Assembly (NCBI GenBank): GCA_964291285.2
Contig: OZ219786.1
Location: 864,001-928,000, forward strand
Direction: 5' to 3'
Length of the DNA: 64,000 bases
Source: Alphaproteobacteria bacterium
GTDB taxonomy: Bacteria > Pseudomonadota > Alphaproteobacteria > Bin95
Shown piece by piece: positions 1 to 64,000 of this stretch. Position numbers and translations under genes: made by a program. Numbering within the stretch: position 1 is the stretch's first letter; every line of letters begins with the position of its first letter. Below the pieces are notes generated by a model. That model searched no databases. It worked only from the letters and a program-made list of their open reading frames with translations, and had not been told where the DNA came from.

Positions 1-2
1 CG

Positions 3-1385
3 ACAACTGATGGCGAAACTCATCAGACTTCCACAAACTGGATTAGTACACCTGCTACAGATGTCGAACGGCGGCAAACACTCGCGCGCAATAGTAATGG
101 CGTGCCAAGCGAAGACATTCCGAGCGTCAGCCAAACACTGCGCGATCGCCAGCTATCCATTCCAATGGTGTCGCCATGCCTTACGGAAAGCCTAGCCATA
201 TTTCGCTACGAGGGTCGGAGGACGCAGGTTACCGAACGAAACGGCGTCCCCCGTTTCACCAACGAGTTCTGGACCTCGGGGCAGCGGAAGGCGAGCCGGT
301 TGCATGAGGTCAGCTACCGGGCCTGTTTCAAGCCGCAGCTCCCGGCCTTCTTCATCGAGCGGCTGACCCGGCCGGGCGACGCGGTTTACGACCCCTTCAT
401 GGGGCGCGGCACGACGCCCTTGCAGGCCGCGCTGATGGGCCGCCGGCCGGTCGGCTCGGACATCAACCCGCTCTCCGCCATGCTGCTCAGCCCCCGGCTC
501 GCGCCGCCTTCGCTCGAGGAAACCGCCGCGCGGCTGGCGGAGATACCGCCGGCCGCTGCCCTGCCGCCGGAAGGCCCGCTGCTGGACGACCTGCTGGTGT
601 TCTTCCACGAGGCCGTGCTGGCCCGCCTGGCAGCGCTCCGGGCGTGGTTCATCGACCGCGAGCGTGCCTGCGCCCTCGACAGCGTGGACGAATGGCTCCG
701 CATGGTCTGCCTCAACCGGCTGACCGGCCATTCCCCCGGCTTCTTCTCGGTCTATACGATGCCGCCCAACCAGGCGGTCGGGGCGGACCGGCAGCGCCTC
801 ATCAACGCCAAACGCGGGCAGACGCCGCCGCTCCGTGACGTGGACGCGCTCATCCTGCGCAAGAGCCGGTCGCTGCTCTCGACGGGCGCGCCGCCGCCGC
901 ACCCGCCGGCGCTGCTCGGCGCGGCCCCGGCGGAGGATGCCGCCTTCGTGCCGGACGGCTCGGTCGATCTTGTCGTCACCTCCCCGCCCTTCCTCGATGT
1001 GGTGGACTACCGCACGGACAACTGGCTGCGCTGCTGGTTCGCCGGCATCGACCTGGAGGCGGTGCCGATTGCCGCGCACAGGACGCCGGAAGCCTGGCGG
1101 GCCTTCGTCCATGCAAGCCTCCGGGACATCGCGCGCACGCTCCGCCCCGGCGGCTTCCTCGCCTTCGAGGTGGGCGAGGTGCGGGGCGGCAAGGTGCTGC
1201 TGGAGGACCATGTCACCGCGGCCGCCGGCGGCCTGCCGCTCGCCGTCGAGGGGGTGATGGTGAACGCGCAGAACTTCACCAAGACGGCGAATTGCTGGGG
1301 CGTGGCCAACAACCGCAAGGGCACCAACACCAACCGCATCGTGCTGATGCGGAAGACACATCGACCCGAACCCGCATTACACTAG
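3..1385 (+). CDS. Site-specific DNA methyltransferase (N4-cytosine/N6-adenine type), orphan within this window; may be 5'-partial
   Basis: SAM-binding motif VYDPFMGRGTT precedes catalytic VVTSPPF. The frame is open from position 3 (ORF track start 102), so the true start is uncertain. Confidence 0.85.
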   Translation, partial: TTDGETHQTSTNWISTPATDVERRQTLARNSNGVPSEDIPSVSQTLRDRQLSIPMVSPCLTESLAIFRYEGRRTQVTERNGVPRFTNEFWTSGQRKASRLHEVSYRACFKPQLPAFFIERLTRPGDAVYDPFMGRGTTPLQAALMGRRPVGSDINPLSAMLLSPRLAPPSLEETAARLAEIPPAAALPPEGPLLDDLLVFFHEAVLARLAALRAWFIDRERACALDSVDEWLRMVCLNRLTGHSPGFFSVYTMPPNQAVGADRQRLINAKRGQTPPLRDVDALILRKSRSLLSTGAPPPHPPALLGAAPAEDAAFVPDGSVDLVVTSPPFLDVVDYRTDNWLRCWFAGIDLEAVPIAAHRTPEAWRAFVHASLRDIARTLRPGGFLAFEVGEVRGGKVLLEDHVTAAAGGLPLAVEGVMVNAQNFTKTANCWGVANNRKGTNTNRIVLMRKTHRPEPALH

Positions 1386-1413
1386 GGGCGGCTCGAACGG
1401 GAGAAGACGGGAC

Positions 1414-2319
1414 ATGAAGGTTCTGGTGGTCGGGGGAACCGGCTTTATCGGGCGCCGGCTGGTGCCGCTGCTGGCGGCGCGGGGCGCGGAGGTCGTCGCG
1501 ATGGACATCGCGCCCGAGGCGGCGGATTTCGGCGACATGGCCGAGACGCGCAAGGGCGACGTGACGCAGTTCGACCAGGTGATGGCGCTCGTGGCGGAGG
1601 TGAAGCCCGACCGGCTGGTCAATCTCGCCTATTTCATCGGCGAGCTGCCGCCGCGCATCGCGCTCAAGCTCGACATTCTCGGCATGGGCAACTGCTTCGA
1701 GGCCGCCCGGCTCGGCGGCGTCGCGCACACCGTCTATGCGAGTTCGCTTGCGGTCAGCGGCCTCCAGAGCCATTTCGGCGAGCGCGCGGCGGACGAGGAC
1801 GACCACCGCTACGGTGACAACCAGTACGCCATGCACAAGATTTTCAACGAGTGGCAGGCGCGCGACTACACGGAGAAATACGGCATGGCGATCACCGGCA
1901 TCAGGCCGGCGAACGTGACCGGGCCCGACAAGATCTACGGGTCCATCGACCATGTGCGCTGCGTCACCTTCCCGGCCCGCGGCGAGCCCGTCAGCTTCCC
2001 CCATGCCGACGCGATGCGCGCGCCCGTCCATGTGGACGATGTGGCGGAGGCGTTCGCGCGCGTCTCGCTGGCCGAAGCGCCGCAGCACCGGATCTACAAT
2101 ACGGGCGGCCACGCCATCTCGATGGGCGATCTCGCGGCGCTGGTGCGCGAGTTCCTGCCGGACGCCGACATCTCCTTCGAGCAGGCGACCGGCGGGCGGG
2201 CCGGTTCCGGCAATTTCCTGATCGACAACAGCCGCCTGGTGGAGGAGTTCGCCCTGCAATACGCCCCCTTCCGGGACCGCGTACGCCAGATCATCGAGGC
2301 GGTGCAGGCGGAGGGCTGA
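1414..2319 (+). CDS. NAD-dependent epimerase/dehydratase (extended SDR)
   Basis: GGTGFIG Rossmann motif and YAMHK (YxxxK). Confidence 0.9.
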   Translation: MKVLVVGGTGFIGRRLVPLLAARGAEVVAMDIAPEAADFGDMAETRKGDVTQFDQVMALVAEVKPDRLVNLAYFIGELPPRIALKLDILGMGNCFEAARLGGVAHTVYASSLAVSGLQSHFGERAADEDDHRYGDNQYAMHKIFNEWQARDYTEKYGMAITGIRPANVTGPDKIYGSIDHVRCVTFPARGEPVSFPHADAMRAPVHVDDVAEAFARVSLAEAPQHRIYNTGGHAISMGDLAALVREFLPDADISFEQATGGRAGSGNFLIDNSRLVEEFALQYAPFRDRVRQIIEAVQAEG

Positions 2320-2434
2320 GGCGCGGCGCGCGGCCGCGGCACCTCTGTTCGTCACCCCGGGCCGCGATCCGGAGGCCGGGGTGGGCTATGTGCCGCGAGC
2401 AAAATATGAATGATTTCTAATATTTCTGACTTTT

Positions 2435-2476
2435 GTTCGTATTTTGATCTTGACATCTGGCGGATTGTGATATGAT
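2435..2476 (+). promoter_or_regulatory. Sigma70-type promoter (TTGACA plus extended -10 TGnTATGAT) preceded by a possible alphaproteobacterial LexA box
   Basis: TTGACA at 2450-2455 and TATGAT at 2471-2476 (short 15-nt spacer, TG extension), AT-rich upstream, GTTC-N7-GATC at 2435-2449. Confidence 0.5.
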
Positions 2477-2708
2477 GGTCCCCAGGGAAGCGGACTCCGG
2501 AGCCGCGTCCCCGGGTGCCGCACGGCCGAGCGGCGCCAGTTTTTGAAAACCCGTGAGAAGCCGACGGGAGACGTGTGTCCTCTGCCTCGCGCGCGCAATC
2601 AGGCGCGCGAACCGCGCCGCCGCGACACGCGCGCCGGCACGCGCACAGGCGCCCGCGCAGGATACGCGCGGAAAAGGGACCCGCTCCCCGTCGGAGCAAG
2701 GAGGAACG

Positions 2709-2948
2709 ATGACGGCAACCGACCCCCAACTGGCGGCGATGCCGGCCGAAAGGCTCGCGCCGGCCGCGGCCCTGGCCAGCGCCTGTGCGGAGGACGACCG
2801 CGCCGTCCGGGGCGACGGACAAGGGCCATGGGGCTGCGCCAGCCCGCAGACGGAAGGGAAGAGTCATGAAATGGAGCGTTATGCCCGGACGGGCTGCAGG
2901 GCATGCCCGCCGCACATGCAGATCATGACATCTCATGACATTCCATGA
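2709..2948 (+). CDS. Putative small protein (79 aa) within the repeat cassette
   Basis: Strong RBS AAGGAGG before ATG 2709. No recognisable domain, and the peptide is not conserved in copy 2. Confidence 0.3.
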   Translation: MTATDPQLAAMPAERLAPAAALASACAEDDRAVRGDGQGPWGCASPQTEGKSHEMERYARTGCRACPPHMQIMTSHDIP

Positions 2949-3003
2949 CACATGGCGAGGGAGGTCCGGCGCGCCTCATGACAAAACATGACATCTCATG
3001 ACA
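2924..3003 (+). repeat. Two triplets of CATGACA at exact 10-bp periodicity
   Basis: CATGACA starts at 2924, 2934, 2944 and at 2977, 2987, 2997. Confidence 0.95.
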
Positions 3004-3062
3004 TCTGCCGGGGAGGCCGGGCAGCCGCGCTTTCCGCGGCCTTTGCCGGAACCCGGTCCGGT

Positions 3063-4145
3063 TCAGCCGCGCAGCGCCGGGAGGACCTCGGTCTCGATCA
3101 GCTGCTTCGCGACCGGCCCGGCGCCGCCTCTGGCGCTGCGCCAATTGCCGTTGACGACGATCTTGTCGAGCCCGAGTTCCCGCAGCCGGAGGAGTCGTTC
3201 GAGAACCCGCTCCGGCGGTCCGACAGCGGCATATTCCCGGATAAACGCCGGCGTCAGCACCGCCGCCTGGGCAGACTCGTTCTCCGTGTGCCGATGCATG
3301 TCGTAGGCCCGGCGCATCGCCTCCATCACCGCGCGGCTCTCCTCGGAGAGCGGGCCGCTCGTCCGGCCGTGCATGACGGCGAAGCGCGCGAAGACGGTCA
3401 GGTTGCCGCGCACCATGTCCTGGGCGGTTTCCATGTCGGGGTGGCAGCCGCAGGAGACGTAGGCGCCGAAGCGCAGGCCCTCCGGATCGAGGCCGGCCGC
3501 CTCGCGCGCCGCCCGGGCGGTGGCGATGCCCCAGGCAATGCGCTCCGGCGAGGCGCCGAGCGCGAACATCACCCGGTCGGCCCGGCGCGCCGCGATGGCG
3601 ATAACCTTCGGTCCCGTCGCCGCGACCTCGACCGACGCCTTGCCGTCCCGCGCCGCAGCGCCGGCCATCCACCGGATGCGGCTCGCCTCCGGCGTCTCGG
3701 CGAGCGCCAGCGTCTCCACCGGCGGCGCGGATGCGGCCGGGATATCGACCAGCTCGTCGAACGCCACCTGGCCGCCCGACAGATAGGCCTGGAGGTGGGT
3801 GAGATAGCGCTCGAACTGCCCGAGCCGCGCCGGGGCCCGGCCGAGATGGGCGAGCGCGGAATCGCCGCGGCCGATGCCGAGCGTCATCCGCCCGCGCGAG
3901 ACGCTGTTGACCGTGGCCGCCGCCGAGGCCAGCACCGCGGCCGTCCGCGTGACCGGATTGGAAACGCCGGTGCCGAGCCTGAGGCGCCGGGTCACGGTGG
4001 CCGCCATGGCCAGCGCGACGAAGGAGTCGGCCGCGAGGTTCTGGGAATCGACGACATTGACGCCGTCCCAGCCGCTTTCCTCCAGCGCCCGCGCCTCGTG
4101 CAGAATGCCGCGCGGCGCGGGCATGCAATTGGTCCAGATTTCCAT
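3063..4145 (-). CDS. LLM-class (luciferase-like) flavin-dependent oxidoreductase
   Basis: RLRLGTGVSNPVTR, GRMTLGIGRGD and ATGPK motifs; start MEIWTN. Confidence 0.88.
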   Translation of the reverse strand: MEIWTNCMPAPRGILHEARALEESGWDGVNVVDSQNLAADSFVALAMAATVTRRLRLGTGVSNPVTRTAAVLASAAATVNSVSRGRMTLGIGRGDSALAHLGRAPARLGQFERYLTHLQAYLSGGQVAFDELVDIPAASAPPVETLALAETPEASRIRWMAGAAARDGKASVEVAATGPKVIAIAARRADRVMFALGASPERIAWGIATARAAREAAGLDPEGLRFGAYVSCGCHPDMETAQDMVRGNLTVFARFAVMHGRTSGPLSEESRAVMEAMRRAYDMHRHTENESAQAAVLTPAFIREYAAVGPPERVLERLLRLRELGLDKIVVNGNWRSARGGAGPVAKQLIETEVLPALRG

Positions 4146-4301
4146 GAGCCCCCGGCTCCCTCCCTGCGGGCAAGACACGCGGACCGGATTATTCCCGCTT
4201 CCGCGCTGCCCGCAACCGCCGGCCGTTTCCTTGCAGCGGCCGGTCGTGGCAGTCTCGGCGCCCGGGCCCGGTCCCCGCCGGGGCAATGCAGGAGTTGGAC
4301 C

Positions 4302-5171
4302 ATGAACCGACTGTTCACCGAAGCCGAGTCCGCCGACATCGTCATCGAACGGCTGGACGGCTGCGACGATCCCCGGTTCCGCGAAGTGATGGAGGCCGCC
4401 ATCCGGCACCTGCACGCCTTCGTGAAGGAGGTGGAGCCCACCGTGGAGGAATGGTCGCGGGCCATCGGGTTCCTGACGGCCACAGGGCAAATGTGCGACG
4501 ACCGGCGCCAGGAGTGGGTGCTGGCCTCCGACGTGCTCGGCGTTTCCATGCTGGTGGAGACCCTGAACAACCGTTCCGAGGGCGGCGCCACCGAGGCGAC
4601 GGTGCTCGGCCCCTTCCATGTGGAGGGCGCGCCGCAACTCGAGCCCGGCAGCAATATCTGCCGGGACGGCAAGGGTATGCCCTGCCTCGTCTCCGGGCGC
4701 GTCACCGATGGCGAAGGCCGGCCGCTCGCCGGGGTGAGCCTCGATATCTGGCAGACCAATGCGGACGGCTTCTACGACGTGCAGCAGCCGGAGCTGCAGC
4801 CGGAGATGAACCTTCGCGGGCGGTTCCTGACGGATGCGGACGGGCGTTACGCCTTCCGCACGGTGAGGCCGGTGTCATATCCGGTGCCGACTGACGGCCC
4901 TGTCGGGGACATATTGAAGCGCATGGGCCGCCACGCCTGGCGCCCGGCCCATATCCATTTCATCGCAAGCAAGCCCGGCTACCGGCGGCTCGTGACCCAC
5001 ATCTTCGCCCATGACGACCCCTATATCGACTCGGACGCCGTGTTCGGGGTCAAGGAGTCGCTGCTGGTCGAGTTCCGCGAGTGCAGCGACGGCGCACTCG
5101 CGCAGGAGCTCGGCGTGGAATCCCCCTTCTGCACCGCCGGGTTCGATATCCGGCTCGCCCGGGAAGACTGA
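4302..5171 (+). CDS. Intradiol ring-cleavage dioxygenase (hydroxyquinol/catechol 1,2-dioxygenase family)
   Basis: TEATVLGPFH, DIWQTNADGFYDVQ and WRPAHIHF motifs; RBS AGGAG before ATG 4302. Confidence 0.92.
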   Translation: MNRLFTEAESADIVIERLDGCDDPRFREVMEAAIRHLHAFVKEVEPTVEEWSRAIGFLTATGQMCDDRRQEWVLASDVLGVSMLVETLNNRSEGGATEATVLGPFHVEGAPQLEPGSNICRDGKGMPCLVSGRVTDGEGRPLAGVSLDIWQTNADGFYDVQQPELQPEMNLRGRFLTDADGRYAFRTVRPVSYPVPTDGPVGDILKRMGRHAWRPAHIHFIASKPGYRRLVTHIFAHDDPYIDSDAVFGVKESLLVEFRECSDGALAQELGVESPFCTAGFDIRLARED

Positions 5172-5184
5172 GGCCGGGCGGGGA

Positions 5185-6081
5185 TTACGGCGCGCGGACG
5201 AGCGCCGTGGCCTGCTCGGCGGAGAAGGCCTCCGCGCGGCCGCAGAACTGGCAGACCATCTCCAGCGAGCCGTCCTCCCGGCGCATGTCCTCCATCTCGC
5301 CGGCGGAAAGCGCGCGGAGCACGGTCTCCATCCGCGCCCGGCCGCCGCAGCGGCAGCCGTCGCGAAGCGGCTGCGGGGAATCGACGCGCAGCTCGTCGCG
5401 GTGGAAGAGGCGCAGCAGCAGCGCATCCCCCGGCAGGGCCGGATCGAGCAGCTCGTCCGGGCCGACGGTGAGCATGTAATGCCCGAGCCGGGTCCAGAGA
5501 TCGCCCGTCTCCTCCGGCGGATCCGGTTGTTCGTCCGGCAGCCGCTGGAGCATCAGCGCCGCCGCGCGCCAGGCCCCGCCGCGCCGGCCGCAGGCGGCCG
5601 CGAGGCAGGTGTCGATCTGCTCCGACTGGCGGAAATAATGCAGCACGGACTGCGCAAGGCCGCCCTTCGCCAGCTCGACCACGCCCTGGTAGCGCTCGCC
5701 GCCGTCTGCGGGATCGAATGTGAACGCCAGATAGCCGGCGCCGAACGGGGCGCCGCCGGCCTCTGCCGGCCCGGCCTCGCCGTCGAAGCCGGCGAAGCCG
5801 CGCATGAGCCCGGTCGCGTCTATGTCCGCCACCAGCCGGCGGATCGCGCCGTCGCCCTCGACCTGGAGCGTGAAGATGCCGCCCGCCTTGAGCGACTGCG
5901 AGAGCGCGGCCGCGATCGCCAGCGATTCGCCCAGCACTTCCGCCGCGGCATCGGGATAGGCGTGCCGGTCGAGGATGCGCGCGACTTCCGGCCCGAGGCG
6001 CACAAGACGGCCGCGCACCCTGGTGCCGGCCAGCCGGAAGGGCCTCACATAGTCGTCGCGAAGCGCCGCGCGGGCCTCCAT
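5185..6081 (-). CDS. hslO: Hsp33 redox-regulated chaperone
   Basis: YFRQSEQI motif; C-terminal CRC...CQFC zinc centre; adjacent to argF. Confidence 0.92.
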   Translation of the reverse strand: MEARAALRDDYVRPFRLAGTRVRGRLVRLGPEVARILDRHAYPDAAAEVLGESLAIAAALSQSLKAGGIFTLQVEGDGAIRRLVADIDATGLMRGFAGFDGEAGPAEAGGAPFGAGYLAFTFDPADGGERYQGVVELAKGGLAQSVLHYFRQSEQIDTCLAAACGRRGGAWRAAALMLQRLPDEQPDPPEETGDLWTRLGHYMLTVGPDELLDPALPGDALLLRLFHRDELRVDSPQPLRDGCRCGGRARMETVLRALSAGEMEDMRREDGSLEMVCQFCGRAEAFSAEQATALVRAP

Positions 6082-6090
6082 GCGCCGGCG

Positions 6091-6993
6091 CTACCGCCCG
6101 AGGCACCAGGCGAGAATGCCCTTCTGGGCGTGCAGCCGGTTTTCCGCCTCGTCCCAGACGACCGATTGTGGCCCGTCGATCACCGCGCCGGAAACCTCCT
6201 CGCCGCGGTGCGCCGGCAGGCAGTGCAGGAATATGGCGTCCGGCCGGGCCCCGGCCATCAGGCGCTCATCGACGCGATAGGGCGCCAGCAGATTGTGGCG
6301 GCTGTTCTCGCCGCCGTCGTTCATCGACACCCAGACGTCGGTGACGACCGCATGGGCATCGGACACGGCCGCCGCGGGGTCGTCGTGAAGGCTCACCCGC
6401 GCGCCGTTCGCTTCCGCCCAGGCGAGCGCGTCGGCCGGCGGGCGGCGCTCCGGCGGGCAGCCGACGGCGAAATCGAAATCGAAGCGCGCCGCGGCGTGGA
6501 TCCAGCTCGTCGCGACATTGTTGCCGTCGCCGCTCCAAGCGATGCGCTTGCCGGCAATGGCGCCGCGCTGCTCCTCGAAGGTCATCACATCCGCCATGAG
6601 CTGGCAGGGGTGCGAGCGGTCGGTCAGGCCGTTGATGACCGGCACCTCGGCATTGGCGGCCAGTTCGGTCAGCTTGTCGTGACTGTCGGTGCGGATCATG
6701 ATCGCATCGACATAGCGCGACAGCACCCGCGCCGTATCGGCCCAGCTCTCGCCGCGCTTGACCTGGGTTTCCTGGCCGGAAAGCACGATGACATGGCCGC
6801 CGAGCTGGCGCATGGCGACCTCGAAGGAGACGCGCGTGCGGGTCGAGGGCTGCTCGAAGATCATGGCGAGCGTCTTGCCCTCGAGCGGCCGGTCCGGGTC
6901 CCCCGCCTTGAAGGCGAGGGCCCGGTCGAGGATACGGCGGAGCGCGGCCCCGTCATAATCCTTGAGGTCGAGGAAGTGGCGCGGCGCGCTCAT
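6091..6993 (-). CDS. argF: Ornithine carbamoyltransferase
   Basis: [24 protein letters not shown] and EAENRLH motifs. Confidence 0.97.
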
Positions 6994-6998
6994 GGTCC

Positions 6999-8180
6999 TC
7001 AAGCAGCGGCGGCGGCGAATTCCCGGCAAGCGCCTTCCACCATGCCGACCGCCTCGCCGACATGCGAGTCCTCGACGACGAGCGGCGGCAGCAGCCGCAC
7101 GACATTCTCGCCCGCCGGCACCGCGAGCAGCCCCTGGCGGCGCAGCGCGCCGACGAACTCGCCATTGGCGGGGCCGGTGCGCAACCCGACCATCATGCCC
7201 GTGCCGCGCACTTCCAGGATCGTGTCCGGGTAGCGCGCTTTGAGTCCTTCCAGGCGCCCGTGCAGATCGGCCGCGCGGGCCTGCACGGCTTCGAGAAAGC
7301 CCTCGGCCAGCAGCGCGTCGAGCACGGCGTTGACGACGGCCGTCGCCAGCGGGTTGCCGCCGAAGGTCGAGCCGTGCGTGCCGGCGACCATGCCGGAGGC
7401 CGCCTCTTCCGTCGCGAGGCAGGCGCCGACGGGGAAACCGCCGCCGAGGCCCTTGGCGAGCGCCATCACGTCCGGGCGGACGCCCACCCACTCATAGGCG
7501 AACAGCTTGCCGGTGCGGCCCATCCCGCACTGCACCTCGTCAAGGAACATCAGGAGGCCGAACTCGTCGCAGACCTCGCGCACGCCCTTCAGGTAGTCCG
7601 GGGACATCGGGCGGATGCCGCCCTCTCCCTGCACCGGCTCCACCAGGATGGCGCAGGTCTCGCCGGTGACGGCCGCGCGCAGCTCGTTGAGATTGCCGAA
7701 GGCGACCTGGTCGAAGCCCTCGGTGACCGGGCCGAAGCCCTTGTAGAGTTTCTCCTGGCCGGATGCGGCGATGGAGGCAAGCGAGCGGCCGTGGAAGCAG
7801 CCCTCGACCGTGATGATGCGGAAGCGCTCCGGCTCGCCCTTGTCGGCATAGTGCTTGCGCACGAGCTTGATGCCGCATTCGATGGCCTCGAGGCCGGAAT
7901 TGCAGAAGAAGACCGTGTCCGCGAAGCTGTTCTCGGTCAGTCGTCGCCCGGCTCGCTCCTGGTTGGGAATGTTGTACAGGTTCGAGGTATGCCAGAGCCG
8001 GCCGGCCTGATCCTGGAGCGCGGCGACAAGGCCGGGATGGGCGTGGCCGAGAGCGGTCACGGCGATCCCGCCGCCGAAGTCCAGGAACCGCCGCCCGTCG
8101 GACGCGAAGAGGTACGGGCCTTCGCCTTTCTCGAAAGCGATGTCCCGATCCCCGTAGGTCGGCATCAGGGGGGCGATCAC
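6999..8180 (-). CDS. argD: Acetylornithine aminotransferase
   Basis: Class III PLP motifs [24 protein letters not shown] and AKGLGGGFP; operon with argF. Confidence 0.95.
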
Positions 8181-8291
8181 GATCGGGTCTCCTTCAAGGG
8201 TTCTTCAAACATGCGTCCCCGCCGCGAGCCGGCGGGGAAGGCCGCAATAAGTGGTTCCCGGAGGCTTCATGTCAATGGTCCGGTTCGAGCG

Positions 8292-9017
8292 TCAGTCCTC
8301 GCGCACGCCGGCGGCGAGGTAGCCCCCGTCCACCGGCAGCACGACGCCGTTGACATAGGCCGCCGCCTCGCCGGCGAGGAACACCGCCGCATCAGCCATC
8401 TCCTCGCAGAGGCCGTAGCGCGCCGCCGGGATCATGCGGTGATAGTTCGCGCGGGCCGCGGGCGTGTGGTGGACCCGGGTGAGTTCGGTATCGACCGGCC
8501 CCGGCGCAATCGCATTCACCGTGATGCCGAAGGGCGCAAGCTCGTGGGCTGCCTGCTGCGTGAGTGCAACGACCCCGGCCTTGGAGATGCCGTAGGCCAT
8601 CCGCTCGGCGCCGGCGCGCACGCCGGAGATCGAGGCGATATTGACGATGCGCCCGTAGCCGGCCTCGACCATGGGGCGCGCCGCTTCCTGCAGGCAGTAG
8701 AAGCTGCCGTAGAGGTTGACCCGGAGTACGCGATCGAAGTCTTCCGGCGTTACATCGAAAATGGCATGGCGGACGCTGATGCCCGCGACATTGGCCAGAA
8801 TGTCGATGCGACCGTGGCGCGCGACCGTCTCGGCGACCAGCCGCCCGGCGTCCTCCGGCCTCGAGACGTCGATGACGAGGCCGTCGGGCCCGAGCCCGTC
8901 CGTCTTCATGTCAGCCGCCACCACCTCTGCTCCTTCGGCCCGGAAGGCCGCGGCAATCGCCCCGCCTATCCCGCCGCCGGCGCCCGTCACCGCCGCAACC
9001 CGCCCTTGCAAACGCAT
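8292..9017 (-). CDS. SDR family oxidoreductase
   Basis: TGAGGGIG, NVAG, YGISK and NAIAPG motifs. Confidence 0.92.
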   Translation of the reverse strand: MRLQGRVAAVTGAGGGIGGAIAAAFRAEGAEVVAADMKTDGLGPDGLVIDVSRPEDAGRLVAETVARHGRIDILANVAGISVRHAIFDVTPEDFDRVLRVNLYGSFYCLQEAARPMVEAGYGRIVNIASISGVRAGAERMAYGISKAGVVALTQQAAHELAPFGITVNAIAPGPVDTELTRVHHTPAARANYHRMIPAARYGLCEEMADAAVFLAGEAAAYVNGVVLPVDGGYLAAGVRED

Positions 9018-9185
9018 CGCTCTTCTTTCCTTGTCCGCGAAAATCCAGGACCCGGCAGCCGATCCCGCGCCGGGACCCAACGAGGCTAACACATGCTTGC
9101 CGCACAACGGATCGAAGGCCTGCAAATGCGCGCGCGGCAGGATTAGAATAGGCTGTTTCGCCGTATTCGCCGGGAGGTAAGGCGT

Positions 9186-10142
9186 TTGCCCATCACGCTG
9201 CGCCAGTTGCGTTATTTCCAGGCTCTCGTCGAGCACGGCTCCTTCAGCCGCGCCGCGGAGAGCGTATTCGTGTCCCAGCCCGCGCTGTCGCTCCAGATCC
9301 GCGAGCTCGAGGCCACGCTCGGCGGGCCGCTGGTGGAGCGCGAGAGCCGGGGCGTTCATCTCACCCGCCTCGGCCGGGAGGCGCATGAGCAGGCGCTGCG
9401 GATTCTGGACGAGACCAATTTCCTGGAGCTCATGGGGAAACAGTTCGATGACGGCCGGGCAAGGGTCGCGATCGGCATTATTTCCACCCTGTCGCCATAT
9501 CTGCTGCCGGGCCTTCTGAAGCGCTTGCAGGAGACGACGCCCCGCATCGAACCCGGCGTCGTCGAGGCGACCGGCAACGACCTCCTGGCCGGCTTGCAGT
9601 CGGGCCGCCTGGACGCGGCGGTCCTTTCCCTGCCGGTCGGCGTGATCGAGCTGCCGGAGCGGGAGTTGTTCGAAGACCGGTTCCTGGTCGCGGGCCGTCC
9701 CGGCGCGGTGGACGCCGTCCGTTCGCATTCCGACGCGCCCCGCCCCGAGGACCTGGCGCGGGCCGATATCGGGCCGCTGCTCACCCTTGCGGACGGACAT
9801 TGCCTCGCCGACCAGGTTCTGGGGGCCTGCTCGATGTGGCGCCAGCAGGAAGTCCACCGCGGCGCCGGTTCGCTGGCCACGCTGGCGCGTCTGGTCGCGG
9901 GCGGGGAAGGCATCACGCTCATTCCGGAAACCGCCCTGCCCTGCGAAAGCGGGATGTCTCCGGACCTCCGCTTCATGCGCTTCGCCGCGCCGGAGCCATT
10001 GCGGCGGATCGGCCTGATCCACCGCCTTGCCACCCACGGACAGCGCTGGATCGACCCCTTGGCCGAAGCGGTGGCGGATGCCGGCAGGGAACTGACCGGA
10101 CAGGCGCGCCGGTTGGTGGCCGAAGCTCCTGCGGCCGCCTGA
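9186..10142 (+). CDS. oxyR: LysR-family regulator, OxyR-like
   Basis: LysR HTH (FSRAAE..VSQPALS.QI); GHCLADQVLGAC gives the Cys-x8-Cys redox pair typical of OxyR. Confidence 0.8.
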   Translation: MPITLRQLRYFQALVEHGSFSRAAESVFVSQPALSLQIRELEATLGGPLVERESRGVHLTRLGREAHEQALRILDETNFLELMGKQFDDGRARVAIGIISTLSPYLLPGLLKRLQETTPRIEPGVVEATGNDLLAGLQSGRLDAAVLSLPVGVIELPERELFEDRFLVAGRPGAVDAVRSHSDAPRPEDLARADIGPLLTLADGHCLADQVLGACSMWRQQEVHRGAGSLATLARLVAGGEGITLIPETALPCESGMSPDLRFMRFAAPEPLRRIGLIHRLATHGQRWIDPLAEAVADAGRELTGQARRLVAEAPAAA

Positions 10143-10173
10143 GCCGGGCCGCCGCAGGTCCCTGCTGCCCGCA

Positions 10174-11877
10174 TTACCCGCCTGCCGCCTTCGCCATGAA
10201 ATCGAAATCGCAGCCCCGGTTCGCCTGGGTCACGGTCTCCAGATAGAGCTTGAGATAGCCGCGCTGCGAACCGGCATGGGCCGGCGGCTTCCAGTCCGCG
10301 CGCCGCCGTTCAAGCTCCGCTTCGTCCACCAGCAGGTCGAGGCGCCGCCCCGGCGTGTCGAGGCGGATGCGGTCGCCGGTGCGCACGAGCGCAAGCGGCC
10401 CGCCGACCGCCGCCTCCGGGCAGCAGTGCAGCACGATCGTGCCGAAGGCCGTTCCCGACATGCGCGCATCGGAGATACGCAGCATGTCGCGCACACCTTC
10501 CGCCGCGAGCTTTTTCGGAATGGGCATCGAGCCCGCCTCCGGCATGCCCGGCGCGCCCTTCGGCCCGGCATTGCGGAGCACCAGCACATCGTCGGCCGCC
10601 ACATCCAGGTCGGGATCGTCGATCCGCTCCGCGAGGTCCTCCAGCCCGTCGAACACCACCGCCCGGCCCTCATGCACCAGCAGGTCCGGGCTTGCCGCCG
10701 ACTGCTTGATGACGGCCGTGTCCGGCGCGAGCGTGCCGCGCAGCACGGCGACGCCCCCTTCCGGCCAGATCGGGTCCGCCAGCGGGCGCACGACCGTCTG
10801 GCCCGGATGCTCGTCGGCCGCCCCGTCGATCTCCTCGCCGAGCGTGCGCCCCGTCACCGTCAGCGCGTCGAGATTCAGGAGAGCCTTCAGTTCCTTCAGG
10901 ATGGGCGCCGCGCCGCCCGCGCGGTGCAGGTCCTCCATGTAGTGCCGGCCCGAGGGCTTCAGGTCCACCAGCACGGGCGTCTCCCGGCCCATCCGGTCGA
11001 TGGCGTCGAGGTCCACCTCGATCCCGAGCCGGCCGGCGACCGCCGCCATGTGGATCAGGCCGTTGGTCGAGCCGCCGACCGCGAGGAGCATGCGCAACGC
11101 GTTCTCGAAGGCGGCCGGCGTCATGATGCGGTCGGGAGTCAGCCCCTCCCCTGCCAGCGCGACGGCGCGGGCGCCGGTGGCCTCCGCATGGCGCAGCCGG
11201 TCGGCATGGACCGCCGGGATGGCCGCGCCGCCGGGCAGCATCATGCCGATGGTCTCGGTCATCAGCGCCATTGTGGAGGCCGTGCCCATCACCATGCAGG
11301 TGCCGGCCGTCGGCATCAGCCGCCCGCCGGCGAGTTCGATTTCCGCCTCGTCCATGTCGCCCGCCCGGTAGAGACCCCAGAGCCGCCGGCAGTCGGTGCA
11401 GGCGCCGAGCCTCTCGCCCCGGAAATGGCCGGTCATCATCGGCCCCGTCACCTCCATGATGGCGGGAATGCCGGCGCTCGCCGCGCCCATCAGCAACGCC
11501 GGCACCGTCTTGTCGCAGCCGCCGATCAGCACCACGGCGTCCATCGGCTGGGCGCGGACCATCTCCTCCGTGTCCATCGCCATGAGGTTGCGCAGGAACA
11601 TGGAGGTGGGGTGCGAGAAGCTCTCGTGGATCGAGATCGTCGGGAAGCGGATCGGCAGCCCGCCCGCATGCATGACGCCGCGCTCGATGGCGGCAATCAG
11701 GTCCGGCACGGTGCGGTGGCAGCCATTGTAGCCGCTGAACGTGTCGGTGATGGCGACGATGGGGCGTTCGAGCGCCTCGTCGGAATAGCCCATCGCCTTG
11801 ATGAACGCCTTGCGCAGGAAGAAGGAGAGCCCGGCGTCGCCGTATTGGGCGAGGCCGGAACGGATGCCATCGGTCAC
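10174..11877 (-). CDS. Dihydroxy-acid dehydratase (IlvD/Edd family)
   Basis: GGCDKT, GTCMVMGTASTM, GGSTN and SDARMSGT motifs; substrate uncertain. Confidence 0.92.
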   Translation of the reverse strand: MTDGIRSGLAQYGDAGLSFFLRKAFIKAMGYSDEALERPIVAITDTFSGYNGCHRTVPDLIAAIERGVMHAGGLPIRFPTISIHESFSHPTSMFLRNLMAMDTEEMVRAQPMDAVVLIGGCDKTVPALLMGAASAGIPAIMEVTGPMMTGHFRGERLGACTDCRRLWGLYRAGDMDEAEIELAGGRLMPTAGTCMVMGTASTMALMTETIGMMLPGGAAIPAVHADRLRHAEATGARAVALAGEGLTPDRIMTPAAFENALRMLLAVGGSTNGLIHMAAVAGRLGIEVDLDAIDRMGRETPVLVDLKPSGRHYMEDLHRAGGAAPILKELKALLNLDALTVTGRTLGEEIDGAADEHPGQTVVRPLADPIWPEGGVAVLRGTLAPDTAVIKQSAASPDLLVHEGRAVVFDGLEDLAERIDDPDLDVAADDVLVLRNAGPKGAPGMPEAGSMPIPKKLAAEGVRDMLRISDARMSGTAFGTIVLHCCPEAAVGGPLALVRTGDRIRLDTPGRRLDLLVDEAELERRRADWKPPAHAGSQRGYLKLYLETVTQANRGCDFDFMAKAAGG

Positions 11878-12799
11878 GGGTGAAGCACCTTTCGGTTGTC
11901 CGGGGCGGAGGGAGTCGAGTTTGCGGCCCCGGGGGCGGAGGGCCAAGCGCGATGTGTCATGTGGATGTCATGGAATGTCATGTTCTGTCATGCGGGCCTG
12001 TCTCCGCCCCGGCCGTTTGCAAGGCATTGCAGCCTCCTTGTCGGTCTGCGGTCCCGGATGCCCCGTTGCCGGAGGAGCGCTCCTCCCGCGCGCATAATGC
12101 GCGTCCGGCCGCGCGTGCGCGCACGTGTGCGCGAAGCGGCGGGGCCGTCCCCTCCACCGTGGATGTCATGTTGTGTCATGGAGGCACGCCGCGGGACCTT
12201 CCTCCCGAGACGCCATCCCGATCCTCTTCCCATCGTGCCCGGACTTGTTCCGGGCATCTCTCCCTGGACCGTTGCAGCGGCGGAAGTGGCAAGTCCGGGC
12301 ATGACGAATGGGAGACGGGGCGGGCCATCCTTCGATACGCGGCCGGCGCCGCTGCTCAGGATGAGGGGAGGGGCCCGCTCCACGGGAATGTCACGAAATG
12401 TCATGATCTGCATGCGCGCGGCGCATATCCTGTGGTCGTTTCAGACATGAGACCACCGTTTGTCTCCCCGCCTCGCCTGCGAGGGAAGGCCGGGGCGGGA
12501 GGCCCTCTCTCGATCCGGCACGGCCTTGCCGGAACGCGCGGCCGCCGGGCCTTCTTTCGGCCCCCTCCGCAGGCGGGAGAGGCGCTTGTGTGGCGGCAGG
12601 CCATCCTGTCGAAGCCGTATTCGCCTGCATCCCGCACATCGTTCCTTCATCCCGTTTCGTTCCCTTTCATTCCCCTCTCCCCGCCGCCGGCCTGCCCGGC
12701 AAGCGGGACCCTGATTCGCGCGTATCGCGCGGGCGCGGGCGGGTGTCGGCGCCGGCGCGGTTCGCGCACCTGATTGCGCCTGCGCCTGCCCGCGCATAA

Positions 12800-13927
<1,128 letters not shown>

Positions 13928-14146
13928 CCGACAACACAGTCGCTCTCCTGTCGGCTCCCAAAGGTATTTTTCGCGTCGGCGCCAACGCGAAAGACGAAGC
14001 GGCCTCCGGATACCGCTTCGTCCGATTCAATATAACATATGATTTAGATATGTCAATTCATTTTGAGATTTATTGCCAATAATTCGAACAAATGCGTTTG
14101 CCGATCCCGCCGTTGCACGAACGGCCCATACAGACCGAATCCTGGC

Positions 14147-15269
14147 CTACCCCCCGTCCGCCGCCCGGTCCGCGCCCACCCTTGCGGCCAGCGCGGCGCT
14201 CAGGAAGTCGTCGATATTGCCGTCCAGCACGCCCTGGGCGTTGCCCTTCTCCACGCCGGTGCGCAGGTCCTTCACCATCTGGTAGGGCTGGAGCACGTAG
14301 GAGCGGATCTGGTTGCCCCAGCCGATGTCCGCCTTCGCCGCCTGCTCCGCCGCGGCTTCGGCCTCGCGCCGCTGGAGCTCGTGCTCGTAGAGCCGCGCCT
14401 TCAGCATCGCCATGGCCGTCGCCCGGTTGCGGTGCTGCGAGCGGTCGTTCTGGCACTGGACGACGATGCCAGTCGGCATGTGCGTGATCCGGACGGCGCT
14501 CTCGGTCTTGTTGACATGCTGCCCGCCAGCGCCGGACGCCCGGTAGACATCCACCCGGAGCTCGCTCTCGTCGATCTCGATCTCGATGCGGTCGTCCACC
14601 ACCGGATAGACCCAGGCCGAGGCGAAGCTGGTGTGGCGGCGCGACTGGCTGTCGAAGGGCGAGATGCGCACTAGGCGGTGGACGCCGCTCTCCGTCTTCA
14701 GCCAGCCATAGGCGTTCTCGCCCCTGATCCGCACCGACGCGGACTTGATGCCCGCTTCCTCGCCGGGGCTCTCTTCCAGCCATTCGAGCTTGTAGCCGCC
14801 AGCGTCGGCCCAGCGGACATACATGCGCAACAGCATCTCGGCCCAGTCCTGCGCCTCCGTGCCGCCCGCGCCGGCGTTCACTTCCAGGTAGCAGTCATTG
14901 CCGTCGGCCTCGCCGGACAGCAGGCTCTCCAGCCTGCGGCGGGCGGCCCGGTCCCGAATCGATTCGAGTTCGGCTTCGGCCTCGTCGAGCGCCGCCCGGT
15001 CCTCTTCCGCCTCGCCGAGCTCGTAAAGCGTGATCGCGTCTTCCAGCGCGCCTTCGAGCGCACGGTAGCCTTCCAGCCCGCCGGCCAGCCGCGTCCGTTC
15101 GCGCATCACCTCCTGGGCGCGCGCCGGATCGTTCCAGAGTTCGGGCGCTTCGGCCTCGGCGTTCAACGCCTCTAGGCGCGCCGTGGATGCGTCCCAGTCA
15201 AAGATGCCTCCGGATCAGGGCAAGGCTGTCGCGAATGTCATCCACAAGGGCCTGCGCTTCGGCACGCAT
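14147..15269 (-). CDS. prfB: Peptide chain release factor 2 with programmed +1 frameshift
   Basis: SPF and GGQ motifs. Upstream frame MRAEAQ...RRHL ends in CTT TGA C (15197-15203) with an internal GGAGG SD just before it. Confidence 0.96.
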
Positions 15270-15299
15270 CGAGCAGTCTCCGCCGAATTCGGGATCGGG

Positions 15300-17687
15300 T
15301 CAGTATATACCGGAAATGCCCTCGCGGCTTCCTGCCGGCAGGCGGCCGGGCTCTCCGGGGCGGGGCTCGGTTCCCGGCTTGAAGGCCTCCAGGATGATGT
15401 CGGCCTCGCCGGGCGCCGCGGGCTTGCCGGTGGTGCGCCCGACCCGCACGAAAGACATGCCGGGCGGAATCCGGAAGGGCGTCGCCGGCGCCCCGTCGAG
15501 AGCCTCGCGCATGAAGGCGCCGAACACGGGCGCCGCCACGGAGGAGCCCGTTTCCGCATGGCCGAGCGTGCGGGGCCGGTCGAAGCCGACATACACGCCC
15601 ACCACAAGGTCGGAGGCGAAGCCCACGAACCAGGCATCGACATAGTCGCTGGTCGTGCCCGTCTTTCCGGCAAGCGGCTTGCCAACCGCGCGCAGCCGCC
15701 GTCCGGTACCGCGCAGCACCGCGCCCTCCAGCATGGACACCACCTGATAGACGCTCTGCGGGTCCGCAATCCGCTCGCGCGGGTCCGGCGGGTAAGGCAC
15801 TTCCGGCCTCAGCTCCTCAAGCGCGTTGCAATCCGGGCAGACCCTGCGTTCATGGCGGAAGACCGTCCGCCCGTGGCGGTCCTGGACACGGTCGATGAGC
15901 GTCGGCGAGATGCGCCTTCCGCCATTGGCGAGCATGGCGTAGCCGGCCGTCATCCGGGAGAGCGTCGTCTCGCCCGCGCCAAGCGACATCGACAGCACTT
16001 CCGGCATCCTGTCCTGGATGCCGAACCGGGCCGCAACAGCCGCAACATCGCCCATGCCGACGGCCTGGGCGAGGCGCACGGTCATCAGGTTGCGGGATTT
16101 CTCGATGCCGATTCGCATCGGGACGATGCCGTGGAAGGAGCCGGAGTAGTTTTGCGGCCGCCAGAGGCCGAGACCGGCGCCCTGGTCGATGACGATGGGC
16201 ATGTCCGCAAGCAGCGTTGCCGGCGTGTAGCCCTCCTGGAGCGCCGCCAGGTAAACGAACGGCTTGAAGGCCGATCCGGGCTGGCGCATCGCCTGGGTCG
16301 CGCGGTTGAACTCGCTGCGCCCGGCGTCATAGCCGCCCACCATGGCGAGCACATGCCCGGTATGCGGGTCCATTGCAACCAGCGCGCCCTCGATTTCGGG
16401 TATCTGGCGCAGCGCCCATCCGCCCCCGGGTCCCGCCGGCTCCACCGCGACCAGGTCGCCCGCCTTCAGGACCTGCTGCAGGCGTTTCGGCTCCGCGCCG
16501 ATCCTCCCCTCCGCCAGCGCGCGTCTGGCCCACCGGGCTTCCTCCAGCCCAATGCGTCCGGTGCCGCCGTCCTTCAGCAATATGTCGGCGGCCTTCGCCG
16601 AAACGGCGGTCACGGCGGCCAGACGATAGGGGCTGAGCCCCGGCGGGCGGGGCGCGGATCTCAGCGCCGCTTCGAGATTGTCCTCGTCGAGCCGGGCGAT
16701 GGGGCCGCGCCAGCCGTGGCGGCGGTCGTAGTTCTGCAGGCCGGCGCGCAGGGCCCGTTCGCCTGCCCGCTGCAGTCTCGGGTCGATGGTGGTGCGGACG
16801 GACAGCCCGCCGGAATAGAGCTTGTCCTGTCCGAAGACCTCCATGAGCTCCCGGCGGACCTCCTCCGAAAACCACTTCGCCTTGAAGAACTCCGTTGCGC
16901 CGCGGGAGCGGAGCTCCAGCGGCGCGGCGACGGCCTCCTCCGCCTCCACCGGCGATATGCGCCCGTCTTCCAGCATCCGCCGCACCACCCAGTTGCGGCG
17001 CGTGAGCGCCTGCGCCCGGCGCCGGACGGGGTGGTAGTTGTTGGGCGCCTTGGGCAGGGCGGCAAGGAAGGCCGCTTCGGCAATCGTGAGGTCGTCGAGC
17101 GAGCTGTTGAAATAGTTGAGCGCCGCCGCCGCGACGCCGTAGGAGCCGAAGCCCAGGTAAATCTGGTTCAGGTAAAGCTCGAGGATGGCGTCCTTGGGCA
17201 GCGCCTTTTCGAGCCTGAGCGCCAGGATCGCCTCCCTGATCTTCCGCTCGACGGTGGCTTCCGGGCTCAGCAGGAAATTCTTGGCGACCTGCTGCGTGAT
17301 CGTCGATCCGCCTACCGGACGGCGGGCGGCTTCGGACAATTTGCTGCGCAGGAAGGTGTAGCCGGCCCGAAACAGGCCGGCGGGATCGAGGCCGGCATGG
17401 CGGTAGAAGCTCTTGTCCTCGGCGGCGAGGAACGCATCCACGACCCGCTTCGGGATGGCATCGACCGGGACGAACAGCCGATGCTCGACCGCGAACTCCG
17501 CCAGCAGGCGGCCGTCGCCGGCATGTACGCGCGTGGCGACCGGCGGCTCGTAGGTCGCAAGCCAGCCATAGGCGGGAAGGCCGCGGGAGAAATGATCGGC
17601 CGCGACGAGCGCGGCGATTCCGGCCGCCGCGACGACCGCGACGCCAAGCCAGAAGAACCAGGAGAAGATGCGCCGCAGCCGCTTCAT
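15300..17687 (-). CDS. mrcA: Penicillin-binding protein 1A
   Basis: AAED, GGSTITQQVAKN, RQPGSAFKP, SRN and KTGT motifs. Confidence 0.95.
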   Translation of the reverse strand: MKRLRRIFSWFFWLGVAVVAAAGIAALVAADHFSRGLPAYGWLATYEPPVATRVHAGDGRLLAEFAVEHRLFVPVDAIPKRVVDAFLAAEDKSFYRHAGLDPAGLFRAGYTFLRSKLSEAARRPVGGSTITQQVAKNFLLSPEATVERKIREAILALRLEKALPKDAILELYLNQIYLGFGSYGVAAAALNYFNSSLDDLTIAEAAFLAALPKAPNNYHPVRRRAQALTRRNWVVRRMLEDGRISPVEAEEAVAAPLELRSRGATEFFKAKWFSEEVRRELMEVFGQDKLYSGGLSVRTTIDPRLQRAGERALRAGLQNYDRRHGWRGPIARLDEDNLEAALRSAPRPPGLSPYRLAAVTAVSAKAADILLKDGGTGRIGLEEARWARRALAEGRIGAEPKRLQQVLKAGDLVAVEPAGPGGGWALRQIPEIEGALVAMDPHTGHVLAMVGGYDAGRSEFNRATQAMRQPGSAFKPFVYLAALQEGYTPATLLADMPIVIDQGAGLGLWRPQNYSGSFHGIVPMRIGIEKSRNLMTVRLAQAVGMGDVAAVAARFGIQDRMPEVLSMSLGAGETTLSRMTAGYAMLANGGRRISPTLIDRVQDRHGRTVFRHERRVCPDCNALEELRPEVPYPPDPRERIADPQSVYQVVSMLEGAVLRGTGRRLRAVGKPLAGKTGTTSDYVDAWFVGFASDLVVGVYVGFDRPRTLGHAETGSSVAAPVFGAFMREALDGAPATPFRIPPGMSFVRVGRTTGKPAAPGEADIILEAFKPGTEPRPGEPGRLPAGSREGISGIY

Positions 17688-17727
17688 GGGTCCCAGAAAC
17701 AAACCAACTTCATGGCAAAATCAAGGC

Positions 17728-18960
17728 TCACCCGCGCCGCCCGGCAAAGTAATGCGCCAGCGCTGCCTCGATGGCGTCGGCCACCTCCTCCCGCGTCGCG
17801 GGCCGCGTGAGCCGCCGCTCGTCCGAGGGACTCGACAGGAAGCCCAGTTCGATCAGCACCGAGGGCACTTTCGGCGATTTCAACACCCGGAAGGCGGCGG
17901 ACCGGTGCGGCCGGCGCAACAAGGGGCCGCGCACCCCCAGTTCGAAGAGAAGCAGCCTCGCGAATTCCACCGAGCGATTGGTCGCGCTGCGCTGCTGCAT
18001 GTCTATCAGGTGGCCGGCGACCTCGGCGTCGCCGTCGAATTCGAGGCCGGCGACCAGGTCCGCCCTGTTCTCCTGCGCGGCGAGCTCCCTCGCGAGCCCG
18101 TCGGACCCTTTTCCCGAGAGGGTGTAGAGCGACGCGCCGCGGGCGCTCTTGCGCGCCACCGAGTCGGCGTGCAGCGAAATGAACAGGTCGGCGCGCGCCG
18201 CCTGCCCGATGGCGACCCGCTTGCCGAGCGGCAGGAAGCGGTCGTCATTGCGCGTCAGGCGGATATTGTATTTCCCGCTCGCAGCCAGGCGGAGCGCCAG
18301 GGTCGCCGCGAATTCGAGCACGACCGCCTTTTCATGGACGCCGCTCTGGCCGATCGCCCCCGGATCAACGCCGCCATGGCCGGGATCGATCACGATTGTC
18401 GGTCTCTCCAGATGCGGCGGCAGCCGGGGCAGGGGCGCGGCCGGGCGCTCCGCCTCCGGCCTCAGGCTCCCGAAACCCGCGCCCGCCGGGCCTCCCCGGC
18501 GGAGCGGCGCCAGGTCGAGCACGAGCCGGTGCCCCCGGCCCTGCGAAGGGGGCCAGACGCTGGCCGCCGCGACTCGCATCGGCGCGTCCAGGTCCAGCAC
18601 CACGCGCCACACGCCTTCGTCGAACACGCCCGCCCTCAGCCCCGAAACCGGGCCCGCGCGGCGCGTCGGCAGGTCGGGGGCCCTTGCCGGCAAAGGCAGA
18701 TCGACGACCGCCCGGTCCGGGTCGGAGAGCGTGAAGGCGCGGAAGGGCGTGTCCGCGGACAGGTCGAGCACGAGCCGGGCGCCGTTACCGCGCTGGGCCA
18801 GCCGCATGCCCTCGACCTCGAAGGCCGCGATCCGGCTCGAATCGAGGGCCAGAAACAGCACCGCCAGGATTAGCGATTGCCGCAAGACGGTTATCGGGCT
18901 ATTGTAGGAGGCGCTTGCTGGTCTGCGTTCCTTTGCCGAGCGGGCCGTTCCTGTCGCCAT
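17728..18960 (-). CDS. amiC: N-acetylmuramoyl-L-alanine amidase (AMIN plus Amidase_3)
   Basis: IDPGHGG.DPGA, FISLHAD and SVLIELGFLS motifs; start uncertain. Confidence 0.9.
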   Translation of the reverse strand: MATGTARSAKERRPASASYNSPITVLRQSLILAVLFLALDSSRIAAFEVEGMRLAQRGNGARLVLDLSADTPFRAFTLSDPDRAVVDLPLPARAPDLPTRRAGPVSGLRAGVFDEGVWRVVLDLDAPMRVAAASVWPPSQGRGHRLVLDLAPLRRGGPAGAGFGSLRPEAERPAAPLPRLPPHLERPTIVIDPGHGGVDPGAIGQSGVHEKAVVLEFAATLALRLAASGKYNIRLTRNDDRFLPLGKRVAIGQAARADLFISLHADSVARKSARGASLYTLSGKGSDGLARELAAQENRADLVAGLEFDGDAEVAGHLIDMQQRSATNRSVEFARLLLFELGVRGPLLRRPHRSAAFRVLKSPKVPSVLIELGFLSSPSDERRLTRPATREEVADAIEAALAHYFAGRRG

Positions 18961-19163
18961 CCGAATAGCTTTTTTCGTTTGCGCCGCCAGTGAAAGTCCG
19001 GCCGGCCGGGGTCTACACGGATCGGCAGCGTGCGTTCAATGTCTCAATCCACGGCGCGCCCGGGCGGTCGAGCCCGCGCGATCGGAGGCCGGAATGAGTG
19101 TTACGAGCCTGCCGGATCGCTGCCCCCGCCCCTGCGCTGCCGCATACCCGGAGCCCTACCCTA

Positions 19164-21494
19164 ATGACCAGGAGCATGCTCATCGACGCAGCGCACCCGG
19201 AAGAAACCCGGATCGCTGTCGTAAACGAACGCCGGCTTGAGGACTTCGACTACGAAGCCGCTGCCCGGACGACCCTGAAAGGCAATATCTATCTCGGCAA
19301 GATCGCCCGTGTCGAAGCGTCGCTGCAGGCGGCCTTCGTCGATTACGGCGGCAACCGGCACGGTTTCCTGCCCTTCGCGGACATCCACCCCGACTATTAC
19401 CGGCTGCCGCAGGAAGACCGCCAGGCGCTGATCGAGGAGGAAGCGGCCGCGCGCCGCGAAAGCGACCTCGAAGGCGGCGATGTCGAGGATGACGACGCCG
19501 AAGAGGCCGAGGCCCAGGCCAACGGCCGCGACGACGCGCAGGAGGACCGGCGCCGGGCCAGCAGGCTGCGCCGGCAATACAAGATCCAGGAGGTCATCAA
19601 GCGCCGCCAGATCGTGCTGGTGCAGGTCTCCAAGGAAGAGCGCGGCACCAAGGGGGCGGCGCTCACCACCTATCTCTCGCTCGCCGGACGCTATTGCGTG
19701 CTGATGCCGAACACCGGGCATGGCGGCGGCATATCGCGCAAGATCACCAACGCGGCCGACCGGCGCAAGCTGAAGACCATCGTCGAAGGCCTGGATGTGT
19801 CCGACGGCATGGCGGTCATCATGCGGACCGCCGGCATCAAGCGCACCAAGACCGAGATCAAGCGCGACTACGACTTCCTGACGCGCACCTGGGAAGGCAT
19901 CCGCGAGGACACGCTGTCGAGCACCGCGCCGGCCCTCATCTACGAGGAAGCCGACCTCGTGAAGCGTGCGATCCGCGACATTTACGGGCGGGACATCGAC
20001 GAGGTGCTGGTCGAGGGCGACCGGGCCTATCGCAGCGCCAAGGACTTCATGAAGGCGCTGATGCCGAGCCACGCGAAACGGGTGCAGCAATACAAGGACC
20101 ACACGGAGCCGCTGTTCGTCGCCCACGGCATCGAGGACCAGCTTTACGACCTGCACACGGCGCGGGTGGAGCTTCCGTCCGGCGGCTATCTGGTCATCGA
20201 TTCGACCGAAGCGCTGGTGGCCATCGACGTGAACTCCGGGCGCTCGACGCGCGAGCGCAATATCGAGGAGACCGCCGTCAAGACCAACCTCGAGGCGGCG
20301 GACGAAGTGGCCCGCCAACTCCGCCTGCGCGACCTTGCCGGCATCATCGTCATCGACTTCATCGACATGGACGACCGGCGCAACAACTCCCAGGTCGAGC
20401 GCAGGCTCAAGGACGCGCTCGGCAGCGACCGGGCCCGCGTCCAGGTCGGGCGGATCAGCGCGCTCGGGCTGCTGGAGATGTCGCGCCAGCGGCTCCGCCC
20501 GAGCATTCTCGAAAGCAGCACCGTCGTCTGCCCGCACTGCAACGGCACCGGCTTCGTCCGGTCGGTCGAATCGAGCGCCCTGCAGACCGCCCGCGCCATC
20601 GAGCAGGAGGCGCTGAGCGGCGGTCCCGGCGTGCTGTCGGTGTATCTCTCCACCGACACGGCGCTCTATCTGCTCAACTACAAGCGGAACCTGCTGAACC
20701 GCCTCGCCGGCGACCACGGGGTCGAAGTCCTGCTTCAGCGGGACGATTCGCAGCCGCCCGGCGCCTGGCGCTTCGAGAGCCTCTTGCCGAAACCCCGCGA
20801 GGAGGACGCCGCAGCCGGGCCGGCCCCGGCCGACGCCGCCGACGGGGAAACAGGGCCCGAGGCCGAAGACGAAGACGAGGACGAGGACGGCGGGGCGAAG
20901 CGCCGGCGCCGCAGCCGGCGGGGCGGCCGGCGGCGGAGGAACGGCGTATCCGAGGAGGCCGCAACGGCCGAGGCGGCGTCCGCCCCCGATTCCGGCGAGG
21001 CCGAAACCGCCGCCGAGGAGGCGCCGAAGCCGCCGCGCCGCAGACGCCGCGCCGCTGCGGCCGCCGAGCCGGAGCCGGCCGCGCAGGAGCCCGAGGCTCC
21101 TCCCGCCGCGGAGGCGGATGCAGCGGAGGCCGTCGAGGAGGCGCCGAAGCCGAGGCGGCGGCGCCGGACGCGCAAGAAGGAGGAAGCGCCGGCCGAGCCG
21201 GCCGCGGAACCCGCAGCGGAAGAGGCCGAAGCCGCCCCTCCGGTGGAAACGGAGGCCGCGGAAGCGCCGGAGGAGGCCCCGAAGCCGAGACGCCGCCGAA
21301 CCCGCCGCAAGAAGGAAGACGCCCCCGAGGCCGCCGCTGCCGAAGCGCAACCGCAGGAGGCGCCCGCCGCCGAACCCGCCGCGCAGGAAACACCGCCGCA
21401 GGAAACACCGCCGGAACCGGCCCCTGCTGCGGCCGGCGAGCCGGAAGCCCCGCGCCGGGCCGGATGGTGGCGGCGGCAGCTGAACCTGGTCTGA
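19164..21494 (+). CDS. rne: Ribonuclease E/G
   Basis: GNIYLGKI, AIDVNSG, IDFIDM and CPHCNGTG motifs; acidic/Arg-rich disordered C-terminus. Confidence 0.96.
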   Translation: MTRSMLIDAAHPEETRIAVVNERRLEDFDYEAAARTTLKGNIYLGKIARVEASLQAAFVDYGGNRHGFLPFADIHPDYYRLPQEDRQALIEEEAAARRESDLEGGDVEDDDAEEAEAQANGRDDAQEDRRRASRLRRQYKIQEVIKRRQIVLVQVSKEERGTKGAALTTYLSLAGRYCVLMPNTGHGGGISRKITNAADRRKLKTIVEGLDVSDGMAVIMRTAGIKRTKTEIKRDYDFLTRTWEGIREDTLSSTAPALIYEEADLVKRAIRDIYGRDIDEVLVEGDRAYRSAKDFMKALMPSHAKRVQQYKDHTEPLFVAHGIEDQLYDLHTARVELPSGGYLVIDSTEALVAIDVNSGRSTRERNIEETAVKTNLEAADEVARQLRLRDLAGIIVIDFIDMDDRRNNSQVERRLKDALGSDRARVQVGRISALGLLEMSRQRLRPSILESSTVVCPHCNGTGFVRSVESSALQTARAIEQEALSGGPGVLSVYLSTDTALYLLNYKRNLLNRLAGDHGVEVLLQRDDSQPPGAWRFESLLPKPREEDAAAGPAPADAADGETGPEAEDEDEDEDGGAKRRRRSRRGGRRRRNGVSEEAATAEAASAPDSGEAETAAEEAPKPPRRRRRAAAAAEPEPAAQEPEAPPAAEADAAEAVEEAPKPRRRRRTRKKEEAPAEPAAEPAAEEAEAAPPVETEAAEAPEEAPKPRRRRTRRKKEDAPEAAAAEAQPQEAPAAEPAAQETPPQETPPEPAPAAAGEPEAPRRAGWWRRQLNLV

Positions 21495-21521
21495 TCCGCA
21501 ACGAAAGGACGCGACCGCGCC

Positions 21522-22322
21522 ATGACGACCAACGGCAAGATGGAACTGCGCTTCGACGGAAGCGTGGCAATCCTCGCCTTCAACGACCCGGCGGTGCTGA
21601 ACGCGATAGGCCACCGGATGCGCGAGGACTTCTCCGCCGCGCTGGACCGCATCGAGGCGAGCGACGCGCGCTGCATCCTGCTGACGGGCAACGGCCGGGC
21701 CTTCTGTTCCGGCGCGAACCTGAACGATCCGGACCGCCCGCCCCGCGACCGGGAGGCGGAAGCGCGCGGCGAGCAGAAGGGCGACCTCGAAGGCTGGTAC
21801 AACCCGACCCTCGAGCGCCTGCGCGCTTCTCCCGTCCCGGTCGTGTCCGCGGTCAACGGCGTCGCCGCCGGCATCGGCATGAGCTTCGCGCTCTCGGCCG
21901 ACATCCGCATGGCCGCCAGGTCCGGCTATTTCCTCCAGGCCTTCGCGCGCATCGGCCTCGTGCCCGACGGCGGGGCCACATGGATCCTGCCGCGCCTCAT
22001 CGGCATGGCCCGCGCCATGGAGCTCTCCATGCTTGCGGAGAGGCTGCCGGCCGAGACGGCGCTCGAATGGGGCATGGTCAACCGGGTCGTGGACGACGAG
22101 GCGCTGATGGACGAGGCGATGACGATGGCGCGCCGGCTCGCCGGCGGCCCGGCTTCGCTCGGCCTGATCCGCCGGCTCTACTGGCAGAGCCTGGAACAGG
22201 GCTACAGCGCACAGCTCAAGCTGGAGGCCGATACCCAGACCGTCGCCGGCCAGACGCGCGACTATGAGGAAGGCGTCGCCGCCTTCCGGGAGAAGCGCCC
22301 CGCCGCCTTCTCGGGCCGCTGA
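21522..22322 (+). CDS. Enoyl-CoA hydratase/isomerase (crotonase, PaaG-like)
   Basis: GRAFCSGA, AVNGVAAG and IGLVPDGG motifs. Confidence 0.92.
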   Translation: MTTNGKMELRFDGSVAILAFNDPAVLNAIGHRMREDFSAALDRIEASDARCILLTGNGRAFCSGANLNDPDRPPRDREAEARGEQKGDLEGWYNPTLERLRASPVPVVSAVNGVAAGIGMSFALSADIRMAARSGYFLQAFARIGLVPDGGATWILPRLIGMARAMELSMLAERLPAETALEWGMVNRVVDDEALMDEAMTMARRLAGGPASLGLIRRLYWQSLEQGYSAQLKLEADTQTVAGQTRDYEEGVAAFREKRPAAFSGR

Positions 22323-22840
22323 GGGGCGCCTCTACCCGCTCCGGCGCAGGAACGAGGCGAGACCGCCCATCGAGGCCTCGACATCCTTGGTAACCGCCTA
22401 AATCGCCTTCCAAAGACAGCACTTGACCAATATAGCCAATACGTCGGCATAGTAACATATGGCGTTGTAGCCTAGACGGAGGGCCGAAGTACCTGGCACT
22501 GATGGTGTCAAGGCGCCCAACGTACCGAGAGGTATCTTGGGTACACTCGTCAGCCGAAAAGAATCGGTGATGTATCTCACCCGCGCGCTGTTTTGCGACG
22601 ACCCTGTTTTGTCGCGCCTACGCAAATCCATGGATTGGCAGCATCCGCATCCAGCGGGTGCCCCCGATGTTCCCCAGCGGCAGGACCATGCCCGGCCCTG
22701 CCGTTTGGGGCATGATCCCTTTCGGTTGAAGCAGCCCTGTCCAGCAGCCCTCAATCATCGCTCCGGACACCGGCAGGACCAGCCGGGGCGGCGAAGACGG
22801 ATAAGCGCCGACCGGGTTGCCTCCGGGGAAACCGGCCCGC

Positions 22841-23845
22841 TCAGGCCGCCGCGAGCGCCGCTGCCGTGTCGGACATGCGGTTGGAGAAGCCCCACTCATT
22901 GTCGTACCAGGCCATGACGCGCACGAAGCTGCCGTCTATGACCTTGGTCTGGGTCGAGTCGAACACGGCGCTGTGCGGATCGTGGTTGAAGTCGGCGGAC
23001 ACCAGCGGGGCCTCGTTGACGCCGAGAATGCCCTTGAGCCGGCCCCCGGCGGCTTCTGCAATCGCGTCGTTCACCTCGTCTTCGGTCGTGCCGCGGCCGG
23101 CGGAGAACTTGAAGTCGATCAGCGAGACGTTCGCGGTCGGCACGCGCACCGAGGTGCCGTCCAGCTTGCCGGCGAGCTCCGGCAGCACCAGCCCGACGGC
23201 GCGGGCGGCGCCCGTCGAGGTCGGGATCATGGACTGGCCCGCCGCCCGCGCGCGGCGGAGGTCGCCATGCAGCGTGTCGAGGATCGCCTGGTCGCCGGTG
23301 AAGGCGTGGATCGTGGTCATGAAGCCGCGCTCGATGCCGACCGCGCGGTGCAGCACCTGCGCCACCGGGGCGAGGCAGTTGGTGGTGCAGGAGGCGTTGG
23401 AGACGACGGTGTGGCCGGCCTCCAGCCCCTCATGGTTGACGCCATAGACCACCGTAAGGTCTGCATTGTCCGCCGGGGCGGAGACCAGCACCTTGCGCGC
23501 GCCCGCCTCCAGATGCGCCGCGGCCTTGGCCTTGCTGGCGAAGATGCCGGTGCATTCGAGCACGATGTCGATGCCGAGCTTGCCCCAGGGCAGGTCCGCC
23601 GGATTGCGCTCGGCCATCACCTCGATGGACCGCCCGGCGACCTCGATGCTGCTGCCGGACGCCTTGACCTCGAACGGCAGGGTGCCGTGGGTCGAATCGT
23701 ATTTCAGCAGATGCGCGTTCGCCTCGACCGAGCCCAGATCGTTGACCGCGACGAACTCCAGATCGTTGCGCCCCGATTCCAGCGCCGCGCGCAGCGCCAG
23801 CCGGCCGATGCGCCCGAAACCGTTGATTGCGACCCTGGCTGTCAT
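22841..23845 (-). CDS. gap: Type I glyceraldehyde-3-phosphate dehydrogenase
   Basis: [21 protein letters not shown] and WYDNEWG motifs. Confidence 0.98.
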
Positions 23846-23881
23846 GGCCTTCGCCTCCCTTGCTCGTTCCGCGCCCGCCGC

Positions 23882-25858
23882 TCAGCCGAGCCGGGCGCGC
23901 ACCTCCTCGACCACCCGCGCGGCCGTGATACCGAAATGCTCGTACAGCGCCGGGGCCGGCCCCGAGGCGCCGAAGCCGTCGATCCCGACCACCGCCCCGC
24001 CCGGGCCCACATGCCGCTCCCAGCCGAAGGATGAAGCCGCCTCGACCGCGACGCGCACCGGCCCCTCCGGCAGCACACGCGCGCGGTAGGCGGCGTCCTG
24101 ACGCTCGAACAGTTCCATCGACGGCATGGAGACCACGCGTGTTGGCGCGCCCGAGCCGTCGAGCGCCGCCTTCGCCTCCATCGCGATGCCGACCTCGGAG
24201 CCCGTGGCGATCAGCACCGCCGCCGGCGCGCCCTCGCAGTCGGCGAGCACATAAGCCCCGCGCGCCGAGAGGTTCTCCGCCGCCGGCTCCGTGCGGGCGG
24301 CGGGCACGCCCTGGCGCGTCAGCGCGAGCACGGACGGTCCCTTGAGCGAGAGCGCGACCTCCCAGCATTCCGCCGTTTCCACCGCGTCGGCCGGGCGCAT
24401 GGTGACGAGGCCCGGCATGGCGCGCAGGCTCGCCAGATGCTCGATGGGCTGGTGCGTCGGCCCGTCTTCGCCAAGCCCGATGGAATCGTGCGTCATGACG
24501 AAGATCGACCGGATGCCCATCAGCGCCGCGAGGCGGATGGAGGGCCGGCAATAGTCGGTGAAGGTCAGGAAGGTGGCGCCGTAGGGGATGACGCCGCCAT
24601 GCAGCGCCATGCCGTTCATCGCCGCCGCCATGCCGTGTTCGCGCACGCCGTAATGCAGGTAGCGGCCGCCGTAATTGTCCGCGTTCCAGGGTTCCAGACC
24701 GGGCGTCAGCGTGCCGTTGGAGCCGGTGAGGTCGGCCGAGCCGCCGATGGTCTCCGGGAGCGCCGCGTTCACCGCGCCGAGCGCGCGCTGCGACGCCTGC
24801 CGGGTGGCCAGCTTCGGCGGCTCCGCCAGCAGGCCCGCCTTGTAGTCCGCCATCGCGGCCTCGAAGCCGGCCGGCAGCGCGCCGCTCGTCCGGCGCTCGA
24901 ACTCCGCCCGGTCCGCGCTCGCCTCCAGCCGTTTCTGCCACGCCTCGCGCGCCGCCCTGCCCCACGCGCCGGCTTCGCGCCAGGCCGCGGCGATGTCGTT
25001 CGGGATGGTGAAGGGGGCATGGGACCAGCCGAGCGCCTCGCGCGCCGCCGCCACCTCCTCCGCGCCGAGCGGCGCGCCGTGCGAGGCCGCCGTCCCGGCC
25101 TTGGTCGGCGCGCCGAGCGCAATGGTCGTGCGGCAGGAGATGAGCGACGGGCGCGGGTCGGCGAGCGCGGCGTCGATAGCGCGCGCGATGTCCTCCGTGT
25201 CGTGGCCGTCGCAAGCCGTCGTGTGCCAGCCGCAGGCCTCGAAGCGCCCGGCCGGGTCGTCCGACATGGCGAGCGCGGTCGGCCCGTCGATGGAGATGCC
25301 GTTGTCGTCATAGAGGACGATCAGCCGCCCGAGCCGCAGGTGGCCCGCAAGCGCGGCGGCCTCGTGCGACACGCCTTCCATCATGTCGCCGTCGCTCGCG
25401 ATCACCCAGCAGCGATGGTCCACGAGGCTGTCGCCGAAGGCGGCATTCACCGCGCGCTCGGCGATGGCCATGCCGACCGCCGTGGCGATGCCCTGCCCGA
25501 GCGGCCCGGTCGTGGTCTCGACGCCGGGGCTGTGCCCGTATTCGGGATGGCCCGGCGTGGCGCTGCCGAGCTGGCGGAACCGCTCGATCTCGCGCATGTC
25601 CATGCCGGGATAGCCCGCCAGGTGCAGCAGGCCGTATAGCAGCATCGAGCCGTGCCCGGCGGAGAGCACGAACCGGTCCCGGTCCGGCCAGTCGGGAGCG
25701 CCGGCGTCGTAGCGCAGATAGCGCGTGAACAGCACCGCCGCCACGTCCGCCATGCCCATCGGCATGCCCGGATGGCCGGAATTCGCTTGCTCGACGGCGT
25801 CCATCGCAAGCGCGCGCAAAGCGTTCGCCATGGAGGCGAGGTCAGGTCGGGCGGACAT
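23882..25858 (-). CDS. tkt: Transketolase
   Basis: [23 protein letters not shown] and [11 protein letters not shown] motifs. Confidence 0.98.
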
Positions 25859-26004
25859 GGGAACAGGGCGGTCCGGAATTGAAGGCGTCGGGGCCGGCAA
25901 AATGCCCGCCCCGGACCGCCGCCGTCAACACGGCCGGACAGCGGTTTGTTGACGCTGGCGAATGCGGACTGTCAAATAAGGGCCGTAACGGGGCCGGAAA
26001 CCGC

Positions 26005-26211
26005 ATGACCGGAAACGAAGCCGTCATTTCGCGCATCGAAGCGGCGCTTTCGCGTATCGACGCCGCCTTGGAGCGGCTCGATTCAGCCCCTGCGGGAAAC
26101 CCGGAAGCCGAAACCGAGATCGCCGCGCTCCGGGCCCTGCACGGCGAGATTGCAGCGCGCCTCGACGCCGCCATAGCCCGCCTCGATGCGGCGGTCGAGA
26201 GCGGGGAGTAG
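26005..26211 (+). CDS. Small coiled-coil protein upstream of zapA (DUF4164-like)
   Basis: Heptad-rich 68-aa protein in the conserved position between tkt and zapA. Confidence 0.65.
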   Translation: MTGNEAVISRIEAALSRIDAALERLDSAPAGNPEAETEIAALRALHGEIAARLDAAIARLDAAVESGE

Positions 26212-26216
26212 CGCCC

Positions 26217-26525
26217 TTGGCCCAGGTCGCGATCACGATCAACGACAAGCAATACAGCCTCTCCTGCGACGACGGCCAGGAAGAGCGCATCCGGGCGGCG
26301 GGCGCGCTGCTGAACGCCGGGGTCGGCGAGCTTGCGGCCCAGATAGGCCGGGTGAACGACCTCAACCTCGTGGTCATGGCGAGCGTGATGCTGGCCGACG
26401 ACCTCATCCGGGAGCGGGCGGCCCGGAAGCAGGAGGAGGCGCCCGACCTTGAAGAACTGGCCATGGCGCTCGAATATCTCGCCGACAAGGTCGAGTCGGT
26501 TGCGTCCAGATTCGCGCCCGAATAG
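26217..26525 (+). CDS. zapA: Cell division protein ZapA
   Basis: MAQVAITINDKQYSLSCDDGQE N-terminus; genomic context. Confidence 0.9.
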   Translation: MAQVAITINDKQYSLSCDDGQEERIRAAGALLNAGVGELAAQIGRVNDLNLVVMASVMLADDLIRERAARKQEEAPDLEELAMALEYLADKVESVASRFAPE

Positions 26526-26532
26526 AGTCGCC

Positions 26533-26692
26533 GCGAAGCTGCCCGGTGCGTTTGGCTAACGAAATCCCGGGGCCGTTACCGAAACTCCAGGGAGTTGTCC
26601 CTGCCGGAGTCCTGGCTTCGGCACACGACGCCCACCTCAATGGCGAGGGTCCCGGAGGATTGGCTTGAGACCGACGGCCAGGGCGGCTTCGC
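26533..26692 (+). ncRNA. ssrS: 6S RNA
   Basis: About 160 nt between zapA and ygfA; closing stem GCGAAGCTGCCC/GGGCGGCTTCGC and inner stem CCGGGGCC/GGTCCCGG. Confidence 0.85.
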
Positions 26693-26712
26693 TTGCCTCC
26701 GCCAAGGCGGCC

Positions 26713-27207
26713 ATGCGGCGCGAAATGCTGCGGCGGCGGGCAGGCTTTCCGCCGGCAGCGCTTTGCCCCGACGCGGCGCTCGAAGGGTGGTGCATCGCGG
26801 GCTACTGGCCCGTCAGGGGGGAAATCGACCCCCGCCCGCTGCTGCAGGCGCTCGGCCGGCCGGTGGCGCTGCCGGTGACGGGACCGCAGGGCACGGTGCT
26901 GGAGTTCCGCCTCTGGCGGCCGGGAGACAGGATGGTGCCCGGTCCCTTCGGCATCATGGAGCCGACGGGACCGGCGGCGGAGCCGGACGTGCTGCTAGTG
27001 CCGCTGCTCGCCTTCGACGCCCGCGGCAACCGCCTCGGCTACGGCGGCGGCTATTACGACCGGACGATTGCGGCGACGGGCGCCCTTGCCATCGGTGCGG
27101 CCCATGCGGCACAGGAGGTGGCGGCCGTGCCCGTCGGGCCGGACGACCGGCCGCTTGCCGGCGTCCTGACGGAAACCGGCCTCGGATTTTTCCAGCGGAG
27201 AGCGTGA
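26713..27207 (+). CDS. ygfA: 5-formyltetrahydrofolate cyclo-ligase
   Basis: LVPLLAFD.RGNRLGYGGGYYDR motif; start may lie slightly upstream. Confidence 0.93.
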   Translation: MRREMLRRRAGFPPAALCPDAALEGWCIAGYWPVRGEIDPRPLLQALGRPVALPVTGPQGTVLEFRLWRPGDRMVPGPFGIMEPTGPAAEPDVLLVPLLAFDARGNRLGYGGGYYDRTIAATGALAIGAAHAAQEVAAVPVGPDDRPLAGVLTETGLGFFQRRA

Positions 27208-27208
27208 C

Positions 27209-28030
27209 GTGCGAATCCTCTTTCTCGGCGATGTAGTGGCCCGCTCGGGCCGCGATGCGGTGGCAAAGGAGCTGCCGGAGCTGCGCCGCCGGCTCGCCGT
27301 GGACCTCGCCGTCGTCAACGGCGAGAACATGGCCCACGGCATCGGCATGATGCCGGACATGGTGGAAGGCCTGTTCAAGGCCGGGGCCGATGTCGTGACC
27401 TCCGGCAACCATGTCTGGGACCGCAAGGAGGTCATCCCCTACATGGAGGGCGAGCCGAGGCTGCTGCGCCCGATCAACTATCCGCCCGGCACGCCGGGAC
27501 GGGGGCTCGCCGAGGTGGTGCTGGACGACGGGCGCAGGGCAGTCGTCGTCAACGCGATGGCGCGCCTCTTCATGGACGCGCTGGACGATCCCTTCGCCAC
27601 GGTGCTGCGCGCGCTCAAGCGCTACCCGCTCGGCGGGGCGGCCGACGCGATCCTGATCGACTTTCACGGGGAGGCGAGCGCGGAGAAGATGGCCTTCGGG
27701 CATTTCTTCGACGGCGAGGTGTCGGTCGTGGTCGGCACCCATACCCACGTCCCGACCGCCGACGCCACGGTGCTGCCCAAGGGCACCGCCTACCAGACCG
27801 ACGCCGGCATGTGCGGCGACTACGACTCGGTCATCGGCATGGCCAAGGAGGAGCCGATGCGCCGCTTCGTGCGCAAGATGTCGGGCGGACGGCCGGAGCC
27901 CGCGGCGGGCCCGGCGACCGTATGCGGCCTCTTCATCGAAACCGACGACCGGACGGGGCTTGCGCTGAGCGCCGAGCCGGTGCGGGTCGGAGGCCGGCTC
28001 TCGCAGACCCTGCCCACCTGCGTTATATAG
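27209..28030 (+). CDS. YmdB/TIGR00282 metallophosphoesterase
   Basis: FLGDVV, VNGEN, SGNHVWD, DFHGEA and GTHTH motifs. Confidence 0.93.
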
Positions 28031-28073
28031 CCACGGGTCCCGATTCCGCGGCGGCAAGAGGGCGCACAGGCCG

Positions 28074-28823
28074 ATGGCCGGACATTCGCAATTCAAGAAC
28101 ATCATGTACCGCAAGGGCGCGCAGGACGCGAAGCGCGCGCGCCTGTTCACCAAGATCGGGCGCGAGATCGAGGTGGCGGCGAAGCTCGGCTCCCCCGACC
28201 CCGACTCGAACCCCCGGCTGCGCTCCGCCATCCAGGCCGCCCGCGCCGCCAACATGCCGCGCGACCGCATCGATCGGGCGATGAAGCGCGCCGCCGGCGA
28301 CGGCGACGGGGCCGTCTACGAGGAGGTGCGCTACGAGGGATACGGGCCTGCCGGCGTCGCGGTGATCGTCGAGGCGCTGACCGACAACCGCAACCGCACG
28401 GCGGCCGATGTCCGCGCCGCCTTCTCCAAGAACGGCGGCTCGCTCGGCGAGACCGGCTCGGTGAGCTTCCTGTTCGACCGGGCCGGACTGATCCGGTTCT
28501 CCCGGGACGCCGCCGGCAGCGACGAGATTTTCGAGGCGGCGCTGGAAGCGGGCGCCGACGACATGGACTCCGACGACGACGGCCACGATGTGCTGACCGC
28601 GCCGGAAGACCTGCATGCGGTGCGCGAGGCGCTGGAACGGTCCATCGGAGAGCCGCAGGCGGCGCGGCTCATCTGGAAGCCGCAGACCCTCGTGCCTGTC
28701 GGGGAGGAACCGGCCGCCGTGCTCCTCAAGCTGCTCGAAGTGCTCGACGACCATGACGACGTGCAGAACGTCTCGGCCAATTACGACATGTCGGACGAGG
28801 TGCTCGCCCGGCTCGCCGGATGA
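28074..28823 (+). CDS. yebC: YebC/PmpR family protein
   Basis: [16 protein letters not shown] and TDNRNRT motifs. Confidence 0.96.
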
Positions 28824-29317
28824 CCCGCGGCGGCCGCGTCATCGGGTTCGACCCCGGCTTGCGGGTCACGGGCTGGGGAATCGTCGACGCTCATGGCAGC
28901 CGTCTGGTCCACGTTGCCAACGGCGAACTCAAGCCGGACCCGAAGGCCGGGACGGCCGACCGGCTGGCCGAGCTCTTCGCCGGCGTGACGCAGGTGATCC
29001 GGCAATACGCACCCGACATGGCGGCGGTGGAAGAGGTATTCGTCCACCGCAGCCCGGCCGCGGCGCTGAAGCTCGGCATGGCGCGCGGCGCGGCGCTGGT
29101 GGCCGCGGCCAATGCCGGGTTGCCGGTGGCCGAATATGCTCCGAGGAGCGTGAAGAAGGCGCTGGTCGGCGCCGGCGGGGCGGACAAGGCGCAGGTGCAA
29201 TACATGATCGGAATCCTGCTGCCCGGCTGCAATCCGGCGGGCCCCGACGCTGCCGATGCGCTGGCGGTCGCGGTGACGCACGCGCACCGGATGCCCTTCG
29301 CGGCAGCGGCCGGATGA
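28820..29317 (+). CDS. ruvC: Holliday junction resolvase
   Basis: GFDPG..TGWG and DAADALAVA motifs. Confidence 0.96.
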
Positions 29318-29907
29318 TCGGGCGGCTGACCGGCAGGGTCGGCCTCGGCGACGGCGAAGCGCTGATCGTGGATGTCGCCGGCGTCGGCTATCTGGTCCAG
29401 GCTTCCAGCCGCACCGCCGGGCGGCTGGAGAACGGCCGCGAGGCCACCCTCCTGGTCGAGACGCGGGTCCGCGAGGATTCGATCGCGCTTTACGGCTTCG
29501 CCGACGCAGCCGAGCGGGACTGGTTCCGACACCTGACCGCCGTGCAGGGCGTCGGCGGGCGCGTGGCGCTGGCCCTGCTGTCCGCGCTGTCTCCCGACGA
29601 GCTTGCGACTGCTCTGCTGGCCGAGGACCGCAAGGCGCTCACCCGCGCCGAGGGCGTCGGTCCGAGGCTCGCGGCGCGCATTGTCAACGAGCTGAAGGGC
29701 AAGGCCGAGATGCCGGCCGCGCCGCTCTCCTCCATACCCGGCGCCGCCGGGGCCGGCGGCGGGGACGAGCTGCTCTCGGCGCTGGTCAATCTCGGCTACG
29801 GGCGCTCCGAGGCGCTTGCGGCTGCGGCGGCGGCGAGGCGCAGCCTCGGCGAGGAGGCCGCTTTCGATGACCTGATCCGGGCGAGCCTTCGGGAGCTTGC
29901 CGGGTGA
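29314..29907 (+). CDS. ruvA: Holliday junction branch migration protein RuvA
   Basis: [18 protein letters not shown] and GVG HhH motifs. Confidence 0.96.
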
Positions 29908-30926
29908 CGGAGGACCGCAGCGTCATGCCGGAACGCCGGCCGGGGGACCGCGACGCCGCGCTGCGTCCGGAAACGCTGGACGAATTCGTCGGCCAGGAAC
30001 GCCTCAGGCGGAACCTGAAGGTCTTCATCGACGCGGCCAGGGCGCGCGGCGAGGCGCTGGACCATGTGCTGTTCGTCGGGCCTCCGGGCCTCGGCAAGAC
30101 GACGCTCGCGCAGATCGTCGCCCGCGAACTGGGTGTCGGCTTCCGCGCGACTTCGGGCCCGGTCATCCTGCGCGCCGGCGACCTTGCGGCCCTGCTCACC
30201 AACCTCCAGCCGCGCGACGTGCTGTTCATCGACGAAATCCACCGCCTGAACCCGGCGGTCGAGGAAATCCTCTATCCGGCGCTGGAGGACTGCCAGCTCG
30301 ACCTGATGATCGGCGAGGGGCCGGCCGCGCGCTCGGTGCGCATCGACCTGCCGCCCTTCACCCTGGTCGGCGCCACGACGCGCGCCGGCCTGCTGACGAC
30401 GCCGCTGCGCGAACGCTTCGGAATTCCGCTGCGGCTCGAATTCTACGAGCCGGGGGAACTGGCGCGGATCGTGGCGCGCGCCGCCGGACTGCTCGGGATT
30501 CCGGCAAGCGAGGCCGGCGCGCTGGAGATCGCGCAGCGGGCGCGCGGCACGCCCCGGATTGCCGGGCGTCTTCTCCGCCGGGTCCACGACTTCGCTGCCG
30601 TCGCCGGCCGCGGCGAGATCGACGACGTGGCGGCGGACGCCGCGCTGGTGCAGCTGGAGGTGGACCGGCTCGGCCTGGACGCGATGGACCGGCGCTATAT
30701 GCGTTGCCTGGCCGAAGCCTATGGCGGCGGCCCGGCCGGAGCCGAAGCCCTGGCCGCCACGCTCGCCGAGCAGCGCGACGTGCTCGAGGAGGTGGTGGAG
30801 CCCTATCTCATCCGGGAGGCGCTGGTGCTGCGCACGCCACGCGGGCGCATGCTGTCGCGCCAGGGCTGGGAGTGTCTCGGCCTCACGCCGCCCCGGAGCG
30901 CGGCGGACCTGTTCGATGGAACATGA
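29904..30926 (+). CDS. ruvB: Holliday junction helicase RuvB
   Basis: [17 protein letters not shown] and RGTPRIA motifs. Confidence 0.97.
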
Positions 30927-31350
30927 CCCCGGGGGCGGGCGGCCCGGCCGGGAGGACCATGTCTTCCAGGTCCGGGCCTATTACGAGGACACCGACGCGG
31001 GCGGCATCGTCTATCACGCCGCCTATCTGCGCTTCGCCGAGCGCGCGCGCACCGAACTGCTTCGGGAGTTGGGCTACAGCAATCGCTCCATTGCGTTTGC
31101 CGTGGTCGATTGCACGATCCGCTACCACCGGCCCGCCGGGCTCGACGATGCGCTGGAAGTGCGTACGCGGCCGACGGACGCCGGCGGCGCGACATTGTCT
31201 CTGGCGCAGAGTATATGGCGGGCTGGCGAGTTGCTGGTGACGATTCGCATCCGCATCGCCAGACTTGGCGAAAATGGCCGCCCCAGGCGGCTCCCGGCGC
31301 AGTTGCGCCATGTTTTTGCCCAATTGCGGGGCGACATGGGGGAAGGTTAG
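30916..31350 (+). CDS. ybgC: YbgC acyl-CoA thioesterase
   Basis: [24 protein letters not shown] motif. Confidence 0.92.
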
Positions 31351-31357
31351 GCGGTCT

Positions 31358-32089
31358 ATGGACGAGTCACTGGTGCAAGGTCTGGTCACGGGTTCGCTTG
31401 CGGCGACTGACACTCTGTCACCGTTCGCCCTGTTTCTGCAGGCCGATCTCGTCGTCAAGGCGGTGATGCTCGTGCTGCTGGTGGCTTCCGTCATGTCCTG
31501 GGCGATCATTTTCGACAAATGGCGCCGGATGCGCCGCCTCAACCGCGACGCCGGCAGGTTCGAGGAGCTGTTCTGGTCGGTCGCCTCGCTCGAGGACCTG
31601 CATGCGCAGACCAACCACCAGGACCGCGACCCGATGAGCAGCGTGTTCGGCGAAGCGATGCTGGAGCTCCAGGGTTCGTTCGGCAGCGGGACGCTCAGGG
31701 ACGCGGCCGCCCGCGATGCGCTGCAGGCGCGGGTCGAAAGGGTGATGACGGTGGAGGCCGGCCGCTGGATGGACCGTATCGAACGGCACATGATGTTCCT
31801 CGCCTCGGTAGGCTCGGTTTCGCCCTTCATCGGCCTCTTCGGCACGGTCTGGGGCATCATGAACAGCTTCGCCGCCATAGCAGCGTCCAAGCAGACCAAC
31901 CTTGCCGTCGTGGCGCCGGGCATCGCCGAGGCGCTGTTCGCGACTGCGCTCGGGCTGGTCGCCGCAATCCCGGCGGTCGTCGCCTACAACAAGTTCTCCA
32001 ACGACATCGCGCGCTACGGGGCGCGGCTCGACGGGCTGGTGGCCGACGTCGTCACCGTCACCTCACGCGAGCTTTCGGAGGCCGGGTGA
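31358..32089 (+). CDS. tolQ: TolQ
   Basis: [13 protein letters not shown] and APGIAEAL motifs. Confidence 0.96.
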
Positions 32090-32090
32090 C

Positions 32091-32531
32091 ATGGCGGCCT
32101 GGCTTGGAGGACCGGGCCGGAGCGGGCGCAGATACCGCCCGATGAGCGAGATCAACGTGACGCCGCTGGTCGATGTCATGCTGGTGCTGCTGGTGGTGTT
32201 CATGATAACCGCCCCGCTGCTCACCGTCGGCGTGCCGGTGGACCTGCCGGAGACCGACGCGGCGCAGCTCACCGACCGCGACGAGCCGCTGGTGGTCAGC
32301 GTTGATGCCGAGGGCAAGATTTATATTCAGGAAACCGAAGTGGGTCTGGACGGGCTCGCGGCGAAGCTGCGCGCGGTCATGGGCGCGCGGCAGGACGCCT
32401 TTGTCTATGTCCGCGGCGACCGCGCCATCGACTATGGGCGGGTGATGGAGGTCATGGGCGCGCTGGCGGCGGCAGGCTTCGACAAGGTGTCGCTGATGGC
32501 GGAAGTGCCGCGCGCGGGGTCTTCGCCGTGA
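32091..32531 (+). CDS. tolR: TolR
   Basis: [15 protein letters not shown] motif. Confidence 0.95.
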
Positions 32532-33457
32532 GCCATTCGAGCCTGCTTCTCTCGGCGCTCGCCCATATCGGCCTGCTGATCCTGGCCGCGGTGGGTCTGC
32601 CGGCGCTGCACGACCCGCCGGATCCGTTCGAGATGGCAGTCCCCGTCACTGTCACCGTGGTGAGCGAGCGCACGGAAGCGAAAGCGCCTTTGCCGCCGGA
32701 AGCGCCGCCGGAGCTTCCGGAGCCCGAGCCGGTCGCAGCCGAGCCTCCGCCTGTCGAAACACCGGCGGCGGACCCGCCGAAACCGGAAGAACCGGTGGAG
32801 GTGGCGGCGCTTACTCCCGAACCGCCGAAGCCGGAATCGCTGCCACCCGAGCCCGAGCCGGTGGCTGCACCGCTGCCCCCGAGCCCGCCGGAGCCCGAGC
32901 CTGAACCGCCGGCCTCCGACCCGAAGCCGCCGCCCCTGCCGCAACGCTCTCCGCCGCAGCAGGCGCGGGCGAAGGCACCGCCCAAACCTCCGGAACCGGC
33001 GCCCGAGCCTCCGCCGCTGCCGCAGGCCGCGCCCAAGGACCCGCCCGACGAACTGGCGGCATTGCGCAAGGCCGCGAGCGGGGACGACCTCGACAAGCTC
33101 AGAAGTGCGCTCGCGGACAAGACTCCGATTCCCGGCGAGGAGGCCGAGGAGGCCGTGTTCACCATCTCGGAGAAGCACCGGCTGTTCCGGCAACTTTCCC
33201 GCTGCTGGCAGACGATCCCCGGCCTCGCGCCCTCCGAACGTCATGTCGTCGTGCTCCAGGTCGAGCTCGGCCCGGACCGGCGCGTCATCTCGGTCAAGGC
33301 GGTCGACGGCCAAAGCAGCCGCAGCTACCGCGCCGCCCAGGAGCGCGCGCGACGTGCGCTCGGTCATCCGGACTGCGAGCAGCTCGAAGTGCCTCCGGGC
33401 AAGATGGCGCTCTGGAAGTCGTTGAACTTGCGGTTCGACCCGCACCGAATGCAATAG
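32528..33457 (+). CDS. tolA: TolA
   Basis: N-terminal TM with SxxxH, Pro/Glu-rich linker and C-terminal domain; lies between tolR and tolB. Confidence 0.85.
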   Translation: MSHSSLLLSALAHIGLLILAAVGLPALHDPPDPFEMAVPVTVTVVSERTEAKAPLPPEAPPELPEPEPVAAEPPPVETPAADPPKPEEPVEVAALTPEPPKPESLPPEPEPVAAPLPPSPPEPEPEPPASDPKPPPLPQRSPPQQARAKAPPKPPEPAPEPPPLPQAAPKDPPDELAALRKAASGDDLDKLRSALADKTPIPGEEAEEAVFTISEKHRLFRQLSRCWQTIPGLAPSERHVVVLQVELGPDRRVISVKAVDGQSSRSYRAAQERARRALGHPDCEQLEVPPGKMALWKSLNLRFDPHRMQ

Positions 33458-33475
33458 ACGAGGAGGCCCGCGACC

Positions 33476-34810
33476 ATGCCGCTCCCGTTTCTCCGCCTTC
33501 TCCTGCTCCCGATGCTGTTCGCAGCCGCCTTGCCGGCCGCGGCGCAGGTGACCATCGACATCACCGAGGGCGTTCCCGATCCGGTGCCTGTCGCAATCGT
33601 GCCGTTCACCGGCGCGGACAGGGAAGCCGCCCGTTTCGGGGATGACATGGCCGGCGTCATCAGCGCCGACCTGGAGCGGTCCGGTCTCTTCCGCGCTCTT
33701 TCCGAGGAGGCCTTCCTCTCCCGCCCGGAGGACGCCGATCTTCGCCCGAACTTCAACAATTGGCGTGTTATCGGCTCTCATCTACTGGTCGTCGGCAAGA
33801 CCTCGATGCAGCCGGACGGCCGTTTGCATGCACTGTTCCGGCTCTGGGATGTGCTCACCCAGCAGCAGGTCGTGGGCGTGACTTACACCACCCTGCCCGA
33901 GAACTGGCGCCGCCTCGCCCACAAGATCGCCGACACCATCTACAAGGAGGTCACGGGCGAGGAAGGCTATTTCGACAGCCGCATCGTCTTCATCTCGGAG
34001 ACGGGCCCCGCGGACCAGCGCCGCAAGCGGCTGGTGCTGATGGACCAGGACGGCGCGCGCGCACGCTATCTCACGGACGGGGCCAATCTGGTGCTGACGC
34101 CCCGCTTCTCGCCGACCAAGCAGGAAATCATCTACCTTTCCTACGACCGCCCGAACCAGCCGCCGAGCGTCCACATCCTCGATATCGACTCCGACCAGCG
34201 CGAAGCGCTCGGCCGGTTCCCCGGCATGCAATACGCGCCGCGCTTCTCCCCGGACGGCAACAGCGTGCTCATTACGATGACCCAGGAAGAAGGCAATTCC
34301 GACATCTTCTCCATGGACCTCGGCACACGCACGCTCACCCGCCTGACGCACACCGCCGGCATCGATGCGGCGGCTTCCTTCAGCCCGGACGGCTCCCGCA
34401 TCGTGTTCGAATCCAAGCGGAGCGGCACCCAGCAGCTCTATGTGATGAACGCGGACGGCTCCGACCCGCGCCGGATCAGCACCGGCAAGGGGCGATTCGC
34501 GACGCCGGTCTGGTCTCCGCGCGGCGACCTCATCGCCTTCACCCGGATCCTGGGCGGGCAGTTCCATATCGGCACCATGCGCCCCGACGGCACCGAGGCG
34601 AGAATCCTCGATTCGGCCTACCATGCCGAAGGGCCGACCTGGTCGCCGAACGGGCGTGTGCTGGCCTATTTCAAGCAGGGCAGCGTCCAAGACCGCCGCG
34701 TGGGATATTCGCCCGGTTTGTGGCAGGTCAACATCATTGGAGGCGCACCGCGCCGGATCGCGACGGAGACGGACGCATCCGACCCGGCCTGGTCGCCGAT
34801 TTCCCCGTGA
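33476..34810 (+). CDS. tolB: TolB
   Basis: Signal peptide, TGEEGYFDSRI and repeated P.F/WSP.G (PD40) motifs. Confidence 0.96.
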   Translation: MPLPFLRLLLLPMLFAAALPAAAQVTIDITEGVPDPVPVAIVPFTGADREAARFGDDMAGVISADLERSGLFRALSEEAFLSRPEDADLRPNFNNWRVIGSHLLVVGKTSMQPDGRLHALFRLWDVLTQQQVVGVTYTTLPENWRRLAHKIADTIYKEVTGEEGYFDSRIVFISETGPADQRRKRLVLMDQDGARARYLTDGANLVLTPRFSPTKQEIIYLSYDRPNQPPSVHILDIDSDQREALGRFPGMQYAPRFSPDGNSVLITMTQEEGNSDIFSMDLGTRTLTRLTHTAGIDAAASFSPDGSRIVFESKRSGTQQLYVMNADGSDPRRISTGKGRFATPVWSPRGDLIAFTRILGGQFHIGTMRPDGTEARILDSAYHAEGPTWSPNGRVLAYFKQGSVQDRRVGYSPGLWQVNIIGGAPRRIATETDASDPAWSPISP

Positions 34811-34895
34811 ATGCCCTTGTGCCGTGTATCGAATGCAGCACAATGGCGCCGATTCGCGGCCGGCTGACATGCCGCGAGACCAAAGGAGAATTCGC

Positions 34896-35420
34896 ATGTC
34901 GATGAAACTGCTGGTGTCGGCGCTGGCGCTGGTGTTCCTCGCCGCCTGCGAGACGGGCTCGAACCTGGATGACGACAAGGCAGGCGGCCAGCCGGGGGCC
35001 ACGGCGGGCGTCCAGGCGGCCAAGCAGGACCAAGCGGTCGACTCGCGGGCGCTGGCGCCTCCGCCGGGCTCGGCAGAAGAGTTGCAACAGGTGATCGGCG
35101 ACCGGGTGCATTTCGCCTACGACCGGCACGACCTCGGCACGGAAGCGCAGGACCAGGTCGCGGCCTGGGCGAACTGGCTTACCGCGCATGGCGGCCTCTC
35201 GGTGGTTGTCGAAGGCCACGCGGACGAGCGCGGCACGCGCGAATACAACCTGGCGCTCGGCGAACGGCGCGCCGCCGAGGTGCGCAGCTACCTGCTCGCC
35301 TCCGGCATCGACGCCAACCGGGTGCGGATTGTCAGCTACGGCAAGGAAAGGCCCGTCGCGGTCGAATCGAACGAGGAAGCCTGGGCCCAGAACCGCCGTT
35401 CGGTGATGATCCTCGACTGA
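34896..35420 (+). CDS. pal: Peptidoglycan-associated lipoprotein
   Basis: Lipobox LAAC and EGHADERGTREYNLALGERRA. Confidence 0.96.
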   Translation: MSMKLLVSALALVFLAACETGSNLDDDKAGGQPGATAGVQAAKQDQAVDSRALAPPPGSAEELQQVIGDRVHFAYDRHDLGTEAQDQVAAWANWLTAHGGLSVVVEGHADERGTREYNLALGERRAAEVRSYLLASGIDANRVRIVSYGKERPVAVESNEEAWAQNRRSVMILD

Positions 35421-35427
35421 TCCGGCC

Positions 35428-36123
35428 ATGCGCGTTCTCGCGTTCCTGCTGCTCTGCGCCCTGCCCTCGACGGCAGCGGCGCAGACGGCCGACTACGCCC
35501 GGCTGATCGAGAACAAGCTTTCGGCCTATGAACGCGAACTGCGCGCCCTCAACAACACCGTCGAGCGGCTGCGACGCCAGGTCGAAGGCCTGGAGTTGCG
35601 TATGGAGGCGCTGGAAAAAGCGGCCGCAGGGCGGCCGGCGGAAACCGCCGAAAGGCCGGCGGCGGATGCCGGCGCCGCTGCCCCGCCGGTTGCCGGGTCG
35701 GGCGAGACCGGAGCGCAACCGCCGGCCACGCTGCCCGAAGGCGACGCCCTGGAGTTGTACAAGCAGGGCCGGAACCTGCTGCTTCAGGCGCGCCTGCCGG
35801 AGGCCGAGCAGGTCTTTACCGCTTTTCTGGATGACTTTGCCGGGCATGAACTGGCCAACAATGCCAGGCACTGGCTTGCGACCAGCTTTGCCGGACAGGG
35901 CAAGCACGACGCTGCCGCGCAGCAATTCCTGCTCGCTTACGAAAAGGATCCGGAAGGTCCCAAGGCTCCCGACAACCTGTTGAAGCTCGGGCGGGCGTTC
36001 GCCGCGCTCGGCAAGGAAGAGGAAGCCTGCATTGCGTTGTCGCGGCTCTCGCGCAAGCACAAGCAGGCGCCGTCCGCCGTAATCGCCGCCGCCGACGCCG
36101 AGCGCCGGCGGCTGAAGTGCTGA
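35428..36123 (+). CDS. cpoB: Tol-Pal protein YbgF/CpoB
   Basis: Signal peptide, coiled coil, TPR region (KAPDNLLKLG, EAC). Confidence 0.88.
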   Translation: MRVLAFLLLCALPSTAAAQTADYARLIENKLSAYERELRALNNTVERLRRQVEGLELRMEALEKAAAGRPAETAERPAADAGAAAPPVAGSGETGAQPPATLPEGDALELYKQGRNLLLQARLPEAEQVFTAFLDDFAGHELANNARHWLATSFAGQGKHDAAAQQFLLAYEKDPEGPKAPDNLLKLGRAFAALGKEEEACIALSRLSRKHKQAPSAVIAAADAERRRLKC

Positions 36124-37400
36124 CGCCCGACCCGCCGCCCTCCGACCCGGTATTCGATTGCGCGATGGCGCGGCTGGGCCCGTTCGAGGGTGCGCCGCGC
36201 ATCGCCGCCGCCGTCTCCGGCGGGCGCGACAGCATGGCGCTGGCCCTGATGGCCAGGGCCTGGACCGCCGCGCGTGGCGGGGCGCTTCTGGCCTTCATCG
36301 TCGATCACCGCCTCAGGCCCGAATCCGCTGATGAAGCAGCGGTTGCGGGCGCCCGGCTCGCGCCTTTCGGCATTCCCCATCGCATTCTTACCCGTACCGG
36401 CCCGCTCGCCCTCGGAAACACGCAGGCGGCGGCACGAAGGGCGCGCTACGAGCTGCTCGCCGAAGCCTGCCGGAACGCCGGGGTCCTGCACCTGCTGCTC
36501 GGCCACCATCTGGAAGACCAGGGCGAGACCGCGGCGATGCGCGCGGAGCGCGGCAGCGGCGAGGCGGGCCTTGCCGCCATGGCGCCTGTCTCCGAACTTG
36601 CCGATATGCGCCTGCTCCGTCCGCTGCTGGACCGGCCGCGGCGGGAACTTGAGGCCTATCTGGTCCACCTCGGCGTCGGATGGATCGACGACCCGACCAA
36701 TCTCGCGCCCGCGTCGGCGCGCGGCCGCCTGCGCACCGCCATGACGCCCGCGCAACTGGCCGCGCTGGGCCGGGAAGCGGCCATGCGCGCATCCCGTCGT
36801 CGAGAGCTGGAGGACGGCGCGGCCCATCTGCTCGCCGAGACGGTCGAACTCCATGACAGCGGCGTCGCACACGTCGATATGGCCCGGATGCTTGCCTCGC
36901 CGGACGGCGAGGCCGCGCTCGGCCGCCTGCTTGCGACCCTGGGCGGCAAGGTCCATCCGCCCCGCAGCGCCAGGATCGCCGGCCTCGCCGCGCGCCTCGG
37001 GGAAGAGCCTGCGACGAGCGTTCTGGGCGGCTGCGCCCTGATGCGGACCCGCGCCGGCTGGTGGTGCGGGCGGGAGGCCGGACGGATCGGGGAGGTGCTG
37101 CGGCTTGGCCCCGGCGGACGCAGCCTCTGGGACGGACGCTTCGAGGTCGTCAATCCGGGCCCGTCCCCGGTCGCGGTGGGGCGCCGGCCGCGGGCGGCGG
37201 AGGCGGGGTCCCGGCCCTGGCCCGCCGCGCTCGACCGCGCCCTGCCGGCTTTCTTTTCCGAGGACGGCCGCCTGCTCGAACCGGTCGGCGCGGCATGCCA
37301 TCTTGACGAAACGGCATATCCTTATGCGACATTCCGGCCGCGCGTTCCGCTGGCGGGCCCGGGATTTGCCCTTGTTTCCAGCGGCGCGGAACTTAACTAG
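36117..37400 (+). CDS. tilS: tRNA(Ile)-lysidine synthetase
   Basis: AVSGGRDSMAL, HH.EDQ.ET, RPLL and DDPTN motifs. Confidence 0.94.
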   Translation: MLTPDPPPSDPVFDCAMARLGPFEGAPRIAAAVSGGRDSMALALMARAWTAARGGALLAFIVDHRLRPESADEAAVAGARLAPFGIPHRILTRTGPLALGNTQAAARRARYELLAEACRNAGVLHLLLGHHLEDQGETAAMRAERGSGEAGLAAMAPVSELADMRLLRPLLDRPRRELEAYLVHLGVGWIDDPTNLAPASARGRLRTAMTPAQLAALGREAAMRASRRRELEDGAAHLLAETVELHDSGVAHVDMARMLASPDGEAALGRLLATLGGKVHPPRSARIAGLAARLGEEPATSVLGGCALMRTRAGWWCGREAGRIGEVLRLGPGGRSLWDGRFEVVNPGPSPVAVGRRPRAAEAGSRPWPAALDRALPAFFSEDGRLLEPVGAACHLDETAYPYATFRPRVPLAGPGFALVSSGAELN

Positions 37401-37454
37401 GATCGGAAGACCTCCTCACCATTTCCCGCCGGCCGGAGGCTTTTGCTGGAGACG

Positions 37455-39383
<1,929 letters not shown>

Positions 39384-39411
39384 GCGCTCCAGCCGGCGCC
39401 GGTCCCGGCCT

Positions 39412-40245
39412 TTGTCCCGCCAGCCGTCCCGCTTCGCCGGCCTCTCCACCCGGCGGCCCCTCCTCATGGGCGTGGTGAACGTGACACCGGACAGCTTCTC
39501 CGACGGCGGCGACTGGTCCGACCCGGAGGCCGCCATCGGCCGCGGCAGGGCGCTGGCGGCGGCGGGCGCGGACATTGTCGATATCGGCGGCGAATCCACC
39601 CGCCCCGGCGCCGTCGAAGTGGACGAGGCGGAGGAATGCCGGCGCATCCTGCCGGTCGTGGCGGCGCTGGCGGCGGACGGCGTTCCGGTCTCCGTCGATA
39701 CGCGCCATGCCCGCGTGCTGCGCGCGGCGCTCGCCGCCGGGGCCTCCATCGCCAACGACGTCTCGGCGCTCACCGCCGACCCGGCTTCCCTCGATCTCGT
39801 CGCCGATACCGGCGCCAGCGCCGTGCTGGTCCACATGCAGGGCAGGCCGGAGACCATGCAGGACGACCCGCATTATGAGGACGTGGTGGAGGAGGTCTTC
39901 GCCTTCCTCGCCGGCCGTGTTGAGGCCTGCCGGGCGGCGGGCATCGGCCCGGAGCGCCTCGCCGTCGATCCGGGCTACGGCTTCGGCAAGACGCTGGAGC
40001 ACAACCTCGCCCTGCTGCGCGGACTGGAACGCTTCGCCGCGCTCGGCTGCACGGTCGCGCTCGGCGTCTCGCGCAAGGCCTCGCTCGGGCGCATCTCGGG
40101 CGAGCCGGACCCGAAGCGCCGCGTCCCGGAATCGCTGGCCGCCGGCCTGTTCGCACTCGACCGCGGGGTCCGCCTGCTCCGCGTCCACGATGTCGGGGAA
40201 ACCCGGCGCGCGCTTGCGGTCTGGCAGGCGCTCCGCCATGTTTGA
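39412..40245 (+). CDS. folP: Dihydropteroate synthase
   Basis: [19 protein letters not shown] and RVHDV motifs. Confidence 0.96.
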
Positions 40246-41599
40246 GGCCATGGACGGCAGCGGAACACGCCGGCTTTTCGGCACGGACGGCATTCGCGGG
40301 CAGGCGAATGTCGAGCCGATGACGCCGGAGACGGTCATGCGCGTGGCGATGGCGGCGGCGGCGCGTTACGGCGGCGGCGGGCACCGCACCGCGGTCATCG
40401 CCAAGGACACGCGGCTTTCCGGCTACCTGCTGGAGCCCGCGCTGGTCTGCGGTTTCGTGGCGCTCGGCTGGGACGCCGTGACGGTCGGGCCGTTGCCGAC
40501 GCCCGCCGTGTCGATCCTGACGCGCTCGCTCAGGGCCGATCTCGGCGTCATGCTGTCGGCCTCGCACAACCCGTTCCGCGACAACGGCATCAAGATTTTC
40601 GGCCCCGACGGCTACAAGCTCTCCGATGCCGAGGAGCACGCCATCGAGGCCGCGATGGCCGAGGTGGAGGGCCGCCGCGCCGTCCCGGAAGCGCTCGGCC
40701 GCGCCCGGCGCATGGAGGATGCGCAGGGCCGCTATATCGAGGTCGTGAAGAGCAGCTTCCCGCAGGGCATGCGGCTCGACGGCCTCAGGATCGCCCTCGA
40801 CTGCGCCAACGGGGCCGCCTACCGGGTGGCCCCTGCCGTGCTGTGGGAGCTCGGCGCGGAGGTCGTTCCGGTCGCCGTGGCGCCCGACGGCACGAACATC
40901 AACGAGGCCTGCGGGGCCGCGCATCCGGAGACGATCTGCCGGGCGGTGAAGGAGCACGGCGCCGATATCGGCCTCTCGCTCGACGGCGACGCCGACCGCC
41001 TGGTGCTGGCCGACGAAACCGGCAGGGCGGTGGACGGCGACCGGGTGATGGCGCTGATTGCCGCCGCCTGGCAGCGCCGCGGCCGCCTGCAAGGCGGCGC
41101 GGTCGCGGCGACGGTCATGTCCAACCTGGGGCTCGAACGCTATCTGGACGGCATCGGCCTGCGCCTGGAGCGCACCCGCGTCGGCGACCGCTATGTGGTC
41201 GAGCACATGCGCGCCAACGGGCTGAATGTCGGCGGCGAACAGTCCGGGCATATTGTGCTGCGCGACTTCTCCGCCACCGGCGATGGCCTGCTGGCGGCGC
41301 TGCAGGTGCTGGCGGAGCTTGTGGCGGGCGGCAAGCCGGCCTCCGAGGCGCTCGCCCTGTTCGAGCCGCTGCCGCAGCGCCTGGAGAATGTGCGCTACGG
41401 CGCGCGCGACCCGCTCGCGGCGCCCGCCGTGCGCAAGGCGGTGGCGGACGCCGAAGCCCGGCTCGACGGCGTCGGCCGGCTGCTGATCCGCAAGTCCGGC
41501 ACCGAGCCATTGATCCGCATCATGGCCGAGGCCGAGGACGAACATCTCGTCGGCGAGGTCGTGGAGGGGCTGGCCGCGGACATAAGGGCGGCGGTCTGA
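40238..41599 (+). CDS. glmM: Phosphoglucosamine mutase
   Basis: [20 protein letters not shown] and SGTEP motifs. Confidence 0.97.
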
Positions 41600-41634
41600 A
41601 GGAACAGCAGCCGACGAGCCGGAACGCCCGAATT

Positions 41635-41763
41635 CCCCTCTCCCCGCTTGCGGGGAGAGGACGGGTGAGGGGGCCGGCCGCCAGGCCGGCGGGCGAAGCC
41701 CGGCAACCTTCCGCGCACGCCGCGAGGCCCTCCCCCGACCCCTCCCGCCGGGCGGGAGGGGGG
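41635..41763 (+). repeat. REP-like palindromic repeat, type B (copy 1)
   Basis: Hairpins CCTCTCCCCGC/GCGGGGAGAGG and CCCCTCCCGCC/GGCGGGAGGGG; near-identical inverted copy at 44775-44903. Confidence 0.85.
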
Positions 41764-41827
41764 TAAGCGGGGCGGCGGGGGAGGCCGGGTGGCGGTTGCT
41801 GTCGGCTCCGGTCGACGACCGCTGGCA

Positions 41828-42760
41828 TCATCTCCGGCGGACGGCGCGCAGGAGGCGGCCGTCTATGGCAAGCAGGGCGAGGGCGATGAGCGCCATTCCG
41901 AGCAACTGGCCGGGGCCGACTTCCTCGTCCAGGAAGAGCACGCCCAGCAGCACCGCGCTCGGCGGAATCATCAGCGTCACCAGCATGACATTGCTGCCGC
42001 CGGCGCGCCGCACGATGGCGAAGAACAACAGATAGGCGAGGCTCGTGCTGAGCAGCCCAATGCCGGCCAGCGCGCCCCAGACTTCGGGCGGCGGGGCAGG
42101 GAGGCGCCAGGGTTGCTCCAATGCCAACGCGAGCGGCAGGACGATCAGCGTCGAGCAGCCGACTTGCCCCGCAGCCGCCGTGGCCGGTGGCAGATGCCGC
42201 AACCGCCGCCCCCAGAGGCCCGCCGCGGCATAGGAGACGGCCGCCGCCAGCACCGCTGCACAGCCGGCAAGATAGCCGCCGGAGCCGTCCGGAGCCGCCG
42301 GCCCCACCAGCACGGCGACACCCGCCACCCCGACCGCCACGCCCGCGAGCCGGTTGGCGGTCAGCTTCTCGTCGTTTGTCAGGAAATGCGCGGCAACCAC
42401 GCCGAAGACCGGCGTGGTGGCGTTGAGTACGCTTGCCAGCCCTCCGTCGATCCATTGCTGGCCCCAGACGATGAGCGAGAACGGCAAGGCGTTGTTGAGC
42501 AGGCCCATGACGGCGAGGTCGCGCCAGTCTCCGGGCCGGGCCGGCAGCGCCGCGCGCGTCAGCGCCACCAGCAGCCAGAGGCCGGCCGCGCCCACCGCGA
42601 GCCGCGCCAGCACGATGGTGAAGGGCGGCAGCGCATGGAGCGCCACTTCCGCGAAGAAGAACGACCCGCCCCAGACGAGCGACAGCGCGGCCAGCAGGCT
42701 CCAGGCCGTCATGTCGAGCACGGGCGGGCGAGAGGCGGTCATCGGGGCGTTGTCTTCCAT
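41828..42760 (-). CDS. DMT/EamA family transporter
   Basis: WGGSF and ASVLNATTPVF motifs; about 10 TM segments. Confidence 0.92.
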   Translation of the reverse strand: MEDNAPMTASRPPVLDMTAWSLLAALSLVWGGSFFFAEVALHALPPFTIVLARLAVGAAGLWLLVALTRAALPARPGDWRDLAVMGLLNNALPFSLIVWGQQWIDGGLASVLNATTPVFGVVAAHFLTNDEKLTANRLAGVAVGVAGVAVLVGPAAPDGSGGYLAGCAAVLAAAVSYAAAGLWGRRLRHLPPATAAAGQVGCSTLIVLPLALALEQPWRLPAPPPEVWGALAGIGLLSTSLAYLLFFAIVRRAGGSNVMLVTLMIPPSAVLLGVLFLDEEVGPGQLLGMALIALALLAIDGRLLRAVRRR

Positions 42761-42936
42761 GGCGGCGAACGCCGGATCGCATGCGCCGCCCGTCGGGGCA
42801 GCCCGATTCTTGCGCTTCCCGTTTCCGGCACGCCCGGTTCCATCCCGGCCCGGGCTCTCCTAGACTGCGCATCCATGCCTCGCTGCGTTCCGTCCTCCTG
42901 CTCCCGGCGCAGCCGCGCATCGCCGGGGCTGTATCC

Positions 42937-43725
42937 ATGAGCGCGCGCGGCCGCCTGCTGATCGTCGCCGGGTCGGATTCCGGGGGCGGGGCCGGAATCC
43001 AGGCGGACATCAAGACCTGCACGGCGCTCGGCGGCTTCGCGATGACGGCGGTGACGGCGCTCACGGCGCAGAACACCGAGGGCGTCCACGGCGTCCATCC
43101 CGTGCCGCCCGGCTTCATCGCCGACCAGATGCGCGTGGTGCTGCGCGACATCGGCGCGGACGCGATCAAGACCGGCATGCTGCACGATGCGGAAGTCATC
43201 GAGGCGGTGGCCGAAACGCTGGAGCGGGAGGCGCCGGGCGTGCCGGTCGTCGTCGATCCGGTCATGGTGGCGAAGGGCGGGCACAGCCTGCTCCGCGAGG
43301 ACGCGGTGGACGCGCTCCGCCGGCGGATGCTGCCGCTGGCGGCGCTGCTGACCCCGAACCTGCCGGAAGCCGCCGCGCTGCTGGACGGCCGCGCGCCCGG
43401 CTGGCCGAGCTGGGCGGCGCTTGGCGTGGGCGCGGTGCTGCTGAAGGACGGGCACGGCAAGGGCGCCGTGGTGCGCGACCGGCTGCTGACGCCCTCCGGC
43501 GAGACCCTGTTCGAGCATGAGCGGCTGGATACGAGGCACACCCACGGCACCGGCTGCACGCTGGCGTCCGCCGCGGCGACCGGGCTTGCGCAGGGCCTCG
43601 ACCTCGTTTCGGCGGTGCGCCGGGCCGGCGATTTCGTGCATGAGGCGATCCGCTCCGCACCCGGCTTCGGCCGCGGTCACGGGCCGCTCAACCACCGCCC
43701 CGGCCTCTTCCCTCATCCTGAGTAG
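42937..43725 (+). CDS. thiD: HMP/HMP-P kinase
   Basis: AGSDSGGGAGIQADIKT and THGTGCTL motifs. Confidence 0.96.
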   Translation: MSARGRLLIVAGSDSGGGAGIQADIKTCTALGGFAMTAVTALTAQNTEGVHGVHPVPPGFIADQMRVVLRDIGADAIKTGMLHDAEVIEAVAETLEREAPGVPVVVDPVMVAKGGHSLLREDAVDALRRRMLPLAALLTPNLPEAAALLDGRAPGWPSWAALGVGAVLLKDGHGKGAVVRDRLLTPSGETLFEHERLDTRHTHGTGCTLASAAATGLAQGLDLVSAVRRAGDFVHEAIRSAPGFGRGHGPLNHRPGLFPHPE

Positions 43726-43825
43726 CGGCCGCGCCAGCGGGCGCGTATCGAAAGCCTGTCCTGAGCTTGTCGAAGGGGATCGCCTCGAACCGCCGGCAGT
43801 CGTCCTTCGATACGCGCCGGCCTTC
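43710..43825. repeat. REP-like repeat cluster, type C
   Basis: CCTCATCCTGAG...GCGTATCGAA is an inverted match to 12326-12367; the cluster also contains CCTGAGCTTGTCGAAGG and TCCTTCGATACGC. Confidence 0.7.
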
Positions 43826-43901
43826 GCAGAGCGAAGGCGGGGGAGCCGGGACCTTGGGCGGCTTGTGCCAGTGTCGAAACAAGGCGAGGACAGGCAATTA
43901 T

Positions 43902-44040
43902 CGTCACCCCGGACTTGATCCGGGGTCCATCCCTGACTGTTCATGTCCGCCGCGGCCGGTGGCGAACGAGATCGACCGCCGAGGCTGCCGAGAGAGCCGG
44001 AGATGGACCCCGGATCAAGTCCGGAGTGACGGAAAAGGGG
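43902..44040. repeat. REP-like doublet, type A (copy 1)
   Basis: CGTCACCCCGGACTTGATCCGGGGTCCATC ... GATGGACCCCGGATCAAGTCCGGAGTGACG. Confidence 0.9.
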
Positions 44041-44087
44041 GCCGGGGTGACGATATGGGCCGCAGTTCCGGTTTTTCCCGGGCGGGG

Positions 44088-44120
44088 TTGACAAGGGGAT
44101 AAAAATCCCTATATATCCCC
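44088..44120 (+). promoter_or_regulatory. Putative sigma70 promoter overlapped by an inverted-repeat operator
   Basis: TTGACA at 44088-44093, TATATA at ~44110; GGGGATA-N12-TATCCCC. Confidence 0.5.
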
Positions 44121-44321
44121 CATACAGGTATGAATCGGGAACGATCGGACAGATGACCTGACGAGGCGAAGCGCGCGCGGCATGGGCCGCATTCTGGCGC
44201 TATTCGGGATTTCGAAGGGCGAAACCGGCCTCCGGGTCGGACAGGGGAGGTGCGCGCGCCGGCCGCCCCTGTGCCGACCGACACGATGGAATCCGGCCCG
44301 CGCGGCAAGGAGGAAGTGACG

Positions 44322-44756
44322 ATGAACATGTCTGAAGAAGCGTATCCGCGGCGGCGGGCCTATGGCGAGGACCTGCGCCGCCTGGCGGTGACGGCGGTGC
44401 TGGAGGAGGGGATGAGCCTGGCGGCCGCGGGCCGGCGGTTCGGCGTGAGCGACATGAGCGTCGCAAGCTGGGTGAAGCGCTGGCATGAGCGCGGCCATCT
44501 GCGGCCCGATGCGAAGGGCGGCGACCGCAAGTCCTGGCGCATCGAGGCGGAGCGGGAGCGGATTTTCCGCATCCTGGAGCGCCACCCGGCGATCACGCTG
44601 CGCGCGCTGCGCGACCGGCTGGCCGCCGAGGGCGCCGTGTTCGGGGCCTCCACCGTGCAGCGCTTCCTGAAGCGCCACGGCCTGAGGCGCGAGCGCCGCT
44701 TCAGCGGCCGCCTCGACACCCTCCGCCGCAAACGCGCGGCCGCCGGGCGCGGGTGA
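44322..44756 (+). CDS. IS630-type transposase N-terminal HTH protein without a DDE domain
   Basis: AYGEDLR...AAAGRRFGVS..SV..WVKRW...GG.R...P.ITL..LRDRL...STVQRFL pattern; strong RBS AAGGAGG; no catalytic ORF follows. Confidence 0.8.
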   Translation: MNMSEEAYPRRRAYGEDLRRLAVTAVLEEGMSLAAAGRRFGVSDMSVASWVKRWHERGHLRPDAKGGDRKSWRIEAERERIFRILERHPAITLRALRDRLAAEGAVFGASTVQRFLKRHGLRRERRFSGRLDTLRRKRAAAGRG

Positions 44757-44774
44757 CGGCGCGCCGCCACCGTT

Positions 44775-44903
44775 CCCCCCTCCCGCTGGGCGGGAGGGGT
44801 CGGGGGAGGGCCTCTCGGCGCGCACGGACGGTTGCCGGGCTTCGCCCGCCGGCCTGACGGCCGGGCCCCTCTCCCAGCCTCTCCCCGCAACCGGGGAGAG
44901 GGG
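44775..44903 (-). repeat. REP-like palindromic repeat, type B (copy 2)
   Basis: Reverse complement of 41635-41763. Confidence 0.85.
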
Positions 44904-44956
44904 AGCTATTCGGCGGTGGCTCCCGGAGGCGGCCCGGTCGGCGCACAGGGCAAAGA

Positions 44957-45382
44957 TCAGGGCGCGAGGACCGTGAACCCCTCGCGGGACGCCGCTTCGT
45001 TCAGACGTGTGTCGAAGCACACGAAGCCGACGCCGGAAGGGTCCTCCTCCGCGCTTGCCAGCGCCGCCGCAAGCTGGAGGCTGTCCGCCGCCCGGAGCGG
45101 ATGCACGCGGAGCAGGCGCTGCGCCAGATCCCTGACGCGCCGGCCCGGCTGGACTTCGTACCACACCTGCGAGAGGGCATGGAGGCGCCGGATAACGCCG
45201 GACGCTTCGGCCGTCGTCAGGCTCCCCTCGCGTTCGCGCCGCGAAACGGCCGCGACATACTCGACCGTCGATCCCCACCAGACGGCCATGCGGTCGTCCG
45301 CCTCCAGCACGCGGACGGCGAACTGCCGGTGTCTTTCGTCGACGCTGAGGGCGATGAGGGCGGAGGTGTCCCAGAAGTTCAA
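44957..45382 (-). CDS. vapC: PIN-domain toxin
   Basis: FWDTSALI, LRAADSLQLAAAL and FDTRL motifs. Confidence 0.9.
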   Translation of the reverse strand: MNFWDTSALIALSVDERHRQFAVRVLEADDRMAVWWGSTVEYVAAVSRREREGSLTTAEASGVIRRLHALSQVWYEVQPGRRVRDLAQRLLRVHPLRAADSLQLAAALASAEEDPSGVGFVCFDTRLNEAASREGFTVLAP

Positions 45383-45705
45383 CGGCCGCCTTCCAGGCGC
45401 TCTTCCGAGCGTTCCTCCAGCAGGGCGTCCAGAATCCCGGCGCCCGCTCCGAGCGGCGTGTCCAGCACCGTCAACGGGCTCCCCTCCCTGCGGCGCGACA
45501 GCGTTCCCGCGCGCTCCAGCCGGGCAATCCTGGCGTCGCCGTCCACCTCGTCAGCTCCGCTGCCGCCGTCCACGCCCCGTCCGACGGGAACGATGCGCGC
45601 CACGGGGACCGTGCGGTCAAGCACCAGCACCGATTCGCCCGACCGAACCCGGCGGAGATAAGCGCTCAGGCCGTTTTTCACCTGGGAAACCGTAACCCGG
45701 ATCAT
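45379..45705 (-). CDS. Phd/YefM family antitoxin
   Basis: VSQVKNGLSAYLRRVRSGESVLVLDR..PVARIVP; overlaps the toxin start. Confidence 0.88.
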   Translation of the reverse strand: MIRVTVSQVKNGLSAYLRRVRSGESVLVLDRTVPVARIVPVGRGVDGGSGADEVDGDARIARLERAGTLSRRREGSPLTVLDTPLGAGAGILDALLEERSEERLEGGR

Positions 45706-45834
45706 GAGTTCGCTCCCGACTTCCTTCCTGGCCATATTAGCCAGATCGACGGGGCCGGACAAGCCGCCTCCGCGCCGTTCGAGGCCGGACGGCCTCCCTC
45801 CGTCATGCCCGAACGGCCCCCTCGCCGCTCCGGC

Positions 45835-45909
45835 CGCCGCCGTTCCCCCCTCCCGCCGGGCGGGAGGGGTCGGGGGAGGGCCTCACGGCGCGCGCGGACG
45901 GTTGCCGGG
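45835..45909 (-). repeat. REP-like repeat, type B (partial copy 3)
   Basis: Direct repeat of ~44764-44839 with a few mismatches. Confidence 0.85.
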
Positions 45910-45910
45910 A

Positions 45911-47224
45911 TCACAGGGCGAAGGTTCGCCTGAGCCTCGGATAGGCGAGTGCCAGGCCCGCGCCGCGCAGGGCGTAGAACAGCCAGAGCGCGATCCAGAG
46001 GCCGTGGTTGCCGAGCGGGCCCGGCAGCAGGAACAGCCCGGCGGCATAGGCCGCGAAGGCAACCGCCATGGTGACGAGCATCCAGCGGGTCGCCGAGAAC
46101 CCCAGATAGATTCCGTCATACGCATAGGCCCAGACCGCGACCAGCGGCGTCAGCGCGCCCCACAGCATCCAGCCGGCGGCCGCGTCGCGCACCTCCGGCA
46201 GCGAGGTCATGACGGCCACCAGAAGGCCGCCGGCGGCCAGGAAAATGCCGGAGAGCAGCGCGGCCGCGCCGACCGACCAGGCGAGAACGGCCCGTATGAC
46301 CTCCCGGAGCGCGCTGCCGCGGCGCCGCCCGACCGCATCGCCGACCAGCGCCTCCCCCGCATGGGCGACGCCGTCGAGCGCGAAGGAGGCGAAGATGACG
46401 AAATGCACGAGGATCTGGTTCGCCGCGAGCACCGTGTCGCCGGCCGCCGCGCTCTTGGCGAGGAAGGCCGCATTGGCGGTGACGACGCAGAGCGACCTGA
46501 TGGTGATGTCCCGGTTGATCGCGACGAGGCGCAGCAGCCGCACCCGGTCGAACACCGGCCCGCGGCCGGCAGGCAGGCGCTTCAGCCGCCGGCGCACGGC
46601 GACCACGGCGACGGCGAGGCCGAGATACTCCCCGATGAGCGTGGCGAAGGCGACGCCCTCGACGCCCCAGCCGAAGCCCATGACGAACACGACGTCGAGG
46701 ACCATGTTGGTGACGTTGACGGTGACCTGGAGGACGAGCGGCGTGCGCGAGTCCTCCAGCCCGTAGAACCAGCCGATGACCGCGAAGATGGCGAGGTTGG
46801 CGGGCGCGGTCCACACGCGGATGAAGAAGTAGGTGCGCGCGTGCTCCTCGACCTCCGCGCTCGCCTCGACAAGCCCGAAGGCGAGCGCGGCGATGGGCCC
46901 CTGCAGCAGGACGATCAGGGCCGCCGCGCCGCCGGCGAGCGTCAGCGCGCGCCAGAGCATCGCGCGCACCTCGCCCCAGTCCTCCCGCCCGCGCGCCCGG
47001 GCGGTCGGCCCGGTGGTGCCCATCCTCAGGCAGTTGAGCAGGTGGAACAGGAAGTTGAAGATCATCGCGCCGATGGCGACCGCGCCGATGTAATACGCCG
47101 CGTCGAGATGGCCCATCACGGCAGTGTCCACCGCGCCGATCAGCGGCACCGAGACATTGGACACGACAATCGGCCCCGCCATGCGCCAGATGCGCCGCGA
47201 CAGGGCGGGAGTCACGCCTGGCAC
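45911..47224 (-). CDS. MATE efflux transporter (DinF-like)
   Basis: PLIGAVDTAVMGH, LRMGTTG and LAANQIL motifs. Confidence 0.92.
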   Translation of the reverse strand: MPGVTPALSRRIWRMAGPIVVSNVSVPLIGAVDTAVMGHLDAAYYIGAVAIGAMIFNFLFHLLNCLRMGTTGPTARARGREDWGEVRAMLWRALTLAGGAAALIVLLQGPIAALAFGLVEASAEVEEHARTYFFIRVWTAPANLAIFAVIGWFYGLEDSRTPLVLQVTVNVTNMVLDVVFVMGFGWGVEGVAFATLIGEYLGLAVAVVAVRRRLKRLPAGRGPVFDRVRLLRLVAINRDITIRSLCVVTANAAFLAKSAAAGDTVLAANQILVHFVIFASFALDGVAHAGEALVGDAVGRRRGSALREVIRAVLAWSVGAAALLSGIFLAAGGLLVAVMTSLPEVRDAAAGWMLWGALTPLVAVWAYAYDGIYLGFSATRWMLVTMAVAFAAYAAGLFLLPGPLGNHGLWIALWLFYALRGAGLALAYPRLRRTFAL

Positions 47225-47259
47225 GCACTGCCGCCCGGTTCAGCCATCATGCCCGAACG

Positions 47260-47397
47260 CCCCTTTCCGTCACCCCGGACTTGATCCGGGGTCCATCTCC
47301 GGTTCTCGCGGCTGCCTCGGCGGGTTGGGCCTGCCCTCCACCGGTTGCGGCAGACGCAGACGGTCAGGGATGGACCCCGGATCAAGTCCGGGGTGAC
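47260..47397. repeat. REP-like doublet, type A (copy 2, inverted relative to 43902-44040)
   Basis: Same ~30-bp palindromic arms and a similar spacer in the opposite orientation. Confidence 0.9.
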
Positions 47398-47461
47398 AGT
47401 TGTGGGCCGTGCAGTGCAAAGCCAGCGCCACAGATGTGTGCATGCGGCAGGGGCCGGGGGA

Positions 47462-48751
47462 TCAGCGGTAGACCAGGGTCGGCAGGTAGAGCGCCAGGTC
47501 CTCGTAGGCGATCAGCAGCGCGACCATGACCAGCATGGACACCACGAAGGGGATCGACCCGTAGGCGACGTCGTTGAACTTGCCGCCGCGCGAGCGGATG
47601 CCGTGGACGACATAGAGGTTGACGCCGATGGGCGGGGTGATGAGCGCGGTCTCCATCAGCACGGTGATCATCACGCCGAACCAGACCGGGTCGAACCCCA
47701 TCTGCACCACGATGGGGAAGATCACCGGCACGGTGGTCAGCATCATGGAGAGCGTTTCCATGAACATGCCGAGGATCAGGTAGAAGATCACCAGCAGGAT
47801 CATGAACTCCAGCGGCGTCAGGCCCAGCTCCGCCATGAAGTGGATCATCGCCTGGGTGACGCCGATGAAGCCCAGCACGAAGTTGAGGAACACCGCCGCC
47901 AGGATGATGAGCATGATCATCGCCGTGGTGCGCATGGTGCCCTCGAAGGCCTCGCGCAGCATGGAGAGCCTGAGCGTGCCGGTCGAGGCGGAGAGGATGA
48001 GCGCGAAGCACACGCCGACCGACGCGGCCTCGGTCGGCGTCGCCAGCCCGGCATAGATCGAGCCGACCACCACCACGAACAGCAGGATCGGCGGCACGAG
48101 GTCCGGCAGGGTGCGGATGCGGGTGCGCCAGTTGGTCTCGACGCGCGCCCCGCCCCATTCGCGCCGCCAGAGGCAGGCGACGGCGATGGCGGTCATGAAC
48201 AGCGCCGAAAGGATCGCCCCCGGTATGATGCCGGCGAGATAGAGCTCCGGCACCGAACTGTCGGTCAGCAGGCCGTAGAGGATGAGGTTGATCGAGGGCG
48301 GGATCAGGATGCCCAGCGTGCCGCCGGCCGCCAACGAGCCCAGGAACAGGCGCTCATTGTAGGAGTGGCGTTCGATCTGCGGGTAGGCGACGGTGCCGAC
48401 GGTGGCGGCGGTCGCCACGGACGAGCCCGAAGACGCGGCGAAGATGGCGCAGGAGCCGATATTTGCGTGCATCAGCCCGCCCGGCAGCCAGGACAGCCAT
48501 TGCGCGACGGCGGTGTACATGCGCGCGGCGATGCCCGCCCGGAGCATGATCTCGCCGAGCAGGATGAACATCGGCACCGCGACCAGGATGAACTCCTTGC
48601 TCTTGTCCCAGACGAATTCGCCGATGGCGGGCGTGAGCCGGCCGCCGAAATACATCGAGTCGAGGCCGAAGGAGAGAATGCCGAGAATGGCCGCCACGGG
48701 CACCGCGGCGACCACCAGCAGCATCAGCGCGACGAGGATCCCCACGACCAT
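47462..48751 (-). CDS. dctM: TRAP transporter large permease
   Basis: AVPMFIL, GTLGILIPPS, TPTEA and ITPPIGVNLY motifs. Confidence 0.95.
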   Translation of the reverse strand: MVVGILVALMLLVVAAVPVAAILGILSFGLDSMYFGGRLTPAIGEFVWDKSKEFILVAVPMFILLGEIMLRAGIAARMYTAVAQWLSWLPGGLMHANIGSCAIFAASSGSSVATAATVGTVAYPQIERHSYNERLFLGSLAAGGTLGILIPPSINLILYGLLTDSSVPELYLAGIIPGAILSALFMTAIAVACLWRREWGGARVETNWRTRIRTLPDLVPPILLFVVVVGSIYAGLATPTEAASVGVCFALILSASTGTLRLSMLREAFEGTMRTTAMIMLIILAAVFLNFVLGFIGVTQAMIHFMAELGLTPLEFMILLVIFYLILGMFMETLSMMLTTVPVIFPIVVQMGFDPVWFGVMITVLMETALITPPIGVNLYVVHGIRSRGGKFNDVAYGSIPFVVSMLVMVALLIAYEDLALYLPTLVYR

Positions 48752-48755
48752 GGCG

Positions 48756-49352
48756 TCAGTCCTCCTGCACGCTGGTCTGGAGGTTCATGCCATGGGTTTC
48801 GGCCTCGATCTCCTCGGCGACGCTCGGCACGCCGGCGATGCGCTTGACGAGGTCGAGGTCGCTGCGCAGAAGGCCGACCATCGTGTAGAGGAAGACGAAC
48901 AACAGAACGAATTCGAAGAAAACCAGTCCCGACGCCCAGAATAACTGCGGAATCCACAGGGGGGTGGCCAAAGTCGTGATCGAGACCGAGTCCCTGTCCC
49001 AGGACACCTCGAAAGCGCCCCAGGCCCGGTGTGCGAGCACGCCGTTATAGATCAGCAGCAGGGCCACGGCGACCGTGTCCAGAACGGCGCAGACCCAGCG
49101 CGGCAGGAAATTGTAGAGCGCGTCGATGCGGATATTCGCACGGTGGAGCAGGCAATAGCTGTAGGCCCAGGTCGTGCCTGCGGCAAAGACATAACCGGAG
49201 ATTTCGTCCGCGCCGCTCATGGTCACGTTGAAGACCTTGCGGCTGACCACATCGAGCGTGACGAGGATTGCCGCAATCAGCAGGGCGCCGCCGCCGATCC
49301 AGACCGCCCGGCGGGAGATCCACTCGAGGCCCCCGTGTATGCGCTCCAACAT
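48756..49352 (-). CDS. dctQ: TRAP transporter small permease
   Basis: Four TM segments, ANIRID and TPLWIPQ motifs; operon position. Confidence 0.9.
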   Translation of the reverse strand: MLERIHGGLEWISRRAVWIGGGALLIAAILVTLDVVSRKVFNVTMSGADEISGYVFAAGTTWAYSYCLLHRANIRIDALYNFLPRWVCAVLDTVAVALLLIYNGVLAHRAWGAFEVSWDRDSVSITTLATPLWIPQLFWASGLVFFEFVLLFVFLYTMVGLLRSDLDLVKRIAGVPSVAEEIEAETHGMNLQTSVQED

Positions 49353-49480
49353 GCCACCTCCGTCCCCCCTTGCGTTCCGGCGGGCGCCCGCCGGTCGGCG
49401 CGGGCGTATCGACCGGAAAAACGGGGCGCCGCCGCAGCGGCGCCCCGGTCGCTCCTGTGCGGGGCCGCGCCCCGGCCGGA

Positions 49481-50557
49481 CTACAGGCTCGCTTCGATCC
49501 CTGCGATCTTGCCGATGGTCGCGTTCCACTCATCGACGCATTTCTGCGTGCCGCAGCGCTCGGCCCAGCGCTTGACGACGAAGTCGGACACGATCTGCTT
49601 CAGCTTGTCGCGGTCGGCGTCCGACACCTCGATCGGCGTCATGCCGCCCGGCTCGCCCAGGTCGCACGGGCCCGAGGCGTTGCAGTCCATGCCGCGCTGG
49701 TCGTTCTTCTGCGCCGCATCCCACATTTCCTCTTCGAGCTTCTCCAGCTCGGCCACGATGAGGTTCTGCGCGTCGGGCGTCAGGCTTTCCCAGCTCTTGT
49801 TGTTCATGACCAGCGCCGACGAGGCGTAGCCCAGCCGGATGCGGATATTGTGGGTCACCACCTGCCACCACTTGGCGTTGTAGGCCGGCAGGGTGCCGGT
49901 GAGGCCGCAGTCCGCCACGCCCTTCTGCAGGGCCGGCACGACCTCGGCGAAGGCGATGGTCACCGCGCTGCCGCCGACGCCCTCGACGAAATCGCCGAGC
50001 GTGGTCGAATAGACGCGGATCTTCTTGCCCTCGAGGTCGTCGAGCGAGAACTGGGTGATACTCTTGTCGCCGAGGTTGCACCAGAGCTGCTGGCTCGGCC
50101 ACGCATACATCATCAGCAGCTTGGCGTCGTATTTCTCGTCGAACTCCCGCTCCAGGATCGGCGTGTAGGCCTCGACGGCCTTGCGGTAGTCGCCGAAGTC
50201 CTGGATGACGCCCGAAAGGTCGGTGCCTTCGAGGGCGGGGCTGTCCTGCGAAATGTAGGTCGTCACGACATGGGCGGCGTCGTAGGTGCCGAGCTTCAGC
50301 AGGCGCATCAGCTCGAAACCGGAGAGGCCGAGCTGGTCGTTCGGCTTGGCGTTGGCGGTCAGCGCGCCTCCGGTGGCCTCCGGCAGTATCTTCTGCCAGA
50401 ACTTGCTCTCGCGCTCCTTCCAGTGGTCGAGGAAGCTCCAGGTCCCGACCACCGTGAACTCCTTCTTGCCATAGTCGGCAGCCCCGGCGACGCCCGCTCC
50501 CAGCGCAATTGCGCCTGCGACGGCGGCCGCGGCAACAGTCTTCATCCCCTGCAACAT
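49481..50557 (-). CDS. dctP: TRAP substrate-binding protein
   Basis: Signal peptide, DLEGKKIRV and EVVPALQKGVAD motifs. Confidence 0.92.
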   Translation of the reverse strand: MLQGMKTVAAAAVAGAIALGAGVAGAADYGKKEFTVVGTWSFLDHWKERESKFWQKILPEATGGALTANAKPNDQLGLSGFELMRLLKLGTYDAAHVVTTYISQDSPALEGTDLSGVIQDFGDYRKAVEAYTPILEREFDEKYDAKLLMMYAWPSQQLWCNLGDKSITQFSLDDLEGKKIRVYSTTLGDFVEGVGGSAVTIAFAEVVPALQKGVADCGLTGTLPAYNAKWWQVVTHNIRIRLGYASSALVMNNKSWESLTPDAQNLIVAELEKLEEEMWDAAQKNDQRGMDCNASGPCDLGEPGGMTPIEVSDADRDKLKQIVSDFVVKRWAERCGTQKCVDEWNATIGKIAGIEASL

Positions 50558-50683
50558 CTAAGGTTCTCCCGTTTCGGTTAACACCGGCGGCGGCAGTCTG
50601 GCACAGACCCCGCCTGCAAGGAAGCCCGCAGAATGCTAGGCTTCCGGCGGCGGAAGCCGCTTCGAAGGCGTGGGATACAGGCA

Positions 50684-51598
50684 ATGGCGGACGGCAACAC
50701 GGTCGGATTCATCGGGCTCGGCGTGATGGGCGAGCCGATGTGCCGGAACATTCTGGGCAAGTCTGGCCGGCGGGTGCTGTGCCACGACCTCAGCCCCGAG
50801 CCGGCGGCCCGCCTCGCGGCCGAGGGCGCGGAGGCGGCGGAGCCGGAGGAGATCGCGCGGCAGGCCGGAACGGTGCTGCTGTCGCTGCCCGGCGGGCCGC
50901 AGGTGCGCAGCGTCTGCCTGGGCGACGGCGGGCTGGTCGCGGCGATGGGGCCGGGACAGGTGCTGGTGGACTGCTCGACCGCCCCGCCGGCGCTCGCCCG
51001 TGAACTGGCGGAAACCTGCGCCGGGCGCGGCATCGCCTTTGCCGATGCGCCCGTCGCCCGCACCGCGCAGGCCGCCATCGACGGCACGCTGTCGATCATG
51101 GTGGGCGCCACGGAGGAGACCTTCGGGCGCATCCGCCCGCTGCTCGACTGCATGGCCGCCGAGGTCACCCATTGCGGCGGCGCGGGCGCGGGCCAGGCGG
51201 TCAAGCTGCTGAACAACATGGTGGTCGCGATGACGGTGGTGGCGCTTGCCGAAGCGCTCTCGGCGGCCCGCGCGTCGGGGGCGGTGGACGGCAGGGTGCT
51301 GTTCGAGACCCTGGCGCGCAGCTCCGCCGACAGCTTCGTGCTGCGCAACCACGGCATGAAATGCCTGCTGACCGGCGAGCACCCGACCGAGGGCGCCTTC
51401 CCGACCGACTACATCCTGAAGGACCTCTCCTACGCGCTCGACTTCGCGGAAGGCGCCGGGATGGAGATGCGCGCCGCCAACGTCACCCGCGACCTCATGG
51501 AGCGCACCCGCGACGCCGGCTTCGCCCGGAACTACTACACCGCGGTCGTCGAGACGCTCGGCCCGCGCCGGCCGGCGGGCGGCGCGGCAAGCCCCTAG
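50684..51598 (+). CDS. NAD(P)-dependent beta-hydroxyacid dehydrogenase family protein
   Basis: GFIGLGVMG, DAPV and KLLNN motifs. Confidence 0.92.
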   Translation: MADGNTVGFIGLGVMGEPMCRNILGKSGRRVLCHDLSPEPAARLAAEGAEAAEPEEIARQAGTVLLSLPGGPQVRSVCLGDGGLVAAMGPGQVLVDCSTAPPALARELAETCAGRGIAFADAPVARTAQAAIDGTLSIMVGATEETFGRIRPLLDCMAAEVTHCGGAGAGQAVKLLNNMVVAMTVVALAEALSAARASGAVDGRVLFETLARSSADSFVLRNHGMKCLLTGEHPTEGAFPTDYILKDLSYALDFAEGAGMEMRAANVTRDLMERTRDAGFARNYYTAVVETLGPRRPAGGAASP

Positions 51599-52821
51599 CC
51601 GACGCCGGGGATGGGAATCGGAAACGGCGGGTCCTCGTCATCGTCATCGGCCGCCCGGAATTCCGGCGCCGCCATGCCAAACCCCCAGCCGGGCACGGTG
51701 TGGAAGCCGGTCGTCCCCGACGCGGTAAGCCCGTGGCCCGTCTCTCCCACGCCGGGGATGGGCACCGGAAACGGCGGGTCCTCGTCGTCGTCATCGGCCG
51801 CCCAATCGAGCGCGGCGCGGAATTTCGACACCGGCATACCGCCCCACCAACCGGGCGCCGTCCCGTCTATCCAGGGCTGCGGCGTCGGGCAGGGCAGCGG
51901 CCCTGTCGGCCAGGGCAAGGGGCAGGGGCAAGAGCCGCCGGAACTCATGTCGTCGATCCCGCCGGCCACCAGTCTCTGCACCGTTGCGCCCCACCGATGA
52001 TCCGGCATGCGAGCCACCGTCATGGTCATGGCACCCGTTTCCGGGTCGGCGACCTTCGTTCCGGGGGCCGCCCAGCCGCCCGCCGCGCCCATGCTCGTCG
52101 CGATCCACGGCCATGGCCGTGGACAAGGCGGAGAGGGACAGGGGCAGCAACACGGACATGCGTCTTCGACAGGAATCATGTTCACATAGTCGATCTCGCC
52201 GGATACAAGGCTCCGCACCGCCGCATCGGCGCGAAGGCAGTCGAAGCCGATGCGCTCCTCCGCCTTGCCGTAGACCTGCAGCGCCTCGCGCATCATGTCC
52301 TTGAGGAACCGGTCCATATTTCCCCGGTTCAGGACGCCGCCGTATTTCTCCCTGAGGAGGGCGTCCAGGCGCTCCTGCATCTCGCGGTCCGCATTGACCG
52401 GCACCACCATCTGCACCGGCAGGCTCCCTCCGAAAACAGGGCCGTAACCGGCGCCCGTCCCCGTCCAGTAGACCGGACCTCCGAACACCATGGCCGCATA
52501 TCCGGACGCCATATATTCCGGCCACCCGGAATCGTCGTATTTCATCCCGACCGGATAGTCTGGCGGCCGCAAGCCCGGCTCGACCGGCGCCGCCGTCCGC
52601 ACCAACAGGCTCCCTTCGAAAGCGGGGCCGTAACCGGCGCCCGTCCCGATCCCGTACGGACTTGCGGGCGCCACGGCCGTATACCCGAGCGCCGGATTCA
52701 TCCGCCATTCAAGGCTCGCGCCGCCGGCTGCCGCCGACCCCGCCGAACCCAGGACCGATACGCCTGCAACCGCCGCAGCCGCGACGGCCAGACGGAACCG
52801 TTGCCTCTTCGATCTGGTCAT
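51595..52821 (-). CDS. Secreted hypothetical protein with three pairs of internal repeats and Cys/Pro clusters
   Basis: Sec-like signal peptide; repeats conserved at both DNA and protein level; ATGA overlap with the upstream gene. Confidence 0.75.
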   Translation of the reverse strand: MTRSKRQRFRLAVAAAAVAGVSVLGSAGSAAAGGASLEWRMNPALGYTAVAPASPYGIGTGAGYGPAFEGSLLVRTAAPVEPGLRPPDYPVGMKYDDSGWPEYMASGYAAMVFGGPVYWTGTGAGYGPVFGGSLPVQMVVPVNADREMQERLDALLREKYGGVLNRGNMDRFLKDMMREALQVYGKAEERIGFDCLRADAAVRSLVSGEIDYVNMIPVEDACPCCCPCPSPPCPRPWPWIATSMGAAGGWAAPGTKVADPETGAMTMTVARMPDHRWGATVQRLVAGGIDDMSSGGSCPCPLPWPTGPLPCPTPQPWIDGTAPGWWGGMPVSKFRAALDWAADDDDEDPPFPVPIPGVGETGHGLTASGTTGFHTVPGWGFGMAAPEFRAADDDDEDPPFPIPIPGVG

Positions 52822-53552
52822 GTTCCTTGCTCCATCGATGCCGACGGCTTCCCGGCCTCCATGAGTTTCGCCAGGAATTCGGTCAACATCTCGCCCTTCA
52901 CGACAATCTTGCCATTGACGGACTGATTCCGGGTTCGCTTCGGCAGCCCCTTGAGTTGCTCCAACTCCCGATCTCCGATGTCATCACCTTTGAGCCTGTA
53001 TCCGTAGCGGCGCATCCAATCATGTTGCAGGTACAGGTCAACCAGCCCCATGCCTTCCAGAGTGTGGAGCCGATACACCATCGCCTTGCCCACATCCGCA
53101 AGGTCCTGGGCGATCTCCCACCTCCTGCCCGCATAGCCGGCGGCTTCGACCTTGGCTTCGACCTTAGCTTCGGTCTCCGCTACAAGAAGGGATAACACCT
53201 GTACCTGCCGGCATTCGAGGTCGTCCAGCAGCTGGAGCAACCGGGGATCGGACGACAGGACGCGCCACCTGTTACCCGTCCGGGGCCAATGAATATGGCC
53301 CTCGCGGGTACCGTCATCCTTTCTGTGGTCTCCCCACCAACTGAACGCCGACTCCCAAGGCCCAGCCAACTCCCGTGTCAGCAGCTCATAGGACGCGGAT
53401 GCGGCTCCCTCATACGGCGAGACGCGATCCAGCATCGAGAGCCCCTGCCGATTCAATCGACCTTCCAGCACGTCGCCATAGACCTGCGGCGCCAGAAAGA
53501 GGCCGATGCCCCACTCCCTGAATGGCCGCTGCTGAGGATCGCGCTCGCACAT
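52818..53552 (-). CDS. Hypothetical protein with a putative winged helix-turn-helix
   Basis: EIAQDLADVGKAMVYRLHTLEGMGLVD resembles a wHTH; lower GC than the core genes; alternative start 53594. Confidence 0.55.
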   Translation of the reverse strand: MCERDPQQRPFREWGIGLFLAPQVYGDVLEGRLNRQGLSMLDRVSPYEGAASASYELLTRELAGPWESAFSWWGDHRKDDGTREGHIHWPRTGNRWRVLSSDPRLLQLLDDLECRQVQVLSLLVAETEAKVEAKVEAAGYAGRRWEIAQDLADVGKAMVYRLHTLEGMGLVDLYLQHDWMRRYGYRLKGDDIGDRELEQLKGLPKRTRNQSVNGKIVVKGEMLTEFLAKLMEAGKPSASMEQGT

Positions 53553-53710
53553 AACGCGATCCTGAGCCTGCCGCCTTTCGGATCGCAAGCCCAATCGCCG
53601 AAATATTTTCTGGGCCTGTGCGGAAAAATTTTCCTATTCAGCGCGGGACTCGACCGGCGGTCCGGTCTATAGCGGCTGGCGGTCGAAGCACCAGCGCTCG
53701 ATACGTTAGC

Positions 53711-55722
53711 CCGACTTCCGCAACTCGGGGGTCATGAGGATGCTAACTCATTGAATAGCCTTGATCGTCTCCCCGAGGGTCGGCACTACAAGGCGGCGAA
53801 CGGAGAGGCGGCGCCGTGTGCCGTCAGGCGGAGATCCGGGGTGCGGGTTGCTGCGGCCAGGTCATGCCGAGCTGTTGCAGCAGTAGCTCGTGCTCCTTGT
53901 TCGGCCGGGTGTGGCGCGGCAGGACGAGGTGCCGGCCGTCGGTGGTTGGCAGATGGACGTCCACCATCTGGATGGTGGCGAAGGCCTCAAGGATGGCGCG
54001 TGGGGTGAGGCCCGGGGCGCGCGGCCGGGCGAGGTTCTTCAGGGTCACCAGCAGGCAGTAGGCGATGAACGAGACGAAGATATGCGCCTCGATGCGCTCT
54101 TGGCGCTGATGGAAGATGGGGCGGATCGCGAGGTCGTGCTTGAGTTCCTTGAACGCCTGCTCGATCTCGACGAGCTGCATGTACAGATGCCACAGCGTGG
54201 CGGGGTCTTCGGCGACCATGTTGGATCGCAGCAGGTAACGGCCCTCGCGGCGGCGGACCTGGCGCAGCCGGTCGCGCTGCAGGCGGAATGAGAAGCCGTT
54301 GGCGGCGAGTTCGCTGTCGGTCCCGGGCACGGTGATGTCGACCAGGCTCCAGGCCCGGCCGGCCTCCTTCCTGGCGGCGCCGAGCTTGAGCAACAACTGA
54401 TCCCGGCTGTTCGACTGCCCTTGCAACTCGGCCAATCGACGCCACAGCCTCTTCAGCCGGCGCCGGCGCATGCCGCGTTCCTTCACCTGCCGCCCCTCGC
54501 TGCGCACCAGGACGTAGAGCTCGCCATCCTCGACCAGAAGCTTGACAGTCACGGACTGGCGCACCTCCTGCCAGGGCAGGCCCAGGAACACCTTCTCGAG
54601 CCGCGTCAGCCGGCCCTTGGGCGTGCCCACCAGGTAGCGCACCGGCGCCTCGCCCTCGCGCATCGCGGCCAGCGTCTCCTCGGTGGGGATGCCGCGGTCC
54701 ATGATCCACACCCGCTCGGAGCGGCCATACTGATCCTCGATCTTCTTGAGGAACGCCGCCAGCGTGGTGTCGTCGGAGGTGTTGCCCGGCATCACCTCAT
54801 AGGCCAGCGGAAAGCCCTGCGGCGTAACGATCAGGGCGATCACCACCTGCACGCAGTCGGGCCGCTTGTCCCGGCTGTAGCCGAAGCGGCGCTTGTCATC
54901 GAACGGCGGATCGCTCTCGAAGTAGGTCGAGGTCAGGTCGTAGAGCAGCACGTCGAAGCGCGCCTCGAACAGCGTCGCCCAGCGGTCGCGCAGAAACGAG
55001 AAGAAGCCCTGCTTGTGCGCCAGCAGCTTGTCGAGACAGCGATAGAGTGTGTCGTCGGCGATCGCCCGCTCGCCACCCAGAAGATCGCGAAGCGCGCTGT
55101 GCTCATACCAGTGACGGTGAAGGCGCCACTCGCTGCCCGGGTCGATCAGCCGGTAGCAGACCTGGATCTTCAGGATGTCCAGCCACCGCGTGCCTTGCCG
55201 GCTCGCCGGCAGCCGCTCTTCCCAGAAGCGGTCCAGGTCCAGGCGGTCCCACAAGGACAGCGCCAGCCAGCACGCCCCCCACTGGCGCGGGTCGTGAAGC
55301 GCCACCTGCGAGAGGTCGATCTTCACCACTTCGCAAGTCAGCGCCGGCGCCTCCCGGTCCTCGGGAAACAGCGCCATCTGCCGTGATCGCGACTTGCCCT
55401 CCACCACCTCGATCGAGCGGCACCACGCCGCTCGCTGGCTGTCGTTGATCTCCCCGAGATAGAGCACCTGACGCTGAACAACCCGACCGCCGTGGACCCG
55501 GACGTTCTCCACAACGCTCCAGTAGCGGTGCTCCTTGCCGTCCTTGAAGCGTCTCTTGCAGCGCACGAACATCAGCGCAGCGTCCGGATCTTCGCCAGCC
55601 CGATCAAGGGGGTAGGTCGGCACTACAAGCCGGTCCCGAGAGGTACTGCACCGAAATCCGACACTTCTCGCGCCGGAAAACCGTCAAATCAGTCGATTCT
55701 CAAGCCGAGTTGCGGAAGTCGG
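53711..55722 (-). mobile_element. IS1634-family insertion sequence, complete
   Basis: Perfect TIRs CCGACTTCCGCAACTCGG (53711-53728 and 55705-55722); flanking direct repeat GTTAGC (53705-53710 and 55723-55728). An alternative reading is a 19-bp TIR with a TTAG duplication. Confidence 0.92.
53824..55572 (-). CDS. IS1634 family transposase
   Basis: YDLTSTYFE, GYSRDKRPD, MDRG and IEQAFKELK..LAIRPIFH motifs. Confidence 0.95.
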   Translation of the reverse strand: MFVRCKRRFKDGKEHRYWSVVENVRVHGGRVVQRQVLYLGEINDSQRAAWCRSIEVVEGKSRSRQMALFPEDREAPALTCEVVKIDLSQVALHDPRQWGACWLALSLWDRLDLDRFWEERLPASRQGTRWLDILKIQVCYRLIDPGSEWRLHRHWYEHSALRDLLGGERAIADDTLYRCLDKLLAHKQGFFSFLRDRWATLFEARFDVLLYDLTSTYFESDPPFDDKRRFGYSRDKRPDCVQVVIALIVTPQGFPLAYEVMPGNTSDDTTLAAFLKKIEDQYGRSERVWIMDRGIPTEETLAAMREGEAPVRYLVGTPKGRLTRLEKVFLGLPWQEVRQSVTVKLLVEDGELYVLVRSEGRQVKERGMRRRRLKRLWRRLAELQGQSNSRDQLLLKLGAARKEAGRAWSLVDITVPGTDSELAANGFSFRLQRDRLRQVRRREGRYLLRSNMVAEDPATLWHLYMQLVEIEQAFKELKHDLAIRPIFHQRQERIEAHIFVSFIAYCLLVTLKNLARPRAPGLTPRAILEAFATIQMVDVHLPTTDGRHLVLPRHTRPNKEHELLLQQLGMTWPQQPAPRISA

Positions 55723-55742
55723 GTTAGCATGAGGAGGAAACC

Positions 55743-56051
55743 GTGAGCAAATCGATCCTGAAACCGGCGGCCGTCTGCGCCGCCCTCGTCGCCGCTGCCG
55801 GCGCGGCGTTCGCCAGCGGCTATCCGCTCGGGCTGCTGCCCGGCTGGCCGGAGGAGCGGACGGCCTCGCAGGCCTGCTTCGAGTATTGCGTCGCGAAGGA
55901 GGGGTGCGCGCCCGGGTGGTATCCCGCGGCGGCGGGACCGCACTATCCGTTCCCTTCCAGCCGGCCCGACGGTTGCACGGCTTACTGCGTCGCGGTGTGC
56001 AGCCCGCTCGGAAGCAGCCTCCCCGACAGCGGGCTCAGGTTCCGATTCTAG
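55743..56051 (+). CDS. Small secreted cysteine-rich protein
   Basis: RBS GAGGAGG, signal peptide ending AFA, two CxxxC..C motifs. Confidence 0.75.
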   Translation: MSKSILKPAAVCAALVAAAGAAFASGYPLGLLPGWPEERTASQACFEYCVAKEGCAPGWYPAAAGPHYPFPSSRPDGCTAYCVAVCSPLGSSLPDSGLRFRF

Positions 56052-56092
56052 CGCACGATCCGTTCCGGTTGGATCGACTTCATTCGCCGTCG

Positions 56093-56129
56093 CCCCGGCC
56101 CCGCGAGGCCCCGGCTCGGGGGGCCGGGG
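56093..56129. terminator. GC-rich hairpin between convergent genes
   Basis: CCCCGGCCCC...GGGGCCGGGG stem; no clear U-tract. Confidence 0.4.
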
Positions 56130-56181
56130 CGACGGTCGGGACCTTGTGGACAGGAAAGCAGGATCGCGGCAACTCCATCAG

Positions 56182-56973
56182 CTACACCCGCGCGACGATG
56201 AACAGGCGGGGGAAGGGGTAGAGGGTCTCGCCGCTGTCCAGCCTGGGGTAGAGGGCGCGCAGGCGGGCGGCGTAGGCGGCGAGGAAGCGGTCCTTCTCCC
56301 CGCCTTCCAGCGCTTCCAGCACCGGGCGCAGGCCCGTGCCCTTGACCCATTCCAGCACCGGGTCCGCGCCCTCCAACACCTGGATGTAGCGCGTCTCCCA
56401 GATGTCCAGTTCCGAGACCAGCGGGCGGAACAGGCCGTAATACCAGTCGGCCTCGGCCACCCACTTGTACGCCAGCCGCGCCCGCAATTCGGGCGTGCCG
56501 AAGCCATGCTCGTCGAGGACGTCGCGCATTCCCCTGTGGCTCGGCTCCGACCAGCTCATCGGCATCTGCGCCGCGAACACGCCTCCCGGCGCCAGCGTGC
56601 CCAGCAGGCGCGGAAACAGCGCCTCATGGTCGTCCGCCCACTGGTAGACGGCGTTGGCGTAGAGCAGGTCCACCGGCCGGTCGGGGCGCCAGTCCCGGAG
56701 GTCGGCCCTCGACCAGGCGACGCGGGCGTCCGGGTCCCCGGCTGCCGCTTCCTCCAGCATCGCTTCGGAGAGGTCGTGCCCGCGCACATCCGCTTCCGGC
56801 CAGCGCGCCGCCATGGCGCGGGCGATATCGCCGGTCCCGCAGCCCATATCGACGGCGATGCGGACATTGTCGTGCTCGACCCGCTGGAACAGTTCGAGCG
56901 CCGGCCGCAGGCGGTGCCCGCCGAAGCGCAGATATTGCCCGGGGTTCCAGGCCCCGCCCCCTCTTGTGGTCAT
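56182..56973 (-). CDS. tam: Trans-aconitate 2-methyltransferase
   Basis: WNPGQYLRF..HRLRPA, DMGCGTG, KGTGLRP and PFPRLFIVA motifs. Confidence 0.9.
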   Translation of the reverse strand: MTTRGGGAWNPGQYLRFGGHRLRPALELFQRVEHDNVRIAVDMGCGTGDIARAMAARWPEADVRGHDLSEAMLEEAAAGDPDARVAWSRADLRDWRPDRPVDLLYANAVYQWADDHEALFPRLLGTLAPGGVFAAQMPMSWSEPSHRGMRDVLDEHGFGTPELRARLAYKWVAEADWYYGLFRPLVSELDIWETRYIQVLEGADPVLEWVKGTGLRPVLEALEGGEKDRFLAAYAARLRALYPRLDSGETLYPFPRLFIVARV

Positions 56974-58349
56974 CGACGCTCCCTGCACATTGCGAAATCC
57001 AGCCGGAAGACAGTTCCCTCGCCGCCGGAAGAAATCAACCGGATGGACCCGCCATGGGCGCGCATGATCTCGCGCGCGATCGCAAGGCCGAGGCCTGAGC
57101 CGTCCGGCCGGGTCGAACCCTGGAACGGCCGGAACAGGTTCTCGCGCGCCCGCTCCGGCAGACCGGGGCCGTCATCCGCAACCGTCACATGCACCCGCCC
57201 GTCGCGCAGCCTCGCCGTCGCCGAAACCGTCCCGGCGCCGGCCTCCGCCGCATTGCGGGCGAGATTGGCGAAGACGCGGAACAGCTGCTCCCGGTCGCCT
57301 TCGACCGCCGTCCCGGACTCGATGTCGTTGGTCCACGACACGCCCTTGCCTGCAACGCTCGCCGCGTCGTCGATGAGCTCCGCCAGCGGAACCGCCTCCA
57401 GGGTGAGCCGGGGACCGCCGGCGCGCGCGAAATCCACCACCCGGGTGCAGAGCCCGACCGCCCGGTCGAGCGCCCCCACCAGGGTCGGGACGGCCTTTCG
57501 CACGCGCGGGTCGCGGCTCTCGCCGAGGCTGTCGGAGACAAGCTGGGCCGAGGCCAGCATGTTGCGCAGGTCATGGTTGATCTTCGCCACGCCCTCGCCC
57601 ACCGCCGCCAGATGCGCGCGGTGGCTGAGCGCCGCGTGGAGGCGGCGCTGCATCCCGGCGAGCTGGCGTTCGGCCGTACCGATCTCGTCGCTGCGCTCCG
57701 AGGGGCCATGAATGCGGCTCTGGTCTTCCGGGTCGGCGCCGAAGCGCACCATCGCCTCCGTCAGCCGGCTCATCGGGCGGACCATGAGCCAGTGCAGCGC
57801 GAGGAAGACCGCCGCCGCCGTCAGCGCCGAGATCACCAGCGAGAGCAGCAGGATGCGCTCGGAATAGGCGATCATCTCCTCGCGCATCGGCCACTCGTCC
57901 ATCGTGATCTCGACCCGCGCGCCCGGCTCGCGGGAGGAGGCGCCGCTGACCTGCAGCACCCGGTTCCCCGTCTGGGCGAGCGTGTACGCGGCGTCCCAGA
58001 CCGAAGCGACTGCCATGGTCTCGTCCAGATCGAAGGCGGCGTCCACATCGGGCGGCATGCTGCCGCCGAGCATGTAGGTCGTGTGGTCGCCCACCCTGAG
58101 CTCGACGCTGTAGGCCGACACCTGGCGCAACAGGCGCATTTCCAGCGCTTCATCGACGGCCCTGGTCGGCGCCGCCTCCAGGGCAAGCGCGGCGATATGG
58201 GCATCCGCCAGCCGGTCCGCCAGATAGACGACCCTGAAGCGCGCGATGGACGGCGCGTAGATCAGCAGTTCCGCCAGCATGACGAAAAACACGGTGAGCA
58301 CGAGCAGGCGCGCCGAAAGCGAGCGAAACGAGCGCGGCAGCCGCATCAT
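56970..58349 (-). CDS. HAMP-domain sensor histidine kinase
   Basis: KINHDLRN H-box, NLARNA, DDGPG and GSGLGL motifs. Confidence 0.93.
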   Translation of the reverse strand: MMRLPRSFRSLSARLLVLTVFFVMLAELLIYAPSIARFRVVYLADRLADAHIAALALEAAPTRAVDEALEMRLLRQVSAYSVELRVGDHTTYMLGGSMPPDVDAAFDLDETMAVASVWDAAYTLAQTGNRVLQVSGASSREPGARVEITMDEWPMREEMIAYSERILLLSLVISALTAAAVFLALHWLMVRPMSRLTEAMVRFGADPEDQSRIHGPSERSDEIGTAERQLAGMQRRLHAALSHRAHLAAVGEGVAKINHDLRNMLASAQLVSDSLGESRDPRVRKAVPTLVGALDRAVGLCTRVVDFARAGGPRLTLEAVPLAELIDDAASVAGKGVSWTNDIESGTAVEGDREQLFRVFANLARNAAEAGAGTVSATARLRDGRVHVTVADDGPGLPERARENLFRPFQGSTRPDGSGLGLAIAREIMRAHGGSIRLISSGGEGTVFRLDFAMCRERR

Positions 58350-59077
58350 GCGGCCGGCGGGGCGCGCCGGAAACGCCTGTAGGCAACCGGCACCAGCGCC
58401 AGCACGGAAAGACCCAGGATCGGCAGCAGGATTTCCGGCTCCAGGATAAGGCCGAGGTCCGGCTCGCCGCCGCTGTCGAAGACCGCGCCCAGCCCGTTGC
58501 CGACGCTCGTATAGACGAAGGTACCGGGAATGATGCCGATGAAGGTGGCGCTGACATAGGTCGCAAGCCGCACATTGGCGAAGGCCGGCGCGATGTTCAC
58601 GAGGAAGAACGGGAAAAGCGGCACCAGCCTGAGCACCAGCAGGTAGTTGAAGGCATTCTGCCGGAAGCCGCTGTCCATGCGTTCGAGCGCGGTCCCGACC
58701 CTGGTGCGCAGCCGGTCGCCGAGCACGGTCTGCGCCGCGACGAACAGGGCCGTCGCGCCGAGCGTGGCGCCGACGACCGTCGCCGCGGTGCCGAACCAGA
58801 GCCCGAAGAAGAACCCGCCGGAAATGGTCGCGACCGCGCCCACCGGCAGCGAGAAGGCAATGACGACGGTATAGCCCGCCAGATAGGCGAGCAGCGCGAG
58901 CACAAGGTTTGCCTCGACCCAGGAGGCCAGCATCTCCCGGTTGTCGCGGAGCGCCTCGAAGCTCAGTTGCTCGTGGAGCCCGGCGGCGAAGAATGCGGCG
59001 AGGCCGGCGGCCAGCACCGCCAGGATCGAAAGCCGTTTCGCCGCGCCGCCGAGCGAGCGCCGTCCGTTGGCGGCCAT
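58346..59077 (-). CDS. TVP38/TMEM64 (VTT) membrane protein
   Basis: LRLVPLFPFFLVN and GIIPGTF motifs; start approximate. Confidence 0.9.
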   Translation of the reverse strand: MAANGRRSLGGAAKRLSILAVLAAGLAAFFAAGLHEQLSFEALRDNREMLASWVEANLVLALLAYLAGYTVVIAFSLPVGAVATISGGFFFGLWFGTAATVVGATLGATALFVAAQTVLGDRLRTRVGTALERMDSGFRQNAFNYLLVLRLVPLFPFFLVNIAPAFANVRLATYVSATFIGIIPGTFVYTSVGNGLGAVFDSGGEPDLGLILEPEILLPILGLSVLALVPVAYRRFRRAPPAA

Positions 59078-59204
59078 CCACACATCTCCGCGTCGTCCGA
59101 GTCCCGCCATCATAGCGTTGACAGCCGAACGGGGTATCTCCATTATCCGGCCATCCGGATGCGGCCGGCGGCCGTAATATCCTCCGCGATGGAGTTCATT
59201 TTCC

Positions 59205-59339
59205 GTGAAACGCACTTTCCAGCCGAGCCGCCTCGTGCGCAAGCGGCGCCACGGCTTTCGCGCCCGCAAGGGGACCGTGGGCGGCCGCCGCGTGCTGAAA
59301 CGGCGGCGCGCCAAGGGGCGCAAGGTCCTCTCGGCCTGA
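59205..59339 (+). CDS. rpmH: 50S ribosomal protein L34 (absent from the ORF track)
   Basis: Manual translation: [44 protein letters not shown]. Confidence 0.97.
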
Positions 59340-59359
59340 GCCCGGCTCCGCCGACCCGC

Positions 59360-59692
59360 ATGGACACCCCCCGGACGCTCAGGAAACGCGCCGACTTCCT
59401 CCGCGTCCGTGCGGCCGGCCGCCGCTGGGCCGCGGCCGGGCTCGTGCTGCAGATGCGCGAGCGTGGCGACGACGGCCCGATGCAGGTGGGCTACACCGTG
59501 TCCAAGAAGGTCGGGAACGCTGTCGAGCGCAACCGGGTGCGCCGGCGCCTGCGCGCCGCCGTTCGCGAGTCACTGGCGCCCCGCCCCGGCAGGGACTATG
59601 TCGTGATCGGCCGCCGCGCCGCGCTGACCCGGGGCTGGGAGGCGCTGACCGGCGACCTCAGGGCCGCCGCCGACCGGGTCGAACGACAATGA
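59360..59692 (+). CDS. rnpA: RNase P protein component
   Basis: [19 protein letters not shown] motif. Confidence 0.95.
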
Positions 59693-59922
59693 AGCTGCTG
59701 CTCAAGGCGCCCATCTACGCCTATCGCTGGCTGATCTCGCCCTGGCTGCCGGCGAATTGCCGCTACATGCCGACATGCTCCACCTTTGCGCTGCAGGCCA
59801 TCGATTCGCATGGCGTGCTGCGCGGCGGCTGGCTTGCGGCGAAACGCCTCGCCCGCTGCCATCCCTGGGGCGGTTCGGGTTATGACCCGGTGCCGCCGGA
59901 AGACGGCGCTGACCGCCGCTGA
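59689..59922 (+). CDS. yidD: Membrane protein insertion efficiency factor
   Basis: CRYMPTCS and [14 protein letters not shown] motifs. Confidence 0.95.
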
Positions 59923-59939
59923 ACGGACGCTTCCGCCCC

Positions 59940-61688
59940 GTGCTCGACAACCGCAACCTCCTCCTAGCGATCGTCATCTCGATCGGCATCCTGCTGGTGT
60001 TCCAGATGATGATGCCGCCGCCGGAGCCGCCGCCCCCGGCGGAGGAGGCCGGCGCGCCCGGTGCGCCGCCCGCGCCCGGCGCGGAGACGGGCGCCATCCC
60101 CACGCCCGGAGGACTGCCCGCCCCGTCCGGCGTCGTTCCGGGAACGCAGCCGGCCGCCCGGCAGCCCGCGGCTGAGGGGCAGGCGCCCCGCATCCCGATA
60201 GAAGACGGTCGCGTCTCCGGCTCGATCCCGCTCGCCGGGGCGCGCATAGACAGCATCACGCTCAAGGATTACCGGCAGACGCCCGACACCGACAGTTCGC
60301 TCATCACCCTCTTGTCTCCGCCCGGCACGCGCGGGGCCTTTTACGCCGAGCTCGGCTGGGTCGCGGCCGACGGGACGACGCCGGTGCCGACCGGCACCAC
60401 ACTATGGGCCACCAACGACCGCCAGCTGAGCCGCGAACGGCCGCTCAAGCTGTCCTGGGACAATGGCGCGGGCCTGCGCTTCTCCCGGACCGTCGAGCTT
60501 GCGGACGACTACCTGCTGACGGTCGAGCAGTCCGTCGCCAACGACACGGCCTTTCCGGTCACGCTCTATCCCTACGGCCTCGTGTCGCGCTCCGGCACGC
60601 CGGAGACCTCGGGTTTCTTCATCCTGCATGAAGGCCCGCTCGGCGTTCTCGACGAAGTCCTGGAGGAGCACGACTACGACGATCTCGTCGACGACGGCGA
60701 GATCAAGGTCGAGAATACGCAGGGCTGGCTCGGCATCACCGACAAATACTGGCTGACGGCCCTCATCCCGGAACCGGGCGAAGCCTTCACGGCGCGCTTC
60801 CTGCACAGGCTCGAGCAGGGCATCGACAAATACCAGACCGATTATCTGCGCACCGCCGTCATCGTGCCGCCAGGCGGGCGCGCCGCAGTGCGCAACCACG
60901 TTTTCACGGGCGCCAAGAAGGCCCACCTGCTGGACCGCTACCGCGACGACCTCGACTTCGCCAAGTTCGACCTCGCCATCGACTTCGGCTGGTTCTACTT
61001 CCTCACTAAGCCGTTCTTCTACGCGCTCTCCTGGCTGCAGGGCGTGCTCGGTAATTTCGGCCTGGCGATCCTGGCGCTCACGGTGGGGGTCAAGCTGGTC
61101 TTCTTCCCGCTGGCGAACAAGTCATACCGCTCGATGAGCCAGATGAAGGCGCTGCAGCCGGAAATGCTGAAGCTGCGTGAGCGCCTCGGCGACGACCGGC
61201 AGAAGCTCAACCAGGAAATGATGGCCCTCTACAAGCGCGAGAAGGTCAACCCGGCCGCCGGCTGCCTCCCGATCCTCATCCAGATTCCGGTCTTCTTCGC
61301 GCTCTACAAGGTGCTGTTCGTGGCCATCGAAATGCGCCACGCGCCGTTCTATGGCTGGATCGAGGACCTGTCGGCGGTCGATCCGACGAACCTGTTCACG
61401 CTCTTCGGCCTGGTGGACTGGGGCCCGCCCTCCTTCCTGCATATCGGCGTCTGGCCGATCCTGATGGGCCTTTCCATGTGGGCGCAGATGCGGCTCAACC
61501 CGACGCCCGCCGACCCCATTCAGGCCAAGATCTTCCAGTTCATGCCGCTGGTCTTCACCTTCCTGCTGGCGACCTTCCCGGCCGGACTGGTGATCTACTG
61601 GACCTGGAACAACCTCCTCTCCATGGCGCAGCAATGGGTCATCATGCGCCGTCACGGCGTGACCCGCACGGCGGCTGGAAAAACCTGA
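59940..61688 (+). CDS. yidC: Membrane protein insertase YidC
   Basis: [19 protein letters not shown] and IYWTWNN motifs. Confidence 0.97.
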
Positions 61689-61700
61689 GGTCCACGGCCC

Positions 61701-62357
61701 GTGTGCCAGCCCGGCTCGTTGGAAGACACCCTGGAACTGGAGCGCGGCCGGCGGCTCTTCGCCGGGGAGTGCCGCTTCACGGCCGCCGCGGCCGAAGCCG
61801 GCCAGCTTCCCCCGGCCGGACTGCCGGAAGTCGCGTTCGCAGGACGCTCCAATGTCGGCAAGTCGAGCCTCGTGAACGCGCTTACCGGCCGCAGAAGCCT
61901 GGCGCGCACCTCCAACACGCCGGGCCGCACCCAGGCGCTGATCTTCTTCGACCTTGCCGGCCGGCTCGCCCTCGTCGATCTGCCCGGCTACGGCTATGCG
62001 AAGGTGTCGAAAACGAAGGCGGCGGCCTGGACGGCGTTCACCCGCGACTATCTCGCCGGGCGGGCGACGCTTCGCCGGCTCTGCCTGCTGGTCGATGCCC
62101 GGCACGGACTGAAGGCGAGCGACGCCGAGCTGATGGAGATGCTCGACCGCGCAGCGGTTGTCTATCAGGTGGTGCTGACCAAGATAGACAAGCTCGGCCC
62201 CCCGGCGCAGGAGCGCGCCGTGGCCGAGGTCGAGGCCGGGATTGCCCGCCGGGCCGCCGCGCATCCTGCCGTCATCGCCACCAGCGCCCGCGCCGGCGAC
62301 GGCGTCCCCCGGCTCCGCGCCGAACTCGCCGCCCTTGCAGAGGAGCCTGGCCCATGA
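61701..62357 (+). CDS. engB: GTP-binding protein YihA/EngB
   Basis: [17 protein letters not shown] and TKIDK motifs. Confidence 0.95.
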
Positions 62358-63274
62358 CGGAGACTGCCGCCGGTCCGCTTGCCGGCATGCTCGCCGACGG
62401 CATCGCGAAAGCGGCCGTGCTTTCGGAGGCGGTGCCGCATATTGCGCGCTACGCCGGCGCCACCGTCGTCGTCAAATATGGCGGCCATGCGATGGGCGAC
62501 GCCGACGCGCTCGCCGGCTTTGCGCGCGACGTCGTGCTGATGAAGCAGATCGGCATCCACCCCGTGGTGGTGCATGGCGGCGGCCCGCAGATCGGGGGCA
62601 TGCTGGAACGCCTCGGCATCGGCAGCGACTTCGTGGACGGGCTCCGGGTGACGACCGCGGAGACGGTCGAGATCGTCGAGATGGTGCTGGCGGGCCGCAT
62701 CAACAAGGCTGTGGCCGCCGCCATCGGCAAGGCCGGCGGACGCGCCGTCGGCCTCTCCGGCAAGGATGCGGAACTGATAACCGCAAAACGCCTGAAGCGC
62801 ATGCGCCGCGACCCGGAGTCGAACATCGAGAAGGCGCTCGACCTCGGCTTCGTCGGCGAGCCCTCCGGCGTCGATACCGGCGTGATCGACGCGCTGGCGC
62901 AGGCGGGCTTCATTCCGGTGGTCGCGCCCATCGGCCTCGGCGAGGACGGCGAGACCTACAACATCAACGCGGACACCGCCGCCGGGGCCATCGCCGCCGC
63001 CTGCAAGGCGCGCCGCTTCCTGCTGCTGACCGACGTGGCGGGCGTGCTTGACGAGGAAGGCCGGCTCATTCCCGAAATGGACCGCGGCCGCGCCCGGCGG
63101 ATGATCGCCGACGGCGCGATCAGGGGCGGCATGATCCCGAAGGTGGAGACCTGCCTCGACGCCGTCGAGGGCGGGGTCGAGGCGGCGGTGATCCTGGACG
63201 GGCGAATGGACCATGCCGTGCTGCTGGAAATCCTGACGCATTCGGGCGCGGGCACGCTGATCCGGCGGCAATGA
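62354..63274 (+). CDS. argB: Acetylglutamate kinase
   Basis: KYGGHAM, HGGGPQI, NINADT and GGMIPK motifs. Confidence 0.97.
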
Positions 63275-63945
63275 ACGACCCGCTTCCCGATCCCGGCCGC
63301 GTGGACTGCTGGATTTTCGACCTCGACAACACGCTCTACAGCCCGTCGGAATGCGATATCCCGGAACAGATGGAAGCGGCGATCTCCGCCTTCATCCAAC
63401 GCCATCTCGGCGTTTCGACGGACGAAGCCGACCGGCTTCGCAGCGTATGGCACGGCCGCTACGGGATGACCCTTGGCGGCGTGATCGCGGAATGCCGTGC
63501 GGACCCCCATGACTACCTCGAGGAAACCCACCGCCTCGATCTTTCCTCGCTTCGACCTTCCCCGCGCCTGCAACGGCTGATTGCCGGACTGCCGGGCCGG
63601 CGCCTCGTCCACACCAATGCAACCGTCGCCCATGCCGAGCGTGTGCTGGACCGGCTCGGGCTCAGCGCGCATTTCGAGGCCGTGTTCGATGTCGAAGCTG
63701 CCGGGCTCCTGCCCAAGCCGGACCCGGAAGGCTACCGGCGCCTGCTCGCCCGCCACGCGGTCGATCCGCGCCGCGCCGTGATGGTGGAGGATATGGCCCG
63801 CAACCTCATCCCCGCCGCCGCTTCCGGCATGACGACCGTCTGGCTGTGCACCGAACGCCCCCAGGGCGCCCGCGGCCTCGATCCCGCCACCGTCCACCAT
63901 ATCGTCGAAAGTCTGGAGGACTGGCTGGACGCAGTGACGGGCTGA
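63271..63945 (+). CDS. Pyrimidine 5'-nucleotidase (HAD family)
   Basis: [11 protein letters not shown] and EDMARNL motifs; conserved position after argB. Confidence 0.88.
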
Positions 63946-64000
63946 GTACAAATCGAGCGGGTTTCCGCTGTTCCGGTCGAACGGGTAACTTCATTCTCTG

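Follow-up and report, generated by a model that had tools for sequence, protein, structure and literature searches.

The stretch of Alphaproteobacteria bacterium DNA analysed here (64,000 nucleotides of contig OZ219786.1, hereafter the window) raises the question of whether two regions on opposite strands, which share a promoter-like site, a hairpin, several short motifs and phased CATGACA boxes in the same order, are copies of one element, and what kind of element they represent. The features listed for both copies in the initial annotation were all recovered in place. The first region (copy A, 2397-3011, forward strand) is built as follows.

2397..2450, +: AT-rich upstream block with a TTGTTC motif and TTTGTTCG (2433-2440); left limit of between-copy similarity
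2451..2477, +: promoter-like site, TTGACA (2451-2456), 15-nt spacer, TGaTATGAT (extended -10, 2469-2477)
2485..2511, +: 5' hairpin H1, GGGAAGCGG / CCGCGTCCC, apex TCCGGA
2514..2547, +: another hairpin, with a terminator-like T-run behind it; restricted to subfamily 1 in this form
2546..2694, +: sequence-conserved leader core (96 genome places), with AGCCGACGGGAGACGTGTGTCCT (2559-2581), GCGCAATCAGGCGCGCGAACCGCGCCG (2593-2619) and GATACGCGCG..GGGACCCGCT (2662-2686)
2699..2948, +: Shine-Dalgarno sequence and remnant ORF MTATDPQLAAMPAERLAPAA...; AGGAACGATG, ATG at 2710, frame open to 2948
2916..3011, +: two triple CATGACA clusters in 10-bp phase with a 26-nt spacer, box starts 2924/2934/2944 and 2977/2987/2997, CATGCAGATCATGACAT at 2916-2932; right cassette limit

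Copy B (~14100-11955, reverse strand) has its parts in the same order as copy A and is interrupted by an IS110-family element.

14029..14100, -: AT-rich block and promoter TTGACA-16-TATATT with TG (11/12 matches)
13993..14022, -: hairpin H1, GACGAAGCGG / CCGCTTCGTC
12826..13941, +: IS110-family element in the leader core, between ..GGAGAG and GTGCG..
12690..12825, -: 3' part of the leader core, with GCGCAATCAGGTGCGCGAACCGCGCCG at 12779-12753
11955..12639, -: remnant ORF (12639-12391), boxes and inserts

The first boxes of copy B lie at ~12405-12385 and the final ones at 11991-11955, with an inserted stretch and an optional module of ~200 nt between the clusters; seven boxes in all were located at genome positions C2:875955-876399.

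A family of scattered cassettes

The core (2540-2700) matched 96 places in the 6.1-Mb genome, which bears out the proposal that the two regions belong to a repeated family with motif-level conservation and are not a two-copy coincidence. The members are small cassettes scattered through the genome, about 100 per genome, with sizes from 0.5 to 1.6 kb and one gene or none; the full unit spans ~1.6 kb. The order of parts is an AT-rich block, a sigma-70-like promoter, the 5' hairpin, a GC-rich leader of ~150 nt that is conserved in sequence, a cargo region and the CATGACA boxes. Individual copies combine promoter, hairpin and cargo variants in mosaic fashion. All of them are intergenic (0/93 fell inside crude gene models), and they mark synteny breakpoints. 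No orientation bias to the neighbours was found: of 72 genes lying within 400 bp downstream, 35 shared the strand of the cassette. A promoter role for adjacent genes was dropped for this reason.

The promoter assigned to both copies was reported by the consensus scan in copy B and not in copy A, whose 15-nt spacer makes the scan skip it. Across the family, 58 of 88 cassettes contained a looser promoter pattern, which turned up in 20% of shuffled windows, and the 100-nt promoter block had a median G+C content of 49% vs 68% for the genome. The promoter elements are kept and the spacers between them have diverged. Similarity among subfamily-1 copies begins ~55 nt upstream of the -35 element. In copy A, 16 nt of the promoter-like region (TCTTGACATCTGGCGG) are identical at 14 of 16 positions to the last box and its flank (2996-3011).

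A motif search in related genomes had been suggested, and it located the family in 13 of the 16 other genomes of the genus. The same 13 genomes gave strong leader matches and contained triple boxes (7-171 per genome), and 11 of them had a Terminase_2 gene. Neither boxes nor Terminase_2 were detected in G001, G003 and G013; no leader match was obtained in the former two and a single marginal one (E 4.9e-4) in G013. Boxes, leader and gene are thus co-present or co-absent across the genus, and no boxes were found in any of 24 genomes outside it. Genome G008 lacks Terminase_2, and its short cassettes number at least 40, with only 7 intact triple boxes; many of its arrays looked eroded by eye, and its promoters and leaders are numerous and well conserved.

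The cassettes are also targets of insertion sequences. The IS110 assignment of the insert in copy B was confirmed by the Pfam domains DEDD_Tnp_IS110 and Transposase_20 in the product of 12896-13927. This element is present in 13 copies at 100% identity, all with GGAGAG(C) on the left flank (13/13); GTG or GTT stands on the right of the nine full-length copies (1116 nt), and at least 5 of the 13 lie inside cassette cores. Hence, insertion by this DEDD transposase with a Transposase_20 domain is sequence-specific, and the ends of the element are uncertain by ~8 nt because all insertion sites share these flanks. Three IS families insert into cassettes at fixed points, the transposases found being of IS110, IS3 and IS4-like type, which makes the cassette a preferred landing site for all three.

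Phased boxes and cargo genes

CATGACA occurs 901 times in the genome vs ~316 expected. Neighbouring boxes are spaced by exactly 10 bp in 252 cases, the next commonest spacing being 21 bp (22 cases), and Tandem Repeats Finder reported period 10 in both arrays of copy A. The triple-box pattern was found 110 times in this genome and its reversed control not once. Of the 101 clusters with at least three boxes, 85 are preceded on the same strand by a core at a distance of up to 2.5 kb, and 16 are not. In the full unit there are two box clusters, and the first box overlaps the last codons of the gene. At the left ends of the cassettes, direct box-like motifs with up to one mismatch were present in 24 of 88 copies vs 9.4 expected; exact inverted boxes were present in 0 of 88 here and in 5 of 29 in G008 (0.1 expected). 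Relatives with 44-60% protein identity have a different promoter and lack the GC-rich leader. In about 13 such distant loci, read directly, nine keep three (C/A)(A/C)TGAC(A/G) boxes with 10-bp spacing 3' of the gene.

The decisive check was the search for copies with a full-length ORF. The initial annotation had anticipated copies carrying an enzyme; larger genes were indeed found, namely ten Terminase_2 genes and four or five genes of a second type, but the former specify a DNA-binding, small-terminase-like protein and no enzyme. The ten intact genes, one of which lies at genome positions C2:1364010-1365000, encode products of 329-347 aa, with Pfam Terminase_2 at residues 11-70 (E 1.2e-10, 42.6 bits vs a cut-off of 26.1). 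PHROG searches matched terS families, and profile matches to the PDB were the SF6 G1P DNA-binding-domain structures 4zc3, 2cmp and 3zqp (E ~1e-4). The DNA-binding domain was modelled with pLDDT >90 and superimposes on 4zc3 with a TM score of 0.85 and an rmsd of 1.5 A (41% identity over 56 columns). From sequence profiles and the model, the N-terminus is assigned as a helix-turn-helix DNA-binding domain of the SPP1/SF6 G1P small-terminase type. It is followed by two long helices (52-90 and 93-107, pLDDT 65-76) and an acidic, mostly disordered tail, and the protein has a lysine/arginine cluster. The top full-length fold match was SF6 TerS (3zqq), a weak one (E 6.7e-3, TM 0.38), and the four-copy self-assembly prediction for residues 1-115 (score 0.10, mark 0.42) speaks neither for nor against a ring, which in terminases of this type has 8-11 subunits.

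Median dN/dS was 0.20 (448 pairs from 31 genes, first 110 codons), which indicates that the TerS-like gene is under purifying selection and functional. The 12 Terminase_2 matches of the genome are all in single-gene cassettes, with neither a large terminase gene nor a morphogenesis module beside any copy. TerL_ATPase had no match in the genome, and the one Terminase_6N match, away from cassettes, scored 17.5 bits, below the cut-off. No close relative of the gene was found in a viral contig collection, where six matches (34-47% identity) were confined to the DNA-binding domain. In the ten intact copies the gene is 94-99% identical vs ~66% for the promoter block; this points to gene conversion and blurs any inference of recent movement. 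Recent homogenisation with an abrupt 5' limit, either at the -35 element or at the start site, was considered and discarded, the alignment being a gradient with no step.

The second cargo, carried by four or five units, is an acidic protein of ~200 aa (MTATDP, 192-234 aa). It has no Pfam family, one weak PHROG match (E 0.023) and atlas matches below 0.9, and is not similar to the TerS-like protein. Sorting of 93 cassettes gave 18 of TerS type, 8 of MTATDP type and 67 without a detectable remnant. Among the 18, ten are near full length and eight hold just the first 24-65 codons. Most units are thus internally deleted, and this includes both window copies, in keeping with their earlier description as non-autonomous. 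The ORF of about 80 codons, formerly taken as a feature of the cassette, is instead a leftover of larger cargo genes. That of copy A would descend by truncation from the MTATDP gene (192-234 aa), as judged from N-termini compared by eye; tblastn (E<=1e-3) does not pick it up as an MTATDP remnant. Nearly all gene-less copies retain promoter and leader, an observation that runs against a view in which the boxes alone act in cis.

A comparison with empty sites in relatives had also been suggested, and occupancy did differ at orthologous sites. Depending on the species, the site that follows one particular gene carries a full cassette, a remnant or nothing; two sites empty in this genome are filled in relatives, and one that is full here has only the last three boxes in G002. 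One cassette site is kept across several species. In three filled-vs-empty comparisons (flank identity 85-93%) no consistent target duplication was found: a possible repeat of 9-10 nt (GGGCTTCGC) was visible at one of the three sites and none was clean. Nor did a repeat search of copy A yield an inverted pair joining both ends.

The 5' hairpin and the leader

Compensatory changes in the hairpin had been noticed between the two copies. Covariation was assessed on 73 hairpins from this genome and relatives; the rows are related, each was centred on its own best hairpin, and 8 of 81 were dropped as mis-centred. Pairing was retained in 89.0% of cells vs 83.6% in shuffled sets (reached by 0 of 500) and 37-60% with the partner slid. 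Four of nine pairs change on both sides, with 37 two-sided cells vs 9.2 in shuffles, and the 72 distinct hairpins are more stable with their own arms (-23.2 kcal/mol) than with swapped arms (-18.3 kcal/mol). The 5' hairpin therefore covaries, and the changes seen in two copies hold in the larger set. Palindrome-centre scoring gave 9-10, the same as in shuffles, and was set aside, as were z-scores for windows that had been selected by energy and are biased for that reason. Taken singly, H1 folds at -21.4 kcal/mol in copy A (z -1.54) and -21.3 kcal/mol in copy B (z -4.19; 1 of 200 shuffles equally stable). The second hairpin of copy A has 8 pairs followed by AGTTTTTGAA; in other subfamilies a hairpin CGCGCCGGCGCG is followed by an A-run and not a T-run.

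The idea of a structured-RNA family stood for this first hairpin and found no support in the rest of the leader. In copy A the core 2555-2700 folds with z -3.26 and a local hairpin at 2586-2612 with z -4.37, and the leader core contains CGCGCGC-AATCAG-GCGCGCG and GATACGCGCG..GGG.CCCGC. The alignment of 59 leaders has many invariant columns, and RNAalifold proposed 17 pairs for it, none compensatory; an earlier consensus fold on 88 leaders was poor. A family-wide long-range helix was rejected, as pairing of AGCCGAC.GG with the region past the core is limited to two subfamilies (CCGACGGG/CCCGTCGG in 10 copies of subfamily 1; CGACAGGCG/TGCCTGTCG in 5 copies, part of subfamily 2), and the longest complementary run averages 5.7 nt vs 5.3 nt in the control. 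At Rfam gathering thresholds the window yielded only a 6S RNA (26533-26693), and a permissive search of 2300-3100 gave best E-values of 3.5 and 7.8, in agreement with the earlier statement that no known class of non-coding RNA fits.

The element had been called transcribed, and here the earlier description found no backing: relative to its flanks, the leader was no richer in RNA-library contigs than in DNA contigs. The core/flank ratio of summed depth was ~113-fold in metatranscriptome X21 vs ~212-fold in the DNA-like run X1, some X21 contigs extend upstream of the presumed promoter and start, and runs X22 and X23 scarcely cover the element. RNA-library coverage thus favours neither transcription nor its absence.

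Known systems and competing explanations

The arrangement cannot be assigned to any named class of repeats or mobile elements, and no Rfam, MITE or satellite definition matched it. Among the papers listed in literature searches of titles and abstracts, none described such a cassette and none linked a terminase with MITEs or other non-autonomous elements. Correia, BIME and RIME elements are mosaic intergenic repeats that carry promoters. Like these and MITEs, the cassettes are intergenic, numerous and divided into subfamilies, have internal deletions that retain both ends, differ in presence at orthologous sites, lie at synteny breakpoints and are targets of other IS. Unlike MITEs, they have no terminal inverted repeats or consistent target duplication, each copy keeps a full promoter and a leader of ~200 nt, and the full-length cassette encodes a TerS-like or MTATDP protein with no transposase or recombinase domain. 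A phage satellite is a single-copy island of 5-20 kb that contains an integrase as well as genes for regulation and replication. Satellites of the PICI and PLE types (compare PMC11417361) resemble the cassette in having a chromosomal TerS-like gene and a candidate recognition site with no large terminase. The cassette differs from them in its size (0.5-1.6 kb), its one gene or none, the absence of an integrase and its ~100 copies. With no large terminase in the cassette, any packaging would need a helper, and we know of none.

The closest parallel is with the small terminases of the phages SPP1 and SF6. Small terminases recognise a pac or cos site and recruit TerL for packaging; for the cassette protein, the co-occurrence of gene and boxes and the 10-bp phase would be indirect signs of such a role. 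In one account (PMC4737164), three sets of direct repeats in SPP1 pac span promoters and the start of terS; in TerS rings the distance between adjacent helix-turn-helix motifs is about one turn of B-DNA, and the DNA may wrap the ring; the isolated SF6 DNA-binding domain binds pac DNA weakly and non-specifically; and the reading of pac DNA by terminase rings is described as an open question. The cassette protein shares with SF6 G1P the N-terminal helix-turn-helix domain (Terminase_2, 41% identity and TM 0.85 to 4zc3) and long helices after it. As in SPP1/SF6 pac, sets of short direct repeats adjoin the gene, promoters fall within the same small region, and the published spacing of about one DNA turn compares with boxes exactly 10 bp apart. 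The cassette differs in that its repeats lie after the gene and not before it, its gene is present 10-12 times per genome and its site ~100 times, and there is no adjoining terL, virion gene or phage context; moreover, its protein is twice as long as SF6 G1P and has a disordered, acidic tail besides a lysine/arginine cluster. Given the weak, non-specific binding described in this source for the SF6 domain, repeats near terS do not prove specific recognition.

The reading that we favour, with a probability of about 0.5, is that the cassette is a selfish, phage-derived module made of a TerS-like gene and its candidate binding site, together with non-autonomous derivatives. By analogy with terminase rings, the TerS-like protein would bind the phased boxes with one helix-turn-helix per helical turn. 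With the boxes as the presumed cis-acting site, the gene-less copies (~80) would be derivatives served in trans. Expression would be driven by the promoter and leader, which may also regulate it; the resemblance of the -35 element to a box would allow autoregulation. The least certain step is the purpose of binding. It might single out DNA that a helper phage or transfer agent then packages, so that the cassette is transduced along with neighbouring DNA, or it might serve the assembly of a recombination or transposition complex. Since neither terL nor a morphogenesis module lies nearby and TerL_ATPase has no match, the packaging partner is hypothetical. The conservation of promoter and leader in G008, which has no TerS-like gene, implies either an independent role for the leader or multiplication that needs no TerS. 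It is a doubtful, more far-reaching suggestion that the family represents a new class of selfish element whose sole protein is a small-terminase-like binder, whose ~100 sites turn it and adjoining host DNA into preferred starting points for packaging into helper-phage or transfer-agent particles, with spread by transduction, or are recognised by a TerS ring for a novel form of DNA movement, and whose gene-less copies are parasitic.

Three other explanations were weighed against this one. Were the conserved entity an RNA, that is, a small-RNA or cis-regulatory leader gene with cargo and boxes as passengers, it would fit the persistence of promoter elements between diverging spacers, the covarying hairpin, the z of -3.26 for core 2555-2700 and the status of the leader as the best-conserved part, kept even in copies without a gene. 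G008, with at least 40 promoter-leader units, no TerS-like gene and decaying boxes, points the same way, and the hairpin and T-run of subfamily 1, ~60 nt past the presumed start, could end a short RNA. We nevertheless hold it unlikely: distant relatives retain gene and boxes without such a leader, Rfam gave no match, 0 of 17 leader pairs are compensatory in 59 sequences, the long-range helix is confined to two subfamilies (5.7 vs 5.3 nt) and RNA-library contigs were not enriched. Moreover, ~100 near-identical regulatory RNA genes with no common neighbour (same strand in 35/72) would be unusual.

A site-specific recombination cassette, akin to a cis-mobilisable element or an integron cassette, also has points in its favour. 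In this view a tyrosine integrase supplied in trans would use the boxes as arm-type sites, assisted by the TerS-like protein as a DNA-bending or directionality factor, and entry and exit would take place at the box arrays. Lambda attP has three adjacent arm-type sites about one turn apart, to which the triple boxes may be comparable. Solo arrays occur, both at the orthologous site of a full cassette and in the 16 of 101 clusters without a core; left ends have box-like motifs (24/88 vs 9.4 expected; 14/16 in the -35 region of copy A); an integrase-like frame was noted by eye 3' of the boxes in the distant relatives L116 and L118; and copies are mosaic in promoter, hairpin and cargo. Yet no integrase lies in or beside any cassette of this genome, the three filled-vs-empty comparisons gave no clean att-like duplication, the left-end motifs are inconsistent (direct here, inverted in part of G008, 5/29), and the solo array of G002 retains part of the inter-cluster spacer and so resembles the outcome of a deletion, not a vacant target, all of which makes this explanation improbable in our judgement. 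Least probable is a domesticated host system, immobile now, with TerS-like proteins as transcription or nucleoid-associated factors and the arrays as their operators. Purifying selection on the gene, the site retained in several species, the solely intergenic location (0/93) and a paralogue near-identity that fits gene conversion would agree with it. Against it, there is no orientation bias to neighbouring genes, boxes and TerS-like gene are absent from three genus genomes, where the leader gives one marginal match at best, occupancy differs at orthologous sites, triple boxes vary from 7 to 171 per genome and most copies have decayed. These are the marks of a selfish, dispensable element.

The family occupies roughly 1-2% of these genomes. 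From this share, the synteny breakpoints and the use of the cassettes as a landing site by three IS families, we conclude that it is one of the main forces shaping genome structure in this uncultured lineage. It is also a trap for automatic annotation, in which its genes are labelled simply 'terminase small subunit'. If the TerS-like protein binds the boxes, the family would be a natural example of a phage genome-recognition module that escaped its phage and rose about a hundredfold in number within bacterial chromosomes. The outcome would be a simple, sequence-defined TerS-DNA pair with which to study how terminase rings read DNA, and some bacteria may carry built-in transduction hot spots.

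Architecture and copy number of the cassette

Copies A and B of the cassette had been put forward in the initial annotation, and all the motifs listed for them were found in identical order after reading and alignment of both stretches. A cassette consists of an AT-rich block, a promoter-like site, a 5' hairpin, a GC-rich leader (the core), a cargo and an array of CATGACA boxes.

Features in the window
2400-3005, forward strand: copy A
2514-2547: hairpin with T-run, copy A
about 14100-11955, reverse strand: copy B
12826-13941: IS110-family element interrupting copy B (also at 12 other genome places)
about 12200-12380: second palindromic repeat family (also at loci L153-L182 of the related genome G008, and at L048, L050 and L109)
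26533-26693, forward strand: 6S RNA (Rfam RF00013, 62.4 bits)

Features outside the window
C3:941177: IS4-like element at one fixed leader position (also in 6 other cores)
C2:1256609-1257856: IS3-family element with rve domains (also 7 other complete copies)

BLASTN against the whole genome (6.13 Mb, five contigs, 68% G+C), in which the window occupies C2:864001-928000, revealed a family far larger than two copies. The stretch 2300-3100 matched 105 places and the core 2540-2700 matched 96, with the CAATC(A/G)GG anchor present in 93 of the latter. When listed, nearly all cores had their own AT-rich block, predicted -35 (TTGACA or TTGCAT type), predicted -10 (TATGAT or TAGATA type) and 5' hairpin, and a loose promoter pattern was found in 58 of 88 cassettes vs 20% of shuffled windows. 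CATGACA occurs 901 times in the genome (about 316 expected), 252 spacings between neighbours are exactly 10 bp, and a same-strand core lies no more than 2.5 kb upstream of 85 of the 101 clusters with at least three boxes. The core lies between about 150 and 1200 nt away from the boxes, the median is four boxes per cassette, and the consensus of the last three is CATGACAaAACATGACATttCATGACA. None of 93 cassettes lies inside crude gene models, and the downstream neighbour gene, when at most 400 bp away, has the strand of the cassette in 35 of 72 cases.

The -35 of the predicted promoter resembles one more box, since the region 2448-2463 (TCTTGACATCTGGCGG) is identical at 14 of 16 positions to the last box and its flank at 2996-3011 (TCATGACATCTGCCGG). 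Direct box-like motifs were present at 24 of 88 left ends in this genome (9.4 expected from shuffles), and inverted boxes at 5 of 29 in G008. A further module, optional and some 200 nt long, stands between two box clusters at 11990-12190 (reverse strand) and in about 10 other cassettes; it contains CGCGCATTATGCGCG and AAGGAGGCTGCAATGCC, the latter opening a tiny ORF that reads into the boxes. Members of another repeat family, short and palindromic (..GTCACCCCGGACGG..GATCCGGGGTCCAGG.., with variants), are often found next to cassettes or within them, and in G008 most cassette copies have one fused to their left end.

Cargo genes and the TerS-like protein

Full-length ORFs were found in the cassettes, as the initial annotation had thought worth looking for. 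Ten units carry an ORF of 329-347 aa whose stop lies inside the first box (...DHDKT*), and four or five carry an acidic ORF of 192-234 aa starting with MTATDP. By tblastn (E≤1e-3), 18 of 93 cassettes are of the first type (10 near full length, 8 with the first 24-65 codons only), 8 are of the MTATDP type, and 67 gave no cargo remnant. The ORF of copy A (MTATDPQLAAMPAERLAPAA...), which falls below this threshold, appears by eye to be a truncated MTATDP gene. Taken together, the larger ORFs, the tblastn remnants and this truncation indicate that the variable small ORFs, initially regarded as a feature of their own, are relics of larger cargo genes.

The larger cargo is a small-terminase (TerS)-like protein. 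Pfam assigns residues 11-70 to Terminase_2 (E 1.2e-10), the protein also matches phage terS PHROGs, and a profile of 29 sequences matches structures of the SF6 G1P DNA-binding domain. In the AlphaFold model (mean pLDDT 59.8) residues 10-60 form a confident domain; the model also has long helices (52-107) and an acidic tail that is largely disordered. The top Foldseek matches were SF6 TerS (3zqq) and the DNA-binding domain of that protein (4zc3; TM 0.85, rmsd 1.5 Å, 41% identity), followed with weak scores by PaP3 and NV1 TerS. The gene is under selection, with a median dN/dS of 0.20 over the first 110 codons (448 pairs, 31 genes from relatives).

Each of the genome's 12 Terminase_2 matches is a gene carried by a cassette. 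Profile searches of the genome gave no match for TerL_ATPase, a single one below cut-off for Terminase_6N, and a single one for Phage_capsid, which lies in a small phage-like island at C2:85000-97000, where ORF starts also suggest a possible large-terminase-like and a putative integrase-like ORF. Public databases hold 310 relatives of the protein, named, where they are named, only 'terminase small subunit'; a viral contig collection yielded six matches, each confined to the DNA-binding domain.

Leader, insertion sequences and turnover

The structured RNA proposed initially is supported for the first hairpin but not for the rest of the leader. Among 73 sequences, related rows each centred on its own best hairpin after removal of eight mis-centred ones, 89.0% of cells pair vs 83.6% when shuffled and at most 60% with the partner slid. 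Double-sided changes are seen at four of the nine pairs (one is GC 47 times and CG 19 times), and arms of the same copy fold better than arms exchanged between copies. The leader beyond this hairpin is conserved as sequence, with numerous invariant columns and compensatory change in 0 of 17 predicted pairs, and a long-range helix is confined to two subfamilies. At Rfam gathering level the only match in the window was the 6S RNA, and the best permissive matches in 2300-3100 had E values of 3.5 and 7.8.

The IS110 reported in copy B was confirmed by Pfam (DEDD_Tnp_IS110 and Transposase_20 in the product of 12896-13927). Its 13 copies are 100% identical; all are preceded by GGAGAG, the 9 full-length ones are followed by GTG or GTT, and at least 5 lie in cassette cores at an identical leader point. 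Leaders supply this GGAGAG-type short site about 90 times, and the placement fits programmable, sequence-specific targeting by this IS family. An IS4-like element (DDE_Tnp_1, 599-aa transposase, end ..TAGCCCGACTTCCGCAACTCGG) is found at ...CGCGAATTAG in seven cores. The IS3-family element, roughly 1.25 kb long with OrfA and an rve OrfB (ends TGGAGTGGGCCCC...), adjoins a CATGACA array with one end in all eight complete copies, 7 nt past the last box in seven and abutting the array in inverted orientation in one; a 3-bp duplication was seen at one inspected copy. Lone GGAGTGGGCCC remnants lie behind several box arrays.

Cassettes have been gained and lost. Comparison with empty sites, as suggested initially, showed that occupancy differs between species. 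No filled-vs-empty comparison gave sharply defined ends or a persuasive duplication of the target. Copy A is preceded by an NAD-dependent epimerase gene and followed by a luciferase-like monooxygenase gene in convergent orientation (1414-4637). The site after the epimerase gene holds a full cassette in three species, a remnant of hairpin plus boxes in two, and is empty in two. In the related genomes G006 and G007 the two flanking genes are apart, each adjoining a cassette, and therefore copy A marks a rearrangement joint. Two other sites are empty here and occupied in relatives; at one occupied here, all that G002 has is the final three boxes, 15 nt past the stop codon, an array that looks like a deletion product because a trace of the inter-cluster spacer is retained. 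Gene identity among the ten intact copies is 94-99%, vs about 66% for the promoter block, and identity climbs gradually toward the gene with no step, a pattern that fits gene conversion between copies.

Occurrence in relatives and interpretation

Occurrence of cassette parts in 16 further genomes of the genus and in 24 genomes outside it
Leader: 13 strong matches plus one marginal (G013); outside, two marginal matches (E 5.9e-4 and 8.1e-4)
Triple-box pattern: the same 13 genomes, 7-171 per genome; outside, 0
Terminase_2: 11 of the 13 with leader and boxes; outside, present in some

The TerS-like gene co-occurs with the boxes. The triple-box pattern is present 110 times in this genome, and its reversed control gave 0 in all genomes. 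G001, G003 and G013 lack both boxes and Terminase_2, and the leader is also unmatched in the first two. G014, an assembly in 460 contigs, is without the TerS-like gene, as is the complete, single-contig G008, which has at least 40 short cassettes but only 7 intact triple boxes, many of its arrays being eroded as judged by eye. A scan of the genome collection found 118 loci encoding relatives of the protein, usually several per genome; every genome concerned is metagenome-assembled and bears the title Alphaproteobacteria or Rhodospirillaceae bacterium. In relatives at 44-60% identity the strong promoter is a different one, and the 5' region is short and lacks the GC-rich leader; in nine of about 13 inspected, three (C/A)(A/C)TGAC(A/G) boxes with 10-bp spacing lie 3' of the gene. 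Since these distant relatives keep gene and boxes without the leader, the gene-box pair predates the leader. By eye, two of them (L116 and L118) show a putative P4-type integrase N-terminus frame 3' of gene and boxes, in L118 apparently truncated directly after the boxes.

No named class fits the cassette. It has neither the inverted ends nor the transposase partner of a MITE, and neither the integrase nor the island size of a phage satellite; its protein has the DNA-binding domain of the TerS family but not the genomic context. An account by TerS only is weakened by G008, because many promoter and leader copies persist there without the gene. Of the alternatives, we rank an RNA-centred reading highest, ahead of a recombination cassette and, in third place, a domesticated regulator.

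According to a published account (PMC4737164), which gives the TerS ring geometry and describes the SPP1 pac region as repeat-rich, DNA binding by the isolated TerS domain is weak and non-specific. The TerS-like protein of the cassettes is inferred to bind the CATGACA boxes, and such binding could serve packaging, recombination or regulation. The 10-bp phase of the boxes fits that ring geometry and the repeat-rich SPP1 pac region.
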